Shown: positions 1-64,000 of the stretch, one piece after another
How the letters are laid out: each line of letters opens with the position of its first letter
Numbering within the stretch: the stretch's first letter is position 1
Source: Rickettsiales bacterium
Lineage (GTDB): Bacteria; Pseudomonadota; Alphaproteobacteria; Rickettsiales; UBA998
Reading direction: 5' to 3'
Assembly (NCBI GenBank): GCA_024304995.1
Contig: JAMWZD010000001.1
Coordinates: forward strand, 129,472 to 193,471
Length of the DNA stretch: 64,000 nucleotides
Notes under the pieces: model-generated
The model's input: only the letters and a program-made list of their open reading frames with translations
The model's database searches: none
What the model was told of the DNA's origin: nothing
Made by a program: the position numbers and the translations under genes

Positions 1-1442
1 TCAGCAGCATTACGACCACCACAAGTGATGGATACCGCGATAATTCCGATCAGGAAAATCTGAAGATAAACACTAATGTTGGCTATGATGTGAATGACAC
101 AACACAAACCCGTTTTTATCTTTCAGGCAATATCATTGATCAGGATTTGCCAGGAAGCGTCACCCTGCGCACGGCGCTGGACAACCCAGAAGCAGCAAAT
201 AATTCTGCCATATCCTCCAACTGGCAGCGTGACATTCGCTCCGTGCGCCTTGCCAACAAAACCACCTTTGAAGTGGGTGATGATGATTTGCTGGATGTGG
301 GAGCATTTGTAAATGCAAAAGATCTGTTTCACCCTATCACACCGTTTGTCGGCGTGGTGGATCAGGAAAGTGTGGATTATGGGGCGTATGCACGCGGCTC
401 TGGTGAATATGAATATAGCGGTTTTCGCAATCGCTATCAGCTGGGTATTAACACGCATCTGGGACATACCGCAGCTAAATTATACGCTAATAATAGTGGC
501 AATCGTGGAGATTTACGCGCCGATGCAGATCAGGATGCAAGCAATGTAGTGATATATGGTGAGAACCAGTTTTTCATGCATCCCGAAGTGGCGTTGGTCA
601 CGGGTGGGCAACTGGTCTGGTCACATCGTGATGTGACAGACAACCTCAACGCAGCTGAAAGTGATAGTGATGTTTACAGCTCCTTTAATCCGAAATTAGG
701 CGTGCTGTATGAACCATCATTAGATACGCAGCTATATGCCAATGTCAGCAGAAGCTATGAACCGCCAACATTTACAGAACTCACGCAGGGTGGCACAGTG
801 GGCTTCACTCCGGTGGATGCACAACGCGCATGGACGGCAGAAATTGGCACGCGGGGTGAACGCGCACGTTTCGCGTGGGACATAAGCTTATACCGCGCTT
901 GGATTGATGAGGAAATGCTGCAATTCACCACAGGTGCAGGCATTCCTGCTGCAACATTTAACGCGGAAGACACAGTGCATCAGGGGCTGGAACTTGGCTT
1001 TGATGTGAAAATAGCTGAGCGATTGTTCAATGCGAATGATGGTGTGTTGTGGCGCAATGCCTACACTTATAGCGATTTCTTCTTTGAAGATGACGCGCAA
1101 TATGGTGACAATGACATTCCCGGAATGCCAAAGCATTTTTATCAGTCTGAATTGCGCTACAGCAATGCAGATATATGGCACGCGGCACTTAATTGGGAAC
1201 TGGCAAGCCGTTCTGATGTGGACTTCTCCAACACGGTAGAAACACCGGGTTACGGCATTATTGGCTTTAATGCAGGCTATAATATATCCGACTCACTCGG
1301 ATTCTATCTGGATGCACGCAATCTGCTGGATCAGGAATATATCTCAACCTATAGCACGATTGTCAGTAATGCAGGCAACACGGCAGTGTTTTACCCCGGT
1401 GACGGACGGCGCGTCTTTGCTGGCATGAAATATTCTTTTTAA
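1..1442 (+). CDS. TonB-dependent outer-membrane receptor, C-terminal beta-barrel portion (5' end outside window)
   Basis: Frame 3 is open from base 3, with no stop before the GTG at 90 used by the ORF track. Barrel-like sequence ends in '...FAGMKYSF' with the terminal Phe typical of TonB-dependent receptors. A PepSY protein and tonB follow. Confidence 0.8.
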   Translation, partial: SSITTTTSDGYRDNSDQENLKINTNVGYDVNDTTQTRFYLSGNIIDQDLPGSVTLRTALDNPEAANNSAISSNWQRDIRSVRLANKTTFEVGDDDLLDVGAFVNAKDLFHPITPFVGVVDQESVDYGAYARGSGEYEYSGFRNRYQLGINTHLGHTAAKLYANNSGNRGDLRADADQDASNVVIYGENQFFMHPEVALVTGGQLVWSHRDVTDNLNAAESDSDVYSSFNPKLGVLYEPSLDTQLYANVSRSYEPPTFTELTQGGTVGFTPVDAQRAWTAEIGTRGERARFAWDISLYRAWIDEEMLQFTTGAGIPAATFNAEDTVHQGLELGFDVKIAERLFNANDGVLWRNAYTYSDFFFEDDAQYGDNDIPGMPKHFYQSELRYSNADIWHAALNWELASRSDVDFSNTVETPGYGIIGFNAGYNISDSLGFYLDARNLLDQEYISTYSTIVSNAGNTAVFYPGDGRRVFAGMKYSF

Positions 1443-1457
1443 CGGAAGGGTGTTTTC

Positions 1458-2945
1458 ATGACATCTCGCAAAACACGCTTAAAATTAAGCAGTCTGGCAT
1501 GGCATAAAAAACTGGGATGGATTGGGGGAACAGCGCTCCTCCTTTTCACCTTCTCGGCTTTTATGCATCCGCTGATGGTGTGGACATCGCCACAACCTGC
1601 ATCATTTTATCCACCACAAATGACGCTGGAAGCATCCGCGCTGCCTGACATAGCACAATTGCTTGACATGCAGAATATTCGGGCTGCAAAACTGGTGAAA
1701 ATGCTGCCATCTAACAATAAAACGATGCTACAAATTACGCAGGAACATGACGCAGCGCGGCTCTATATTGATAGCATCACAGGAGAGTTACAAAACACAG
1801 ATTATGATGAAAAACATGCTGTCTGGCTGGCGCGATATTATACTGGCTTGCAGGATACGCCTGTTACACAGGTGGAATTTATCACCGAATTTAGCGAAGA
1901 CTATCCGTGGGTGAATCGCTTGCTACCTGTTTATAAAGTGCATTTTGCAACAGATGATAATCTGCACGCCTATATCTATACTGAAACCAATGCACTTGGT
2001 GCGCTCAGCAATGACTGGAAAGAATTGCTGCAAGGAATATTCCAGACGCTGCATACCTTCAGCTGGCTGGATGGTTTAGAAATTCCCAGAATTGCGCTCA
2101 TGCTGATATTACTGATTAGCGTGCTGGTCATGGCAGCCACAGGAACAGCCATGATTTTCACGTTCAAACGCCGCGCCATGAAAGACGGCAAACGCCGCTG
2201 GCATCGCCGCATTGCCTATGTCATCTGGATTCCCATTTTTGCACTTGCCATCAGTGGCACAATTCATCTGCTCTATTACAGTGTAAACAATGCTTCAGGC
2301 GGCATTAAGCTGGCAGACGCTATGCCGCTGGACAAATTGTCAGAAACACGGACCAACTGGCAGCAGCGTTATGAGAATGTGCCGCTTAATTCTGTGAGCC
2401 TGGTAATGCATGATAATCAGTTTTATTACCGTCTGGGAATTGCCGCTGGAAAGCATGGGCAAGAAGTGAGCCGTCATCAGCGGTTTGACGGCACGGCGAT
2501 AGAAACGTCCGCATTATATATTCATGCAGATACTGGCGAAGAATCCGCTTTAAATGATGCGGCGTTCGCGTTGCAATTGGCTGACAATTTAACAGGGAAA
2601 GATGCAGCGCAATTTTCTGTGCCTGAAATAGTCACCTCGTTTTCGCCTGATTATGATTTTCGCAATAAACGCCTGCCCGTGTGGAAATTAACATCGGTTG
2701 ATGATGCAAGAAAGCGCATCTTCATCGACCCTGCTTCACAGATTCTGGTCGAACAGGTAAGCGCATCTGCATATATTGAAGGGCGCTCTTTTTCATGGCT
2801 GCATAAATGGAATATGCTTACACCTGTGTTTGGGCGCATAGGGCGGGATGTGTTCGTAATGATCATTCTGGTCATATCCTTCACATCAGCAGCGCTTGGC
2901 ATGGTGATGTTATGGCGCGTTACAAAGCACAGGAAAAACCTGTGA
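1458..2945 (+). CDS. PepSY-associated transmembrane protein (PiuB-like, iron-uptake associated)
   Basis: The N-terminus 'LAWHKKLGWIGGTALLLF' and C-terminus 'WLHKWNMLTPVFGRIGRDVFVMIILV' resemble PepSY_TM helices, with several TM segments. It sits between the receptor gene and tonB. Confidence 0.55.
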   Translation: MTSRKTRLKLSSLAWHKKLGWIGGTALLLFTFSAFMHPLMVWTSPQPASFYPPQMTLEASALPDIAQLLDMQNIRAAKLVKMLPSNNKTMLQITQEHDAARLYIDSITGELQNTDYDEKHAVWLARYYTGLQDTPVTQVEFITEFSEDYPWVNRLLPVYKVHFATDDNLHAYIYTETNALGALSNDWKELLQGIFQTLHTFSWLDGLEIPRIALMLILLISVLVMAATGTAMIFTFKRRAMKDGKRRWHRRIAYVIWIPIFALAISGTIHLLYYSVNNASGGIKLADAMPLDKLSETRTNWQQRYENVPLNSVSLVMHDNQFYYRLGIAAGKHGQEVSRHQRFDGTAIETSALYIHADTGEESALNDAAFALQLADNLTGKDAAQFSVPEIVTSFSPDYDFRNKRLPVWKLTSVDDARKRIFIDPASQILVEQVSASAYIEGRSFSWLHKWNMLTPVFGRIGRDVFVMIILVISFTSAALGMVMLWRVTKHRKNL

Positions 2946-3604
2946 TGGCACGCTGGTTTTCTTATGCAGTGTCTGCGCTGGTGCATGTGTCTGTGGTCAT
3001 AGGTGTCGCACAGATTGCCTATGACACGCCGCCCAAAGCGCCCCTTCGCGCTCATGCTCATCTGGTGGAACTGGTGGTGCAGCACGCCCCCCCTGCCCCA
3101 CAAAAGGCAGACGCAGCGCCATCACCCAATGCAACGGTTGAGAAAAACCAAACGCAACCTGTTAAAAAACCTTCTGTTGTTGCAAAAGCAACGCCAGAAA
3201 AGCAAAAGAAGACTACCCATAAGCCAATTGCTGCGACATCAGCTGCAACGCCTAACACCACCAAGCATAATGCAGGCATAAAAAGCAGTAATACGACCAG
3301 AAAGACAGGCAGCGCATCTGATGTAATCAGCAAACCATATGCCGCACAATATCTGAACAACCCTGCCCCGAAATATCCAAGACGTGCCAAACGCAAAAAG
3401 CAGGAAGGAACCGTATTATTGCGCGTGAACGTATCTGCACAAGGCACAGTCAGCGGGTTGCATATGTTGCAATCCAGCGGCTATGAGGCTTTAGATTCAT
3501 CCGCCATTAAAACGGTGCGTCACTGGAAATTCATCCCCGCCAAACGTGGCAACAGCGCTATCGCAGCATCAGTAAATGTGCCTATCATTTTTCAATTGAA
3601 ATAG
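2945..3604 (+). CDS. tonB: Energy transducer TonB
   Basis: The ATG at 2945 overlaps the preceding TGA by 1 nt. It has an N-terminal TM anchor ('FSYAVSALVHVSVVIGVA'), a Pro/Lys/Ala-rich spacer, and a TonB_C-like end ('YPRRAKRKKQEGTVLLRVNVSAQGTV...IKTVRHWKFIPAKRGN'). The ORF-track start at 2807 is an upstream extension. Confidence 0.8.
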   Translation: MARWFSYAVSALVHVSVVIGVAQIAYDTPPKAPLRAHAHLVELVVQHAPPAPQKADAAPSPNATVEKNQTQPVKKPSVVAKATPEKQKKTTHKPIAATSAATPNTTKHNAGIKSSNTTRKTGSASDVISKPYAAQYLNNPAPKYPRRAKRKKQEGTVLLRVNVSAQGTVSGLHMLQSSGYEALDSSAIKTVRHWKFIPAKRGNSAIAASVNVPIIFQLK

Positions 3605-3703
3605 AATAATACCCTACGGAAATTTCATCATTCTATAACACTTAAAAAACCACGCTATATTTTTTGAAGTCCCACTATAACAGGATATGATAAATCTATT
3701 TCA

Positions 3704-6139
3704 TTACACTTTAAAGAAACAAATCAGGTTCACCAACTCCTTGCCCTGATCAGAAAGTGAATGCGCAGTAGCGGTGTTTTCTTCCACTAATGCAGCATTT
3801 TGCTGCGTTGTTTCATCCATGTTGGAGATGGCACTATTGATTTCCAGAATGCCGCGCAACTGTTCGCTGCTGGAGATGGAAATAACCTTCACCAATTCCT
3901 GCACAGTGTTGACGGAACTGTTGATTTCTTCAAGCGTTTCACCTGATTGATTCACCAGCTCTACGCCCGAAGTTACTTTCTGCAGATTCTGTGTGATGAG
4001 ATTTTTAATCTCTTTGGATGCAGAGGCAGAACGCCCTGCAAGGGAACGCACCTCACTTGCAACAACGGCAAACCCTTTGCCAGCTTCGCCTGCGCGCGCC
4101 GCCTCCACGGCAGCATTGATGGCAAGCAGATTGGTCTGGAAGGCAATTTCATCTATCACGCTGACAATATTTGCCACTTTGTTTGATGCGTTGCTAATAT
4201 CGTTCATGGTGCGAACCACCACCTGCACTACTTCCGCGCCGCGCTGCGCCACTTCGGCAGATTCCTGTGAAAGTTTTTGCGCTGATTGGGCGTTGCTGGT
4301 ATTTTCTTCCACAGCATTGGTGATTGCTTTCATTGAAGCCGAGGTTTCTGCAATGGTTGCCGCCTGATTTTCGGTGCGCTGCGCCAGATCCTGACTGGCT
4401 TGCGCTGTTTCTTCTGCTGCATTGCTGACAGAATCAGAAGCGTGACGGATTTGCCTTACTGTGCTTTCAAGATGCTCGACCGTCTTGTTGAAATCTTCCT
4501 TGATATTGTCAAAGATGCCGTAACATTCTTCATTAATGCGATAATTCAGATCACCTTCTGCCAGAGCTTCCAGTGCTTTGCGAATGGTCTGCAGCCCTTG
4601 CAGGGTGGTGCTGCCAATATTATTCATGCTTTCGCCGAGTGTTTTCAGCAAGCCGTCCTTGCCTTTTGTGTCAAGGCGTTGCGTATAATCTCCACGGGCG
4701 CAGGCTTCAATCACACTGGACACTTCCTGCGTAATCAGTTTTTCCTGTTCTTCAACGGCTTTTTTGCGTGCAGCTTCTGCTTCCAGTTCACGCTGCTGCG
4801 CATCTTTTTCTTCTTTCAGCTTGCGTTGCAATTCTTCTTCTTTGAGTCGCGCTTCACGTTTTGCGTCTTCCTGCACACGTGCCAGCCTTTCTGCTTCTGC
4901 CTGCTTTTGCAGTTCCTGTTCACGAGCAAACGCTTCTTTTTCCTTTTCTTTTAACAGATTTTGTTCAATCGCATTATCTTTAAACACTTCAATAGATGCC
5001 GCCATATTGCCAATTTCATCCTTCCTCCCCGTGCCAGGAATATCCACATTGGTGTTGCCTTCCGCCAGAATATTCATACAATCTGTCATAGCGTGCAATG
5101 GGCGAATGACTTTACAAATTAAGACATATAACGCAGCTATCACCGTGATCGCATTTAATGCAAGCAAGCCAAGATTCAGCCATAAACGTTGATTGGCAGA
5201 TGCCAGCAAGCTATCCACATATCGCTCAGTTTCCTTGCCAGAAGCTGTCTGCATGGCAAGAATGGAGTTAATGGCGTTAGTTGAATCTGCAATCCATTTT
5301 TTGGTGGTGAGTGGGTATGGCGATCCATTTGTTGCGGCTGCATATACTGCATTTCTGATGGTCTGAAATTCCTTAAAAAATGTTGAGTCAACTTTCTGGA
5401 TTTCGTTTTTAACATTGCCGCTTGAATGCGCACCCAGTTTTTTGACTATCCCCCAGCCAGTTTCCACATTGCCACGATATTTTGAAAGAGTAGCCAGTTT
5501 TTTGTTGCTCATCATAGTGCCAGATGAGATCATCCCGCCAATAATGGCGCGCTCTCTGCCAGAATATTCACTCATCATCCACTGAAAATGTTTAAGCTGT
5601 GACTGCCGCCCCAGTTCCGCATCGGTCATCGCTGTTTTCTCGGTCAGTGCAAAACGCAGATCCTGACTGGAAACAATCAGTTTGGACATGGTAGGAACCC
5701 ATGATTTAAGCAGGGTGGCATCTCTGAATATTTTAGGCTTGGTCAGATTTTTGTCTGCCTGTGCGCGGTACTTATTGGCTTTGTTAAAAGCCTCTGCCAC
5801 TACGTTTGACAACGCTTCCTTGCCTTCAAATTCATAAGAAGCCATTTGTTTGATTGCTTTGTCAAAGGCTGCGTTGCCATTGGTGCGGCGAGTCATGATA
5901 ATTTTGAGCATATCCTCATTCACAGGCGTATCTGCACTGAGTGCAGCATTTGTAACGCCACGTTCCACCGCCCAGTTCCCCGCTGCTTCAAGCAACAGGT
6001 CAATCGTCTCATTGCTGTTTTTTGAAAAGGTGAATATCTGTTTTTGCTGCCACGCATCATAAACATTCACGCCAGAAAACCCTGCGATGAACACGGCCAG
6101 AATGCTGAAAAAGGTCAGTAATGTGTTTTTAATGCTCAT
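3704..6139 (-). CDS. Methyl-accepting chemotaxis protein with periplasmic helical (possibly NIT-like) sensor, HAMP, E/K-rich helix and signalling domain
   Basis: N-terminal TM, a second TM followed by a HAMP-like segment, and the conserved MCP tip '[41 protein letters not shown]'. The sensor region carries '[13 protein letters not shown]' and 'GRERAIIGG' motifs, so the NIT assignment is tentative. Confidence 0.9.
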
Positions 6140-6154
6140 AATTTTCTCAACCGT

Positions 6155-7408
6155 CTATAGTTTAAGTCCCAGACCGAGAATGAATTTCTGCGTGTCAGAA
6201 GCAAATGTGTCTGCGTGATAATCTGCGTAGCGTGCTTCAATGTAATATCGCTGCATAATGGGCATATGCCCTGTGACATCCCACTCAGTGCCAAAATTCT
6301 GATTAGTGTCTTCAGATGAGAAATCGTGATATTGCGTTTTCAGCTTTAATCCATTGAGCTGGGGAAGAATGTCTGATGAATGATGCTGATAGCTCACATC
6401 AATATAAGCATCTTCCAGACCAGTTGCAGGCGTATTGAGGAAAATATCTGCAAAGCCGTTAAATTTGTGCAAGGTGGCAAGCGGAGTGCTGAATGCAATT
6501 GCGCCATTGTCACTGCCCAGCACTTCATATCCCAGCGTTGCGGTGATGCCATATGCACTGATGGCAGGGGCAAGATGATAATAATCCGCATCATAGCTCA
6601 CTGCATTATTGCCATAATCACTTTGGTGGGCATATTCAGCGTGATATTTGAAGGAGACATCACTATTAATCGGCACTGCTCCTTTCAGGCTTGCGCCGTA
6701 ACTTTGCGAAGATAGTGCAGGTGCATCATCCTGAAAATCCAGCAAGTAAGCATATGCCGTAATATTACCTATAGTATAAGACGAATTATTGATGTTTAAA
6801 ATGTGGCTGTCTGAATCAAAATCACCTATTGGTGAGTCTGTGCCAAAAATGCGGTTCACATTGTTGAGATAGCCATACATAATTTTTGTGTCTGGCAAAG
6901 ACGTATTATATATCGTCGCGGCATCAAAAGTCTGGTCATTCTGCCGCCAGCCAACAGAACCAATAAAACGCTGTTCATCCAGATTAATGCGCTCACGACC
7001 AATTCGAAGTCGGGTCTCTGGCAGACCGTTATATTCCAGAAATAACTGATTAATGGCAGTATCTTCCACATCAGCCACTACAGGGTGCGAGGTGCGTCCA
7101 TTTAGCGTATCATTATAATTGTCACTGCCAATCTGCGCGATATTTTCAAATTCTGCCAGCGCGGAAAAATCATACAGATTTCCTGTTTTATATCCCAGAC
7201 GGGTTCTGAGCGTGGATGCATGAGCATCTTCAGGAAGATTGTCCTGCGATACATATTCATAACGATAACGCATATCCAGCCATGCATCACCTTCCTTAAA
7301 AGCGTTGACAAGTGCGTCTGATGCAAATGCAGGAAGCGCAGTGGCAGACATCGCAGTTGAACACACAAATATAAAAGACAGTTTTTTATGCAAATTTTTC
7401 ATATTCAC
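6155..7408 (-). CDS. Outer-membrane beta-barrel protein (porin-like, possibly alginate-export family)
   Basis: Signal peptide 'MSATALPAFA/SD', alternating aromatic/Gly barrel pattern, and an early 'WLDMRYRYEYVSQD...LRTRLGYKTG' stretch. The family assignment is from memory only. Confidence 0.5.
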   Translation of the reverse strand: MNMKNLHKKLSFIFVCSTAMSATALPAFASDALVNAFKEGDAWLDMRYRYEYVSQDNLPEDAHASTLRTRLGYKTGNLYDFSALAEFENIAQIGSDNYNDTLNGRTSHPVVADVEDTAINQLFLEYNGLPETRLRIGRERINLDEQRFIGSVGWRQNDQTFDAATIYNTSLPDTKIMYGYLNNVNRIFGTDSPIGDFDSDSHILNINNSSYTIGNITAYAYLLDFQDDAPALSSQSYGASLKGAVPINSDVSFKYHAEYAHQSDYGNNAVSYDADYYHLAPAISAYGITATLGYEVLGSDNGAIAFSTPLATLHKFNGFADIFLNTPATGLEDAYIDVSYQHHSSDILPQLNGLKLKTQYHDFSSEDTNQNFGTEWDVTGHMPIMQRYYIEARYADYHADTFASDTQKFILGLGLKL

Positions 7409-7631
7409 ACTATCAGCAAAAAATCTTTAAATTCTGATAACGAGATTACTAAATATGATTATCTTTATTACAGAAGGTCATTTCAAAGAAATTTTGAGCG
7501 ATAATCTCAATTCGCTAGTCACATTAACCATATAATTACATTATATTTACGTAATCTTATCCTTCTTTCTTTAAAACCATAAGTAGAAATCAAATTAACT
7601 TAAATGCCGTCTTCCCTGAAAAATAGGTGTC

Positions 7632-10142
7632 GTGATGAAAACTGTGAATATATCTAAAAAAATACCGCTCTTTATTGTGTTTGCAACTTTTGTCAGTTGC
7701 CTGATCATCGGGATACTTGCCGAGAATATTTCTCGCAGCACGTTAGTAAGTTCACTTGAAAATAAACTTGAAGTATTGCTCGCATCGCGTAATTCTGAAC
7801 TCCAACGCTACCTTCATTCTATACAAGAAGATTTAACTGTTACTGCAGAAAATGCGCAAACAAAAACTGCTATTACAGAATTTTCTCAAGGATGGGATGC
7901 ACTTGGCATTGCGCAAAAACAATACCTTCAGGATAGCTATATTCATGATAATCCTTATCCATTAGGAGAAAAACACAAGCTGGATTACGCTACTGGCAAT
8001 ACGCTCTATAACGCAGTACACGCCAAACACCACCTTTGGTTTCGTAACCTTTTAGAATCGCGCGGATATTATGATATTTTCTTATTTGATCTAAATGGAA
8101 ACCTGATCTACAGCGTGTTCAAAGAGCTGGATTATGCGACCAACATGCTCAGCGGTGAATATAAAAATACGGATATTGCCAATGCATATCGTGCAGCAGC
8201 TGCACCTGAGGTAAATAAAAGCAAGCAATTCTTTTTTGATTTCAAGCCGTATGCGCCAAGTCATGGTGCGCCTGCCAGTTTCATCTCTCAACCTGTTTTT
8301 GACAATGGCAAAAAAATCGGCGTACTAATTTTCCAAATGCCAATAGACCGCATTAATAAAATCATGTCTGCAAGTGATGGTTTGGGTAAAACAGGCGAGA
8401 CCTATATTCTCGGAGAAGATTATTTTATGCGTAATGATTCACGCTTGAGTGAAGACAGCACTATTTTGAAGCAACAGGTAAAAACAAACACTGCAAAGGC
8501 AGCATTACAAGGAAAATCAGGCATTGAAATCGTTACGGATTATCGCAATGAAAAAGTATTTTCTGCCTATATGCCATTTAACTTCATGTCTGCCAACTGG
8601 GCCATTTTAGCTGAACAGGATTATGCAGAAGTAATGGCCCCTGTAGATAAACTACAAACGAAAATTATCATGATTGGCACTATCGTTATCCTGTTTATGA
8701 TAGCGCTGGGTTATATGGCATCTCGCACCATTACAATTCCTTTGCAAAATATAAGCGATGTCTTAAGAAGATTAGCTGAAGGCAAAATGAATACTTCAAT
8801 AGATCATACAGAACGTGATGATGAAATTGGTAGTCTGGCACAAGCCGCACTTTTATTTAAAAAATATATTGAAGATAATCAAAAACTCGAAGCTCAGGAA
8901 CGAGAACGTGCCGCGGCTATGCAGAAGATAGAAGAAGAAAAACGTCTTGCTGCATTGCAGGCAGAAAAAGAAAAATTGGCACGTGACAGAGAAGAGGAAA
9001 ATGCTGAACGTCAACGTCTTGAAGAGCAGCGCAAAGAACGTCTGGAAGCGGAAGAACGTGCAAAAAATGAGCGTGCTCAAGCCATTGCACAACAAGAAAA
9101 ACGCATAGCTGAAGAAATTTCAAGCATTATTGAAGCATGTAAAAACGGGGATTACAGCAAACGTTTAGATATAGAAGGAAAACAAGGATTATTGCTAACT
9201 CTTAGCCAGAATATGAACGAAATCGGTGAAGTGACGCAAAATGGACTATCTATGATCAAATCAGCTATTGCATCTCTTGCAGAAGGCGATTTGCGTTACC
9301 GCATGAATGATAATTGCAAAGGTATCTTTAATGACATTAAAACTGATTTCAACAAAACAGTTGAACATCTGGAAGATACTGTAAATCATATTAAACAATC
9401 AGCAGATTCTGTGAACACTGCCGCGCAGGAAATTGCACAAGGTAGCGCAGATCTGGCGTATCGCACAGAAACACAGGCCTCTACATTAGCTGAAACTTCC
9501 ACCGCCATGCAATCTTTAACTAATACAGTAAAAGAAAATGCAGGCACTGCCAAAAACGCGCAGGAACTTTCAAAAGAATCTGCGAAGGCAGCTGCACATG
9601 GCGGTCAGGTGATTTCTGAGGTTATGAAAACTATGCATAATATTAGTGATGCTTCACAAAAAGTAGTGAATATCATTAGTGTAATTGATGAAATTGCCTT
9701 TCAAACCAATTTACTGGCACTCAATGCGGCCGTGGAAGCAGCACGTGCGGGTGAGGCTGGAAAAGGCTTTGCCGTGGTGGCAAGTGAAGTACGCTCTCTT
9801 GCTGGGCGTTCGGCATCAGCATCTAAAGAAATTAAAACACTCATCAATAACAGCGTAGAGCGTGTGGATTCTGGTGTAGAACTAGTCAATCAGTCTGGTG
9901 AAACATTAGAAAATATTATTGAGTCTGCCAACAAAGTGTTGGAGTTGATTCAGGTCATTTCTATCTCCAGCAATAATCAGGCACATGATATTGATGAGAT
10001 GAGCGGTGCGATTTACAATATTGATGAAACAACGCAGCAAAATGCAGCATTAGTGGAAGAAAACACTGCGACTGCGCAATCCATGTCTGATCAGGGCGCA
10101 AGCCTTGTGGCATTGATGAAGTTTTTCACCACAAATAATTAA
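7632..10142 (+). CDS. Methyl-accepting chemotaxis protein with double-Cache-like periplasmic sensor, HAMP, E/K-rich helix and signalling domain
   Basis: Cache-like motifs ('[20 protein letters not shown]', '[19 protein letters not shown]', '[12 protein letters not shown]'), two TM segments, and the MCP tip '[41 protein letters not shown]'. Confidence 0.9.
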
Positions 10143-10160
10143 TTTTTAGATTCTGAAGGT

Positions 10161-10895
10161 ATGATTATGAACAGTAACAGCTTATTTACTACATTATTTA
10201 TTACAACTTTTACGAGTTTTTTTTCTCACGCTCAAGAACCTAAAGATTTAAATTATTACGGTGAGTTAAACGCAACTACCACCCTTATCTCAGAATATCT
10301 GTTTCGCGGCATTTCACAATCTGACGAAAAACCAGCCCTGCAAGGCAGCGTGGACTGGTCTCATAGAAACGGACTATATGCTGGTATTTGGGCATCCAAT
10401 GTAGATTTCAATGATGGAAATCAATCCCGCGTGGAAATTGATTATTATGCAGGTTATATTCATAATGTTGAAGACTGGGCGTTTGAAGGTGGCATTGTGC
10501 ATTATAGCTACCCCGGTGCAGCGCCCAGCCTGCAATATGATTATACGGAATTAAAAGCTGCTGCGGCTTATACCTATCATGACATCACCACACAAGCGAC
10601 CGTGTTTTTCAGCACGGACTATTTTGGTGGCGCTGGCAAGTCAGGCTATTATGAATTAGCTGCTTCAAAACCTGTAGGAGATTCATTCAATGTGTTTGCA
10701 CATGCAGGACATCAAACGATTGAAGTGAATCAGAATTACGGCGTCCCCGACTATACTAACTGGGGCATTGGCGCAACCTACATGCACGAACTGGCAGATT
10801 TGACTGTGCAATATAGCGATACAGATTTAAGCCGTGGTGAATGCAATGATGGGTGTGAAGCAGGCATTCTTTTCAGCATTTCAAAGACGTTTTAA
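10161..10895 (+). CDS. Small outer-membrane beta-barrel protein (TIGR02001/Gcw_chp-like)
   Basis: Signal-like N-terminus. 'LISEYLFRGISQSDEKPALQGSVDW...GLYAGIWASNVDF' resembles the TIGR02001 family signature as remembered. The alternating pattern ends in '...FSISKTF'. Confidence 0.6.
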   Translation: MIMNSNSLFTTLFITTFTSFFSHAQEPKDLNYYGELNATTTLISEYLFRGISQSDEKPALQGSVDWSHRNGLYAGIWASNVDFNDGNQSRVEIDYYAGYIHNVEDWAFEGGIVHYSYPGAAPSLQYDYTELKAAAAYTYHDITTQATVFFSTDYFGGAGKSGYYELAASKPVGDSFNVFAHAGHQTIEVNQNYGVPDYTNWGIGATYMHELADLTVQYSDTDLSRGECNDGCEAGILFSISKTF

Positions 10896-11051
10896 CAGAG
10901 TGCGAAAACTATTGCGCTAAACAATATATCTCAGCGTTTTCATGCTCAGTTAACAAAATAACATTATGAAAATTAATCAAAATTTTACTACAAAATTTTA
11001 AGCTAAGCAAAGATTCGTAATGATGCGAAGCGCAACAAAGAGGGATGGCAG

Positions 11052-11360
11052 GTGAACGACGACAGCACAACCAGAACATTAGTGATTGAAGAAGATATCA
11101 CCATCGCTTCCGTACAATCTGTAGTTGATAGCATCAAAGGGCTGGAATTAAGCTCGGGAGAAATTTTGGCGCTGGATATGCAGTCCACCTGCAATATGAG
11201 TACACCCGGTGTGCAGTTACTATTCTCGCTCGACAAAATGCTGCGTGCGGATGGTGGCAAGCTCATGCTGCGCTCAAGTGACCACTTAAAAGAGAATGAT
11301 ATGTTTAAAAGCGCGGGATTTTCCAGCCATATAGAAGAATGGAGTCAGTCGGATGACTAA
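11052..11360 (+). CDS. STAS-domain protein at the head of the che operon (alphaproteobacterial CheX/orf1-like)
   Basis: GTG start preceded by 'gaggga'. It is about 100 aa with a STAS-like pattern ('EILALDMQSTCNMSTPGVQLLFSL'), and its 3' end overlaps the cheY start. Confidence 0.55.
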   Translation: MNDDSTTRTLVIEEDITIASVQSVVDSIKGLELSSGEILALDMQSTCNMSTPGVQLLFSLDKMLRADGGKLMLRSSDHLKENDMFKSAGFSSHIEEWSQSDD

Positions 11361-11727
11361 AAATATTTTAATTGTAGATGATTCAAAAACCATACGTGAC
11401 ATGCTGGAATTTACGTTGCAAAGCGCTGGCTTCTCGGTGCATCAGGCAGAAGATGGCGTGCAGGCAAAAGATATGCTGGAATCCAGCGAATTAAAACAGC
11501 TTGATCTGCTGATTACTGATCTGAACATGCCGAATATGGATGGCTTTGGGCTGATTGAATATGTCCGTAAGGATTCGCCACATAATTACATCCCCATTCT
11601 GATGCTGACAACAGAATCTGACGTTGAGAAGAAACAACGCGGGAAGTCACTCGGTGCAACGGGGTGGATCGTCAAACCCTTTAATCCTGAAAAATTAATT
11701 GCCGTTGTTAACAAGGTCTGTGCTTAA
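11353..11727 (+). CDS. cheY: Chemotaxis response regulator CheY
   Basis: Single receiver domain: 'ILIVDDS', 'LLITDLNMPNMDG', 'ATGWIVKPF'. Confidence 0.9.
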   Translation: MTKNILIVDDSKTIRDMLEFTLQSAGFSVHQAEDGVQAKDMLESSELKQLDLLITDLNMPNMDGFGLIEYVRKDSPHNYIPILMLTTESDVEKKQRGKSLGATGWIVKPFNPEKLIAVVNKVCA

Positions 11728-11738
11728 GGAACATTATT

Positions 11739-13805
11739 ATGTCAGACGGAATGGAAGAATTCAGAGAAACCTTTTTCACCGAGTGCGCCGAACTGCTTCT
11801 GGACATGGAAGAACGGCTGCTCGGTCTGGAAGAAGGCGAGCAGAATCTTGAAGAATTAAACGCAATTTTCCGCTGCGCGCACTCCATCAAAGGTGGGGCT
11901 GGTGCGTTTGGCATGGATGCGGTGATGAAATTCACCCATATTATGGAAGCCCTGCTTGATGCCATGCGCGACGGCAAAATTGTGCCTTCGCGCGACTCTA
12001 TTGACCTGTTGCTGAAATCTGCTGATCTGGTGACGCAGATGCTGGAAATGGAAAAAGCTGGTGAATCAGTTGATATGTCATACGGGCAGGAAGTTAAGGA
12101 TGCGCTGGCAGCCATCACTCAGGGAAAGCAAGTGAATGCAAGCGCGCTTTCAAGCAGTGCCATTGCTGCTCCTGCAGCGAAAGAACTGCGCGAAAAACTC
12201 TATATGATAACCTTCACGCCCCATCCTGACCTGTTTGCGAGCGGAAATGACCCTATGCTTATTCTGCGCGAACTGGACAAACTTGGCACGATGGAAGCGG
12301 CAATAGATATGTCTGCCGTGCCAGCGTTTAATGAACTCGAACCCACCACCTGTTATTTAAGCTGGCTTATCAGCCTGTTTACAAAGAAAACACGCAAGGA
12401 TATTGAAGAAGTCTTTGAATTTGTCAATGACATTAGCGTGATTGATATTTCATGCGAAACGCCAGATATTGAAGCAGAAGAACTGGCTGCTCTGGAAGCT
12501 GATGATAGTGCTGTGGAAGCACCTGAAATGCAGGCAGATGAAGCAGTTTCAGAAACAGAAAAGAAAGCCCCTGTGACTAAAGCAAGGAAAGCGCCGCCCG
12601 TTTCTGTTGCAAGCACCATTCGCGTTGATCTGGAAAAAGTGGATAAGCTGGTGAATATGGCAGGCGAACTGGTGATTACAGAAGCCATGATTCGTGACCA
12701 GATCAATCAGCTTCCAGCAGAACAACATGCCGCCCTGCTGCGCGGGGTAGATGAATTATCTCACCATACACGAGAATTGCAGGAAGCGGTGATGGCAGTG
12801 CGTATGCAACCTGTAAAATCCATCTTCTCCCGCTTGCCTCGCGTGGTGCGAGACACTGCCTCTCAGCTTGGCAAGGAAATTCAGTTGGTTCTGTCTGGTG
12901 AAAATACTGAAGTGGACAAAACCGTGATTGAACAGTTAGGTGACCCCCTCACCCACATGATTCGCAATAGCTGTGATCACGGCATTGAAATGCCAGATAA
13001 ACGCAAGGAACATGGCAAAAGCGCACAAGGCACAATTGTGCTTTCTGCCTACCATCAGTCAGGGCGCATCATGATTGAAATCACTGATGATGGCGCAGGC
13101 ATTAACCGTGAAAAAGTGTTGCAGATTGCCAAAGAAAAAGACGTAGTGGCAGAAGATGCGCAGCTTACACCAGAAGAAATTGATCATCTCATTTTTGCTC
13201 CTGGCTTTTCCACCGCTGCCGAAGTGACCAGTGTTTCTGGTCGCGGTGTGGGAATGGATGTGGTGAAGCGCAATATTGAAAGTCTTGGTGGTTCCGTGCA
13301 TATCACCAACAACCCTGGGAAAGGCTCTGTGTTCAGCGTATCGCTGCCACTGACGTTAGCCATTTTAGACGGCATGATCGTTCGGGTTGGCAGAGAAAAT
13401 TATATTGTTCCTATCACCAGCATCATTGAAACATTGCGTCCAAGAGCCGATGAGGTGCGCAGTGTGGTTGGCGGCAGAAATGTAATGAATGTTCGCGGTG
13501 AGTTTATTCCGCTCATCTATCTGCATGAGCAATTTGACGTGGCAGATGCAGAACATGATGCATCCAATGCGTTGGTAGTGCTGGTGGAAAACGGGCGCAA
13601 TCAGGTGGGCATTGTGGTGGATGAACTGCTCGGTCAGCAGCAGGTGGTTATCAAATCACTGGAAGAAAATGCAGATAAGATTGAGGGAGTGTCTGGAGCA
13701 ACCATTCTGGGAGATGGCAAAGTATCGCTTATTCTGGATATTCCCAGCCTGTGCCGCATAAAACATGAACGCGTCACACAACCCAAAATGCTTGAAATGG
13801 CATAA
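11739..13805 (+). CDS. cheA: Chemotaxis histidine kinase CheA
   Basis: Hpt motif 'HSIKGGAGAFG', HATPase boxes ('DPLTHMIRNSCDHGIE', 'DDGAGI', 'GRGVGMDVV'), and a C-terminal CheW-like domain. Confidence 0.95.
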   Translation: MSDGMEEFRETFFTECAELLLDMEERLLGLEEGEQNLEELNAIFRCAHSIKGGAGAFGMDAVMKFTHIMEALLDAMRDGKIVPSRDSIDLLLKSADLVTQMLEMEKAGESVDMSYGQEVKDALAAITQGKQVNASALSSSAIAAPAAKELREKLYMITFTPHPDLFASGNDPMLILRELDKLGTMEAAIDMSAVPAFNELEPTTCYLSWLISLFTKKTRKDIEEVFEFVNDISVIDISCETPDIEAEELAALEADDSAVEAPEMQADEAVSETEKKAPVTKARKAPPVSVASTIRVDLEKVDKLVNMAGELVITEAMIRDQINQLPAEQHAALLRGVDELSHHTRELQEAVMAVRMQPVKSIFSRLPRVVRDTASQLGKEIQLVLSGENTEVDKTVIEQLGDPLTHMIRNSCDHGIEMPDKRKEHGKSAQGTIVLSAYHQSGRIMIEITDDGAGINREKVLQIAKEKDVVAEDAQLTPEEIDHLIFAPGFSTAAEVTSVSGRGVGMDVVKRNIESLGGSVHITNNPGKGSVFSVSLPLTLAILDGMIVRVGRENYIVPITSIIETLRPRADEVRSVVGGRNVMNVRGEFIPLIYLHEQFDVADAEHDASNALVVLVENGRNQVGIVVDELLGQQQVVIKSLEENADKIEGVSGATILGDGKVSLILDIPSLCRIKHERVTQPKMLEMA

Positions 13806-13814
13806 TGTCAGGAG

Positions 13815-14348
13815 ATGGATATGGAACTGGAACGTGAAAGCAACATAAATACTAACGCAGATAATGCTTCAATTGATGAAGGAGAAATGCAGCAATTTCT
13901 CACCTTCACTCTGGGAGATGAAGAATATGGCGTGGATATTATGAAAGTGCGCGAGGTGAAAGGCTGGACGGATACAACACGTCTGCCAAATGCCCCTAAA
14001 TATGTTCGGGGGGTGTTAAATCTTCGTGGCATGATTTTGCCAATTATTGACCTCAGAACGCGATTTTCTGGCACACTAACAGATGCTACTTCAAAACATG
14101 TGATAGTGATTATTGCTGTATCAGACCGCATTGTAGGCGTGCTGGCAGATTCCGTCTCCGATATTATTACTGTTGGCAGCAATCAGATTAAATCTGCCCC
14201 CGAAATGGACTCAGGCGTTGATACCAAGTTTATTGACGGGCTGATAGCGCTGGAAGAACGCATGGTGGTGTTGCTGGACATGGAAAAACTGGTGCATACA
14301 GATGCAGAAGCATTTTCAACATCACACGCTCAAACCGAGCTGGCATAA
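13815..14348 (+). CDS. cheW: Chemotaxis coupling protein CheW
   Basis: CheW-like domain ('FLTFTLGDEEYGVDIMKVREV', 'GVLNLRGMILPIIDLR'). Confidence 0.9.
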   Translation: MDMELERESNINTNADNASIDEGEMQQFLTFTLGDEEYGVDIMKVREVKGWTDTTRLPNAPKYVRGVLNLRGMILPIIDLRTRFSGTLTDATSKHVIVIIAVSDRIVGVLADSVSDIITVGSNQIKSAPEMDSGVDTKFIDGLIALEERMVVLLDMEKLVHTDAEAFSTSHAQTELA

Positions 14349-14365
14349 AACACAGGAGCAGATAA

Positions 14366-16915
14366 ATGTTAGATTTTTTCTCAGGAAATACATCCCAAAG
14401 CGCAATCAAAGCAGAAGCGCTGGATAGCATACAGGCAAATGTGATGATGACAGACGCAGAGCTGAACATTACTTATGTTAATACTGCAATGAAACATATG
14501 CTGGAGGCTGCGCAGCAGGAAGCTGGCAACGATTCCAGATTCAGCAGCAGTGAATTAAAAGGCAAAAATCTTGATATTTTTCTGGATGTTTCTGCCTTAA
14601 AGAACCACTTTCTCTCTGGCAAAAAAGAGCCATATGACACCATCATTCAGATGGGACGTTTGATTGTTAAACTGACGGCAACCCGCGTGATGCATCAGGG
14701 CAAAGCCACTGGGTTTGTGATTGAATGGAACAATGCTGATAATGAAGTCAAAATTCGTTCTTTGGAAAAATCACAGGCGGTAATTCAGTTTAAGATAGAC
14801 GGAACCATTATCAGCGCCAATGATAATTTTCTCGCCGCAATGGGATATAGCCTTGAGGATGTGGCAGGAAAACATCATTCTGTTTTCGTCAGCAAGGATT
14901 ATGCAACATCAGATGAATATAAGGACTTCTGGAACAGGTTAAACAAAGGAGAAACCTTCACCGATGAATTTCTGCGCTTTCGCAAAGATGGCTCAGAAAT
15001 CTGGATTCAGGCATCTTACAACCCCATTTTGAACAAAAGTGGCGATGTGATTCGCGTTGTTAAATATGCCACTGACATTACAGATCAGGTGCGTGCAAAA
15101 CAAAAAGCAAAAATATTGTCTCTGGTCGCCGACAATACTGATAATTCGGTCATTATCACGGACACGGAAGAACGCATTGAATATGTCAATCCTGGTTTTA
15201 CCCGAATGACAGGGTACGCATCAGAAGATGTTATTGGAAAACGTCCTGGTGACTTTCTACAGGGTGTCAGCACCGATCCTGAAACTAAACGCAAAATACG
15301 GGAAAAACTGAATGCAAAAAAGGCTTTTTATAGCGAAATTCTGAATTACCACAAAAATGGGCAGCCTTACTGGATTTCATTATCCATCAACCCTATTTTT
15401 GATAAGAACGGAACACTGGAACGTTTCATTTCCATTCAGGCGAATATTACTGAAACCAAAGAACAGGCATTGCGCTCGCAAGGGTGCATAGATGCGATGG
15501 AACGTGTGCAGGCATCCATTGAGTTCACAAAAGAAGGTATCATCAAAAAAGCCAACCCTATTTTTCTGGAACTGACAGGCTATAGCATGGAAGAGATTGA
15601 AGGCAGACATCACCGCATGTTTATGCCAGATGGTGAAGACAAATCTTCTGATTATCGGGAATTCTGGGCAGCACTGGCGCGTGGAGAACCTCAGGCGGGC
15701 GCTTTTAGGCGAAAAGACAAACAAGGCGATGACATCTGGATTCGTGGTTCTTACAGCCCTATCAGGGATGCTTTTGGCGAAGTAAGCGGCGTGGTAAAAT
15801 ATGCGACTGACATTACAGAAACCCGCACAGCTCGACTGGAAAATGACAAGGGCATTGAAGAATGCACGCGTGTGCTGCAGGCAGTCTCCGAAGGTGATTT
15901 AACCCAAAAAATGACCTATGATTATCAAGGCAGCTTCGGCACGATTAAAGAGAATGTCAATAACACGATTGAAAAACTGATTGATATTGTGCAGCAGGTG
16001 AAGCAAACCGCACAATCCGTCAATGTGGCATCAGGTGAAATTTCGTCTGGCAGCATGGACTTATCACTACGCACTGAACAGCAGGCTTCTTCTTTGGAAG
16101 AAACGGCTGCCTCGATGGAACGCATCACAGGCACAGTGAATCAGAATTCTGGTAACGCCACACAAGCCAGCGAACTGGCGAAGGAAGCACAGGACGTGGC
16201 AGAAAATGGCGGGAAAGTAGTGCATGAAACCGTGAATGCGATGAATAATATTGAGAAATCATCACAGAAAATTGCGGATATTATTGGCGTGATTGATGAA
16301 ATTGCCTTCCAGACCAATCTGCTTGCACTGAATGCCGCTGTGGAAGCCGCGCGCGCGGGCGAAGCGGGCAAGGGTTTTGCGGTGGTGGCAAGTGAGGTGC
16401 GCTCACTCGCAGGGCGTTCTGCATCTGCATCCAAAGAAATCAAAGCCTTAATTGAAGAATCAGGACGGCAGGTGAAAATGGGTGCAGAACTGGCAGACAA
16501 GGCAGGAAACACATTGCAGGAAATTGTCAAATCCGTGCATGATGTAAGCTCACTCGTCAGCGACATTGCAACAGCCAGCAAGGAACAGGCAACCAATATT
16601 CACGAAGTGTCTGCCGCTGTTGGACAGATGGATGAAATGACGCAGCAAAATGCTGCGCTGGTAGAAGAAAACACGGCTGCATCCCAATCTATGACAGAAC
16701 AGGCGAACACGCTGGAAGGCTTAATTGCATTCTTCAAGGTGGATAAAATGAACCTTGCGTCATCACATGGCACTGCAACCAAAGCCAAAGTGCAAAAGCC
16801 AGCGCCGCAGGATTTGCCAAAGAAAGCGCCTATTGTCTCACCAAAGCTGAATGGCAGCCACTCCCCTACTGCTAGCAATAGCTACGCGGCGAGTGATGGC
16901 TGGGAAGAGTTTTAA
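14366..16915 (+). CDS. Cytoplasmic methyl-accepting chemotaxis protein with multiple PAS domains
   Basis: No TM segments. Repeated PAS/PAC-like blocks ('[17 protein letters not shown]', '[17 protein letters not shown]', '[19 protein letters not shown]'), a HAMP-like segment, the MCP tip, and a C-terminal 'GWEEF'. Confidence 0.9.
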
Positions 16916-16919
16916 TTAA

Positions 16920-17744
16920 GTGAACGCTTTACCCCATAATGATACATCCAGAGAGTTTACGTTCAGTGATGCGCATTTTTCTTTTCTGGCAGGACTAGCC
17001 AACCAGAAAACGGGCATTGTGCTGACCGATCGCAAAAAAGATATGGTATATGGCAGACTGGCTCGCCGTCTGCGGATTCTGGGCATCTCGAGTTTTGACG
17101 ATTATTGTGAATTGCTGAAGAAAGGTGATAATGATGAGATGGGTCATCTGGTGAATGCCATCACCACAAATCTGACACGGTTTTTCCGCGAACCACATCA
17201 TTTTGAGCATCTGCGTGACATCTTAAAGCAAATGAAAGGGCAGGAACGCATCAGGCTGTGGTCTGCTGGCTGTTCTTCTGGCATGGAACCTTATTCTATG
17301 GCAATGTGCGTGGCAGACAGCATCCCGAATGCCAGCAAACGTGATGTGCGGATTCTGGCAACGGATATTGATTCTAATATTCTGAGCGTAGGCTCACAGG
17401 GGGAATACCCTCCCACAGATGTGGAAACCGTGCCATCAGAATTCAGAAAATATATCAGCACTCAATCAAATGGCAATGCTCAGATGGCTTCTGAATTGCG
17501 CGAGCTCATTAAATTCAATCAGCTCAATTTGCTGGAGCCGTGGCCTATGAAAGGGCAGTTTGATATTATCTTTTGCCGTAACGTGATTATTTATTTTGAC
17601 AAAGAGACAAAATGCAGAATCTTTGAGCATATGGCGCGTGTTACACAACCTGGTGCATGGATGTATATTGGACATTCTGAAAATTTAAACGGTGTCACAG
17701 ATAAGTTTAAACTTATCGGACGCACCATCTATCAGAGAGTGTGA
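16920..17744 (+). CDS. cheR: Chemotaxis methyltransferase CheR
   Basis: GTG start. CheR N-terminal helical domain plus SAM-binding motifs ('IRLWSAGCSSGMEPYS', 'FDIIFCRNVIIYFD'). Confidence 0.9.
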   Translation: MNALPHNDTSREFTFSDAHFSFLAGLANQKTGIVLTDRKKDMVYGRLARRLRILGISSFDDYCELLKKGDNDEMGHLVNAITTNLTRFFREPHHFEHLRDILKQMKGQERIRLWSAGCSSGMEPYSMAMCVADSIPNASKRDVRILATDIDSNILSVGSQGEYPPTDVETVPSEFRKYISTQSNGNAQMASELRELIKFNQLNLLEPWPMKGQFDIIFCRNVIIYFDKETKCRIFEHMARVTQPGAWMYIGHSENLNGVTDKFKLIGRTIYQRV

Positions 17745-18406
17745 CGCACATGACATCAGACTTTCGCTCACAACATATCCCCCCTGCGGCAGACAGACGA
17801 CGCGCAACAGAAACGGATGATCTGTTCAGCAGCAGCGCTGGCGCGTTCGACCCGCATACGGGCTATAAAATGATAAAAATCTTTTCGGGCGGGTGGCATG
17901 TGTCTGTGGGCGGAAAAGAAATGCTGGCAACCATATTGGGTTCTTGCGTGTGCGCTTGCGTGCGTGACCCTGCTATTGCTGTAGGCGGGATGAACCATTT
18001 TTTACTGCCAGATGGCGGCACAGGCAATGCCTCCGCATCAGATGCCACACGTTACGGCATGTTTGCTATGGAAACGTTGATCAACAACATCCTCTCAAAA
18101 GGCGGCAAAAAAGAACGGCTGGAAATAAAAGTGTTTGGTGGTGGCAATATGCTCGGGAATGCGCAACCTATTGGCGCTAAAAATATTGCTTTCATACGCA
18201 GCTATTTAAAGTCTGAAGGATTGAGCATTACGTCTGAAGATTTAGGCGGCAATCAACCACGGCGCGTGCATTATTTTCCCGACACGGGCAAAGTGATGCT
18301 GCGCAAACTGCGCCGCACTGAAGATATGCGCGTGGTGGAAGAAGAGATCAGATATCAGAAATCTATTGCAGCAAAACCAATTGAGGGCGACATTGACTTA
18401 TTCTAG
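17741..18406 (+). CDS. cheD: Chemoreceptor glutamine deamidase CheD
   Basis: 'LATILGSCVCACVRD', 'GMNHFLLP' and 'LEIKVFGGGNM' match the CheD core. The GTGA start overlaps the cheR stop. Confidence 0.85.
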   Translation: MTHMTSDFRSQHIPPAADRRRATETDDLFSSSAGAFDPHTGYKMIKIFSGGWHVSVGGKEMLATILGSCVCACVRDPAIAVGGMNHFLLPDGGTGNASASDATRYGMFAMETLINNILSKGGKKERLEIKVFGGGNMLGNAQPIGAKNIAFIRSYLKSEGLSITSEDLGGNQPRRVHYFPDTGKVMLRKLRRTEDMRVVEEEIRYQKSIAAKPIEGDIDLF

Positions 18407-19463
18407 CGCACATAAACCCATCCGCGTGCTGATATGTGATGATTCCACACTCATCCGCCACATGTTCAGCAAAATACTCTCTGAAGCTGAGGGCATTGAG
18501 GTGATCGGCACAGCAATAGACCCGCTGGATGCACGCCAGAAAATCAAGGGTTTAAACCCTGATGTGCTGACGCTGGACATTGAAATGCCGAATATGGATG
18601 GTCTTTCATTTCTGGAAAAAATTATGACACTTCGCCCCATGCCTGTGGTCATGGCATCCACACTCACTCAGAAAGGCGCAGATGCCACCATTCGCGCATT
18701 GGAACTTGGCGCGGTGGATTATGTGAGCAAGCCAACAGGGCTTCAGGTGGCAAGCAGCATTGAAGCGATGGGAGAAGAACTGATTGCAAAAGTGCGTATT
18801 GCTGCACGTGCCAATGTTGCGTCGCTGGCAAAACACGCACATCAAAAGACCAAAGTGCTATATAACCCGTCACATCACCAACAACGGATCATTGCTATAG
18901 GGTCATCAACAGGTGGAGTGGAAGCATTACGCACCATCTTTGAACAGCTGCCCAAAAACTCCCCTCCTCTTTTGCTGGTGCAGCATATGCCGTCACAGTT
19001 TTTGTCTTCTTTTGTCACACGGCTGGATACGCATTCAGAAGTGCATGTGAACGAAGCGAAGCAGGGTGACATTCTGAAAGCAGGACATGCCTATGTTGCC
19101 GCATCCAGCAAACATCTTGAAGTCAGACGTGGTGCGATGGGCTATCAATGCAATTTGAGGGAAGGCGCACCCATAACAGGGCATCTTCCCTCTGTGGATG
19201 CATTATTTCACTCAGTTGCTACCACCTGCGGCAAAGATGCTATTGGCGTGATTCTGACAGGCATGGGGAAAGACGGGGCAGAAGGCATGAAAGCCATGCA
19301 TGAAAGTGGCGCATACACAATTGGGCAGAATCAGGCAAGCTGCGTGGTATACGGAATGCCGAAGGCAGCCCATGATCTTGGCGGGGTTGCCACACAACTG
19401 CCACTGAACGACATTGCAAAACACATGCTGACAGCCGCAGCGGGGGCGCTTCATGGAGCATAG
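18366..19463 (+). CDS. cheB: Chemotaxis methylesterase CheB
   Basis: Receiver domain ('IRVLICDDS', 'LTLDIEMPNMDG') plus esterase domain ('IAIGSSTGG', 'HMP', 'LTGMGKDG'). The exact start is uncertain because the ORF overlaps cheD by about 40 nt. Confidence 0.9.
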   Translation: MQQNQLRATLTYSSAHKPIRVLICDDSTLIRHMFSKILSEAEGIEVIGTAIDPLDARQKIKGLNPDVLTLDIEMPNMDGLSFLEKIMTLRPMPVVMASTLTQKGADATIRALELGAVDYVSKPTGLQVASSIEAMGEELIAKVRIAARANVASLAKHAHQKTKVLYNPSHHQQRIIAIGSSTGGVEALRTIFEQLPKNSPPLLLVQHMPSQFLSSFVTRLDTHSEVHVNEAKQGDILKAGHAYVAASSKHLEVRRGAMGYQCNLREGAPITGHLPSVDALFHSVATTCGKDAIGVILTGMGKDGAEGMKAMHESGAYTIGQNQASCVVYGMPKAAHDLGGVATQLPLNDIAKHMLTAAAGALHGA

Positions 19464-20001
19464 TAAGGAACAGAAAAGCAAAGAGGAACAGGCCGTCAAT
19501 TCTGCGTTTGCAAGTACACAGGCCGTGGCAAGCATTGGCATTGCAACCATTCAGATGCTTGAAACCCTGCTTCCTGCAGCAGCAGAAGAAGTGGAACGGG
19601 AAAGCTCTGATGCGACCAGACATTTCATGACCATCAGTTCCTATCTTTCACAGCAGGAAGCCCCATTGCCAGACCACGTTAAAGACGCAATGTCAGGCAT
19701 TATGATTGCAATGCAGTTTCAGGACAGAAACACACAGGTGATAGAAAATGTGACCTCTATTTTAGAGCGTTACCGTTCCATGCTTGAGGATATTTATAAC
19801 AATATTGATTCCATGGATAACGTATCATCGCAGGATATGCAGCATATCACTAATAATGTGGAACATATCCTTTCTGGCATCCGCATGAGTGACATACGTG
19901 ACCGATATGTAGCCGCTTTAAAAAAAGCGAAAATGCATACGCATGTTAACACTCAGGTAACACCAGAAAGTTATGATAATGATGATATTGAATTATTTTG
20001 A
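19453..20001 (+). CDS. Che-operon protein with a CheZ-type 'FQD-x3-Q' motif (function unproven)
   Basis: 182-aa ORF overlapping the cheB end by 11 nt. It contains 'IAMQFQDRNTQVIENV', which has the same D-x3-Q spacing as the E. coli CheZ active site 'DFQDLTGQ'. Confidence 0.5.
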   Translation: MEHSKEQKSKEEQAVNSAFASTQAVASIGIATIQMLETLLPAAAEEVERESSDATRHFMTISSYLSQQEAPLPDHVKDAMSGIMIAMQFQDRNTQVIENVTSILERYRSMLEDIYNNIDSMDNVSSQDMQHITNNVEHILSGIRMSDIRDRYVAALKKAKMHTHVNTQVTPESYDNDDIELF

Positions 20002-20019
20002 TCAGGCGGGAGAAGTATA

Positions 20020-20409
20020 ATGGCAGTAGATAAAAATATGGACATCATCGTGGTGGATGATTTTAAAACCATGGTGCAGCTTACCAAAGGGCTGCTCAGC
20101 CAGATGGGCTTTAAAAATGTGGATGAGGCAGCAGATGGCAAGGAAGCACTGGCAAAAATCAAAAACAAGAAATACGGGCTTATCTTGTCTGACTGGAACA
20201 TGGAACCGATGACTGGCTTAGAACTGCTCAAAGCAGTGCGCGCAGATGATGCGATCAAACATATTCCAATGATTTTAATTACGGCAGAAAGCAAGCCGCA
20301 AAATATTATTGCTGCCAAGCAGGCTGGCGTGAATAACTACATCGTAAAACCTGTTACAGGCAAAGCTCTGAAAGAAAAAATGAGCGCTGTTCTTGGCGCA
20401 ATAGACTAA
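20020..20409 (+). CDS. cheY: Chemotaxis response regulator CheY (second copy)
   Basis: Single receiver domain: 'IIVVDDF', 'LILSDWNMEPMTG', 'VNNYIVKPV'. Confidence 0.9.
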   Translation: MAVDKNMDIIVVDDFKTMVQLTKGLLSQMGFKNVDEAADGKEALAKIKNKKYGLILSDWNMEPMTGLELLKAVRADDAIKHIPMILITAESKPQNIIAAKQAGVNNYIVKPVTGKALKEKMSAVLGAID

Positions 20410-20438
20410 GTCCATCATTACGAAAAGGGAGCTGACTT

Positions 20439-20927
20439 ATGGAAAAAGCGGAAATGGAACAACAACTTAAGACGCTTTATGTTCAGGTGCAGGATATATG
20501 TGGACATTTCAAACAGATTCGCGGTGAAGCATCAGACATTATCGAAAAAAGCAAAATGCCAGAAACCACCCGCCATCTGGAAGATGTGCTGGAAGAATCT
20601 GAAAAAGCCACTGTAACCATTATGCAGGCTGCTTCTGCCATTAATGAGATGGCAGAAAATAATCAGGGCATCTCCAAAGAAGCTGCACCAAAAGTGATGG
20701 AACAGATCGGCCTGATCTATGAAGCCGCTGCCTTTCAGGATATTGGCGGGCAGCGCATCAAAAAAGTGATTGCAGGATTGAAAAATCTCGAAGCACGGTT
20801 AAATCACATTGCCAGCGCCGCACGTGGAGAAGTCAACACGGCTCATGAAGACGAACTTAGAAAAGGTCCCGCAGCCAGCGGCGAAGCCCCTTCACAGGAA
20901 GAAGTGGATAAGTTGTTTGGTTCCTGA
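20439..20927 (+). CDS. CheZ-like CheY-P phosphatase
   Basis: 162-aa helical protein with 'EAAAFQDIGGQRIKKV' (CheZ D-x3-Q motif), located immediately downstream of cheY. Confidence 0.6.
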   Translation: MEKAEMEQQLKTLYVQVQDICGHFKQIRGEASDIIEKSKMPETTRHLEDVLEESEKATVTIMQAASAINEMAENNQGISKEAAPKVMEQIGLIYEAAAFQDIGGQRIKKVIAGLKNLEARLNHIASAARGEVNTAHEDELRKGPAASGEAPSQEEVDKLFGS

Positions 20928-21002
20928 TTTGTCAGAACTGGAATTCTCAAAAAAATTCTGTGAATTGCCATATGTAACGCCAGAACATATATTTCTACAA
21001 AC

Positions 21003-23237
21003 TTACTGATTTAGTATTTTCCATGAAAAATCACGTTGCAGCAGGCTAACCTGATTTGTCTCAGGGTCGTGGCATATGAGATATATCCACCCATTGCCGA
21101 ACAGTTTCTTCAATATGGCGTGTTTTTTGATGATCGGATTAATATAACGCTGTGGCGCTTTGACATATACATTCAAACGCACCGCTTCATGATAGGCTTC
21201 TGCGTCAGTCTTATTGACGGATTGTAGCGAAAGCCCGTGCATCAAATCGCTGGAATTTCCCTGCATGGTTCCGATTTTTCCAACAATATTCTGAGTGACC
21301 TTGCTGCCACCTCCGAAAGCGACATTGTCGTAAGTCGAAAAGAAATACTGCGCATTAATCCATTGCGTCACCACCATAGGAGCGGTGAGGATTGCTGTCA
21401 GTGCGCTGCCATCCCTGTCCTGCTGCCAGTCATAGGAATGCAGGAAGGAGCGCCCTTGCAAATTCACATTTTCAGTGAGCGCTCTTGGTGCAATCACAAA
21501 AGCAGCATTTTTTGCCAGCCCCCATTCTGGTCGAGTTTGCGCCCAGTCCTGCGCACGCAATGATGTTTCTGCCTCTGGATTTTGGGTTTTAGCGCCCATC
21601 TGCTCACTGCGCCATGCATTGTTGGACTTCCCTGCTTCTTTCAGTGCTTCTTTAAGGTTGCTGATTGGCGCTGCAGCATGTTCTGGCGCGTGATAATCGA
21701 ATATCTCTACCTTATCCGTTGTCGTGTTATGTTCTGCACCTAAAAATACGGTTTGCTCGGGAATGATGATGCCCTGCTCTTTTACGGCGTTTCGAATATC
21801 TTTATTATTCAGAATATCTGCCAGAATGCGGGCATTAGGTGCGCCATGTCTTCCGCCACATGCGCCACAATTCAGCGCGGTGGCATAAGCATTATTCTGC
21901 GTTGTGCTGCCATGCCCACAAAACACTATAACAGGCGAAAAGTTCTGCGTTAGCCCCATCGTTTTAAGCGCTCCTGCCCCATATGCCACTTGCTGAGCAA
22001 ATGGAATGGTGCTGATATCTGGAGAAACAGAATAATCTGGCGAAAGAGTTCGCGCCGCACCTGTTCTTAAAGAGGTTGCCAGTTCAGGCGTGAAACTGCG
22101 CAGCCCCATCCATGCGCCACTTGCCGCGCCCAGCGTTTCAACCAGACCAAATGGTGCAGCAAATGTATATTTCAGTGATTGATATATTTTTTTAAAAATC
22201 TGCAGCCTTTCCTGCCCCTGTTGGCAGCTATCATGCGAGCAATGTGGCTGCTCTACCACGTGATGCACAGGTTTCAGCAATACAGGGCAGGATGCGTGCG
22301 CCTCCCCCGTGACCGCATCTTCCACGGACACTGGCACGCCAAAAAACCCTGCAAAACCAAACGTTTCAAACTTGCCTTGCGCTTCCAGTGCGCGGCGGAA
22401 CGGCTCGGAACGCACATCAATGCAAAAGACAAGCTGTGCCTCTGGCTGTTGCTCTTGCGGCGCATCTGCTTGCTGAATGTCGCGCACTAACTGCTGCCGA
22501 TATGCCTGTTCTTTATGCACAATATCCTGCAACGCGTCTTCAATATCCGCTGTATCATATGCCAGATCATGCCATTTTAACAGCGTTCGGGCATCTTCCC
22601 ATAGCAGCACGGTCAGCACCAGCCGCAACGCAAGATATTCCGCCTGACTGACTGTGTGGGGATGTGCCGCATCCTGCGCATCTGCCCAGTGGGTGCGATA
22701 TTGAATATAGGCTGCCCAGCCTGGCAGTGTGGTCAGCATTAACACTAAAAACTGTTCCTTCTGAGCTGAAGGAATGCCAAGATATTGCAGACATTCTGAA
22801 ATAATCTGTTTTGGCTGCGTTGGAAGGCCTTTTAACCAGAGTTTTGAATGTCTGTTATTCAGATGCGCTTCTTCATCATAGCGCAACAATGCCAGTACGG
22901 ATTTCAACAGCCCCTGATGGCGGTTTGGCATTTTTATGGTGGATTGCCCCTGATCAAAAAAGGCCTGCAGCCATTTCAATGTTTCACGATTTACGCGCTG
23001 CATCCCTTCTGGCATATCAGGCTGCTGAAAATATGCTGTTGCCTGTTTTAATGCTTCTTCGAATGGCATCTCTTCAAACCCTGCAATCGGGTTGGCGGCA
23101 ATCAGATTCTTCAATGGCCAGAATGGCGCTATTTTCGACCAGCTAGTGTCGATCAGCGTATCAATATGTTCGCCTTCATTCACCATCATATCAAATGCTT
23201 CTGCTTTGGCTTCCTGTGCTCTTCGTAATGCGGTCAT
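21003..23237 (-). CDS. dabA: DabA (DUF2309) subunit of DAB inorganic-carbon uptake complex
   Basis: Long DUF2309-type protein with the Cys/His-rich 'ATALNCGACGGRHGAPNARILA' segment. The ATG at 23237 is preceded by 'aggaga' and lies 11 nt after the dabB stop. The ORF-track start at 23339 is an extension. Confidence 0.8.
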   Translation of the reverse strand: MTALRRAQEAKAEAFDMMVNEGEHIDTLIDTSWSKIAPFWPLKNLIAANPIAGFEEMPFEEALKQATAYFQQPDMPEGMQRVNRETLKWLQAFFDQGQSTIKMPNRHQGLLKSVLALLRYDEEAHLNNRHSKLWLKGLPTQPKQIISECLQYLGIPSAQKEQFLVLMLTTLPGWAAYIQYRTHWADAQDAAHPHTVSQAEYLALRLVLTVLLWEDARTLLKWHDLAYDTADIEDALQDIVHKEQAYRQQLVRDIQQADAPQEQQPEAQLVFCIDVRSEPFRRALEAQGKFETFGFAGFFGVPVSVEDAVTGEAHASCPVLLKPVHHVVEQPHCSHDSCQQGQERLQIFKKIYQSLKYTFAAPFGLVETLGAASGAWMGLRSFTPELATSLRTGAARTLSPDYSVSPDISTIPFAQQVAYGAGALKTMGLTQNFSPVIVFCGHGSTTQNNAYATALNCGACGGRHGAPNARILADILNNKDIRNAVKEQGIIIPEQTVFLGAEHNTTTDKVEIFDYHAPEHAAAPISNLKEALKEAGKSNNAWRSEQMGAKTQNPEAETSLRAQDWAQTRPEWGLAKNAAFVIAPRALTENVNLQGRSFLHSYDWQQDRDGSALTAILTAPMVVTQWINAQYFFSTYDNVAFGGGSKVTQNIVGKIGTMQGNSSDLMHGLSLQSVNKTDAEAYHEAVRLNVYVKAPQRYINPIIKKHAILKKLFGNGWIYLICHDPETNQVSLLQRDFSWKILNQ

Positions 23238-23248
23238 ACTGTCTCCTG

Positions 23249-24589
23249 TTAATATTGATAGTGATTGCGATGGGCTGTCACAGTGCTTGAATATGGCTGG
23301 CTGGCATTTAACATGTTGACATAAAGTTTCACTGCCCATTGAGGATATGCGATATTATCGTCATGTCGCCAGAAAGTGATGGCAAGCCAGCCCGCACTAA
23401 GCAGGATAAATGCCGCGTAATGCAGCGCATTTAATGGCTGAGCATATTCTATGCCAAGTGGCTGCAACAGTGCTTCCACACTATGCACACTACCCCCGTA
23501 GGCAGCGCCTGCAAAAAGCGTTACGATGACTGCGATGGGCAACCGCGCCAGACTGCCACTGCGGATGACTGGCAGCGCAAATTGTGATGCAGCAATACAT
23601 GCAATAAGCGTTAAAAAGAGGTTTGTATCTGCTGTGAACAAGGCTTTGCCACTTACGAAAGCAAATGCCACCGCGCCCAACGCTCCGCAACCTAATGCCA
23701 GCAGCACATGCAACAGGGATGGCGGATATTGCAGGTCAAGCCGTCTTTCCTGCGCTGCGCCACCTGATGCAAAAAACAGATAGGCTTTGAACAACCCGTG
23801 CCAGCATAAATGCGCAACTGCAGCAGGAAACAGTCCAAGCCCGCATTGCGCAATCATAAAACCCATCTGCCCCATAGTGGAGCAGGCGAGCATACGCTTC
23901 ACATCACTTTGCATCAGCTTCCATAATGTGCCAAGCAGCGCGGTGATGATGCCTATGGCGAACATTATATTCAAGATGACAGGTTGCTCTGCGAACATGG
24001 GAGCAAAACGCGCCAGCAGAAATCCGCCACCATTCACCAGCCCTGCGTGCATGATGGCAGATACGGGCGTAGGCGAATTTAATGAACTGATAAGCCAGCG
24101 GTGAAACGGAAATAACGCAGATTGCGTCATCGCACCGAGCAACAATAATGCGCAGCTGAGCAGCGTCACATTATTTGAGGAGGCGGCTTTAATCATTGCG
24201 CGGATAGATGTTTGTCCTGTCTGACTGTAGAGCAGCGCAAACGCACAGCCTACGAACAGCAGACCAAACGAAAAATTGCGCAATGTCAGCCGAGAGGATT
24301 GCAACGCTGCATTCCATTCACGTTTGTGGATCATCAGTCGGGTTAAAATCAGGTTGCTCAATGCCCATGAACCATAAAACACTAAAATATGATCCGCACA
24401 GACCATCACGAATATGCAGGCAACCAGTGTTATCAGATATTTGTAAAATGCGCCTTGTTTTCTGTCTCCCTGAAGATAGCGCGAAGAAAAAGAGGCAACC
24501 GTTGCCGCAACAAACCCTACTAATGCCATCATAATCAGGCTGAGATTATCTATGTAAAATAATGTGTTTAAACTCTGCATAGCATCCAT
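23249..24589 (-). CDS. dabB: DabB, NuoL/MrpA-like proton-conducting membrane subunit
   Basis: Polytopic membrane protein with NADH-quinone oxidoreductase chain 5-like motifs ('PTPVSAIMHAGLVNGGGFLL', 'LACSTMGQMGFM'), directly upstream of dabA. Confidence 0.8.
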   Translation of the reverse strand: MDAMQSLNTLFYIDNLSLIMMALVGFVAATVASFSSRYLQGDRKQGAFYKYLITLVACIFVMVCADHILVFYGSWALSNLILTRLMIHKREWNAALQSSRLTLRNFSFGLLFVGCAFALLYSQTGQTSIRAMIKAASSNNVTLLSCALLLLGAMTQSALFPFHRWLISSLNSPTPVSAIMHAGLVNGGGFLLARFAPMFAEQPVILNIMFAIGIITALLGTLWKLMQSDVKRMLACSTMGQMGFMIAQCGLGLFPAAVAHLCWHGLFKAYLFFASGGAAQERRLDLQYPPSLLHVLLALGCGALGAVAFAFVSGKALFTADTNLFLTLIACIAASQFALPVIRSGSLARLPIAVIVTLFAGAAYGGSVHSVEALLQPLGIEYAQPLNALHYAAFILLSAGWLAITFWRHDDNIAYPQWAVKLYVNMLNASQPYSSTVTAHRNHYQY

Positions 24590-24620
24590 AATATTATTAA
24601 TTCGAATAATCTTGACGCAT

Positions 24621-24643
24621 CTTATAAGATTTTTTAATATAAG
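24621..24643. promoter_or_regulatory. LysR-type T-N11-A dyad in the dabB/lysR divergent intergenic region
   Basis: 'CTTATA-agattttttaa-TATAAG' is a perfect 6-bp inverted repeat with an 11-bp spacer. It lies 44 bp upstream of the LysR ATG and 32 bp upstream of the dabB start. Confidence 0.5.
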
Positions 24644-24686
24644 AAAAGTAACTAATTCTTATATTATTTATTAGGATTTCTAATAT

Positions 24687-25538
24687 ATGGCTTTTGATGC
24701 ATTAACGCTGGAATGTTTTATCGCGGTGGTTGACACAGGTAGTTTTACGCGAGCAGCAGAAAAGGTGATGCGCACCCAGTCTGCCGTCAGTCAGCAGATC
24801 ACCAAGCTGGAAACGCAGATTGGCAAGCCTTTGTTCGTGCGCGGCAAGAAACTGGCACTGACCTCTGAAGGGGAAATTTTTCTGACCTATGCCCGAAAAA
24901 TTGTGCAGCTGCACCGCGAAGCAATGGACAGATTTAAAGAACCAGAATTGCACGGCGAAGTGCGTTTTGGCTTGCCAGAGGATTTTGCCAGTGTGTTTCT
25001 TTCTGATGTGTTGAATGAATATGCCGCGCTGCATCCACGGATCATGCTTAATATTGAATGTGACTTAACCCTGAATCTGTTTGAACGGTTTAAGGAAAAA
25101 AAGCTGGATTTGGTGCTGCTGAAAATGAACCGCCCTGAGGACTTTCCTAATGGGATTGATGTGTGGTCAGAAGCACTGGAATGGGTGGGCAGTCATGATT
25201 TCTTTGAAGGCGAAGACGGGCAGCCCGTGCCGCTGGTGCTGTCCCCGCAACCATGTGTGTATCGATCCCGCGCCATCAACGCTTTGGAACAGCAGAAAAC
25301 GCCATGGCGCATTGTTTTCTCCAGCCATAGCTACCCTGGCACGATTGCTGCCGTGAAAGCAGGCATGGGGGTGACCGTCCTGCCCCGCAACATGATACCG
25401 CAGGATTTAGAGATTATCCGCACGGGACGAAGCTTGCCAGAACTGGACGATACACACATCTCCCTGCTCAAACATGATGATAGCAACCACGCGGTGAATG
25501 AGTTTGAGAAGTTTGTGGTGGAACGGCTGCGACCTTAA
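24687..25538 (+). CDS. LysR-family transcriptional regulator
   Basis: N-terminal HTH 'FIAVVDTGSFTRAAEKVMRTQSAVSQQITKLE' plus a LysR substrate-binding domain. It is divergent from dabBA. Confidence 0.9.
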   Translation: MAFDALTLECFIAVVDTGSFTRAAEKVMRTQSAVSQQITKLETQIGKPLFVRGKKLALTSEGEIFLTYARKIVQLHREAMDRFKEPELHGEVRFGLPEDFASVFLSDVLNEYAALHPRIMLNIECDLTLNLFERFKEKKLDLVLLKMNRPEDFPNGIDVWSEALEWVGSHDFFEGEDGQPVPLVLSPQPCVYRSRAINALEQQKTPWRIVFSSHSYPGTIAAVKAGMGVTVLPRNMIPQDLEIIRTGRSLPELDDTHISLLKHDDSNHAVNEFEKFVVERLRP

Positions 25539-26410
25539 CTCCGCACCAACTCGCCATAGGCTGCCACCAGCTTGTGCGTCACCTCGCCTACGGTGAAGTT
25601 GTGCGCATCAATGGACCCCACAGGCGTAATCTCTGCGGCTGTGCCTGTTAGGAACACTTCATGTGCATCTGCCAGTTCTTCAGGCATGATGTGACGTTCT
25701 ACGACTTTATATCCCGCGTCTTTTGCCAGCCCCATCACCGTGCGACGTGTGATGCCGTTTAGGAAGCAGTCGGGTGTTGGTGTGTGGATTTCCCCGTTTT
25801 TCATTACCAGAAAAATGTTCGCGCCTGTCGCTTCAGCAATGTAGCCGCGATAATCCAGCATGAGTGCATCATGATAGCCGTCACGCTCTGCCTGATGTTT
25901 GCTCATGGTGCAAATCATATATAATCCCGCCGCTTTGGATGCACATGGCGCGGTTTCGGGCGATGGGCGTTTCCACGGAGAGGTGACCAGTTTCAGACCA
26001 TTCTTTTTTAACTCAGGGTCAAAATAACTTCCCCATTCCCACGCAGCCACTGCCACATGCACGGTATTTTCTTTAGCCGAAATCGCCATTTTCTCACTCC
26101 CGCACCATGCGACAGGGCGAACATAACCGTTTTCCACGCCATTGCGTTTAATGGTTTCGTTGCAGGCATCATTGAGTTCTTTCGCGCTGTATGGCACTTT
26201 AAAATCCAGCAAACGACCAGACTCAATCAACCGCTCGGAATGTTCCTGCAATTTGAAGATTTTTCCGTTATAAACGCGGCAGCCTTCAAACACGGAACTT
26301 GCATAATGCAAGCCGTGCGTAAGCACATGCACTTTTGCATCACGCCACGGCACAAATGCGCCATCCTGCCATATTTCACCATCTCTATCATCAAACGGAA
26401 TATTACTCAT
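25535..26410 (-). CDS. ilvE: Branched-chain amino acid aminotransferase
   Basis: Class IV aminotransferase pattern ('HVLTHGLHYASSVFEGCRVY', 'GYVRP', 'EATGANIF', 'LTGTAAEITPV'). Confidence 0.9.
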   Translation of the reverse strand: MSNIPFDDRDGEIWQDGAFVPWRDAKVHVLTHGLHYASSVFEGCRVYNGKIFKLQEHSERLIESGRLLDFKVPYSAKELNDACNETIKRNGVENGYVRPVAWCGSEKMAISAKENTVHVAVAAWEWGSYFDPELKKNGLKLVTSPWKRPSPETAPCASKAAGLYMICTMSKHQAERDGYHDALMLDYRGYIAEATGANIFLVMKNGEIHTPTPDCFLNGITRRTVMGLAKDAGYKVVERHIMPEELADAHEVFLTGTAAEITPVGSIDAHNFTVGEVTHKLVAAYGELVRS

Positions 26411-26480
26411 CTTGTTCCTTTATAGTATTGTTTGATAACAGAGTAGCTTCTGCGCATTAAAAGGCAAGCAGATTGTTACG

Positions 26481-26564
26481 CCCTCTCCCTATGGAAGAGT
26501 ATTGGAGTGAGGGTTTACTGCATTCTACGTCCCCTCATCCTAACCTTCTCCCAGTGGGAGAAGG
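26481..26564. repeat. Two adjacent hairpin-forming intergenic repeat units (REP-like)
   Basis: The second unit has a perfect 9-bp stem, 'ccttctccc-agt-gggagaagg' (26544-26564), preceded by 'cccctcatcctaa'. The first unit, 'ccctctcc...ggagtgaggg', is an imperfect version. Confidence 0.4.
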
Positions 26565-26681
26565 AATGTTTATATCGCTCGATATTGACAGAACATAATA
26601 ACACTGATTATATGCGCGGGATTTTAGTTTCTGCATCAGAAACATTGTCGCATGTACGATTTTCTATTATAGATTAAAGCC

Positions 26682-27338
26682 ATGAGCCACACAGAATATA
26701 TTCCTTTAAGCGAGCGTAAAGCATGGATGGAATCTCACGGGATCCCGAAAATTTCACGATTGCTGTTTCAGCAGATCCTTCTGCATGTTGAAGAAAGCAA
26801 ACTCACTCTGGATGAGAATGTGACTCCTGTCATTTTCTCAGATATTGATGAAACGGTTATCTACAACAAATTGATAGGAGATTATCACGAAGCCTCGGGC
26901 GAGTGGCAATCCACCAATCAGCAATGGAAGGATTGGGAAGCAGGCATGAATGTTTATGAAGATGCCTATACTTACCCTGACGCGCATAATTTCTTTGAAG
27001 CCTTGCGCAAAATGGGAGTGAAAGTAGCCTTCATCACGAATAGCTGGAATCAGGATCGCGTCTCTACTGTCTTGTCGATTGGGGGCATTCGCAAAGGTGA
27101 ACTCTATGACGCACTCTATTTTCGCCAATGCGAAGAAAGCACATGCAAGAAAGGGCGTTTTGCGGAGGCATATAAGGATATGCAGACACGTTATAGCAAG
27201 ATTGCGCTGCTGGCTTCTTTGGGTGACAGCCACGGAGATGATGCATCAGAGTTAGGTGGAAAATTCTTTCTCTTTCCTAACAGCATATATCGTGATTGTC
27301 CTTATTTTGAAAAACATCGCCAGCAACAAAGCGCTTAA
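26682..27338 (+). CDS. HAD-superfamily phosphatase (class B/C acid-phosphatase-like)
   Basis: HAD motif I 'FSDIDETV', 'VAFITNS', and a C-terminal 'LGDSHGDD'. Confidence 0.55.
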   Translation: MSHTEYIPLSERKAWMESHGIPKISRLLFQQILLHVEESKLTLDENVTPVIFSDIDETVIYNKLIGDYHEASGEWQSTNQQWKDWEAGMNVYEDAYTYPDAHNFFEALRKMGVKVAFITNSWNQDRVSTVLSIGGIRKGELYDALYFRQCEESTCKKGRFAEAYKDMQTRYSKIALLASLGDSHGDDASELGGKFFLFPNSIYRDCPYFEKHRQQQSA

Positions 27339-27377
27339 ATTCTATATCTGCAGGAAGCAGTAGCTTCCTGTTTTCTT

Positions 27378-28751
27378 TTAAAATTGTGCTGATAGACCTG
27401 TGGTCACGCGGTGATTATCAAAATCGTAATTGCGTATATTGCTGTTCACATCACGATATTGATAACCTACAGTCGCAGTTACTTCTGGTGTAAGCGGGAC
27501 ACCAAACGTTACTCCTGCTTCTGAAGCATATTCCTTACGGTCTTTCGTGCTGATGGTTAAATCTGCTGCATCAAAATAGGATGCGTTATAATCCACATGC
27601 GCGCGGGTGAACATGCCATTATTAAAACTGCGAATATAGGCAACACCAGCACCATACTGGTTATTGTCAAAAAATTCGCGTTTCGTATCTTCCCGACGAT
27701 AGCGCAAATGCACATCAATAATATCCTGCTGGGTGATGGAATAACTGCTGCCAATGCGATGCTCATGCACATACCCATCACGCAAATCAAACGTGCGGTT
27801 TGTATCTGAGTTTACAAAATCCCGCCGAATGAGATTTGAACGCATACGAAAACGCCACGCCGCATTCAGTGCATATTGCGCACTGATTTCCCCTAAATAT
27901 TGCCTTTGGTAAGTCTGTTTATCCAGTGCGATATGGGTATAACCAATATCCCCTGTCACGCGGAGTTTATTTTCCAGCGCATTCACTGCCGCGCCCGTGC
28001 GCACAGACGCAAGGGAGATGTTCAGGTCATCCACCGTATCATATTCATTGCGATATGCGGTGATGCTGTTATGCCACAGATATTGTGTATCATCCGTTGC
28101 TTTGTCATTCATGCGGTAATAATGGTCTGCCTGCGCCACGCCATAAATCTGTGCGTCATGCTGGGCGCGGGATGCACCGCTTAATTCAATTTCAACTGGA
28201 GTGCCGTTAAAGCGCACATCCACAAACCCGTCTTTAGGTGCGGAATTGGCGTTCGTATCATAATGCACGCCAATGCTGACAGACCCGCTCACAAAATGCC
28301 GCTTTGTTGCCTGTTGAATCTGCTCTATGACAGGTTCCAGATTGCGCTTCACTTCTGTTGGCAAATCCCCTTCCAGCACATCATCAATTAAGGCGCGTGC
28401 GCGTTCATGTTCCTGCAACTGCATGTAATTCATCGCCAGTTCCAGCTTCACGCGTGGCAGATCTGGTGCGATTTTCAGCATCCGCTCATACATCTGCGCC
28501 GATTTGTTATATGCGCGAAGCTGCGTTGCCATTTGTGCATAGGCAAAATAATGATCCAGATTCCGCGGATCCTGCTGGATGCGTGCTTCCAATGCTGCCA
28601 GTTTGGTTTCATCAGGGATATATTGTTGCAGGACTGAGGTGTCCAGCGCATTATCTACAAATCGTTCCGTGTCAGGCGTTTGCTGCGCGTGCGCGAGGCT
28701 GGCAAAACACCATGCAGACATAATCATAGAAATTTGAGCTAAATTTCGCAT
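27378..28751 (-). CDS. Outer-membrane protein with N-terminal TPR region and C-terminal beta-barrel (DUF560/Slam-like architecture)
   Basis: Likely start is the ATG at 28751, giving signal peptide 'MRNLAQISMIMSAWCFASLAHA'. TPR-like helices ('YFAYAQMATQLRAYNKSAQMYERMLKIAPD') are followed by a barrel beginning 'GSVSIGVHYDTNANS' and ending '...TTGLSAQF'. Confidence 0.45.
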   Translation of the reverse strand: MRNLAQISMIMSAWCFASLAHAQQTPDTERFVDNALDTSVLQQYIPDETKLAALEARIQQDPRNLDHYFAYAQMATQLRAYNKSAQMYERMLKIAPDLPRVKLELAMNYMQLQEHERARALIDDVLEGDLPTEVKRNLEPVIEQIQQATKRHFVSGSVSIGVHYDTNANSAPKDGFVDVRFNGTPVEIELSGASRAQHDAQIYGVAQADHYYRMNDKATDDTQYLWHNSITAYRNEYDTVDDLNISLASVRTGAAVNALENKLRVTGDIGYTHIALDKQTYQRQYLGEISAQYALNAAWRFRMRSNLIRRDFVNSDTNRTFDLRDGYVHEHRIGSSYSITQQDIIDVHLRYRREDTKREFFDNNQYGAGVAYIRSFNNGMFTRAHVDYNASYFDAADLTISTKDRKEYASEAGVTFGVPLTPEVTATVGYQYRDVNSNIRNYDFDNHRVTTGLSAQF

Positions 28752-28813
28752 TAAACAGATATTAATCGCTAAGTCTTTGGATTTTATTAACTGCATGACT
28801 GCAAAATGCATAA

Positions 28814-31003
28814 ATGCGCATTTTTAAACCATTATACGCTTTTGTCATTCCCGCGGTGATTCTGAGCATTGCCATCACGCTTTACATCACCACGCCGCCT
28901 GTGCTGGAATCTCTGCGACTGCGTGTGTTTGATGCATATCAGAACATCAAACCCCGCGCTTACGAACCCGTCCCCATTACCATTATAGATATTGATGAAG
29001 CAAGTCTTGCTGAATATGGGCAATGGCCGTGGTCACGCAATATTATGGCGCAGCTTATATCAACATTGCGTGATGCAGGCGTGGCATCTGTTGCAATGGA
29101 TATGGTATTTGCGGAATCAGACCGCACTTCCCCCGCCTCGTTGCTTCCTCTATGGAGCAAAGAATTTGAAGGCATCAACCCTGCTAATAATTATCCTGAT
29201 TATGATATTTTATTTGCAGATGCAATTGCCCGCGCACCCGTGGTCACAGGGGTGGTGTTGAGCGATGACATACAGCAACTGCCAGACAGCAAAGCAGGAT
29301 ATGTGGAAAAAGGTGAAGGCAAGGTGCGTGACTTTGCAATGCGTTATAAAGGCGCACTGGTGAATCTGCAACCATTCACAGATGCTGCCAGCGCTAACGG
29401 CGCGTTCACCGCCGTAGTGGATAGAGATGGCATCATCCGCAAAGTGCCGCTGGTCTTTCAGGTGGGCGGGAAACTTTTCCCCAGCTTGTCTATGGAAGCA
29501 TTGCGCACAGGGCTTGGTGCATCCACTTATATTATCAACACCGAAGCAGGCGGAATTGTTGAAATCGCCATAGGGGATTATATTATTCCCACTGATATTA
29601 ATGGCAATTTATGGCTCTATTACACCTATCCACAACATGAACGTTATGTATCTGCCAAAGATGTGTTGCAGGGCAATCTGGATGAAGAAGCATTGCTTGG
29701 ACATATTACCTTGCTTGGCACGTCTGCCGCAGGGCTGAAGGATTTGCGAAGCACGCCCATCAGTAACATCACTAATGGTGTGGAAGTCCATGCACAGGCT
29801 CTGGAACAGATTGTACTGGGTGAGTTTCTCTCTCGCCCATACTGGATTCCAGCATTAGAATTAATTTATATTATCGTCACCGTGCTTGCTGTGTGGGCAG
29901 TGTTGCAGCTTTTTTCACCTTATGTAGCAGCTGGTTTGGTGCTAACGCTGTTTGGCGCATCGCTCTATGCAAGCTGGTATAGTTTTGATGCGCATAAGCT
30001 CTTGCTTGACCCCCTCACCCCTGGCATTGCCATGATTGCACTTTATATTGCCGAAACCCTGCGCAGCTATATTTCTTCAGAAAATGAGCGAAAACAAATC
30101 CGCCATGCCTTCAGCCACTATATGTCCCCCGCATTGGTTGAAAAACTGGCAGATAACCCAGAAGCGCTGTCTCTTGGAGGCGAGATGAAGGATATGACAA
30201 TATTATTCTGCGACATTCGCGGCTTCACCACCATTTCAGAACAGTTCGATGCGCAGGGATTAACCCAGTTCATCAACCGTTTTCTCACTCCAATGACTGA
30301 TATAATTCTGCAAAAGCAGGGTACGATTGACAAATATATGGGGGATTGCATCATGGCATTCTGGAATGCACCGCTGGATGATGCAGACCACGCAAAGCAC
30401 GCTGCAGAAGCAGCACTTAACATGTTCATCGCGCTGAAAACACTTAATGCTGAACTGGAGCAGGAAGCAAAAGACAATAACACTACCTTCATTCCTGTGC
30501 GCATTGGCATCGGGCTGAATACAGACACATGCTGCGTGGGCAATATGGGGTCTGCCCAACGCTTCGATTATTCCGTGTTGGGGGATGGGGTGAACCTTGC
30601 GTCACGGCTGGAAGGGCAAAGCAAATCTTATGGGATGGATATTGTAATTGGCGAGAATACGCATACCGCCTTGCATGACTTCGCCACTATTGAGCTGGAC
30701 CTTATCATGGTGAAAGGCAAAACCACTGCCACGCAGATTTATGGATTGATGGGCAATAGCGAAATGAAACAACATTCATTATGGGGCGCATTTGAACATT
30801 CTGTGCAATCCATGCTTTTGGCATATCGCAATCAATCATGGGAAGAGGCACTTAGCATATGTAACATTATGCAACAGAAAGCCTCTGAATTATCACTAGA
30901 TGTTTCGGGGTTGGTTTCGTTATATCAGGATCGTATAATGTCATATCAAACCACCCTACCCCCACCAGAATGGGATGGCGTGTTTATTGCGACCAGTAAA
31001 TAA
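28814..31003 (+). CDS. CHASE2-domain class III adenylate/guanylate cyclase
   Basis: N-terminal TM, CHASE2 motif 'EYGQWPWSRNIMAQLI', three central TM helices, and a cyclase domain ('MTILFCDIRGFTTISE', 'KYMGDCIMAFWNAP', 'GDGVNLASRLEG'). Confidence 0.85.
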   Translation: MRIFKPLYAFVIPAVILSIAITLYITTPPVLESLRLRVFDAYQNIKPRAYEPVPITIIDIDEASLAEYGQWPWSRNIMAQLISTLRDAGVASVAMDMVFAESDRTSPASLLPLWSKEFEGINPANNYPDYDILFADAIARAPVVTGVVLSDDIQQLPDSKAGYVEKGEGKVRDFAMRYKGALVNLQPFTDAASANGAFTAVVDRDGIIRKVPLVFQVGGKLFPSLSMEALRTGLGASTYIINTEAGGIVEIAIGDYIIPTDINGNLWLYYTYPQHERYVSAKDVLQGNLDEEALLGHITLLGTSAAGLKDLRSTPISNITNGVEVHAQALEQIVLGEFLSRPYWIPALELIYIIVTVLAVWAVLQLFSPYVAAGLVLTLFGASLYASWYSFDAHKLLLDPLTPGIAMIALYIAETLRSYISSENERKQIRHAFSHYMSPALVEKLADNPEALSLGGEMKDMTILFCDIRGFTTISEQFDAQGLTQFINRFLTPMTDIILQKQGTIDKYMGDCIMAFWNAPLDDADHAKHAAEAALNMFIALKTLNAELEQEAKDNNTTFIPVRIGIGLNTDTCCVGNMGSAQRFDYSVLGDGVNLASRLEGQSKSYGMDIVIGENTHTALHDFATIELDLIMVKGKTTATQIYGLMGNSEMKQHSLWGAFEHSVQSMLLAYRNQSWEEALSICNIMQQKASELSLDVSGLVSLYQDRIMSYQTTLPPPEWDGVFIATSK

Positions 31004-31075
31004 CACTTGATTCACCCGTTAACTTGACGTAAATAATCATTATCTTTTCTTGAACTTTCTGTTCAATATCAGAAC

Positions 31076-31393
31076 GTGTCCTACGTTACTAAATTTTTTA
31101 TCATGTCTAAACAAACAAAGACAAAAGTCAGAACCTTAGAAAGCATCACCAAGGATGCACAAAAAGCTATGGCATGGACTCCCCCTCGGAAGCACGTGTC
31201 ATCAAATGGTAGAATTGTTAAAGGTCGTTCGAGAGTTATTGATACATGCAATGTGCATATCAAAACACTGGAAACGTTAGTTGCAGAACTGACTGAATTT
31301 AAGCTAGATCCTGAAACGCATCATGGAGCAGTTAGTTTAACAATTAGTCTGTATCAGAAACTTACCAAATTGCGTTACTGGTCTGAACGATAA
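31076..31393 (+). CDS. Hypothetical small basic protein
   Basis: ORF followed by a strong terminator. No motif recognised. The start may be the internal 'MSKQTK'. Confidence 0.35.
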   Translation: MSYVTKFFIMSKQTKTKVRTLESITKDAQKAMAWTPPRKHVSSNGRIVKGRSRVIDTCNVHIKTLETLVAELTEFKLDPETHHGAVSLTISLYQKLTKLRYWSER

Positions 31394-31403
31394 ACTGGAC
31401 AAT

Positions 31404-31430
31404 AGAAGGCGATCCTGCCTTCTTTTTTTT
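31404..31430. terminator. Rho-independent terminator (possibly bidirectional)
   Basis: Hairpin 'agaaggc-gatcct-gccttct' followed by a T8 run. It lies between convergent ORF 31076..31393 and rnhA. Confidence 0.6.
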
Positions 31431-31863
31431 AAGTAAAATTCACCGCACCCAAGCGCGCCAGCGTATCTGCCCGCTCGTTATATTCATCCCCTGCATGTCC
31501 TTTCACCCAGTGCCACGCCACCTGATGACGTGCTTCAGCTTTCAGCAGATCCTGCCATAAATCCGCATTTTTCACAGGTTTTTTCTGGCTGTTCTTCCAG
31601 CCATTTTTCTGCCATCCATGAATCCACTCTGTAATGCCACGGCGAACATATTGACTATCTGTATAAATTGCCACGTCACATGATTCTTTCAGTGCGTTGA
31701 GCGCTTCGATCGCCGCCATCAATTCCATGCGGTTGTTGGTGGTGTTGGCTTCCCCGCCTGAAATGTCTTTCTCATTCTCACCCATTTTCAGCACTGCACC
31801 CCAGCCCCCTGGTCCAGGGTTTCCACTGCACGCACCATCCGTATATATTATGACTTTCTTCAC
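31429..31863 (-). CDS. rnhA: Ribonuclease HI
   Basis: '[17 protein letters not shown]', '[14 protein letters not shown]', 'TDSQYV' and '[17 protein letters not shown]' are canonical RNase HI motifs. Confidence 0.95.
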
Positions 31864-32181
31864 TTATTGTTCCTGCCTGATTTCAAGCTGTTGTAATATA
31901 GTTCCCTTGCAGGGGTCAAGCGTAACCAGATGCACCAACCCGTCTGAAAGAAGCGTCAGTTGCTGATGCGCACCCACACGTTCCGAGGCAATTACCTGCC
32001 CTTGCGGCACTGTGACGCTCATTTCTTTAACGCAGGCAGCACGCCCTGCACCGCTTTCAGCAATACCTTTAAATGCAGCATATCCCAGCAAAGCTGCGCC
32101 CAACACCATGATAAACACCATAATTATTACTATGCGTTTGAGCTTTGCCAGATTTGGCGGTAAATGACTATCCTGTTCCAT
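31864..32181 (-). CDS. Hypothetical single-pass membrane protein
   Basis: One TM helix ('IVIIMVFIMVLGAALLGYAAF'). Its stop directly abuts the rnhA start. Confidence 0.45.
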   Translation of the reverse strand: MEQDSHLPPNLAKLKRIVIIMVFIMVLGAALLGYAAFKGIAESGAGRAACVKEMSVTVPQGQVIASERVGAHQQLTLLSDGLVHLVTLDPCKGTILQQLEIRQEQ

Positions 32182-32198
32182 TGGCGCACCCTAACGCA

Positions 32199-33554
32199 TT
32201 ATCGGCTGAGCGGCAAACTCAATATGACGGATAATCCGCGAATCCTGCCATCTGTATCTGTGCGGTTTTGCAAATGTACCTTGCCGCCGTGAGATTGTAT
32301 TATATCCCGCGTGATCGCCAGTCCAAGCCCACTTCCGCCTGCATCTGCGTTTCGCGCCTCATCCAGCCGAACAAACGGGCGGAACACTTCGGCAAACATG
32401 TCCTGCGGGATGCCTGCGCCATCATCTTCAATTGAAATCATCATCCATGCGTCATTCGTTTCCAGTGACACATGACAATTCTGTGCATATCTCAGCGCAT
32501 TATCAATCACGTTCTGCACTGCACGCTTCATCTGAATGGGATGCACCAGCAATGTGACAGATTCAGGCACAGAATATGTCAGCGGTGCATTGCTTTTCAG
32601 ATATTTTTGCACCACATCGCGCAATAATTCTGCAATATCTATGGATTCATATGACTGCATATCATCACTGCCTCGCACAAAGTCCAGATACTCCGTAATC
32701 ATATGTTCCATATCCAGAATGTCGCGCTGCATTTCTGCGCGTTGCTCGGCATCATCCAGCATTTCCAGTTCCAGCTTCAAACGTGTGAGCGGCGTGCGCA
32801 AATCATGCGAAATACCGCTGAGCATGGCAGTGCGCGTTTTTATCTGTCGTTCAATCCGCGCACGCATGGTGACAAATGCCTTGCCTGCACGCTTCACTTC
32901 CAGCGCACCATGCGGGCGGTAATCACTGACATCCTGCCCGCGCCCAAATCGCTCAGCTGCATTGGCAAGCCTGCGGATGGGGCGTATCTGGTTGCGCAGG
33001 AATGCTACCGCGATCATCGTGAATAAGGCAGAAGACCCTACCACCCACAACACGAAAATATAGGTGGTGGAGCTTTCAAGACGTTTAATATCCACATCAA
33101 TCTGCACTAAGGTGTCGCTCAAAGCTACGATCGTCCGAATGACCTTTTCATCCCGCATTTCAAACACGGTGAACGGCAAATCCAGACGTTTTTCGAGTTC
33201 AGAAATATAGAAGTGAAACCGTTTCTCATTTGCTGGCGGCAATGGCATATCCCAGCGCTGCTCCAGCACAATATCCATGTTCATCATCTGGCGATAGGTT
33301 TCCATCTCACTATCCCGTTTGGAATATTTGGTGCGAATAACACGGTCTATCACCAGCGCCACTTCTCCAGCAAGTGAGGATGACAGATATTCCTGAATAT
33401 TGTTCCAGTGACGCTGATAAAATATCGTAATTGCTAAAATCTGTATCAGCAATGTTGGCAGCACCAGAATCACCAGCGCCCGCCCGAACAGACTTTTCGG
33501 CATCCAGCTTTTGCTTTTATTGATGATACGCTGATAGAGTGCTGACATGGTCAT
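32199..33554 (-). CDS. Sensor histidine kinase (EnvZ-like)
   Basis: The ATG at 33554 overlaps the regulator stop (ATGA). Two TM segments, HAMP, H-box 'MLSGISHDLRTPLTR', and ATPase boxes 'DNALRYA', 'DDGAGI', 'GGSGLGLAI'. Confidence 0.85.
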   Translation of the reverse strand: MTMSALYQRIINKSKSWMPKSLFGRALVILVLPTLLIQILAITIFYQRHWNNIQEYLSSSLAGEVALVIDRVIRTKYSKRDSEMETYRQMMNMDIVLEQRWDMPLPPANEKRFHFYISELEKRLDLPFTVFEMRDEKVIRTIVALSDTLVQIDVDIKRLESSTTYIFVLWVVGSSALFTMIAVAFLRNQIRPIRRLANAAERFGRGQDVSDYRPHGALEVKRAGKAFVTMRARIERQIKTRTAMLSGISHDLRTPLTRLKLELEMLDDAEQRAEMQRDILDMEHMITEYLDFVRGSDDMQSYESIDIAELLRDVVQKYLKSNAPLTYSVPESVTLLVHPIQMKRAVQNVIDNALRYAQNCHVSLETNDAWMMISIEDDGAGIPQDMFAEVFRPFVRLDEARNADAGGSGLGLAITRDIIQSHGGKVHLQNRTDTDGRIRGLSVILSLPLSR

Positions 33555-34285
33555 GAGCTTTCCGCCCGTAACATATAGCCCTCGCCACGCACGGTGCATA
33601 AAATAACAGGTTTGCCTGGCTCGGCTTCAATTTTCTTTCGCAGTCGGGTAACCAGCACATCAATATGACGGGATGGTGCGGCATCATCACTTTTGTCAAA
33701 ATGCGCTGCCAGTGCATCACGCGATGCAGCATGATTTGCGTGCGTTGCCAATGCGTGCAGCAATGTTGCTTCATTGTCTGTCAACGCTACTATTTCGTCA
33801 CCTCGGCAGAGTTTCTTTTGCTGCAGATCATAGGTGAAGTCACCAAAAAACAGAACGGGTTCTGCTTCAGGCTGCATGGTGCGTTCGAGCAGTTTTTTGG
33901 CGCGAATCAACAATTCTTTCGGCTCAAACGGTTTGGCAAGATATTCATCTGCTCCCGCTTCCAGCCCTGTAATACGGTCATCCACCTCACCCATTGCGGT
34001 CAGCATAAAAATTGGCGTGTCATGCTGTTGCTTATATGTTTGTGCAAATGCAATGCCCGTTTCTTTTGGCATCATCACATCCAGCACGATCATGTCCACA
34101 ATAAAATACTGCAGTTTCATTCGCGCATCATCCGCACTTTTGGCACAGGTCACCAGCCAGCCTTGCTTCGTGAGGTAACGTTTAAGCAGTGAGCGAATCC
34201 GCGCATCATCATCCACCACCAGAATATGCGGCTGGCGCTCATGCACCCAATAATCCATATTAGCGTTTTCTGCGAAGTCTGACAT
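33551..34285 (-). CDS. OmpR-family response regulator
   Basis: Receiver domain ('HILVVDDDARIRSLLKRYL', 'VLDVMMP', 'DEYLAKPFEP') plus a winged-helix output ('VLVTRLRKKIE...ILCTVRGEGY'). An alternative start is at 34258. Confidence 0.9.
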   Translation of the reverse strand: MSDFAENANMDYWVHERQPHILVVDDDARIRSLLKRYLTKQGWLVTCAKSADDARMKLQYFIVDMIVLDVMMPKETGIAFAQTYKQQHDTPIFMLTAMGEVDDRITGLEAGADEYLAKPFEPKELLIRAKKLLERTMQPEAEPVLFFGDFTYDLQQKKLCRGDEIVALTDNEATLLHALATHANHAASRDALAAHFDKSDDAAPSRHIDVLVTRLRKKIEAEPGKPVILCTVRGEGYMLRAESS

Positions 34286-34775
34286 AAAAAGCTCCCTGCC
34301 CTCCATGATGTTTGGCGGCTCCAGCAATGCCAACAATCATCGGGCGGAATGTAGCATCTTCTGCCCAGCGTGCAAAGGATCGTCTCAATATCCCTTCTGA
34401 TGAGAGTTTTCCTTTACCTGTTATCACCAAAACCAGAGCGCACTGGGCAGCGTAGGCATCTGTAATAAATTGATGCAGTGTGTCATAGGCAAGTTCTGCA
34501 CCTAAGCCGTGCAAGTCCAGCGTGCGCTCAATCGGCATACGTCCCTTTTTAATGCGCTTGATAGTATTATGGTCAAATGCCTCCAGTTCAGCTGGTGCAT
34601 TAAATGTCTGCGTAGGTGGAGCAGCATCATATCCTGCAAAATTAATGGGGGGAACATATATTCGTTTTCGCTGCGTAATCAGCTTCTCTGTGCTGTCTAT
34701 GCGCGGTTTTGTTTTTAGCGGCTGCACATCTTTCAGCACATTGTGCCACTCATCATTGCTGGACATAATCCGCAT
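34260..34775 (-). CDS. Smr-domain protein
   Basis: C-terminal Smr domain ('TLDLHGL...VLVITGKG'). The start is uncertain (ATG at 34775 or 34766) and overlaps the mltA end. Confidence 0.75.
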   Translation of the reverse strand: MRIMSSNDEWHNVLKDVQPLKTKPRIDSTEKLITQRKRIYVPPINFAGYDAAPPTQTFNAPAELEAFDHNTIKRIKKGRMPIERTLDLHGLGAELAYDTLHQFITDAYAAQCALVLVITGKGKLSSEGILRRSFARWAEDATFRPMIVGIAGAAKHHGGQGAFYVRLRRKR

Positions 34776-35793
34776 CTTTCGGGAAAAGCACATATAAGGC
34801 AGCGTCACGATTCAGTTTACCTGCCAGCAATTCTGCATCATCCCCTGCCCCTGCAAATAAATCTGCCCGCAAACGCCCTTTAATGGCGCTGCCCGTATCC
34901 TGCGTGATGACCATGCGCTGAATATCATTCCCTGCATTGAGGAATAACGGCACGCCATAACTTAAATACGCTGGGTCTATCGCCACGGAATGCATGGCTT
35001 TGAGCGGTGTGCCTTGCGCCCCGATAATCTCTGCCTCGCCTGCCGCACGATCAAAGAACACATAAGATGCATTTTGTTGCATAATGGCAGAGGCCTGATC
35101 TGGGTTTGCACGCAACCAGTGTTTGAGCCACTGCAGAGACATTTCTTCTTTGGTCGCTAGTTTATTATCAATAAAATATTTTCCAATCGCGGTGTATGGC
35201 ATGTCATTTTTGCCTGCATAGCGCAGCAAGCCACGGCTGCCATCAGGATATTCGACGTAACCTGAGCCCTGAATATGCAGGAAGAACACATCCACCGCAT
35301 CATCTGCATATGCCACAATCTCTGCCTTGCCATTCAGCGCACCTGCGTCAATCTCCGCGCGGCTATGAAGCGTACGGTGCATCTCGTCTGGTCTGGCATA
35401 AATCGGCACGTGATAGGTGGCATCAGGTGTATCGTTTACCTGCAATAAGGGTATATAATATCCTGTGAGATGAAGTCTGTTATTCAGATTGGTGCGCACG
35501 CGATATAGATGAAAATGATTGGTCAGAAATCCATATGCATCATCTGACATACGCGCTTTTTCGCAAAGGGACTGCATGACAGATGCTTCCACATGACGGT
35601 CAAATATGCGCACTTTTTCCTGAGTTCTGGTGTCACATGCACTTACCCATGCATCCAGCCCCGCCTGCGCATGTGCTGCATCAAACAAGCGCAATTCGTT
35701 CCAGCCCACACGCCGCCATTCATAGCGTTCCGTAGTGGGCTGACATGCATTAAGCATCATCATCATTGCGCAGAGAAAAAGGACACGCCACAT
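34753..35793 (-). CDS. mltA: Membrane-bound lytic murein transglycosylase A
   Basis: Lipoprotein-like N-terminus ('MMMLNAC'), MltA domain, and a 3D domain ('TQDTGSAIKGRLRADLFAGAG'). Confidence 0.85.
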   Translation of the reverse strand: MWRVLFLCAMMMMLNACQPTTERYEWRRVGWNELRLFDAAHAQAGLDAWVSACDTRTQEKVRIFDRHVEASVMQSLCEKARMSDDAYGFLTNHFHLYRVRTNLNNRLHLTGYYIPLLQVNDTPDATYHVPIYARPDEMHRTLHSRAEIDAGALNGKAEIVAYADDAVDVFFLHIQGSGYVEYPDGSRGLLRYAGKNDMPYTAIGKYFIDNKLATKEEMSLQWLKHWLRANPDQASAIMQQNASYVFFDRAAGEAEIIGAQGTPLKAMHSVAIDPAYLSYGVPLFLNAGNDIQRMVITQDTGSAIKGRLRADLFAGAGDDAELLAGKLNRDAALYVLFPKDADYVQQ

Positions 35794-35798
35794 GCAGT

Positions 35799-36467
35799 TT
35801 ACGTGTCGATAATCGTCCAGTTGGGGTTCGGGCTTTTCAGATTGCGTTCAAAGACCCACTCATCATCCACATGCTCAATCTGTGAAGCGGTGTCCGTAAT
35901 CACCTTGCCTTTTTTGTCACGCTCTGCCTGAATCTGTTCGCTGACAAACTGCACTGTAATCTTTGCTTTTGCGCTTTCCACATCAATATCTTTGATATGC
36001 GCTTCCATGATAGACACTAATGTTGTGTCAATATAGCTTTCCTGATCTTTGCGCTTTTTCAGTTCTTCCTGAAACTCGGTATAAATTTCTTTTGAAAGCA
36101 GCATTTTCAGCGTATCACGGTCATCTTTGCTGAACGCATCCAGTACCATTTCAAACGCGGTTTTTGCACCCTCCAGAAATTCCTTGCGGCGAAATGTTCT
36201 GTCATACTCGCGGATGCGCTGCAGCCCTGTCTTAATGGAGACATCCAGATCTTCTTCAATCACTTCTGGCTCTGGCTCAGGTTTCATTGAAGAATGTTCC
36301 AGCTCACGCGGAGGCAATTCAATCACTTTGCTATTTTCGTCAAACGTGGCATCACGCGGTTGTGGCGGCTGGTCATGACCAATTTTTTGCCCCAGCACCC
36401 CATAAAGGCGAAGCAAAATAAACACTACAACAGCAATCAGAACAATTAAATCCACAGGCATAAACAC
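35799..36467 (-). CDS. Tim44-like domain protein
   Basis: N-terminal TM, an acidic linker, and a C-terminal Tim44-like fold ('FLEGAKTAFEMVLDAFSKDD...WVFERNLKSPNPNWTI'). Confidence 0.8.
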   Translation of the reverse strand: MFMPVDLIVLIAVVVFILLRLYGVLGQKIGHDQPPQPRDATFDENSKVIELPPRELEHSSMKPEPEPEVIEEDLDVSIKTGLQRIREYDRTFRRKEFLEGAKTAFEMVLDAFSKDDRDTLKMLLSKEIYTEFQEELKKRKDQESYIDTTLVSIMEAHIKDIDVESAKAKITVQFVSEQIQAERDKKGKVITDTASQIEHVDDEWVFERNLKSPNPNWTIIDT

Positions 36468-36510
36468 ACTTTCTTTTATTCATATCATAATTATTGCATT
36501 AACCAACTAT

Positions 36511-36595
36511 CGTCATTCTTAAGCGTAGTGAAGAATCCAGTGCCGCAAAAGCAAAGCGGAGAGATGGATCCTTCGGCTTTGCCTCAGGATGACGC
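36511..36595. repeat. Imperfect palindromic intergenic element (MITE/REP-like, 'cgtcat...atgacg' type)
   Basis: The termini 'cgtcattcttaag' and 'cctcaggatgacg' are inverted repeats (10 of 13 match). The internal arms ('gcgtagtgaagaatcc' and 'ggatccttcggctttgc') are also partly complementary. Confidence 0.4.
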
Positions 36596-36744
36596 ATAAC
36601 GTAGTGTTACGCATTAATCTTTATTATATCATGACGATTTAAGCACCATAAGGCAAGTCTAGTTTTTCCAGATGACTTATTGATAATCAACCGCCTATAG
36701 TATGATTATATAGTCAAAAGATTAAAATTTTAAAGAGGAACTAC

Positions 36745-37626
36745 ATGCACGCACGCGGGCGCACCGATATTTTATTTTTTCGTCGGGCATTCATGCATTT
36801 AAAAAATACAGTGGCACGCTGGTGGGACAATGACCCATTCACGCAGGCAGCCGCCGTTGCTTACTATACGATCTTCTCCTTCCCCGCCCTGATCATTATT
36901 TATCTCGCCAGCGCCTCCCTTTTCCTGAAACAGGAAGAATTGCAGGCGCAGACCAATAGTTTTTTAAGTGAAAAATTTGGCGCGTCTGCCGCCGAACAAT
37001 TCACTACGATTATACAGAACACCGCTCCAGAAGACACCAGCACTGTTGCATTTGTGATTGGTGGTGTGACTTTACTATTAGCCGCCCTGAAATTATTCAT
37101 GCAGCTTCAAAAAGCATTGAATCACGTCTGGGGCTTGCCAGAAACACCTGTGGGCAGCTTTACCACGTTGCTGGTGCGGCGTTTCACATCCTTCCTTGTA
37201 ATGCTGGGCATTGGCATCACACTGGTATGCTCCATTCTGCTGACCTCTATCATCAGTTTCCTGACAAAATGGATCACCGACCATGTGCATGAATATCTTG
37301 CATTTATAGCGCATGGGGTGAATCTGCTGGCTTCCATGCTGACGCTTAGCGCCGTATTCACCATCATGCTGCGCAATCTGCCTGACAAACATGTGCGCTG
37401 GCGACATGCTTTTCCTGGCGCAATGGTGAGTGCCGTATTATTTATGATAGGTGAATATGCACTGGGAATATACTTCTCCACCGCCCGTCCAGACTCAGCT
37501 TACGGGGTGACAGGTTCACTCATATTACTCATGCTTTGGGTATCTTATAGTTGCATCATCTTGCTTTTAGGTGCAGAGATGAGTAAAACATTATCTGACT
37601 ATGATTCCAAAACTCAAGAATCCTGA
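36745..37626 (+). CDS. YihY/BrkB-family inner-membrane protein
   Basis: 'WWDNDPFTQAAAVAYYTIFSFPALIII' plus six TM helices typical of the YihY family. The start may be the internal ATG at 36793. Confidence 0.8.
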   Translation: MHARGRTDILFFRRAFMHLKNTVARWWDNDPFTQAAAVAYYTIFSFPALIIIYLASASLFLKQEELQAQTNSFLSEKFGASAAEQFTTIIQNTAPEDTSTVAFVIGGVTLLLAALKLFMQLQKALNHVWGLPETPVGSFTTLLVRRFTSFLVMLGIGITLVCSILLTSIISFLTKWITDHVHEYLAFIAHGVNLLASMLTLSAVFTIMLRNLPDKHVRWRHAFPGAMVSAVLFMIGEYALGIYFSTARPDSAYGVTGSLILLMLWVSYSCIILLLGAEMSKTLSDYDSKTQES

Positions 37627-38758
37627 CGAAACCAAACCAGACCACATTCCACCCGAATGTGCGCTGGAAGAGGATGTGCTGCATCTGAAAGGTGAGTGGG
37701 AACTGGCACATTACAAGCAAATGAATGCACAGCTTAACCAGATTTCCAGTGTAGGCAACAAGCTTATGATCGACGGTTCAGAACTGACCATGCTGGACAC
37801 GGCTGGCAGCATTCTGATCAAACAATTTGCGCAATCTCATGGCATTGCCTGTGATGAAGTGGAATTTCAGAATATTCGTGATGACTATAAAAATTTCATC
37901 CGTGAGATATGGTCTCGCAATTATGACCCCGAAGAAAAAGAAAAAACCCATCATACACTGATTGGACGTTTCATAGACTGGGTGGGGCATGTCAGCGCTG
38001 CTATTGCCGTGGAAGCTACTAACATGCTCTCTTTCACAGGGCAAGTGGTGCTGTGCATCAGCCATTGCTTCTCTAACCCGTCAGAATTTCGCGGCAAATC
38101 CCTCGTGCGGCACATGGATGAAGCAGGCGTGCGCGCGTTGCCCATCATTTGCCTGCTCGCGTTTTTGATTAGTATTGTGCTGGGGTATCAGGGCGCAACA
38201 CAGCTGAAAATGTTCGGCGCAGAAGTCTTCACGATTGACCTGACCGCCATTTCCATTCTGCGCGAAATGGGCGTGCTGCTCACTGCGATTATGGTGGCAG
38301 GGCGCTCAGGCAGTGCCTTTGCCACAGAAATTGGCGTGATGAAACTGCGTGATGAAGTGGATGCGCTCAAAACGATTGGCTTAAATCCGTTCCAGCTGCT
38401 CGTCATTCCGCGCATCTTGTCACTCGTCATCATGATGCCCGTCCTCACCTTCTTCGCGGATATGTTCGGGCTGCTTGGCACATTTCTGATGACCAATCTG
38501 CTGCTGGATATTCCGTTTGATATATTTCTGGAACGCTGCGCCAACACGGTGGAACTGAACACATTCATGGTAGGCGTTGCCAAAGCACCTGTGTTTGGTT
38601 TGCTGATTGGGCTGGTCGGAACCTATCAGGGAATGCAGGTGAAGGGTTCTGCAGAAAGCGTCGGCAGATTAACCACTGTGTCTGTGGTACAATCCATCTT
38701 CGCCGTTATCTTTGCCAATGCGCTTTTCTCCATTTTGTTTGCGGAGTTCGGGCTATGA
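37601..38758 (+). CDS. mlaE: MlaE-family ABC transporter permease with N-terminal STAS-like extension
   Basis: The C-terminal 250 aa match the MlaE permease pattern ('REMGVLLTAIMVAGRSGSAFATEIGVMKLRDEVDAL'), preceded by an N-terminal soluble domain of about 120 aa. Confidence 0.8.
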   Translation: MIPKLKNPDETKPDHIPPECALEEDVLHLKGEWELAHYKQMNAQLNQISSVGNKLMIDGSELTMLDTAGSILIKQFAQSHGIACDEVEFQNIRDDYKNFIREIWSRNYDPEEKEKTHHTLIGRFIDWVGHVSAAIAVEATNMLSFTGQVVLCISHCFSNPSEFRGKSLVRHMDEAGVRALPIICLLAFLISIVLGYQGATQLKMFGAEVFTIDLTAISILREMGVLLTAIMVAGRSGSAFATEIGVMKLRDEVDALKTIGLNPFQLLVIPRILSLVIMMPVLTFFADMFGLLGTFLMTNLLLDIPFDIFLERCANTVELNTFMVGVAKAPVFGLLIGLVGTYQGMQVKGSAESVGRLTTVSVVQSIFAVIFANALFSILFAEFGL

Positions 38759-39525
38759 GTGAACGCAAAAAAGTGATTGAATTGCGCGATGTGCATACGT
38801 CCTTCGGCACGCAAAAAATTCATGATGGGCTGGATTTCACGCTGTATAATGATGAAATCGTCGCGCTCGTCGGCGGGTCTGGGTCTGGGAAATCCGTGCT
38901 ATTCAACACTATTTTAGGGTTAGTTCCTTTGCAACGTGGCGAAATCATTATTAATGAAACACATAAAGGACAGCTTCTCAACCAAAGCACCGCCCCGTCT
39001 GAGCAATGCGGCGTGTTGTTTCAGCATGGCGCACTCTTTTCAGGCTTGACCATTCTGGACAACATCAAATTGCCACTGCGCGAACACACCAAGCTGCCAG
39101 AAGACTTCATTCATGACATGGCAATGACCAAGCTGGATTTGGTGGGGCTGAATGTGGATGCGGCGGGAAAATATCCATCAGAAATCTCAGGCGGCATGAA
39201 CCGCCGCGCAGGGTTGGCGCGGGCATTAATTATGGACCCTGATATTTTATTTTTGGATGAACCAACCGCAGGGCTAGACCCCGTCTCCGCTGCCAATTTT
39301 GATGATTTGCTGCGCTTCCTGCAAAAAACACTGGATTTATCGGTACTGATGATCACGCATGATTTGGATAGTATTATCTTATGTGATCGCCTCGCCGTGT
39401 TAGTGGACAAAAAAATGATAACAGGCACATTAGACGAAATCACCGCGATAGACCATCCGTGGCTGCAGGAATATTTCAACGGAAAACGGATGCGACAGTT
39501 GGAGGCGACGCAAGCGGCGCATTAA
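38755..39525 (+). CDS. mlaF: MlaF-like ABC transporter ATP-binding protein
   Basis: Walker A 'GGSGSGKS', signature 'ISGGMNRRAGLARAL', Walker B 'ILFLDEPTAGLD'. The ATGA start overlaps the permease stop. Confidence 0.9.
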   Translation: MSERKKVIELRDVHTSFGTQKIHDGLDFTLYNDEIVALVGGSGSGKSVLFNTILGLVPLQRGEIIINETHKGQLLNQSTAPSEQCGVLFQHGALFSGLTILDNIKLPLREHTKLPEDFIHDMAMTKLDLVGLNVDAAGKYPSEISGGMNRRAGLARALIMDPDILFLDEPTAGLDPVSAANFDDLLRFLQKTLDLSVLMITHDLDSIILCDRLAVLVDKKMITGTLDEITAIDHPWLQEYFNGKRMRQLEATQAAH

Positions 39526-40244
39526 TCTGCAAACTCCCCAAATTTCAAAAAATGCACCGTCTGACGCTGCACTTCATCGTTGGATGGAAAGAATGTATGG
39601 GATGCATCCACCATCACGCTGTCTTTCACGCCGTCCAACTGCGCGCTCAACACGGAAACTTTTCCGTCATCATCCTCAGGAATAATGTAGGATGAAAACG
39701 GATCAATCGTGGCTGTGCCAATAATCGTTCCCGCTTCATAATCCACCGCGCCAAACAGCCCCTCGCGCACGCTTTCATCGGTGATGAGTTGCTGCCCCGC
39801 CACGCCATAAATTAACTGATAGGCTTTGATGTCCTGCCACCAGTCCGCCACTTCAGAGCCTTTATGCGGCGTGGCAAGAAACAGCACCCGACCAAGATTT
39901 TCAGGGCGATGATGGTTCAATATAGTGCGTGTGAGCAACCCGCCCATGGAATACCCCACAAAATGCACTTTCCGTTCTGGCGCAATATGCTGCAAATGCT
40001 CATGATGCACCCACCGCGCCAGCGTACGCAAATTATAATCTGTGGAAGGATAAGTGATATTCAATACCTCAAATCCAGCATCTTCCACCGCCTGCGCCAA
40101 CGGTTCCATATGGCTGGAACTGCGTGCAATGCCATGCAGCATGATGACGATGTCTTTCGCATGAAGTGGCGCACTGTAAAGCAGCAGGAAAATGAGAAGG
40201 AAACGCATTAATAGATTATAAAATGCATTGCCACATAAGCGCAA
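39522..40244 (-). CDS. Secreted alpha/beta-hydrolase (esterase/lipase-like)
   Basis: Signal peptide, 'IVIMLHGI', and nucleophile elbow 'GYSMGG'. It is convergent with mlaF, and the two stop codons overlap. Confidence 0.7.
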   Translation of the reverse strand: MRLCGNAFYNLLMRFLLIFLLLYSAPLHAKDIVIMLHGIARSSSHMEPLAQAVEDAGFEVLNITYPSTDYNLRTLARWVHHEHLQHIAPERKVHFVGYSMGGLLTRTILNHHRPENLGRVLFLATPHKGSEVADWWQDIKAYQLIYGVAGQQLITDESVREGLFGAVDYEAGTIIGTATIDPFSSYIIPEDDDGKVSVLSAQLDGVKDSVMVDASHTFFPSNDEVQRQTVHFLKFGEFAD

Positions 40245-40261
40245 GCGTCTATATTAGCATC

Positions 40262-40555
40262 ATGTTTGACTTTTCCCTGTCTGAATTGCTGGTGATTTGC
40301 GTAGTTGGCTTGGTCGTTTTAGGACCAAAAGAACTGCCCACGGTGGCGCGTGCTGTGCGGGATGCCATTCGATACGTTAAGCGGATGAGCGCTTCAGTAC
40401 AGTCTCATATCAATGATGTGCTGGACGAAGATGACCGCAAGGGACTCACCAACCTGATTAAAGGGGATGATGGCACATTTTACGAAGCGTTTGACGTGAA
40501 TGAATTGCTGATTGATGAACCAAAGAAGAAAGATGACGATGAGCGAACCACTTAA
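40262..40555 (+). CDS. tatB: Twin-arginine translocase subunit TatB (TatA/B family)
   Basis: The ATG at 40262 gives 'MFDFSLSELLVICVVGLVVLGPKELP', the TatA/B signature. The ORF-track start at 40223 is an extension. Confidence 0.8.
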   Translation: MFDFSLSELLVICVVGLVVLGPKELPTVARAVRDAIRYVKRMSASVQSHINDVLDEDDRKGLTNLIKGDDGTFYEAFDVNELLIDEPKKKDDDERTT

Positions 40556-41291
40556 ACAGGAAACGCTGGTCTCACATCTGGTGGAACTGCGCACGCGGCT
40601 GCTGGTGAGTGTGGTCGCATGGTTGCTTTGTGCGGGCGCGGTGTACGCATTCATGCCACAAATTCTGGCGTTTCTCACGCAACCTCTGGCAGATGCATAT
40701 GAAGGTACAGAGCAAAAACGCCTCATTTTCACCAGCCTGCCCGAAGCCTTCACGACCTATCTCAGCACGTCCATGTTTGTTGGCTTCCTCGCTGCGTTCC
40801 CCATCATTTCCGCGCAGCTATATCGGTTTTTAGCCCCTGGTTTATACGCTAATGAAAAACGCGCCATGCTGCCCTTCATCATCGCTGCGCCGCTCTTGTT
40901 TTATGCTGGCGCAGCACTTGCTTATTTCTTCATTTTCCCGCTCGCATGGAAATTCTTTGTCAGCTTTGAAATCAACACGCTGGGCATGAGCGGCATGGCA
41001 GTGGAACTGGAAGCCAAAATCAGCGAATATCTGGCGCTCATCCGCGCCATCGTTCTTGCTTTTGGCCTGGCGTTTCAATTGCCGTTGGCACTCACTTTAC
41101 TGGTCAAGGCGGGGCTGCTTTCCGTGGACACCCTGAAGAAAGGCAGGCGTTACGCCATCATCATCATGCTAACGGCTGCTGCTATCCTCACCCCACCAGA
41201 TATTATTTCGCAAATCGGGTTGTTCGGTGCGCTCTATCTGCTCTATGAATGTGCGATTATTGCATCTGGTTTTGTTGCAAAGTCGAAATAA
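40539..41291 (+). CDS. tatC: Twin-arginine translocase subunit TatC
   Basis: 'LVSHLVELRTRLL', six TM helices, and 'TPPDIISQ'. The start was chosen at the internal ATG at 40539. Confidence 0.9.
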   Translation: MSEPLKQETLVSHLVELRTRLLVSVVAWLLCAGAVYAFMPQILAFLTQPLADAYEGTEQKRLIFTSLPEAFTTYLSTSMFVGFLAAFPIISAQLYRFLAPGLYANEKRAMLPFIIAAPLLFYAGAALAYFFIFPLAWKFFVSFEINTLGMSGMAVELEAKISEYLALIRAIVLAFGLAFQLPLALTLLVKAGLLSVDTLKKGRRYAIIIMLTAAAILTPPDIISQIGLFGALYLLYECAIIASGFVAKSK

Positions 41292-41373
41292 GATTGCTTT
41301 TTTAATCAGCATCGTTTAGTTTCACCCTTCACATTACTTACTGCACTTTGTCAAAAAGTGACTACCTATTATC

Positions 41374-41670
41374 ATGATCTATATTGCAAATTATATTGCT
41401 GCATCTAGCGCAGATGAAATGGATATTTACTGTTCTTACGCAACGCAAGGCACTTTTCCAAAAGGAGAATGCATAGCGCTCAAAGAAGAACATTTAAAAC
41501 AGATTGATGTCTATTGCATGGAGTCGTCAGGAGATAATGATACGGAATATGCGCATTGCAGCATTAAAATTCACACTCGCTGGGGGACAGATGTAGTGTT
41601 AATAGACAGAAATCTGGCACAATCTATTACAACTTCACGATTTTTGCACCTTTCTGCAAACATTGAATAA
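41374..41670 (+). CDS. Hypothetical protein
   Basis: 98-aa ORF with no recognisable motif, followed by a terminator hairpin. Confidence 0.3.
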   Translation: MIYIANYIAASSADEMDIYCSYATQGTFPKGECIALKEEHLKQIDVYCMESSGDNDTEYAHCSIKIHTRWGTDVVLIDRNLAQSITTSRFLHLSANIE

Positions 41671-41678
41671 TCACTTTT

Positions 41679-41705
41679 AAGACGCATTATGCGTCTTTTC
41701 TTTTA
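41679..41705. terminator. Rho-independent terminator (between convergent genes)
   Basis: 8-bp stem 'aagacgca-tta-tgcgtctt' followed by 'ttctttt'. Confidence 0.55.
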
Positions 41706-41966
41706 GCTCGACATGGAATAATACAGCAGCATATCGCTATCACGCTGCCGTTCCATACGTTCCACTTCTGCTTCTTCCACTTTGTTTTCTGGAATATATT
41801 TTCGGCTGAATGCAGTGCCCAGCCCACCCATTGCTGCGCCAATAAGCGCCCCTTTTGCAGGGCTTGCATGTTCATCATCTGACAAGGCAAAGATCGCAGT
41901 TCCAATGGCTGCGCCTGCGCATGTTGCAAAAGCTATTGTTGCTGGAGTTGCACGTTCAATTTTCAT
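41703..41966 (-). CDS. Small glycine-zipper membrane protein
   Basis: 'CAGAAIGTAIFA' and 'GALIGAAMGGLGTAF' are Gly-zipper-like segments. Confidence 0.45.
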   Translation of the reverse strand: MKIERATPATIAFATCAGAAIGTAIFALSDDEHASPAKGALIGAAMGGLGTAFSRKYIPENKVEEAEVERMERQRDSDMLLYYSMSS

Positions 41967-42006
41967 TTCAAAACATTATCATAAAATAACTAGTTATAAA
42001 ACTGAA

Positions 42007-43536
42007 TTAATCTGCTTTTCGCCGTACATACACATATAGCAGCAGCAGGAAGCACATGCCCAACACAGGCTGCACCCCATAACGCGCAAACCAAGTCTTT
42101 TCCGCAGCTGCTTTCGGCAAACGCGTGTCAATCACCCCTTGCTCATTTAATGGCAAACGCTCCAGCACGCGACCATATGCATCTATCACCGCGCTCACAC
42201 CACTATTCGCCACACGCAGCATGGCAGCCCCCTGCTCCACCGCTCTCATACGGCTCATTTCAAAATGTTGATATGGTGCAGTGCTCGTGCCGAACCATGC
42301 ATCATTAGTGATGTTGAGCAGCCATGCAGGATGTGCGCCCTTGCTTAAATGCGGAAAAATCGCTTCGTAACAAATGAGCGGGCGCACAGGTGGCAGTCCT
42401 GCAATCTTCACCGCATCATTATTTCGACCCATTGAAAAATCCAGCGCGCCATGCGTAATCTTTTCCACAGGCAAAATGCCACGAAACGGGATATATTCTC
42501 CGAACGGCACAAGTTTGCGCTTGTCATATGTAGCAACAATCCTGCCCTCGGGGGACACTGCTTTCAGACTATTATATAATATGGGCTGGTCTGTATCTGT
42601 TGCAGGGCGAATAACGCGAATTGCGCCCGTAATTAATGCCCCCCCCTTGGGTGCAAATTTCCCCAGTTCATCTGCCCAGAAGTCCCCTTCTTCAAAGGGG
42701 TGCGTCATCGCCGTTTCAGACCAGATGATATGTGTAATATCCTCACCCAGATCAAAACGTGAAAGGTCAATATGCGTTTTGATGGCATTATAACGCTCTT
42801 GCGGATCCCATTTCAGGCTTTGTTTAATGTTGGGCTGCACGAGACGCAGTTTCACCGTATCAACATATTCTGTATTATGGTGGTGCAACCTGTTCTCGCC
42901 ATATGTGAATAATGCCGATATGGATGCCACGATAAGCATTGTAAACATATAGGGTTTTCGCTGCCCCATAAACCAGCAGGGAGCGGAGCCAAGCAAAATA
43001 ATAAACAAACTTCCGCCCCATACGCCACCTAATGAGGCAATCTGCAATAATATATCGCTGGCAGCGAGGCTATATCCTGCCAGATTCCATGGAAAGCCCG
43101 AAAGCAGCATAGAACGCAGCCCTTCCATTGCCAGCCAGCCCACAGCAAACAGGCAAGAGAATGATGCATATGGCAAGGTGCGAAAGCTGAATAATAGTCG
43201 GTGCAATATCGCATGATATAGTGCCAGCACCGCCCCGATCCCGCCAATGGCGAAAGGAATCAGCCAGCCAAAACGCGCCGCATCCACCAGCAATGCATGT
43301 GCAAACCAGTAAAGCCCTGCGCAGAAATATCCCATACCAAACCAGAAACCATAAAACGCGGCGCGGCGTGCGGTGGGCGCATGTTTTAGCGAAATAATGC
43401 ATATGGGAATAGTACATAACCAGATGGGCAACACATAAAATGGCGCAAAGCCCAGCGTGCTTAATGCTCCCGCGAGAAACAATATCAGATATTGTCTCCA
43501 AGTCGTGAGGGATTGAAATTTTTGTAGCACATTCAT
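42007..43536 (-). CDS. lnt: Apolipoprotein N-acyltransferase
   Basis: Polytopic N-terminal half plus a CN-hydrolase domain ('LICYEAIFP', 'LNITNDAWFG'). It is the last gene of the phoH-ybeY-corC-lnt cluster. Confidence 0.9.
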   Translation of the reverse strand: MNVLQKFQSLTTWRQYLILFLAGALSTLGFAPFYVLPIWLCTIPICIISLKHAPTARRAAFYGFWFGMGYFCAGLYWFAHALLVDAARFGWLIPFAIGGIGAVLALYHAILHRLLFSFRTLPYASFSCLFAVGWLAMEGLRSMLLSGFPWNLAGYSLAASDILLQIASLGGVWGGSLFIILLGSAPCWFMGQRKPYMFTMLIVASISALFTYGENRLHHHNTEYVDTVKLRLVQPNIKQSLKWDPQERYNAIKTHIDLSRFDLGEDITHIIWSETAMTHPFEEGDFWADELGKFAPKGGALITGAIRVIRPATDTDQPILYNSLKAVSPEGRIVATYDKRKLVPFGEYIPFRGILPVEKITHGALDFSMGRNNDAVKIAGLPPVRPLICYEAIFPHLSKGAHPAWLLNITNDAWFGTSTAPYQHFEMSRMRAVEQGAAMLRVANSGVSAVIDAYGRVLERLPLNEQGVIDTRLPKAAAEKTWFARYGVQPVLGMCFLLLLYVYVRRKAD

Positions 43537-43543
43537 GCGCTTG

Positions 43544-44461
43544 TTATGACGCGTTTGCCACCTTTTGCAAAGCAGTAATCGGAGTAAAATTTAAATTCAT
43601 CTGCACACGGCGAATGCGGCGCGGGTCTGCGTCAATAATGCGCAGTTGCCCCAGCCCATCCACATGGATCAATTCCCCTGTGAGCGGCACACGATGCAAC
43701 AGTCCAAAGATGAACCCGCCAAGCGTGTCATAATCCGCATCTTCGCAATATTCGCGCAGATCCAGCCCTGTTTCTTCATAGATGGCTTCCACTTTCAGTC
43801 GCGCATCCATCAAAAAGCGGTTGCTGGCAATGCGGCGCACTTCCAGTTCGGGGTCATCAAAATCATGTTCATCCTGAATTTCGCCGACCAAAGCTTCAAA
43901 GATGTCTTCCAGCGTCACCAGACCATCTGTTCCGCCATATTCATCCACAATGATTGCCATATGCGAGCCTTCTTCGCGCATTTTCACCAGCAGATCGATC
44001 AGCTTCATGGAGGGCGCAATGAACATCACTTCTCGCACCAGCTCATCCATATCAAACGGCACATCTCCTGCAAGCACTGGCACAAGGTCTTTCAGATGGA
44101 TAAAGCCTTTCAGCGTGTCCAGCTCTTCATCATAAACAGGCATACGCGTATGCTGCTTATCTGTAATCATCTGTTTTAGTTCGGTTAGCGTAATATGATG
44201 ATCCACCGCAACAATATTGCTGCGAGGCACCATAATATCATGAACGGTGAGTTCACCCACGCTGAGCATATTGCGGAGGATAGTGCGCTCGTCATTTGAC
44301 ATTTCTTCGTCTTCATCACTGCGCTCGATCGCTTCTTCCAGCGCTTCCTTCAGCGTGGAATCAGGCACTTTTCTGGCGAGGTTATTTGCAAACCAGCTGC
44401 TTATCTGTGTCCATATGCCTGGTTGATCTGGTTCGTCTTTTTCTTCGGCTGTACTGTTCAT
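43544..44461 (-). CDS. corC: CBS-pair/CorC_HlyC domain protein (CorC/YbeX-like)
   Basis: A CBS pair ('VHDIMVPRSNIVAV', 'MAIIVDEYGGTDGLVTLEDI') and a C-terminal transporter-associated domain. Confidence 0.9.
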   Translation of the reverse strand: MNSTAEEKDEPDQPGIWTQISSWFANNLARKVPDSTLKEALEEAIERSDEDEEMSNDERTILRNMLSVGELTVHDIMVPRSNIVAVDHHITLTELKQMITDKQHTRMPVYDEELDTLKGFIHLKDLVPVLAGDVPFDMDELVREVMFIAPSMKLIDLLVKMREEGSHMAIIVDEYGGTDGLVTLEDIFEALVGEIQDEHDFDDPELEVRRIASNRFLMDARLKVEAIYEETGLDLREYCEDADYDTLGGFIFGLLHRVPLTGELIHVDGLGQLRIIDADPRRIRRVQMNLNFTPITALQKVANAS

Positions 44462-44976
44462 ATAGTTACGCTTAGTTTCGTCTGATATGGGTCTGCAATG
44501 CTGTATAATTCTAACAGATCCCTCTCCTGTTGTTCCATAATGTCTGCTTCTTCATCATACATATGGTCATATCCCAGTAAATGCAATATGCCATGAATCA
44601 ACATATGGGTGGTATGATCATAAAATGTTTTCTCCTGCTCTTCAGCTTCTGCAGCAATCACATCATAAGCAATGATAATATCACCAATAATATGCGGTTG
44701 CCCTTCAGGAACAATAGCATCTGCCACCGCAGGAAATGATAATACATTAGTGGCATAATCCTTATGTCTGAAACGGTGGTTCAGTTCGCGGATTTCTTTT
44801 CCATCAGTAAATAATACGGCAACCTGATGCGGCACATCCTGAGGGTAAGTATCTGTAATATGACGATGTGCAGCAAGCACGCGATTAACCACATCTTCTG
44901 TATGATGCTTCAGGTCATTTATTTTTGAATGCCAGCGTGCATCATGCACTGCAATGGTTATATCACTATTGCTCAT
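44458..44976 (-). CDS. ybeY: rRNA maturation endoribonuclease YbeY
   Basis: Zinc motif 'HGILHLLGYDH'. The likely start is the ATG at 44976, which overlaps the phoH end. The longer ORF-track call is an extension. Confidence 0.9.
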   Translation of the reverse strand: MSNSDITIAVHDARWHSKINDLKHHTEDVVNRVLAAHRHITDTYPQDVPHQVAVLFTDGKEIRELNHRFRHKDYATNVLSFPAVADAIVPEGQPHIIGDIIIAYDVIAAEAEEQEKTFYDHTTHMLIHGILHLLGYDHMYDEEADIMEQQERDLLELYSIADPYQTKLSVTI

Positions 44977-46048
44977 CGTCCTTCTCGATCTCATCCATAT
45001 CATCAGAAAGTTCAGCCGCACGCGAGCCTTGCATGGATGGGCGCACACCTCTGTCCCAGTCATCATAAGCCTGCACAATTTTTCCAGCCAGTTCATGACG
45101 GACAACATCTGTATCCGAAAATGCCACAACCGAAATGCCGTCAATATGGCTGATTTTACGCACCGAATCCCTCAATCCTGATTTTACGTCTTTGGGCAAA
45201 TCAATCTGTGACATATCACCTGTAATCACCATGCGAGAATTCTCGCCAAGTCGCGTTAAAAACATTTTCATCTGCGTGGATGTGGTGTTTTGCGCTTCAT
45301 CCAGAATGATAAATGCGTTGGAGAGCGTCCGTCCGCGCATAAACGCAAGGGGCGCGACTTCAATTTCCACCTTTTCCATCATCTGATTGACCTTCTCCGC
45401 TGGCAGCATGTCAAATAACGCATCATAGAGCGGGCGCAGAAACGGGTCTATCTTCTCTTTCATATCACCTGGCAAAAAGCCCAGCTTTTCCCCCGCTTCC
45501 ACTGCAGGGCGGGAGAGAATGATCCGTTCCACACGGTGATTCAGGAACATGTAAACTGCCATTGCCACAGCAATATAGGTCTTTCCTGTTCCCGCAGGAC
45601 CAAGTGCAAATGTCAGATCATGGTCATAAAGCGCGCGCATATAATTTGCCTGCATATGCGAATATGGCGCGACTGTTTTTTTCGCTGTTTTAATGTAAAC
45701 ATCGCTCTGAATAGCACGTTTTTCAGCACGTTTCATCTGCTTACGTGGCTCATGCGCATCTTCCACTTCAACAGGGGGAGCCACCCGAACTGCTGCTTCC
45801 ACGTCCTTCGCGGTAATATCCTTTCCGTTTTTAAGCGTTCTGTATAAATCCATCAATATGGCTTCCACCAGCACCACATCCCGCTGCGCTCCTGTCACAG
45901 ACAGCATATTGCCGCGCGGGATTGCTTCCAGATTCAGCAGTTTCTCTAGTGTTTTGAGGTGCGCATCATCATCACCATATAAAGCAGGTAAGACGCTATT
46001 ATCCTCAAAGAAAATATTAGTGGAAAAATGATGCGGTGTTTTAGGCAT
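44966..46048 (-). CDS. phoH: PhoH-like ATPase (YbeZ)
   Basis: Walker A 'GPAGTGKTY', 'IILDEAQN', 'ITGDMSQIDLP'. Confidence 0.9.
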   Translation of the reverse strand: MPKTPHHFSTNIFFEDNSVLPALYGDDDAHLKTLEKLLNLEAIPRGNMLSVTGAQRDVVLVEAILMDLYRTLKNGKDITAKDVEAAVRVAPPVEVEDAHEPRKQMKRAEKRAIQSDVYIKTAKKTVAPYSHMQANYMRALYDHDLTFALGPAGTGKTYIAVAMAVYMFLNHRVERIILSRPAVEAGEKLGFLPGDMKEKIDPFLRPLYDALFDMLPAEKVNQMMEKVEIEVAPLAFMRGRTLSNAFIILDEAQNTTSTQMKMFLTRLGENSRMVITGDMSQIDLPKDVKSGLRDSVRKISHIDGISVVAFSDTDVVRHELAGKIVQAYDDWDRGVRPSMQGSRAAELSDDMDEIEKDDEQ

Positions 46049-46230
46049 AAAAAATCATTGCTATTATTAAACTATAATGAGGAAATATTATGCAACAATC
46101 AATAGAATTACGATTTTATTTCACGCCCAAACCATCGCTTTTGCATAAATAAAATAAATCTGGTGGTATTTCTGCCAAGTTTTCACTTGCGCTTATCCCT
46201 TGAAGGCGATAAAAGAACATCTCTTTTACT

Positions 46231-46307
46231 GGACCCGTAGCTCAACTGGATAGAGTACCTGACTACGAATCAGGCGGTTAGAGGTTCGAATCCTCTCGGG
46301 TCCGCCA
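46231..46307 (+). tRNA. tRNA-Arg (anticodon ACG)
   Basis: Hand-folded cloverleaf: acceptor ggacccg/cgggtcc, D stem gctc/gagt, anticodon stem cctga/tcagg with loop cuACGaa, T arm agagg-ttcgaat-cctct, encoded CCA. Confidence 0.9.
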
Positions 46308-47162
46308 TTTTAGTTGGCTATGATTGCATTTCTTAATTTTCTCTTCAGCACGTTCTGCAAATGCTACTCTATTATAAAATTTCTTATCTGATGGTATGCC
46401 TTCAGGAAAAACTATCATTAATGATGTTTCATATGTTGACTTTAAATACTGATATGCAACTGTGAGTTTTGAGTCGCAGATATTACCTTTGATAATAAAA
46501 ATTTGATTCGCTAAAGCGTTTGTAATTCTTGTGGCTGTTAATCCAAGATAATATGCATATTTCTCGTCATCTAAAAACCTTTTCTCATCTAAAATTCGTT
46601 TGTATAAATCAACAAGATTAAATTTTATGCCAAAGTAATCCGCAACAGACATATTTAACTTCTCAAATCTATATATTAAAAACATATATGACAGATAACT
46701 AGAGTGAAAAACATCATGTTCCAGTTTCTCATTTGTAAGCTGATGCTTTGAAATATTCTTGATAATATCAATAGCTATTTCAATTCTTTGCTCTTTATTG
46801 CTAATATTGATTTTCTGTTTTTTATTCAAATATTCCACGTAAGGCGATACATAATAATTATATTTCCATATATAATATTCGCCATCAGATTCAGGTATAA
46901 CGGAAAGTGCATTTTCCATAGCGTTTCTATGCCAACCATTCATAACCTGATAAATAAAATCTTGGTCATCACCAATTCTAGCAAGCCATACCCCTTGCAA
47001 TACTGCTAGATAATTACTTATGATATATTCATTTTTAGTATCATATGCAGAAGCTTTATCTTCCCACTCATTAACACCTGCACGGTACATAGAATACATA
47101 ACATAGGATAGAACAAGTAATAGGGTAATTACCGCGCGTAATACTATTTTTTTACTACTCAT
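46278..47162 (-). CDS. AT-rich orphan protein with N-terminal TM helix (unknown function)
   Basis: The ATG at 47162 overlaps the last lepA codons, with a GTG alternative at 47165. The ORF runs through visibly AT-rich DNA and only terminates 30 nt inside the convergent tRNA-Arg gene. No motif recognised. Confidence 0.45.
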
Positions 47163-48405
47163 CACTCATCTTAAGCGCCGCAATAAACGCGCTTTGTGGA
47201 ATATCCACATTGCCGATAGAACGCATTTTTTTCTTTCCCTTCTTCTGTTTTTCCAGCAGCTTTTTCTTGCGGGAAATATCCCCGCCGTAACACTTCGCGG
47301 TTACGTCTTTTCGCATGGCGGAGATGGTTTCTCGTGCGATGATTTTTCCACCAATGGCCGCCTGCACAGGAATTTTGAACAGATGCTGCGGAATGAGGTC
47401 TTTCAGGCGTTTGCACATGGCGCGCCCGCGATAATCTGCCTGAGAGCGATGCACGATAAGTGAGAGCGCATCCACAGGTTCGGCATTGACCAGAATGGAC
47501 AAACGCACCAGATCAGACGCATCATAGCCGTCCATCGTATAATCAAAACTCGCATAGCCGCGCGTGCAGCTTTTCAGACGGTCATAAAAATCAAACACCA
47601 CTTCGTTGAGCGGCAAACGATACACCGCCATTGCCCGACCAGATACGTAAGTCAGATCCACCTGAACACCGCGTTTTTCAGTGCATAAAGATAGCACATT
47701 GCCAAGATATTCGTCAGGAACCATAATCGTGCCTTTAATCCACGGTTCGCGCATTTCAGTGATTTTGGTCACATCTGGCATGTCTGCAGGGTTGTGCAAT
47801 TCTTTAATTGTGCCGTCTGTCATCGTCATTTCATAGACCACGCTTGGCGCAGTGGTGATGAGGTCTACATCATATTCACGTTCCAGCCGCTCCTGAATAA
47901 TCTCTAAATGCAGCAACCCGAGGAAGCCACAACGAAAGCCCATGCCAAGCGCAGAGGAGCTTTCCACTTCATAATGAAAACTTGCATCATTAAGATGCAG
48001 CTTGGCAATACTTTGCTTCAAATGTTCATATTCGCCATTGTCCGTGGGGTAAAGACCACAAAACACCACAGGCTGACTTGGTTTAAAGCCTGGCAACGCC
48101 TTGTCGGCTGGCTTGGCATCATCCGTAATAGTGTCGCCCACATTTGTGTCTGCCACATGCTTGATGCCTGTAGTGATATATCCCACCTCACCTGCTCCAA
48201 GTGATGGCACACGCATTTTTGCTGGCGTAAACACACCCACATCATCCACCACATAGGCAGATTTATTGCTCATCATGCGGATTTTTTGCCCCTTCTTCAC
48301 CTCGCCTGAAAATACGCGAATAAGAATAATCACGCCGAGATACGTGTCGTACCAGCTATCAATCAGAAGGGCTTTTAATGGGAGTTCGTTTGGGTTTTGG
48401 GTCAT
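47155..48405 (-). CDS. lepA: Elongation factor 4 (LepA), C-terminal fragment: domains II-V plus the LepA C-terminal domain
   Basis: It begins '[20 protein letters not shown]' and contains '[23 protein letters not shown]' and '[23 protein letters not shown]', collinear with E. coli LepA from about residue 190 to the end. Confidence 0.9.
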
Positions 48406-48689
48406 GAGAATAGTTTTAAAATGTGAGTTCGGAAGAATAGCGCGATGATGGCGAGTAATATAGAAATAACTCCACCTTTAATCCAGCTTTTTAGCTCTGC
48501 AATCTTTGTATTTTGTTTTTCAATTTGTGTGTCTTGTGCTGTAATACGATTTTCAAATTTCAATAATGCATTTTCAAGTTCTAATTTGGAGATGAATTGC
48601 TGTTTGGAACGCTGCAGAATTTTTTCATGGGCAACAATTTGCTCTATCGGTACTCCCGCATTGTTCAACAATTCTATATTTTCATCCAT
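48402..48689 (-). CDS. Coiled-coil protein with C-terminal TM anchor (DUF1640-like architecture) inside the lepA-splitting cassette
   Basis: An N-terminal '[19 protein letters not shown]' helix, a heptad-like '[34 protein letters not shown]' stretch, and the hydrophobic tail '[15 protein letters not shown]'. Its TGA overlaps the lepA-C ATG. Confidence 0.55.
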
Positions 48690-48720
48690 GCTTATCTTTT
48701 AGTCAGAAAAGCTAATGAAA

Positions 48721-48966
48721 TCAATGTTGTTGTTTGTGCTGCGCTTTAAGCGTTTTTACCAGATGTGGCTTTTGCGTAATCAAAGCAAAAGCGCGGGCTT
48801 TCTTTTCTTCCAGCCCAGCTTTCCCTAAACGATATATCCAATATTCCTCATCAAAATTCTGCATATCAGCAATATATGCTTTACTCATAGATACAAGAAC
48901 CTCTGCTACGTCTTCAGTAACACCAGTCTGCATCAATTGGGCAATATCTCGTTCATGTGGCTGCAT
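48721..48966 (-). CDS. Small helical protein (unknown function), first gene of the lepA-splitting cassette
   Basis: 81-aa ORF on the same strand as lepA. It contains 'LMQTGVTEDVAEVLVS', a motif related to the start of the next ORF. Repeats and a palindrome lie just upstream. Confidence 0.45.
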   Translation of the reverse strand: MQPHERDIAQLMQTGVTEDVAEVLVSMSKAYIADMQNFDEEYWIYRLGKAGLEEKKARAFALITQKPHLVKTLKAQHKQQH

Positions 48967-49029
48967 AACATTTATTATATGTTATTCATAACATAAACAG
49001 CAAGTTACAATTTTGGTATTTATACCAAT

Positions 49030-49599
49030 TTACAACACCCGAGGCGGCGGCAAGCGTGTTACCACGGCTTCCAATACATCTACAATACCAATGCCTGTTT
49101 TCGCAGAAATCAGGATAGCGTCAGATGCGTCCAGCCCTATCACTTCTTCAATTTGTTGTTTAATGCGTTCTGGCTCTGCGGCGGGCAGGTCAATCTTGTT
49201 TAGTACGGGAACGATCTCGTGGTCAGCCTCAATCGCCTGATACACATTCGCCAGCGTCTGCGCTTCCACCCCTTGTGATGCATCCACCACCAGCAAAGAT
49301 CCCTCACATGCTGCCAGACAGCGGCTCACCTCATAGGCAAAATCCACATGCCCTGGTGTGTCCATCAGGTTCAGAATATAGGTTTCACCATCTTTTGCCT
49401 TGTAATTTAGTCGTACGGTTTGTGATTTAATGGTAATGCCACGCTCGCGCTCAATATCCATACTATCCAGCAGCTGTTCATGCATATCCCTGTCTGATAC
49501 GGCTTCACAATGCTGAATCAGCCTGTCTGCCAGAGTGGATTTGCCGTGGTCAATATGGGCTACGATGGAAAAATTGCGAATTTTGGATAAATCTGTCAT
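49030..49599 (-). CDS. lepA: Elongation factor 4 (LepA), N-terminal GTPase-domain fragment
   Basis: '[15 protein letters not shown]', 'DTPGHVDF', 'NKIDL', 'SAKTG'. It ends '...RLPPPRVL*' where the intact protein continues into domain II. Confidence 0.9.
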
Positions 49600-49641
49600 G
49601 TTGCTCTATGTAATGCATTTACGTAAAAGCGCAAGAAATTC

Positions 49642-49965
49642 GTGCATGTTAACAGGTTTAATGTTATTATTAACAAGTACATTCTTATCACAGCAAATAA
49701 GCTAATGAATTTTTTTGAAAATCTTATCGTTTCACTGGTACTTAAATTTTATCATCTTTTTGATGATGAAAAATGCGTATTATATTATGATGAGAATGAT
49801 AATCTGTACCAAGTTGAATATTGTCCAAATCTTCTACACCGATATTTTGTCATAAGGCAAGATCGTATGATACGGGAGGATGGCTATTGTAAAACAAAAA
49901 AAGTAATGGATCTTTCTTATCAGGAAAGAGCGTTATTTTTAAATTCTTCAAATGATATTCAATAG
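49642..49965 (+). CDS. AT-rich orphan ORF (doubtful)
   Basis: An ORF in AT-rich DNA between lepA and cinA. No motif recognised, and the start may be the internal 'MNFFENL'. Confidence 0.3.
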   Translation: MHVNRFNVIINKYILITANKLMNFFENLIVSLVLKFYHLFDDEKCVLYYDENDNLYQVEYCPNLLHRYFVIRQDRMIREDGYCKTKKVMDLSYQERALFLNSSNDIQ

Positions 49966-49987
49966 ATAAATAACTTCAGAGCAATAA

Positions 49988-50506
49988 TTATAATTGCTCT
50001 ATTTTTTTGACTGCATTTTCAATTAATCGCACCGCCTGACGCACTGCGTGCAGCCGCACCTGATTGCGGAAACCATCAAAATGATAGGTTGTCGTCTCCA
50101 CCGCATTTCCCAATGCACAGCCAAAACACACCATGCCGACAGGTTTTTCCTTTGTTCCACCTTCTGGCCCTGCAATTCCTGTAATGGATACGCTGATGAC
50201 ATAATCAAATGCATCAAATTCCTGCAAAGCATGTGCGCCACCTACTGCCATTTCACCTGCCACTTCTTCACTCACAGCACCGTGCGCTTCCAGCGTCTGC
50301 GGGTCAACAGCTGCATAGCGTATTTTTGCCGCATTATCATATGTGATCATATTGCTATGTATCACTGCAGAAGAACCTGACACAGATGTGAGAAGCGCTG
50401 AAAGCAACCCACCCGTGCAGGATTCCACCGTGGTCACCCCAATTTTACGCGCCGCACAGATTTTGATTAGTTTTTCAATACGTTGCAGTAATAATTCTTC
50501 AAACAT
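49988..50506 (-). CDS. pncC: CinA C-terminal domain protein / nicotinamide-nucleotide amidohydrolase PncC
   Basis: 'TTVESCTGGLLSALLTSVSGSS', 'GAVSEEVAGEMAVGG', 'SITGIAGPEGG'. Confidence 0.85.
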   Translation of the reverse strand: MFEELLLQRIEKLIKICAARKIGVTTVESCTGGLLSALLTSVSGSSAVIHSNMITYDNAAKIRYAAVDPQTLEAHGAVSEEVAGEMAVGGAHALQEFDAFDYVISVSITGIAGPEGGTKEKPVGMVCFGCALGNAVETTTYHFDGFRNQVRLHAVRQAVRLIENAVKKIEQL

Positions 50507-50512
50507 AGTGCA

Positions 50513-51001
50513 TTACTCATAAAAAGGTGTGACGTAATCTGCAGGTAGTAAAGCACCAATTATTAAAAAAAACATTAATCCCATAAATGCAGCGACCATA
50601 TCATCAAACATGACACCCAGCCCACCTTTCATATTTTTATCAACCCATGAAATGGGCCACGGCTTTAATATATCAAAAAAGCGAAACAAGACAAAACCAA
50701 GAAAATAGCCATATAAATTTACAGGCATGACAGACAACAGCAACCATTGCCCTGCCACCTCATCAATCACAATTTCTTTCGGGTCATCCTGCTTGTTATT
50801 AAGCGACATATAAAGTTCAGATACCCATACCCCCAATATGAATATCAGCAGCGACATAACTGCAAGCACCATGCCGTTAAAGACATTGTGAATCATATAA
50901 GCAATGGGGATGGCAGCAAGTGAACCCATCGTGCCAGGGGCGATGGGTGAGTTTCCAGAGCCAAACCATGTGGCAATAAAACTATTCCATGATTGTTTCA
51001 T
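50513..51001 (-). CDS. pgpA: Phosphatidylglycerophosphatase A
   Basis: 'WFGSGNSPIAPGTMGSLAAIP' and 'FRFFDILKPWPI' are PgpA motifs. Confidence 0.85.
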   Translation of the reverse strand: MKQSWNSFIATWFGSGNSPIAPGTMGSLAAIPIAYMIHNVFNGMVLAVMSLLIFILGVWVSELYMSLNNKQDDPKEIVIDEVAGQWLLLSVMPVNLYGYFLGFVLFRFFDILKPWPISWVDKNMKGGLGVMFDDMVAAFMGLMFFLIIGALLPADYVTPFYE

Positions 51002-52197
51002 GGCGCTAACTTATCATTCTCAGATAATACTGTCACAGAAATAATGGCGCTGCACGCTAATCCTTCTTCTTTTCCTTCAAAGCCAAGTTTTTCGGTTGTG
51101 GTGGCTTTCACATTAACGCGCGAAGCACCACAGTTCAGAATTCTGGCAATATTATGACGCATATGATCACGCACTGATCCAATTTTAGGGCGCTCGCCAA
51201 TAATGGTCACGTCGCAATTATTTACCGCTCCGCTCACCTCATGCAACAATTTCAGCGCATGTGCTACAAATAATTCAGAATCCATATTTTTAAATGCATC
51301 ATTGCTTGGCGGAAAATACTGCCCAATGTCCCCCTGCCCTATGGCGCCCAGCAACGCATCCGTAATCGCATGAAGCACCACATCCGCATCTGAATGTCCT
51401 TTCAGGCGGCGCGTATGCGGCACATCCACCCCGCCTAATTTCATCGTTTGAGCCTCGCCTGTGGCAAAGTCAGTAAACTGATGCACATCATAGCCTTGAC
51501 CAATGCGCAGTTCTGTTTGCATCATGGCTTGCGCACGTTGCATATCCTTCTGCGTGGTAATTTTAAACATCTGCTCATCTCCCAAAGCGGTGCAGACGCG
51601 AAAGCCTGCCGCGCGCATGATGCCCGCATCATCAGTAAAGTTACCTGCCATCTGCTCATGCGCACTCAGTAATGCATCATAATGAAAGGCTTGCGGCGTT
51701 TGCGCGGCGAAAAGCGCATCACGGTTTAAGGTGTCTGTGATAATGTCGCCATCCACTTGCTGAATCGTGTTCGTCACTGGCAAAGATGCAATCGCTCCGT
51801 CATAGTTGCTCAGCGCCTCCAGCAATCGCTCACATGCAGCATGGCTCACAAATGGACGCGCTGCATCATGCACCAAAACCACTTCAGGCGCAGTGTCCTG
51901 CAAGGCTTCCAACCCATTTTTGACGGATGCTTGCCGCGTCTGCCCACCTTCAACAACCTGCACAGTGTTCAGCCATTGTGCGCCGACATATTCCGCAACA
52001 TCAGGGCGCGTGACCAGCAAAATGGTTGCTTCAGGAAAATAACGCTGAAAACGCTGCACTGAATGCACAAAAACAGGTTTCCCGTGCAGCATCTCAAACT
52101 GCTTTGGTACACTCCCACCATAGCGCGCTCCGCTGCCCGCGGCGACAATGATAATAGCAATATTCTTAAATGTTTTCACCCGTTCACACATAGTCAA
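50998..52197 (-). CDS. ispDF: Bifunctional IspD/IspF (MEP cytidylyltransferase / MEcPP synthase)
   Basis: The N-terminal half has 'IIVAAGSGARYGG..PKQF'. The C-terminal half has 'RIGQGYDVHQF' and 'GHSDADVVLHAITDALLGA'. Confidence 0.9.
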   Translation of the reverse strand: MTMCERVKTFKNIAIIIVAAGSGARYGGSVPKQFEMLHGKPVFVHSVQRFQRYFPEATILLVTRPDVAEYVGAQWLNTVQVVEGGQTRQASVKNGLEALQDTAPEVVLVHDAARPFVSHAACERLLEALSNYDGAIASLPVTNTIQQVDGDIITDTLNRDALFAAQTPQAFHYDALLSAHEQMAGNFTDDAGIMRAAGFRVCTALGDEQMFKITTQKDMQRAQAMMQTELRIGQGYDVHQFTDFATGEAQTMKLGGVDVPHTRRLKGHSDADVVLHAITDALLGAIGQGDIGQYFPPSNDAFKNMDSELFVAHALKLLHEVSGAVNNCDVTIIGERPKIGSVRDHMRHNIARILNCGASRVNVKATTTEKLGFEGKEEGLACSAIISVTVLSENDKLAP

Positions 52198-52228
52198 TCA
52201 GCATTTGGAAATAAAGCATTAATATGCT

Positions 52229-53266
52229 ATGATGCGCGGCATGACTCACACTCCACGCCTAAAACCTATTCAGCTTGATAATATCGTAATAGAAAATCCC
52301 GTCATTTTAGCTCCGATGACAGGTGTCTCTGATTTGCCATTTCGAAAACTAGTCACGCAATGCGGCGTGGGCATGGTGGTGTCTGAAATGATTGCGTCTA
52401 AAGGCATGATTTTGCAAACCAAAAATTCCCTGCGCATGGCGAAGCGTGATGCGTGTGAATATCCCTACGCTGTGCAGCTTGCAGGCTGTGAACCAGAGGT
52501 AATGGGCGAAGCTGCTAAACTGAATGAAGATCTGGGCGCAGATATTATTGATATTAATTTCGGTTGCCCCGTGAAAAAAGTGGTGGGCGGCAATGCTGGC
52601 TCTGCTTTAATGCGTGATGAAGTGCTGGCAGGAAAAATTCTGGAAGCAACAGCGCGCGCCGTCAACATTCCCGTCACGCTAAAAATGCGCATGGGATGGG
52701 ATCATGATTCGTTGAACGCCCCTACACTCGCCCGCATCGCTCAGGAATCTGGCATCAAAATGCTCACCGTGCATGGGCGCACGCGGTGTCAGATGTATAA
52801 AGGCAGCGCCGATTGGGAATTTATTGGCACAGTAAAAGACGCAACTAATTTGCCGCTTATTGTGAATGGAGACATCAAAACGATTGAAGATGCCGAAACC
52901 GCATTGAAACAGTCAAATGCAGACGGCGTCATGATTGGGCGTGGAGCATATGGCAAACCGTGGCTTCTTAACCAGATGATCGCACATTTCCAGCGCGATG
53001 AAAGCATTGACGCACCTAGTTTGCAAGACCAACACCAGATCATTCTGCGCCACATGCATGATATGTTCAGCACCTACGGCGAAGAACCCGCTGTACGCAT
53101 CGCCCGAAAACATATTGGTTGGTATTCCAACGGCTTGCGCAGCTCCGCCGAATTCCGCCGAAATTACAACGCCATTACAGACCCGCAAAAAGCACTGGAT
53201 GCGATTAACGCCTACTATCTGGAACAGATGGAAGATATGGAGATGCGCGGATCGATGGCGGCTTAA
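52229..53266 (+). CDS. dusB: tRNA-dihydrouridine synthase B
   Basis: 'ILAPMTGVSDLPFRKL', 'DINFGCPVKKV', 'LTVHGRTR', 'GDIKT...GVMIGRGAYGKPW'. Confidence 0.9.
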   Translation: MMRGMTHTPRLKPIQLDNIVIENPVILAPMTGVSDLPFRKLVTQCGVGMVVSEMIASKGMILQTKNSLRMAKRDACEYPYAVQLAGCEPEVMGEAAKLNEDLGADIIDINFGCPVKKVVGGNAGSALMRDEVLAGKILEATARAVNIPVTLKMRMGWDHDSLNAPTLARIAQESGIKMLTVHGRTRCQMYKGSADWEFIGTVKDATNLPLIVNGDIKTIEDAETALKQSNADGVMIGRGAYGKPWLLNQMIAHFQRDESIDAPSLQDQHQIILRHMHDMFSTYGEEPAVRIARKHIGWYSNGLRSSAEFRRNYNAITDPQKALDAINAYYLEQMEDMEMRGSMAA

Positions 53267-53279
53267 AATCTAAGGAAGA

Positions 53280-53353
53280 TGGAGCGGGTGATGGGAATCG
53301 AACCCACACTACTAGCTTGGAAGGCTAGGGCTCTACCGTTGAGCTACACCCGC
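53280..53353 (-). tRNA. tRNA-Gly (anticodon UCC)
   Basis: The reverse complement folds as acceptor gcgggtg/cacccgc, D stem gctc/gagc, anticodon stem ctagc/gctag with loop cuUCCaa, T arm gtggg-ttcgatt-cccat, encoded CCA. Confidence 0.85.
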
Positions 53354-53478
53354 ATTTCTTCAATGTTTAGCGTAGATGAAAAATGAAGTATAGTATTTTT
53401 TATCATTATTCAAAAAATATCTTAAAACTAAGCGCTCTTCAAAAATATTTTTATATATATCAAATAAAAAGAGAAAAT

Positions 53479-53523
53479 TGGTTGCGGGGAGAGGATTTGA
53501 ACCTCTGACCTTCAGGTTATGAG
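53479..53523 (-). other. 3' portion (anticodon loop to CCA) of an initiator-type tRNA-Met; putative att core of the adjacent island
   Basis: The reverse complement 'ctcataa-cctga-aggtc-agaggttcaaatcctct-ccccgca-acca' matches the tRNA-fMet 3' half, including the 'CCCCGCAACCA' end. The preceding 26 nt cannot form a D arm or the 5' anticodon stem. Confidence 0.55.
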
Positions 53524-53715
53524 TGGTGCTTGGGACGTTTCTCCCCGCTTACTTTGTTTTCTTTACGTTTCTATAAAGCATTGTTTTTACTGGATAAATA
53601 GCAGTTATCATGCGCTTAGTGTTTCTACCGGCTGCGCCGTGATTTTCTGCCTCTTGCTTCCATAGTGCTTCCACGGAAGCAGGCAACCGCAGCCCATAAT
53701 TGAAACGAAAAGAGG

Positions 53716-54891
53716 TTGCCAATGCCAAAACTGACCAAGCGGTTTATAGATGCCGCAGAAATACAATCCAAAGACTATTTCATCTTTGATTCCGAACTGC
53801 CCTGCTTTGGAGTGCGGGTCATGCCATCGGGCCGTAAGTCCTACGTGATTCAATATCGTGCCGAGCGAAAAAAGATTCGACGCAAGAGCCTTGGTATGCA
53901 TGGAGTGGTTCCGCTCGAGGAAGCTCGTAAGAAAGCCTTCAAAATTCTGGCGGCGGTGCAATCGGGCGATGATCCCGTCGGAGAGGAACGTGCCAAGCAA
54001 TATGCGCTGACCGTCAACGACCTTGCGGAGCGATTCATAGAGGAGCATGTGGAGGTGCATTTGAAACCGCGCACTGCTGATGGCTACAAACGCAACCTTA
54101 AAAAATTCATCCTGCCGCAAATTGGCCATCTGAAGATTACGGATGTGACGCGAGCCGATATCTCGGCATTTCACCATACGCGCCGTAAATCGCCTTACGA
54201 GGCGAACCGGTGTTTGGAGATCATATCCAAAATGTTCAATCTGGCTGAGATGTGGGGGCTGCGTCCGGATGGCACCAATCCTCGTCGCCATATCAAGAAA
54301 TACCCTGAAAAGAAGCGCGAACGGTTTTTGACCCCGAACGAAACCAAGCGCTTGGGTGCCACGCTTAAACAGATGCATGCAGAAGGCGTGGAATCGCACT
54401 CCGCAGTCAACTGCATCAAACTGCTGTTGCTGACCGGGTGTCGCCTGAGCGAAATACAAACCCTGCAATGGAAATTCATCGACTGGGCTGACTCTACGAT
54501 CAAATTGCCTGATTCTAAAACAGGCGCAAGGATCATTTATGCCGGTGACCATGTGATGGAGGTGCTGCAAGCTATCAAGGCACACCCTGACACACCTGCC
54601 GACAGTCCTTATGTGATTTACGGAACGCTTGAGGGGGCATACCTCACTGATATGCAAAAGCCATGGCGGCGCATCCGCAAGCGTGCCGGTCTGGAAGATG
54701 TGCGCATCCATGACCTGCGTCATAGTTTTGCCTCCTATGCCGTTAGCCAAGGTATGAGTCTGCCTATGATAGGAAAGCTGCTCGGCCATACGCAGGTGCA
54801 AACCACAGCACGCTATGCCCACCTTATGTCCGACCCGATCAAACAAGCCGCCGGTCAGGTGTCTGGTAATATTGCTGGCTTGGTCGCTTAA
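53716..54891 (+). CDS. Tyrosine integrase (P4-like, with DUF4102-type arm-binding N-terminus)
   Basis: N-terminus 'LTKRFIDAAEIQSKDYFIFDSELPCFGVRVMPSGRKSYVIQYR'. Catalytic residues lie in 'LLLLTGCRLSEI', 'RIHDLRHSFAS' and 'LGHTQVQTTARYAH'. Confidence 0.9.
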   Translation: MPMPKLTKRFIDAAEIQSKDYFIFDSELPCFGVRVMPSGRKSYVIQYRAERKKIRRKSLGMHGVVPLEEARKKAFKILAAVQSGDDPVGEERAKQYALTVNDLAERFIEEHVEVHLKPRTADGYKRNLKKFILPQIGHLKITDVTRADISAFHHTRRKSPYEANRCLEIISKMFNLAEMWGLRPDGTNPRRHIKKYPEKKRERFLTPNETKRLGATLKQMHAEGVESHSAVNCIKLLLLTGCRLSEIQTLQWKFIDWADSTIKLPDSKTGARIIYAGDHVMEVLQAIKAHPDTPADSPYVIYGTLEGAYLTDMQKPWRRIRKRAGLEDVRIHDLRHSFASYAVSQGMSLPMIGKLLGHTQVQTTARYAHLMSDPIKQAAGQVSGNIAGLVA

Positions 54892-54892
54892 C

Positions 54893-55483
54893 TCACACCA
54901 CCGTGTAAAACCCGTTCTTCCGCGCCCCGTTATAGCAGATGGCGTTATACTCAAGCATGCTGGCGATGTCGCGTTTGGCGGTCTTATGGCTCACCCACCA
55001 CTGCGTGGCAATATCATCGGCTTTTAGTTTCTTTCCTCTCTGCAATTCACCGATGAACCATAGCTGACGATGGTTCAATTTGATAGCCACGTCCAGATTG
55101 ACCATCACATTTATAGGGACATATTTGTCCCTATAAATTGGGTTTTCCGGTCTGCTAACCGCCGTTTTAGGGTGCATTTTTTCGGGTATGTTTTCGGCTA
55201 AACAAACCTCCCACACATCCGCACGACCGATCATCTCCAGCAGCCCTTTAAGCACCTGCGGATATACCCCTGCCAGCATGATTAAATGCGCGGATTTCGG
55301 TGCATTGATTGCCTGACACCACTTATTGATTGTGTGCAAACTGGCACCTGTAATGCGCCCAATTTCCTTCACTACGGAAGTGTCATCCTGATGCTCGTGA
55401 CGCAGGGCGTTGGCCACCATGGTTGCCACTGATTGGTCATCAATAGACGATAGTAAAACTTGGCTAAAATTCTGAAAAGACAT
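54893..55483 (-). CDS. Putative DNA-binding protein with two HTH-like segments
   Basis: N-terminal 'VVKEIGRITGASLHTINKWCQ' and C-terminal 'ADDIATQWWVSHKTAKRDIASM' look like HTH / winged-helix units. It is divergent from the recombinase operon. Confidence 0.5.
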   Translation of the reverse strand: MSFQNFSQVLLSSIDDQSVATMVANALRHEHQDDTSVVKEIGRITGASLHTINKWCQAINAPKSAHLIMLAGVYPQVLKGLLEMIGRADVWEVCLAENIPEKMHPKTAVSRPENPIYRDKYVPINVMVNLDVAIKLNHRQLWFIGELQRGKKLKADDIATQWWVSHKTAKRDIASMLEYNAICYNGARKNGFYTVV

Positions 55484-55631
55484 GTAATCGCTCCTTTTGT
55501 TAAAATGATGGAAAGGAGCATTTTCGCTGGCGTTTCAGTGAATGCCGAAGAATTGCATATAAAACAGGATCATTCAGTTGAGAGATTTATTTGGCTTGGC
55601 AAACGGAGATACGAAAACACCGTCGATCAAC

Positions 55632-57146
55632 ATGGCGGCGATGTATGTGCGCATGTCCACTGACCACCAGAAATACTCAACGGAAAATCAGGCCGAAGCG
55701 ATCAAGGAATATGCCAAGCGCAAAAAGCTAGAGATCGTAAAGACCTACGCTGATGAAGGCAAAAGCGGATTGAATCTGGCGGGGCGTGATGCACTCAAAA
55801 GCCTGATTGATGATGTGCAGAATAATTGTGCCGAGTTCAAAGTGATTTTAGTGCTGGATGTCACACGCTGGGGACGGTTTCAGGATGCGGATGAAAGTGC
55901 TTATTATGAGTATATCTGCCGCCGCGCCGGTATTGATGTGCAGTATGTGGCCGAGCAGTTTGAGAATGACGGTAGTCCCGTATCCAACATTGTAAAGAGC
56001 GTGAAACGCTCCATGGCGGGCGAATATAGCCGTGAACTATCCAACAAGGTGTTTGCTGGCCAATGCCGTCTGATTGAGAAAGGCTTCCGGCAAGGTGGTC
56101 CCGCTGGCTTCGGCCTGCGCCGCTTGCTGATTGATGAGCATGGCAATCCCAAAGCAGAGCTAAAACAGGGCGAGCATAAAAGCCTGCAAACGGATCGGGT
56201 AATCTTAATCCCCGGTCCCGATGAAGAAATCAATATCGTGCGCTGGATATACCATGCCTTCATTCATGACGGCATGAAGGAAACCGAGATCGCTCATTCC
56301 CTGAATCAGCGCGGCATTCTCACGGATTTGGACAGGCCATGGACACGCGGCACAGTGCATCAGGTGCTCACCAATGAGAAATATATCGGCAACAACGTCT
56401 TTAATCGTACATCGCATAAGTTGAAAAAGCGCCGTGTGGAAAACTCGCCAGATATGTGGGTGCGTGCTGATGGCGTGTTCGATGCGATTGTCAATCCTAG
56501 CGATTTTTATACAGTGCAAGGCATCTTGCGCGAGCGCAGCCGCAGGTTCTCTGATGACGAGATGTTGGAGAAACTCCGCTATTTGCATGAGCGCCAAGGT
56601 TGGCTCTCTGGCATTATCATTGACGAGCAAGAAGATATGCCATCCAGCAGCGCATACCAGCATCGTTTCGGAAGTTTGCTCAGAGCCTACAAGCTGATCG
56701 GCTACACCCCTGATCGGGACTATCGTTACATCGAGATCAACCGCCGCCTACGCATGCTGTACGCAGAAACGGTCGAGGACACGATTCGCAAGATACGCGA
56801 TCTGGGCGCATCCATCCACCGGGAGTTAGGTTCAGATTTGCTTTATCTCAATAATGAGCTGACCGTTTCCATCATCATTTGTCGCTGCATGCAGACACCG
56901 ACAGGAGCCTATCGCTGGAAGATACGGTTAGATAGCGGGCTGGAGCCAGACATCACGGTGGCCATACGCATGGATGCCTATAACGAAAATCCGCTGGATT
57001 ATTACCTATTGCCATCATTGGACATTGAGAACCCGAAGATTAGGCTGTCAGAAAATAACGGTTTGGCGCTTGATGCTTATCGTTTTGATGATCTCGAATA
57101 CTTCCTGATGCTGGCTGAACGCACACCAATCAGGGAGGCCGCATGA
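55632..57146 (+). CDS. Large serine recombinase
   Basis: The likely start 'MAAMYVRMSTDHQKYSTENQ' carries the resolvase catalytic Ser motif. It has 'VLVLDVTRWGR' and a downstream recombinase domain ('SVKRSMAGEYSRELSNKV'), about 505 aa in total. Confidence 0.85.
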   Translation: MAAMYVRMSTDHQKYSTENQAEAIKEYAKRKKLEIVKTYADEGKSGLNLAGRDALKSLIDDVQNNCAEFKVILVLDVTRWGRFQDADESAYYEYICRRAGIDVQYVAEQFENDGSPVSNIVKSVKRSMAGEYSRELSNKVFAGQCRLIEKGFRQGGPAGFGLRRLLIDEHGNPKAELKQGEHKSLQTDRVILIPGPDEEINIVRWIYHAFIHDGMKETEIAHSLNQRGILTDLDRPWTRGTVHQVLTNEKYIGNNVFNRTSHKLKKRRVENSPDMWVRADGVFDAIVNPSDFYTVQGILRERSRRFSDDEMLEKLRYLHERQGWLSGIIIDEQEDMPSSSAYQHRFGSLLRAYKLIGYTPDRDYRYIEINRRLRMLYAETVEDTIRKIRDLGASIHRELGSDLLYLNNELTVSIIICRCMQTPTGAYRWKIRLDSGLEPDITVAIRMDAYNENPLDYYLLPSLDIENPKIRLSENNGLALDAYRFDDLEYFLMLAERTPIREAA

Positions 57147-58039
57147 AACAAAAAGACCGCAAAGCCAAAATCAAGATGATCCCCATTGAGCGGATCAACG
57201 TGTTGAATCCGCGTGTGCGGAGTCAGAAAATCTTTGTCGATATGGCAGAGAATATCACCAAGGTGGGATTGAAACGCCCAATCACTGTAACGCCCACCGG
57301 CTCCGCAGGTGAAGGTAAGGAATATGATCTGGTATGTGGCCAAGGTCGTATCGAGGCATTTCAGGCGTGCGGGCAAACGCACATCCCGGCAATCGTGATT
57401 GATGCTTCAGAGGAAGAAGCGCTGATCATGAGCTTAGTGGAGAATCTGGCTCGCAGGCAGCATCGCTCGCTTGATCTGCTTCATGGCATCGAGGTGTTAC
57501 AGCAAAAAGGCTATGACGCAAGAACCATCGCCAAGAAAACTGGACTCACTGAAAACTATGCCAAAGCGGTGCTGGATTTATTGGAGCTGGGAGAGGAACG
57601 GCTTTTGTCTGCGGTGGAAGCTGGCCACATGCCTGTGAGCGTGGCTCTCACCATTGCCAATTCGCCCAATGACGAGCAAAAAGCGTTACAGGAAGCCTAT
57701 GAGAATAATGAGCTGCGTGGTGGCAAACTGAAAATGGCTAAACGCCTACTGGAAACCCGCAAGCAACGTGGCAAAGGGATTCGCCATCAATCCGGCAAAG
57801 GTGGCCGAAGCCGCAAGGCTGGTGCCATCTCCTCTCAGGATGTCTTGAAAATCTATCAGAAGGAAGTGGATCGTAAGCGATTGCTCACGCGCAAAGCGGA
57901 TGCCGTCAGCAGCCGGATGCTGTTCATCACCGAGGCGTTGCGTCGCCTTTACAGGGAAGATCATTTCACCACGCTGCTGAAAGCCGAAGGGCTGACTACC
58001 ATGCCGAAGCAACTCTCCGCATTATTGGAGGCCAAATGA
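57143..58039 (+). CDS. ParB/RepB-family N-terminal-domain protein with HTH
   Basis: ParB-N-like 'IPIERINVLNPRVR...GLKRPITV...LVCGQGRIEAFQ...ALIMSLVENLARR', then HTH 'YDARTIAKKTGLTENYAKAV'. The ATGA start overlaps the recombinase stop. Confidence 0.7.
   Translation: MKQKDRKAKIKMIPIERINVLNPRVRSQKIFVDMAENITKVGLKRPITVTPTGSAGEGKEYDLVCGQGRIEAFQACGQTHIPAIVIDASEEEALIMSLVENLARRQHRSLDLLHGIEVLQQKGYDARTIAKKTGLTENYAKAVLDLLELGEERLLSAVEAGHMPVSVALTIANSPNDEQKALQEAYENNELRGGKLKMAKRLLETRKQRGKGIRHQSGKGGRSRKAGAISSQDVLKIYQKEVDRKRLLTRKADAVSSRMLFITEALRRLYREDHFTTLLKAEGLTTMPKQLSALLEAK

Positions 58040-64000: not shown

What the first reader, a model, noticed from the sequence alone, without database searches (positions are those of the whole stretch)
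47155..49599. lepA (EF4) split exactly at the G-domain/domain II junction, with both halves intact and the 3' half translationally coupled to the inserted cassette
Seen in sequence: the ORF at 49599..49030 (-) carries all GTPase motifs and ends '...RLPPPRVL*'. The ORF at 48405..47155 (-) starts '[20 protein letters not shown]' and runs to the conserved LepA C-terminus. In E. coli LepA these stretches are contiguous ('PPPEGDPEGPLQALIIDSW'). They are separated here by about 0.62 kb of clearly AT-richer DNA holding two same-strand ORFs. Neither lepA half has a frameshift or internal stop. The stop of the 95-aa cassette ORF overlaps the ATG of the 3' half (ATGA, 48402-48405), and no Shine-Dalgarno precedes that ATG. 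The AT-rich 295-aa ORF in turn overlaps the lepA stop.

Inference: this is either a very recent insertion or a stably split EF4 made as two polypeptides (a free G domain plus domains II-CTD) from one five-gene unit. I know of no described split lepA.
Basis: partly seen in the sequence, partly recalled or inferred. Interest (0 to 1): 0.8.

Follow-up and report, generated by a model that had tools for sequence, protein, structure and literature searches.

The report
Naturally split translation factor EF4 (LepA)
In this uncultured alphaproteobacterium and dozens of relatives, the normally single-chain ribosomal GTPase EF4/LepA is encoded as two separate, strongly conserved genes cut between the GTPase domain and domain II, which suggests that a translational GTPase can work as two polypeptides.

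Summary
The interpretation "stably split EF4" is right and "recent insertion" is wrong.

- **Cut site:** the N half (189 aa) aligns to E. coli EF4 residues 2-184 and the C half (416 aa) to residues 188-594.
- **Distribution:** about 37 N-half and 37 C-half sequence clusters have the same cut, many on contigs of 0.3-1.9 Mb.
- **Arrangement:** where the halves are adjacent, the DNA between them differs by lineage. In some genomes the halves are unlinked, for example 10 kb apart on opposite strands.
- **Selection:** both halves are under strong purifying selection (dN/dS 0.02-0.11, synonymous sites saturated).
- **Phylogeny:** on a bootstrapped LepA tree the split state changes at least 10 times.
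- **Sequence signature:** split forms share a domain-II hairpin change to an aromatic residue (36/37 split, 16/150 unsplit; F[S/A] 26/37 vs 1/150, and 0/70 in a fresh sample). This resembles EF-G's RVYSG. They also share a short hydrophobic tail (PRVL*) encoded by different codons.
- **Window cassette:** the two-ORF cassette is a fast-evolving orphan pair found in only three lineages.
- **Rejoining:** no intron, intein or homing endonuclease was found.
- **Literature:** I found no prior report of a split lepA.

Function as a two-subunit factor is inferred, not shown.

The parts
49030..49599 (-). lepA-N: free G domain of EF4 (189 aa). G motifs [18 protein letters not shown] and SAK are intact.
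   Evidence: Pfam GTP_EFTU E=1.9e-54. Aligns to E. coli EF4 residues 2-184. dN/dS 0.02-0.09 against other split lineages.
49030..49041 (-). Junction tail R187-V188-L189 plus stop (CGG GTG TTG TAA). It replaces the canonical linker K-G-D.
   Evidence: The tail R[VI][LIMVA]* is seen in most of the ~37 N-half clusters. It is encoded by different codons in different lineages, and the downstream DNA is unrelated.
48406..49029 (.). AT-rich spacer between the halves (624 bp, 35% GC).
   Evidence: No Rfam match at E<=10. No flanking direct or inverted repeats. No other copy in the window.
48721..48966 (-). orf81: orphan small protein, predicted 5-helix bundle.
   Evidence: Homologues exist only in L098 (42% identity) and L100 (31%) among 5.8e9 proteins. 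20 invariant residues. AF2 best-model pLDDT 85, other four models 61-70. No PDB fold match, best E 2.3.
48402..48689 (-). orf95: orphan small protein, one long helix (coiled coil) ending in a C-terminal transmembrane segment.
   Evidence: No homologue in 1.84e9 representatives. AF2 gives a single helix over residues 15-93. Only sub-threshold XhlA/hemolysin-like hits. ORFs of the same architecture sit at this position in L098 and L100.
48402..48405 (-). ATGA stop/start overlap between orf95 and lepA-C.
   Evidence: Read directly. The same overlap is present in L098 (6001-6004) but not in L100.
47155..48405 (-). lepA-C: EF4 domains II, III, V and the LepA C-terminal domain (416 aa).
   Evidence: Pfam GTP_EFTU_D2, EFG_III, EFG_C, LepA_C. 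Aligns to E. coli EF4 residues 188-594. dN/dS 0.04-0.10.
48382..48405 (-). Junction head MTQNPNEL preceding the first domain-II strand [12 protein letters not shown].
   Evidence: Heads of type M-[TS]-x-x-P-N-x-L-PLKALL recur in split forms from several tree positions.
48307..48312 (-). Domain-II hairpin signature F32-S33 (IRVFSGE), equivalent to E. coli EF4 K213-N214.
   Evidence: Aromatic residue in 36/37 split vs 16/150 unsplit forms. F[SA] in 26/37 vs 1/150, and 0/70 in an independent sample. E. coli EF-G has RVYSG at what I take, by motif pattern, to be the equivalent hairpin.
46278..47165 (-). Flanking AT-rich 295-aa orphan ORF. It is not part of the conserved split system.
   Evidence: No Pfam, PHROG or PADLOC hit. 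Absent downstream of lepA-C in L098 and L100. Its 3' end overlaps tRNA-Arg.

Best explanation
This is a stable, naturally split lepA. EF4 is made as two polypeptides: a free G domain (LepA-N, 189 aa) and domains II-III-V-CTD (LepA-C, 416 aa). The cut lies in the surface linker between domains I and II.

Inferred mechanism:
- The two proteins reassemble non-covalently into an EF4-like factor. Domains I and II normally behave as one rigid block.
- Each half keeps its own ribosomal anchor. In this family the G domain and domain V contact the 50S subunit (SRL, L7/L12 stalk, L11 region), and domains II and III contact the 30S subunit (16S h5/h15, S12). The ribosome itself can therefore help bring the halves together.
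- Loss of the covalent link is compensated by two changes. One is a short hydrophobic C-terminal tail on LepA-N (R-V-L). The other is a two-residue change in the first hairpin of domain II ([K/V/I][E/D] to F[S/A]), which matches the RVYSG motif of EF-G.

The DNA between the halves is a lineage-specific landing pad. In the window and its two closest relatives it holds a fast-evolving orphan pair: a small helical protein plus a tail-anchored helix. Translation of that pair is coupled to LepA-C here. These two genes are not what defines the split.

Shown: the cut, its spread, selection on both halves, the signature residues.
Inferred: separate translation, reassembly, and the role of the tail and hairpin.
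For: **Position of the cut.** It maps to E. coli EF4 residues 184/188.

**Spread.**
- 37 N-half-only and 37 C-half-only sequences (35 protein clusters plus GTDB loci L004 and L005).
- By matching contig lengths, 12 lineages have both halves on one contig. I confirmed this at the DNA level for the window, L098, L100, L084, L095, L097 and L086/L091.

**Unlinked halves.**
- On JGI contig Ga0590836_000189 the halves lie about 10 kb apart on opposite strands.
- The C half follows znuA in L089 or parC in L093, with no N half within 5-6 kb.

**Selection.** pN is 0.03-0.21 with pS 0.62-0.82 for both halves.

**Tail.** It is conserved as protein but uses different codons, and the flanking DNA is unrelated.

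**Hairpin signature.** It is specific to split forms and absent from 70 new unsplit loci. In L004 the flanking residues stay native: VRVFSGTLTRG against VRVKEGTLTRG in its 94%-identical relatives.

**Tail-hairpin covariation.** Five lineages pair R[VI][LIMA]* with F[SA]. Clade B (four N/C pairs), P0183 and L005/P0216 pair Y-x with other tails.

**Hairpin-linker covariation in unsplit LepAs.** Odds ratio about 13.

**No rejoining device.**
- The Rfam E-value scan is empty.
- The tail is 3 aa and the head 8 aa, too short for split inteins.
- No endonuclease domains were found.

**Structural background.** Review PMC5207388.
Against: - There are no expression, proteomic or biochemical data. Reassembly is an inference.
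- I could not show that these genomes lack a second, intact lepA. I can only say that none is in the window, and that none of the full-length hits listed has a longest-contig length equal to those of the 0.6-1.9 Mb contigs carrying split halves.
- I could not compute 3D distances, so the hairpin may act on 16S rRNA rather than on the tail.
- lepA is dispensable in E. coli under standard conditions (abstracts). Selection on each half could in principle reflect separate roles.
Confidence: 0.8

Rival explanations
1. Sub- or neo-functionalisation. After fission the two products no longer work together. LepA-C acts alone as a GTPase-less ribosome-binding factor, and LepA-N acts as a free small GTPase with another partner.
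For: The halves can be unlinked and on opposite strands, so they need separate promoters. The hairpin change towards an aromatic residue plus a small residue could strengthen independent binding of domain II to 16S rRNA. lepA is non-essential in E. coli (abstracts).
Against: - Wherever I could see enough sequence, both halves were retained together (12 contig pairs).
- Both halves evolve at similar, very low dN/dS.
- All GTPase motifs, and the domain III/V elements that normally couple to the G domain, stay conserved.
- The tail and hairpin co-vary.
Confidence: 0.12
2. The halves are rejoined after transcription or translation. Candidate routes are a degenerate group I/II intron, trans-splicing, a split intein, or translational bypass. 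Under this view the cell still makes one-chain EF4.
For: The cut is clean and in frame with respect to the protein alignment. The insert is AT-rich foreign-looking DNA.
Against: - No Rfam family matches at E<=10 in 48406-49029.
- The spacer sequence and length differ completely between lineages, from 624 to 2504 bp with protein-coding cargo.
- In some genomes the halves are 10 kb apart on opposite strands, or at distant loci.
- The tail and head are 3 and 8 residues with no intein blocks.
- Every C half I inspected has its own ATG. In one, the gene caller had instead extended the ORF to an upstream GTG.
Confidence: 0.03
3. A recent disruptive insertion or a decaying pseudogene, or an assembly artefact.
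For: The AT-rich insert sits inside a conserved gene. NCBI gave no protein name to most of these halves.
Against: - Saturated synonymous divergence with 95-96% protein identity to the nearest relative that carries the same split.
- There are no frameshifts or internal stops.
- The split is present in dozens of independent assemblies from ENA, JGI, NCBI and Logan.
- A separate re-assembly is identical.
Confidence: 0.02
4. Origin question, which is separate from function. The split state spread laterally. A short junction segment (tail, stop, cargo, start, head, and the first ~25 codons of domain II with F[SA]) was copied between lineages by homologous recombination, using the highly conserved lepA flanks. 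The alternatives are many independent fissions with convergent compensation, or one ancient fission followed by several re-fusions.
For: - Split forms need at least 10 state changes on every one of 200 bootstrap trees. P0185 and L004 are nested in unsplit clades at 100% support.
- Yet these forms share the tail type, the head type, KALL and F[SA], all within about 35 codons of the junction.
- The junction-proximal 30 aa of P0153 differ by 2-3 residues from the window's clade but by 6 from its own closest relative.
- For re-fusion: P0137_F, the sister of the window's clade, keeps FS and has an odd linker. P0158_F and P0233_F have long atypical linkers.
Against: - Only about 14 variable positions lie in the proximal segment, so the mosaic signal is weak.
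- In L004 the residues directly flanking FS are native, which fits point substitution.
- Clade B has different tails, one of which matches its unsplit relative's linker: PKS* against PKSPEQDPLKALL. That fits an independent local fission.
- DNA-level traces are erased by saturation.
Confidence: 0.35

Closest known systems
Canonical EF4 / LepA (e.g. E. coli, PDB 3CB4; ribosome complexes 3JCD/3JCE, 4W2E)
   Same: All domains and motifs are present in the normal order. The halves align end-to-end to residues 2-184 and 188-594.
   Different: It is encoded and presumably made as two polypeptides. The KGD linker is replaced by a stop after R-V-L and by a new N-terminus. The domain-II hairpin reads FS where E. 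coli has KN and most unsplit relatives have [K/V/I][E/D].
'Genes in pieces': phage Aeh1 nrdA split by the mobE homing endonuclease, where new tails are essential for assembly (Crona et al. 2011, PMC3045599)
   Same: A conserved single-chain enzyme is split into two intact ORFs by inserted DNA. New short sequences appear at the cut ends and are conserved.
   Different: No homing endonuclease is found in any of the gaps examined. This is a cellular, chromosomal gene split across many bacterial lineages, and the halves can become unlinked. The role of the tails is untested here.
Split-intein genes (cyanobacterial dnaE; 'fractured genes', PMC2677866)
   Same: The two halves of a conserved protein are encoded apart, sometimes at distant loci.
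   Different: There are no intein sequences at the junction (3-aa tail, 8-aa head). The products cannot be ligated by protein splicing.
Stable natural fissions of conserved machinery: cyanobacterial rpoC1/rpoC2, Nanoarchaeum split genes, T4 topoisomerase gp39/gp60 (from my own knowledge, not checked here)
   Same: Fission at a domain boundary, with both parts retained and functional as a complex.
   Different: None of these involves the G domain/domain II core shared by all translational GTPases. The 2015 survey of trGTPases across life does not mention a split LepA.
EF-G domain II hairpin RVYSG
   Same: Split EF4 carries RVF[S/A]G or RVY.G at what I take to be the equivalent hairpin. E. coli EF-G has RVYSG at residues 337-341.
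   Different: The equivalence rests on the motif pattern, not on a structural superposition. Unsplit EF4 has RV[K/V/I][E/D]G and EF-Tu has RVERG.

Membership tests
EF4/LepA translational GTPase | G domain with G1-G5 motifs | tested here: met
   Pfam GTP_EFTU E=1.9e-54. [18 protein letters not shown] and SAK are visible.
EF4/LepA translational GTPase | Domains II, III, V and the LepA-specific C-terminal domain | tested here: met
   GTP_EFTU_D2, EFG_III, EFG_C, and LepA_C at E=7.6e-51. Aligns to 3CB4 residues 188-594.
EF4/LepA translational GTPase | One polypeptide of about 600 aa | tested here: not met
   A stop follows residue 189. The separate ATG lies 624 bp downstream.
EF4/LepA translational GTPase | Ribosome-dependent GTPase / back-translocase activity | not testable with these tools
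   Needs biochemistry.
Genes-in-pieces made by a homing endonuclease (Aeh1 nrdA/mobE type) | Host gene split into two intact ORFs with new junction tails | tested here: met
Genes-in-pieces made by a homing endonuclease (Aeh1 nrdA/mobE type) | Homing endonuclease gene between the halves | tested here: not met
   No HNH, GIY-YIG or LAGLIDADG hit, or any other nuclease hit, in orf81, orf95 or the cargo of the other gaps.
Group I / group II intron | Ribozyme core detectable by covariance models | tested here: not met
   Rfam scan at E<=10 over 46000-50200 finds nothing in the gap. The spacers are unrelated between lineages.
Intein / split intein | Intein blocks flanking the cut (about 100 aa N-intein, about 35 aa C-intein) | tested here: not met
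   Only 3 extra residues follow the G domain and 8 precede domain II.
Programmed translational bypass (T4 gene 60 type) | Short (~50 nt) non-coding gap with take-off and landing codons on one mRNA | tested here: not met
   The gap is 624 nt with two ORFs. In other genomes the halves are on opposite strands.
Pseudogene | Relaxed selection or disabling mutations | tested here: not met
   dN/dS 0.02-0.11 with saturated dS. No frameshifts or internal stops.
Insertion sequence / MITE | Terminal inverted repeats, target-site duplication, multiple copies | tested here: not met
Toxin-antitoxin or defence module (for the orf81/orf95 cassette) | Match to a known toxin, antitoxin or defence family | tested here: not met
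   No PADLOC, Pfam or PHROG hit above threshold. No PDB fold match. A different lineage (L094) does carry a DUF433/DUF5615 pair in its gap.

The most novel reading that the evidence does not exclude
The universally conserved G domain/domain II core of a translational GTPase can be supplied in trans. EF4 then works as a two-subunit factor that assembles on, or with the help of, the ribosome. A specific, portable two-residue change in domain II ([K/V/I][E/D] to F[S/A], EF-G-like), together with a hydrophobic C-terminal tail, is what makes the fission viable. This would explain why the same cut has arisen or spread at least ten times in Alphaproteobacteria.
Probability: 0.5. Interest if true: 0.85.

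Novelty: new variant of a known kind. Interest (0 to 1): 0.78.

Why it matters
**For translation biology.** EF4/LepA is among the most conserved bacterial proteins. The G domain plus domain II is the invariant core of every translational GTPase.
- A natural, long-maintained cut between these two domains says the covalent link is dispensable.
- It offers a ready-made system for asking how GTPase activation on the sarcin-ricin loop is coupled to the rest of the factor.
- The split-specific hairpin and tail residues are directly testable in E. coli by splitting lepA with and without K213F/N214S and the RVL tail.

**For genome annotation.** As far as I know, lepA is a standard single-copy phylogenomic marker (this is from my own knowledge and was not checked here).
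- Split forms may be scored as missing, truncated or pseudogenes. Most of these halves carry no name in NCBI.
- That could bias completeness estimates and marker trees for these uncultured Alphaproteobacteria.

**For evolution.** The pattern of at least 10 state changes, with a shared junction signature, is a compact case for studying recurrent gene fission, possible re-fusion, and recombination-mediated spread of a gene architecture.

Tried and rejected
- **Intron.** An Rfam E-value scan of 46000-50200 found only a tRNA and noise.
- **Mobile element.** No other copy of the cassette in the window by blastn or tblastn. No target-site duplication or terminal inverted repeats.
- **Expression signals.** The promoter/terminator scan found no terminator-like site in the gap on the coding strand. 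Promoter-like sites were at chance level.
- **Cassette function.**
  - Pfam, PHROG and PADLOC gave nothing above threshold.
  - A profile search of 5.8e9 proteins found only the three known orf81 members.
  - A full scan of 1.84e9 representatives with orf95 found only itself.
  - AF2 plus Foldseek against PDB gave no match.
- **Metagenome scan with P0189.** It was meant to recover more split loci and test the tail-hairpin pairing.
- **N-half phylogeny.** It was meant to test lateral transfer, but the N half is too conserved to resolve, with all neighbours at 84-88% identity.
- **Mosaic test.** A sliding-window and nearest-neighbour test for a recombination tract was suggestive for P0153, P0185 and L004 but underpowered.
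- **Shared element end.** The idea that a common mobile-element end encodes RVL* was rejected. The codons differ and the downstream DNA is unrelated.
- **Literature.** Apparent 'lepA' hits in a Wolbachia paper were the author name LePage.
Full report
**1. The observation**

- On the minus strand, ORF 49599..49030 encodes a 189-aa protein that matches Pfam GTP_EFTU over its whole length (E=1.9e-54) and ends ...RLPPPRVL*.
- ORF 48405..47155 encodes 416 aa. It starts [20 protein letters not shown] and carries GTP_EFTU_D2, EFG_III, EFG_C and LepA_C.
- Between them lie 624 bp at 35% GC, against about 47-53% in the halves. This gap holds same-strand ORFs of 81 and 95 aa.
- The stop of the second ORF overlaps the C-half start as ATGA (48402-48405), and no Shine-Dalgarno-like sequence precedes it.
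- Against solved E. coli EF4 (3CB4) the N half aligns to residues 2-184 and the C half to 188-594. The cut therefore falls in the few-residue linker between domains I and II.
- The window holds no other lepA.
- A Logan re-assembly of run SRR19707674 is 100% identical over 6.8 kb.

**2. It is not a local accident**

A search with the N half returned many proteins of 187-193 aa at 80-95% identity that stop right after the PPP motif. Several sit on contigs of 0.3-1.8 Mb. A search with the C half returned 35 proteins of 411-433 aa that begin just before PLKALL, again on long contigs.

I confirmed seven of these at the DNA level. The arrangement varies.

| Locus | Arrangement |
|---|---|
| Window, L098, L100 | Adjacent, with two small ORFs between the halves |
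| L084 | Adjacent, 207-aa antisense membrane ORF between the halves |
| L095 | Adjacent, pilin-like plus amidoligase-like genes (2.5 kb) |
| L097 | Adjacent, methyltransferase-like ORF |
| L094 | Adjacent, DUF433/DUF5615 pair |
| JGI contig Ga0590836_000189 (L086/L091) | Unlinked: 10 kb apart on opposite strands |
| L089, L093 | C half follows znuA or parC, with no N half nearby |

The nearest species representatives in GTDB, L001 (82%) and L002 (78%), have an ordinary 600-aa lepA.

**3. Both halves are functional genes**

Pairwise Nei-Gojobori estimates give pN 0.03-0.21 and pS 0.62-0.82 for both halves, so dN/dS is 0.02-0.11 wherever dS is computable. Even the window against its closest relative L098 is saturated at silent sites, while the proteins are 95-96% identical. 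This rules out a recent insertion and rules out pseudogenes.

The N-half tail R-[V/I]-[L/I/M/V/A]-stop is conserved as protein. It is encoded by CGG GTG TTG, AGA GTG GCT, CGC GTG CTG, CGA GTT ATT, CGC ATC CTG or AGA ATA ATG in different lineages, and the DNA after the stop is unrelated. The tail is therefore selected. It is not the footprint of a shared mobile-element end.

**4. No rejoining device**

- There is no Rfam match in the gap at E<=10.
- There are no flanking repeats.
- No endonuclease or intein domain was found.
- The spacers are unrelated between lineages.
- The halves are on opposite strands in some genomes.

Introns, inteins and bypassing are not tenable.

**5. The split is polyphyletic on the LepA tree**

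I built a neighbour-joining tree of the C-half region. It has 187 sequences, an E. coli outgroup and 200 bootstraps.
- It needs at least 10 split/unsplit changes in every replicate (median 13).
- P0185 and L004 are nested in otherwise unsplit clades at 100% support.
- The window's clade (16 split forms plus one full-length) has 82% support.
- For L097 and L095, the N half is closest to the same unsplit relatives as its C half. So the bulk of the gene is inherited within each lineage, and it is the junction state that recurs.

**6. A split-specific signature**

Because the state recurs, I looked for residues that track it. Positions 20-21 after LLIDSWYD form the turn of the first domain-II hairpin. 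They correspond to window C-half F32-S33 and to E. coli K213-N214.

| Feature | Split forms | Unsplit forms |
|---|---|---|
| Aromatic at position 20 | 36/37 | 16/150 |
| F[S/A] dipeptide | 26/37 | 1/150 |
| Acidic at position 21 | 4/37 | about 90% |

- In 70 further unsplit loci from a metagenome scan, F[S/A] was 0/70 and aromatic 6/70.
- L004 reads VRVFSGTLTRG, where its 94%-identical unsplit relatives read VRVKEGTLTRG.
- The hairpin type pairs with the tail type. F[S/A] goes with R[VI][LIMA]* in five lineages. Y-x goes with other tails in clade B (four N/C pairs), P0183 and L005/P0216.
- Among 204 distinct unsplit LepAs, an aromatic hairpin goes with loss of the canonical KGD..PLKA linker, with an odds ratio of about 13. 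Hairpin and linker are therefore coupled even without a cut.
- E. coli EF-G has RVYSG and EF-Tu has RVERG at what I take, by motif pattern, to be the equivalent turn.

**7. How it most likely works**

According to review PMC5207388:
- Domains I and II behave as a rigid block.
- The G domain and domain V bind the 50S subunit (SRL, L7/L12 stalk, L11 region).
- Domains II and III bind the 30S subunit (h5/h15, S12).

I infer that LepA-N and LepA-C reassemble non-covalently, helped by their separate ribosomal anchors. I also infer that the hydrophobic tail and the aromatic hairpin compensate for the lost linker. They would do this either at the I/II interface or by tightening the contact between domain II and 16S rRNA. 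None of this is shown experimentally.

**8. The window's cassette**

- orf81 has homologues only in L098 (42%) and L100 (31%) among 5.8e9 proteins, with 20 invariant residues. It is predicted as a 5-helix bundle and has no PDB match.
- orf95 has no homologue in 1.84e9 representatives. It is predicted as one long helix ending in a membrane segment.
- Equivalent ORFs occupy the same positions in L098 and L100 but are barely alignable.
- Both evolve far faster than lepA (pN 0.33-0.55).
- The ATGA coupling is kept in L098 and lost in L100.

I regard the pair as lineage-specific cargo of the gap. It may be a small membrane-active module, but that is a guess. Another lineage, L094, carries a toxin-antitoxin-like pair in its gap. 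The 295-aa ORF downstream is absent from both relatives and overlaps tRNA-Arg.

**9. Origin**

Three scenarios remain open, and they may be mixed.
- **Independent fissions with convergent compensation.** The native flanks around FS in L004 fit this. So does the clade B tail PKS*, which matches its unsplit relative's linker PKSPEQD.
- **Lateral spread of a short junction segment by recombination through the conserved lepA flanks.** The tail, head, KALL and F[SA] all lie within about 35 codons of the junction. The junction-proximal segment of P0153 is closer to the window's clade than to its own relative.
- **Re-fusions of once-split genes.** P0137 keeps FS and has an odd linker. P0158 and P0233 have long atypical linkers.

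Canonical KGD linkers in the unsplit relatives of L004 and P0185 exclude a single ancient split as the whole story.

**10. Novelty**

Full-text searches for lepA/EF4 with 'split gene', 'gene fission' or 'two polypeptides' found nothing relevant. A survey of translational GTPases across life does not mention a split LepA.

The closest analogue is the phage Aeh1 nrdA gene, which is split by mobE and whose new tails are needed for assembly (PMC3045599). Here there is no endonuclease, the gene is cellular, and the cut is in the core shared by all translational GTPases.

I class it as a new variant of a known kind (natural gene fission). Interest is high for translation biology and for genome annotation.

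Noticed in passing
window 46231-46307 (+) and 46278-47165 (-): The gene for tRNA-Arg(ACG) overlaps the last ~10 codons of the AT-rich 295-aa orphan ORF on the other strand. The ORF is absent from the two closest relatives. This looks like a small islet next to a tRNA gene.
   Followed up: partly
window 49600-49990: The AT-rich (28-32% GC) region between cinA and lepA-N holds a 107-aa orphan ORF on the + strand. Relative L098 has a different 83-aa ORF there. This is a second variable spot flanking lepA.
   Followed up: partly
window 59499-63094: This AT-rich island (~35% GC) holds a 388-aa ORF and a convergent 830-aa ORF that contains a GNPPW (NPPW-type) N6-adenine methyltransferase motif. It is probably a restriction-modification island. 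A 148-aa ORF that looks to me like a phage-type lysozyme follows at 63135-63581.
   Followed up: no
window 7632-10142: An 836-aa ORF in a lower-GC stretch (35-42%) looks to me like a methyl-accepting chemotaxis protein. It is flanked by ORFs that look like outer-membrane proteins. No family search was run on any of them.
   Followed up: no
L094 562-1124: In another split lineage the gap between the lepA halves holds a DUF433 plus DUF5615 pair, which is toxin-antitoxin-like.
   Followed up: partly
L082 about 6620-6700: In a genome with unlinked halves, a tRNA-like sequence (GGTTCCGTAGCTCAGCTGGATAGAG...) begins about 50 nt after the lepA-N stop.
   Followed up: no
proteins P0233 (619 aa), P0158 (607 aa), P0199 (625 aa), P0137 (602 aa): These full-length LepAs have long or atypical domain I/II linkers. 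P0233 reads PHPRHPEQSEGSRAAGDASRSAQHDGSPLKALL. P0137 also keeps the split-type FS hairpin. They are candidates for re-fusion of a once-split gene, or for in-frame linker insertions.
   Followed up: partly
protein P0130 (NCBI NET71451.1): A full-length LepA that nests within the window's alphaproteobacterial clade is labelled Sphaerospermopsis sp. SIO1G2, a cyanobacterial MAG. This is probably a contaminant contig in that bin.
   Followed up: no
L063, L068 (GTDB loci): In these two loci the lepA linker is intact but the G-domain motif lies outside the same ORF. I suspect upstream frameshifts from sequencing error rather than true splits. I counted them as unsplit.
   Followed up: no
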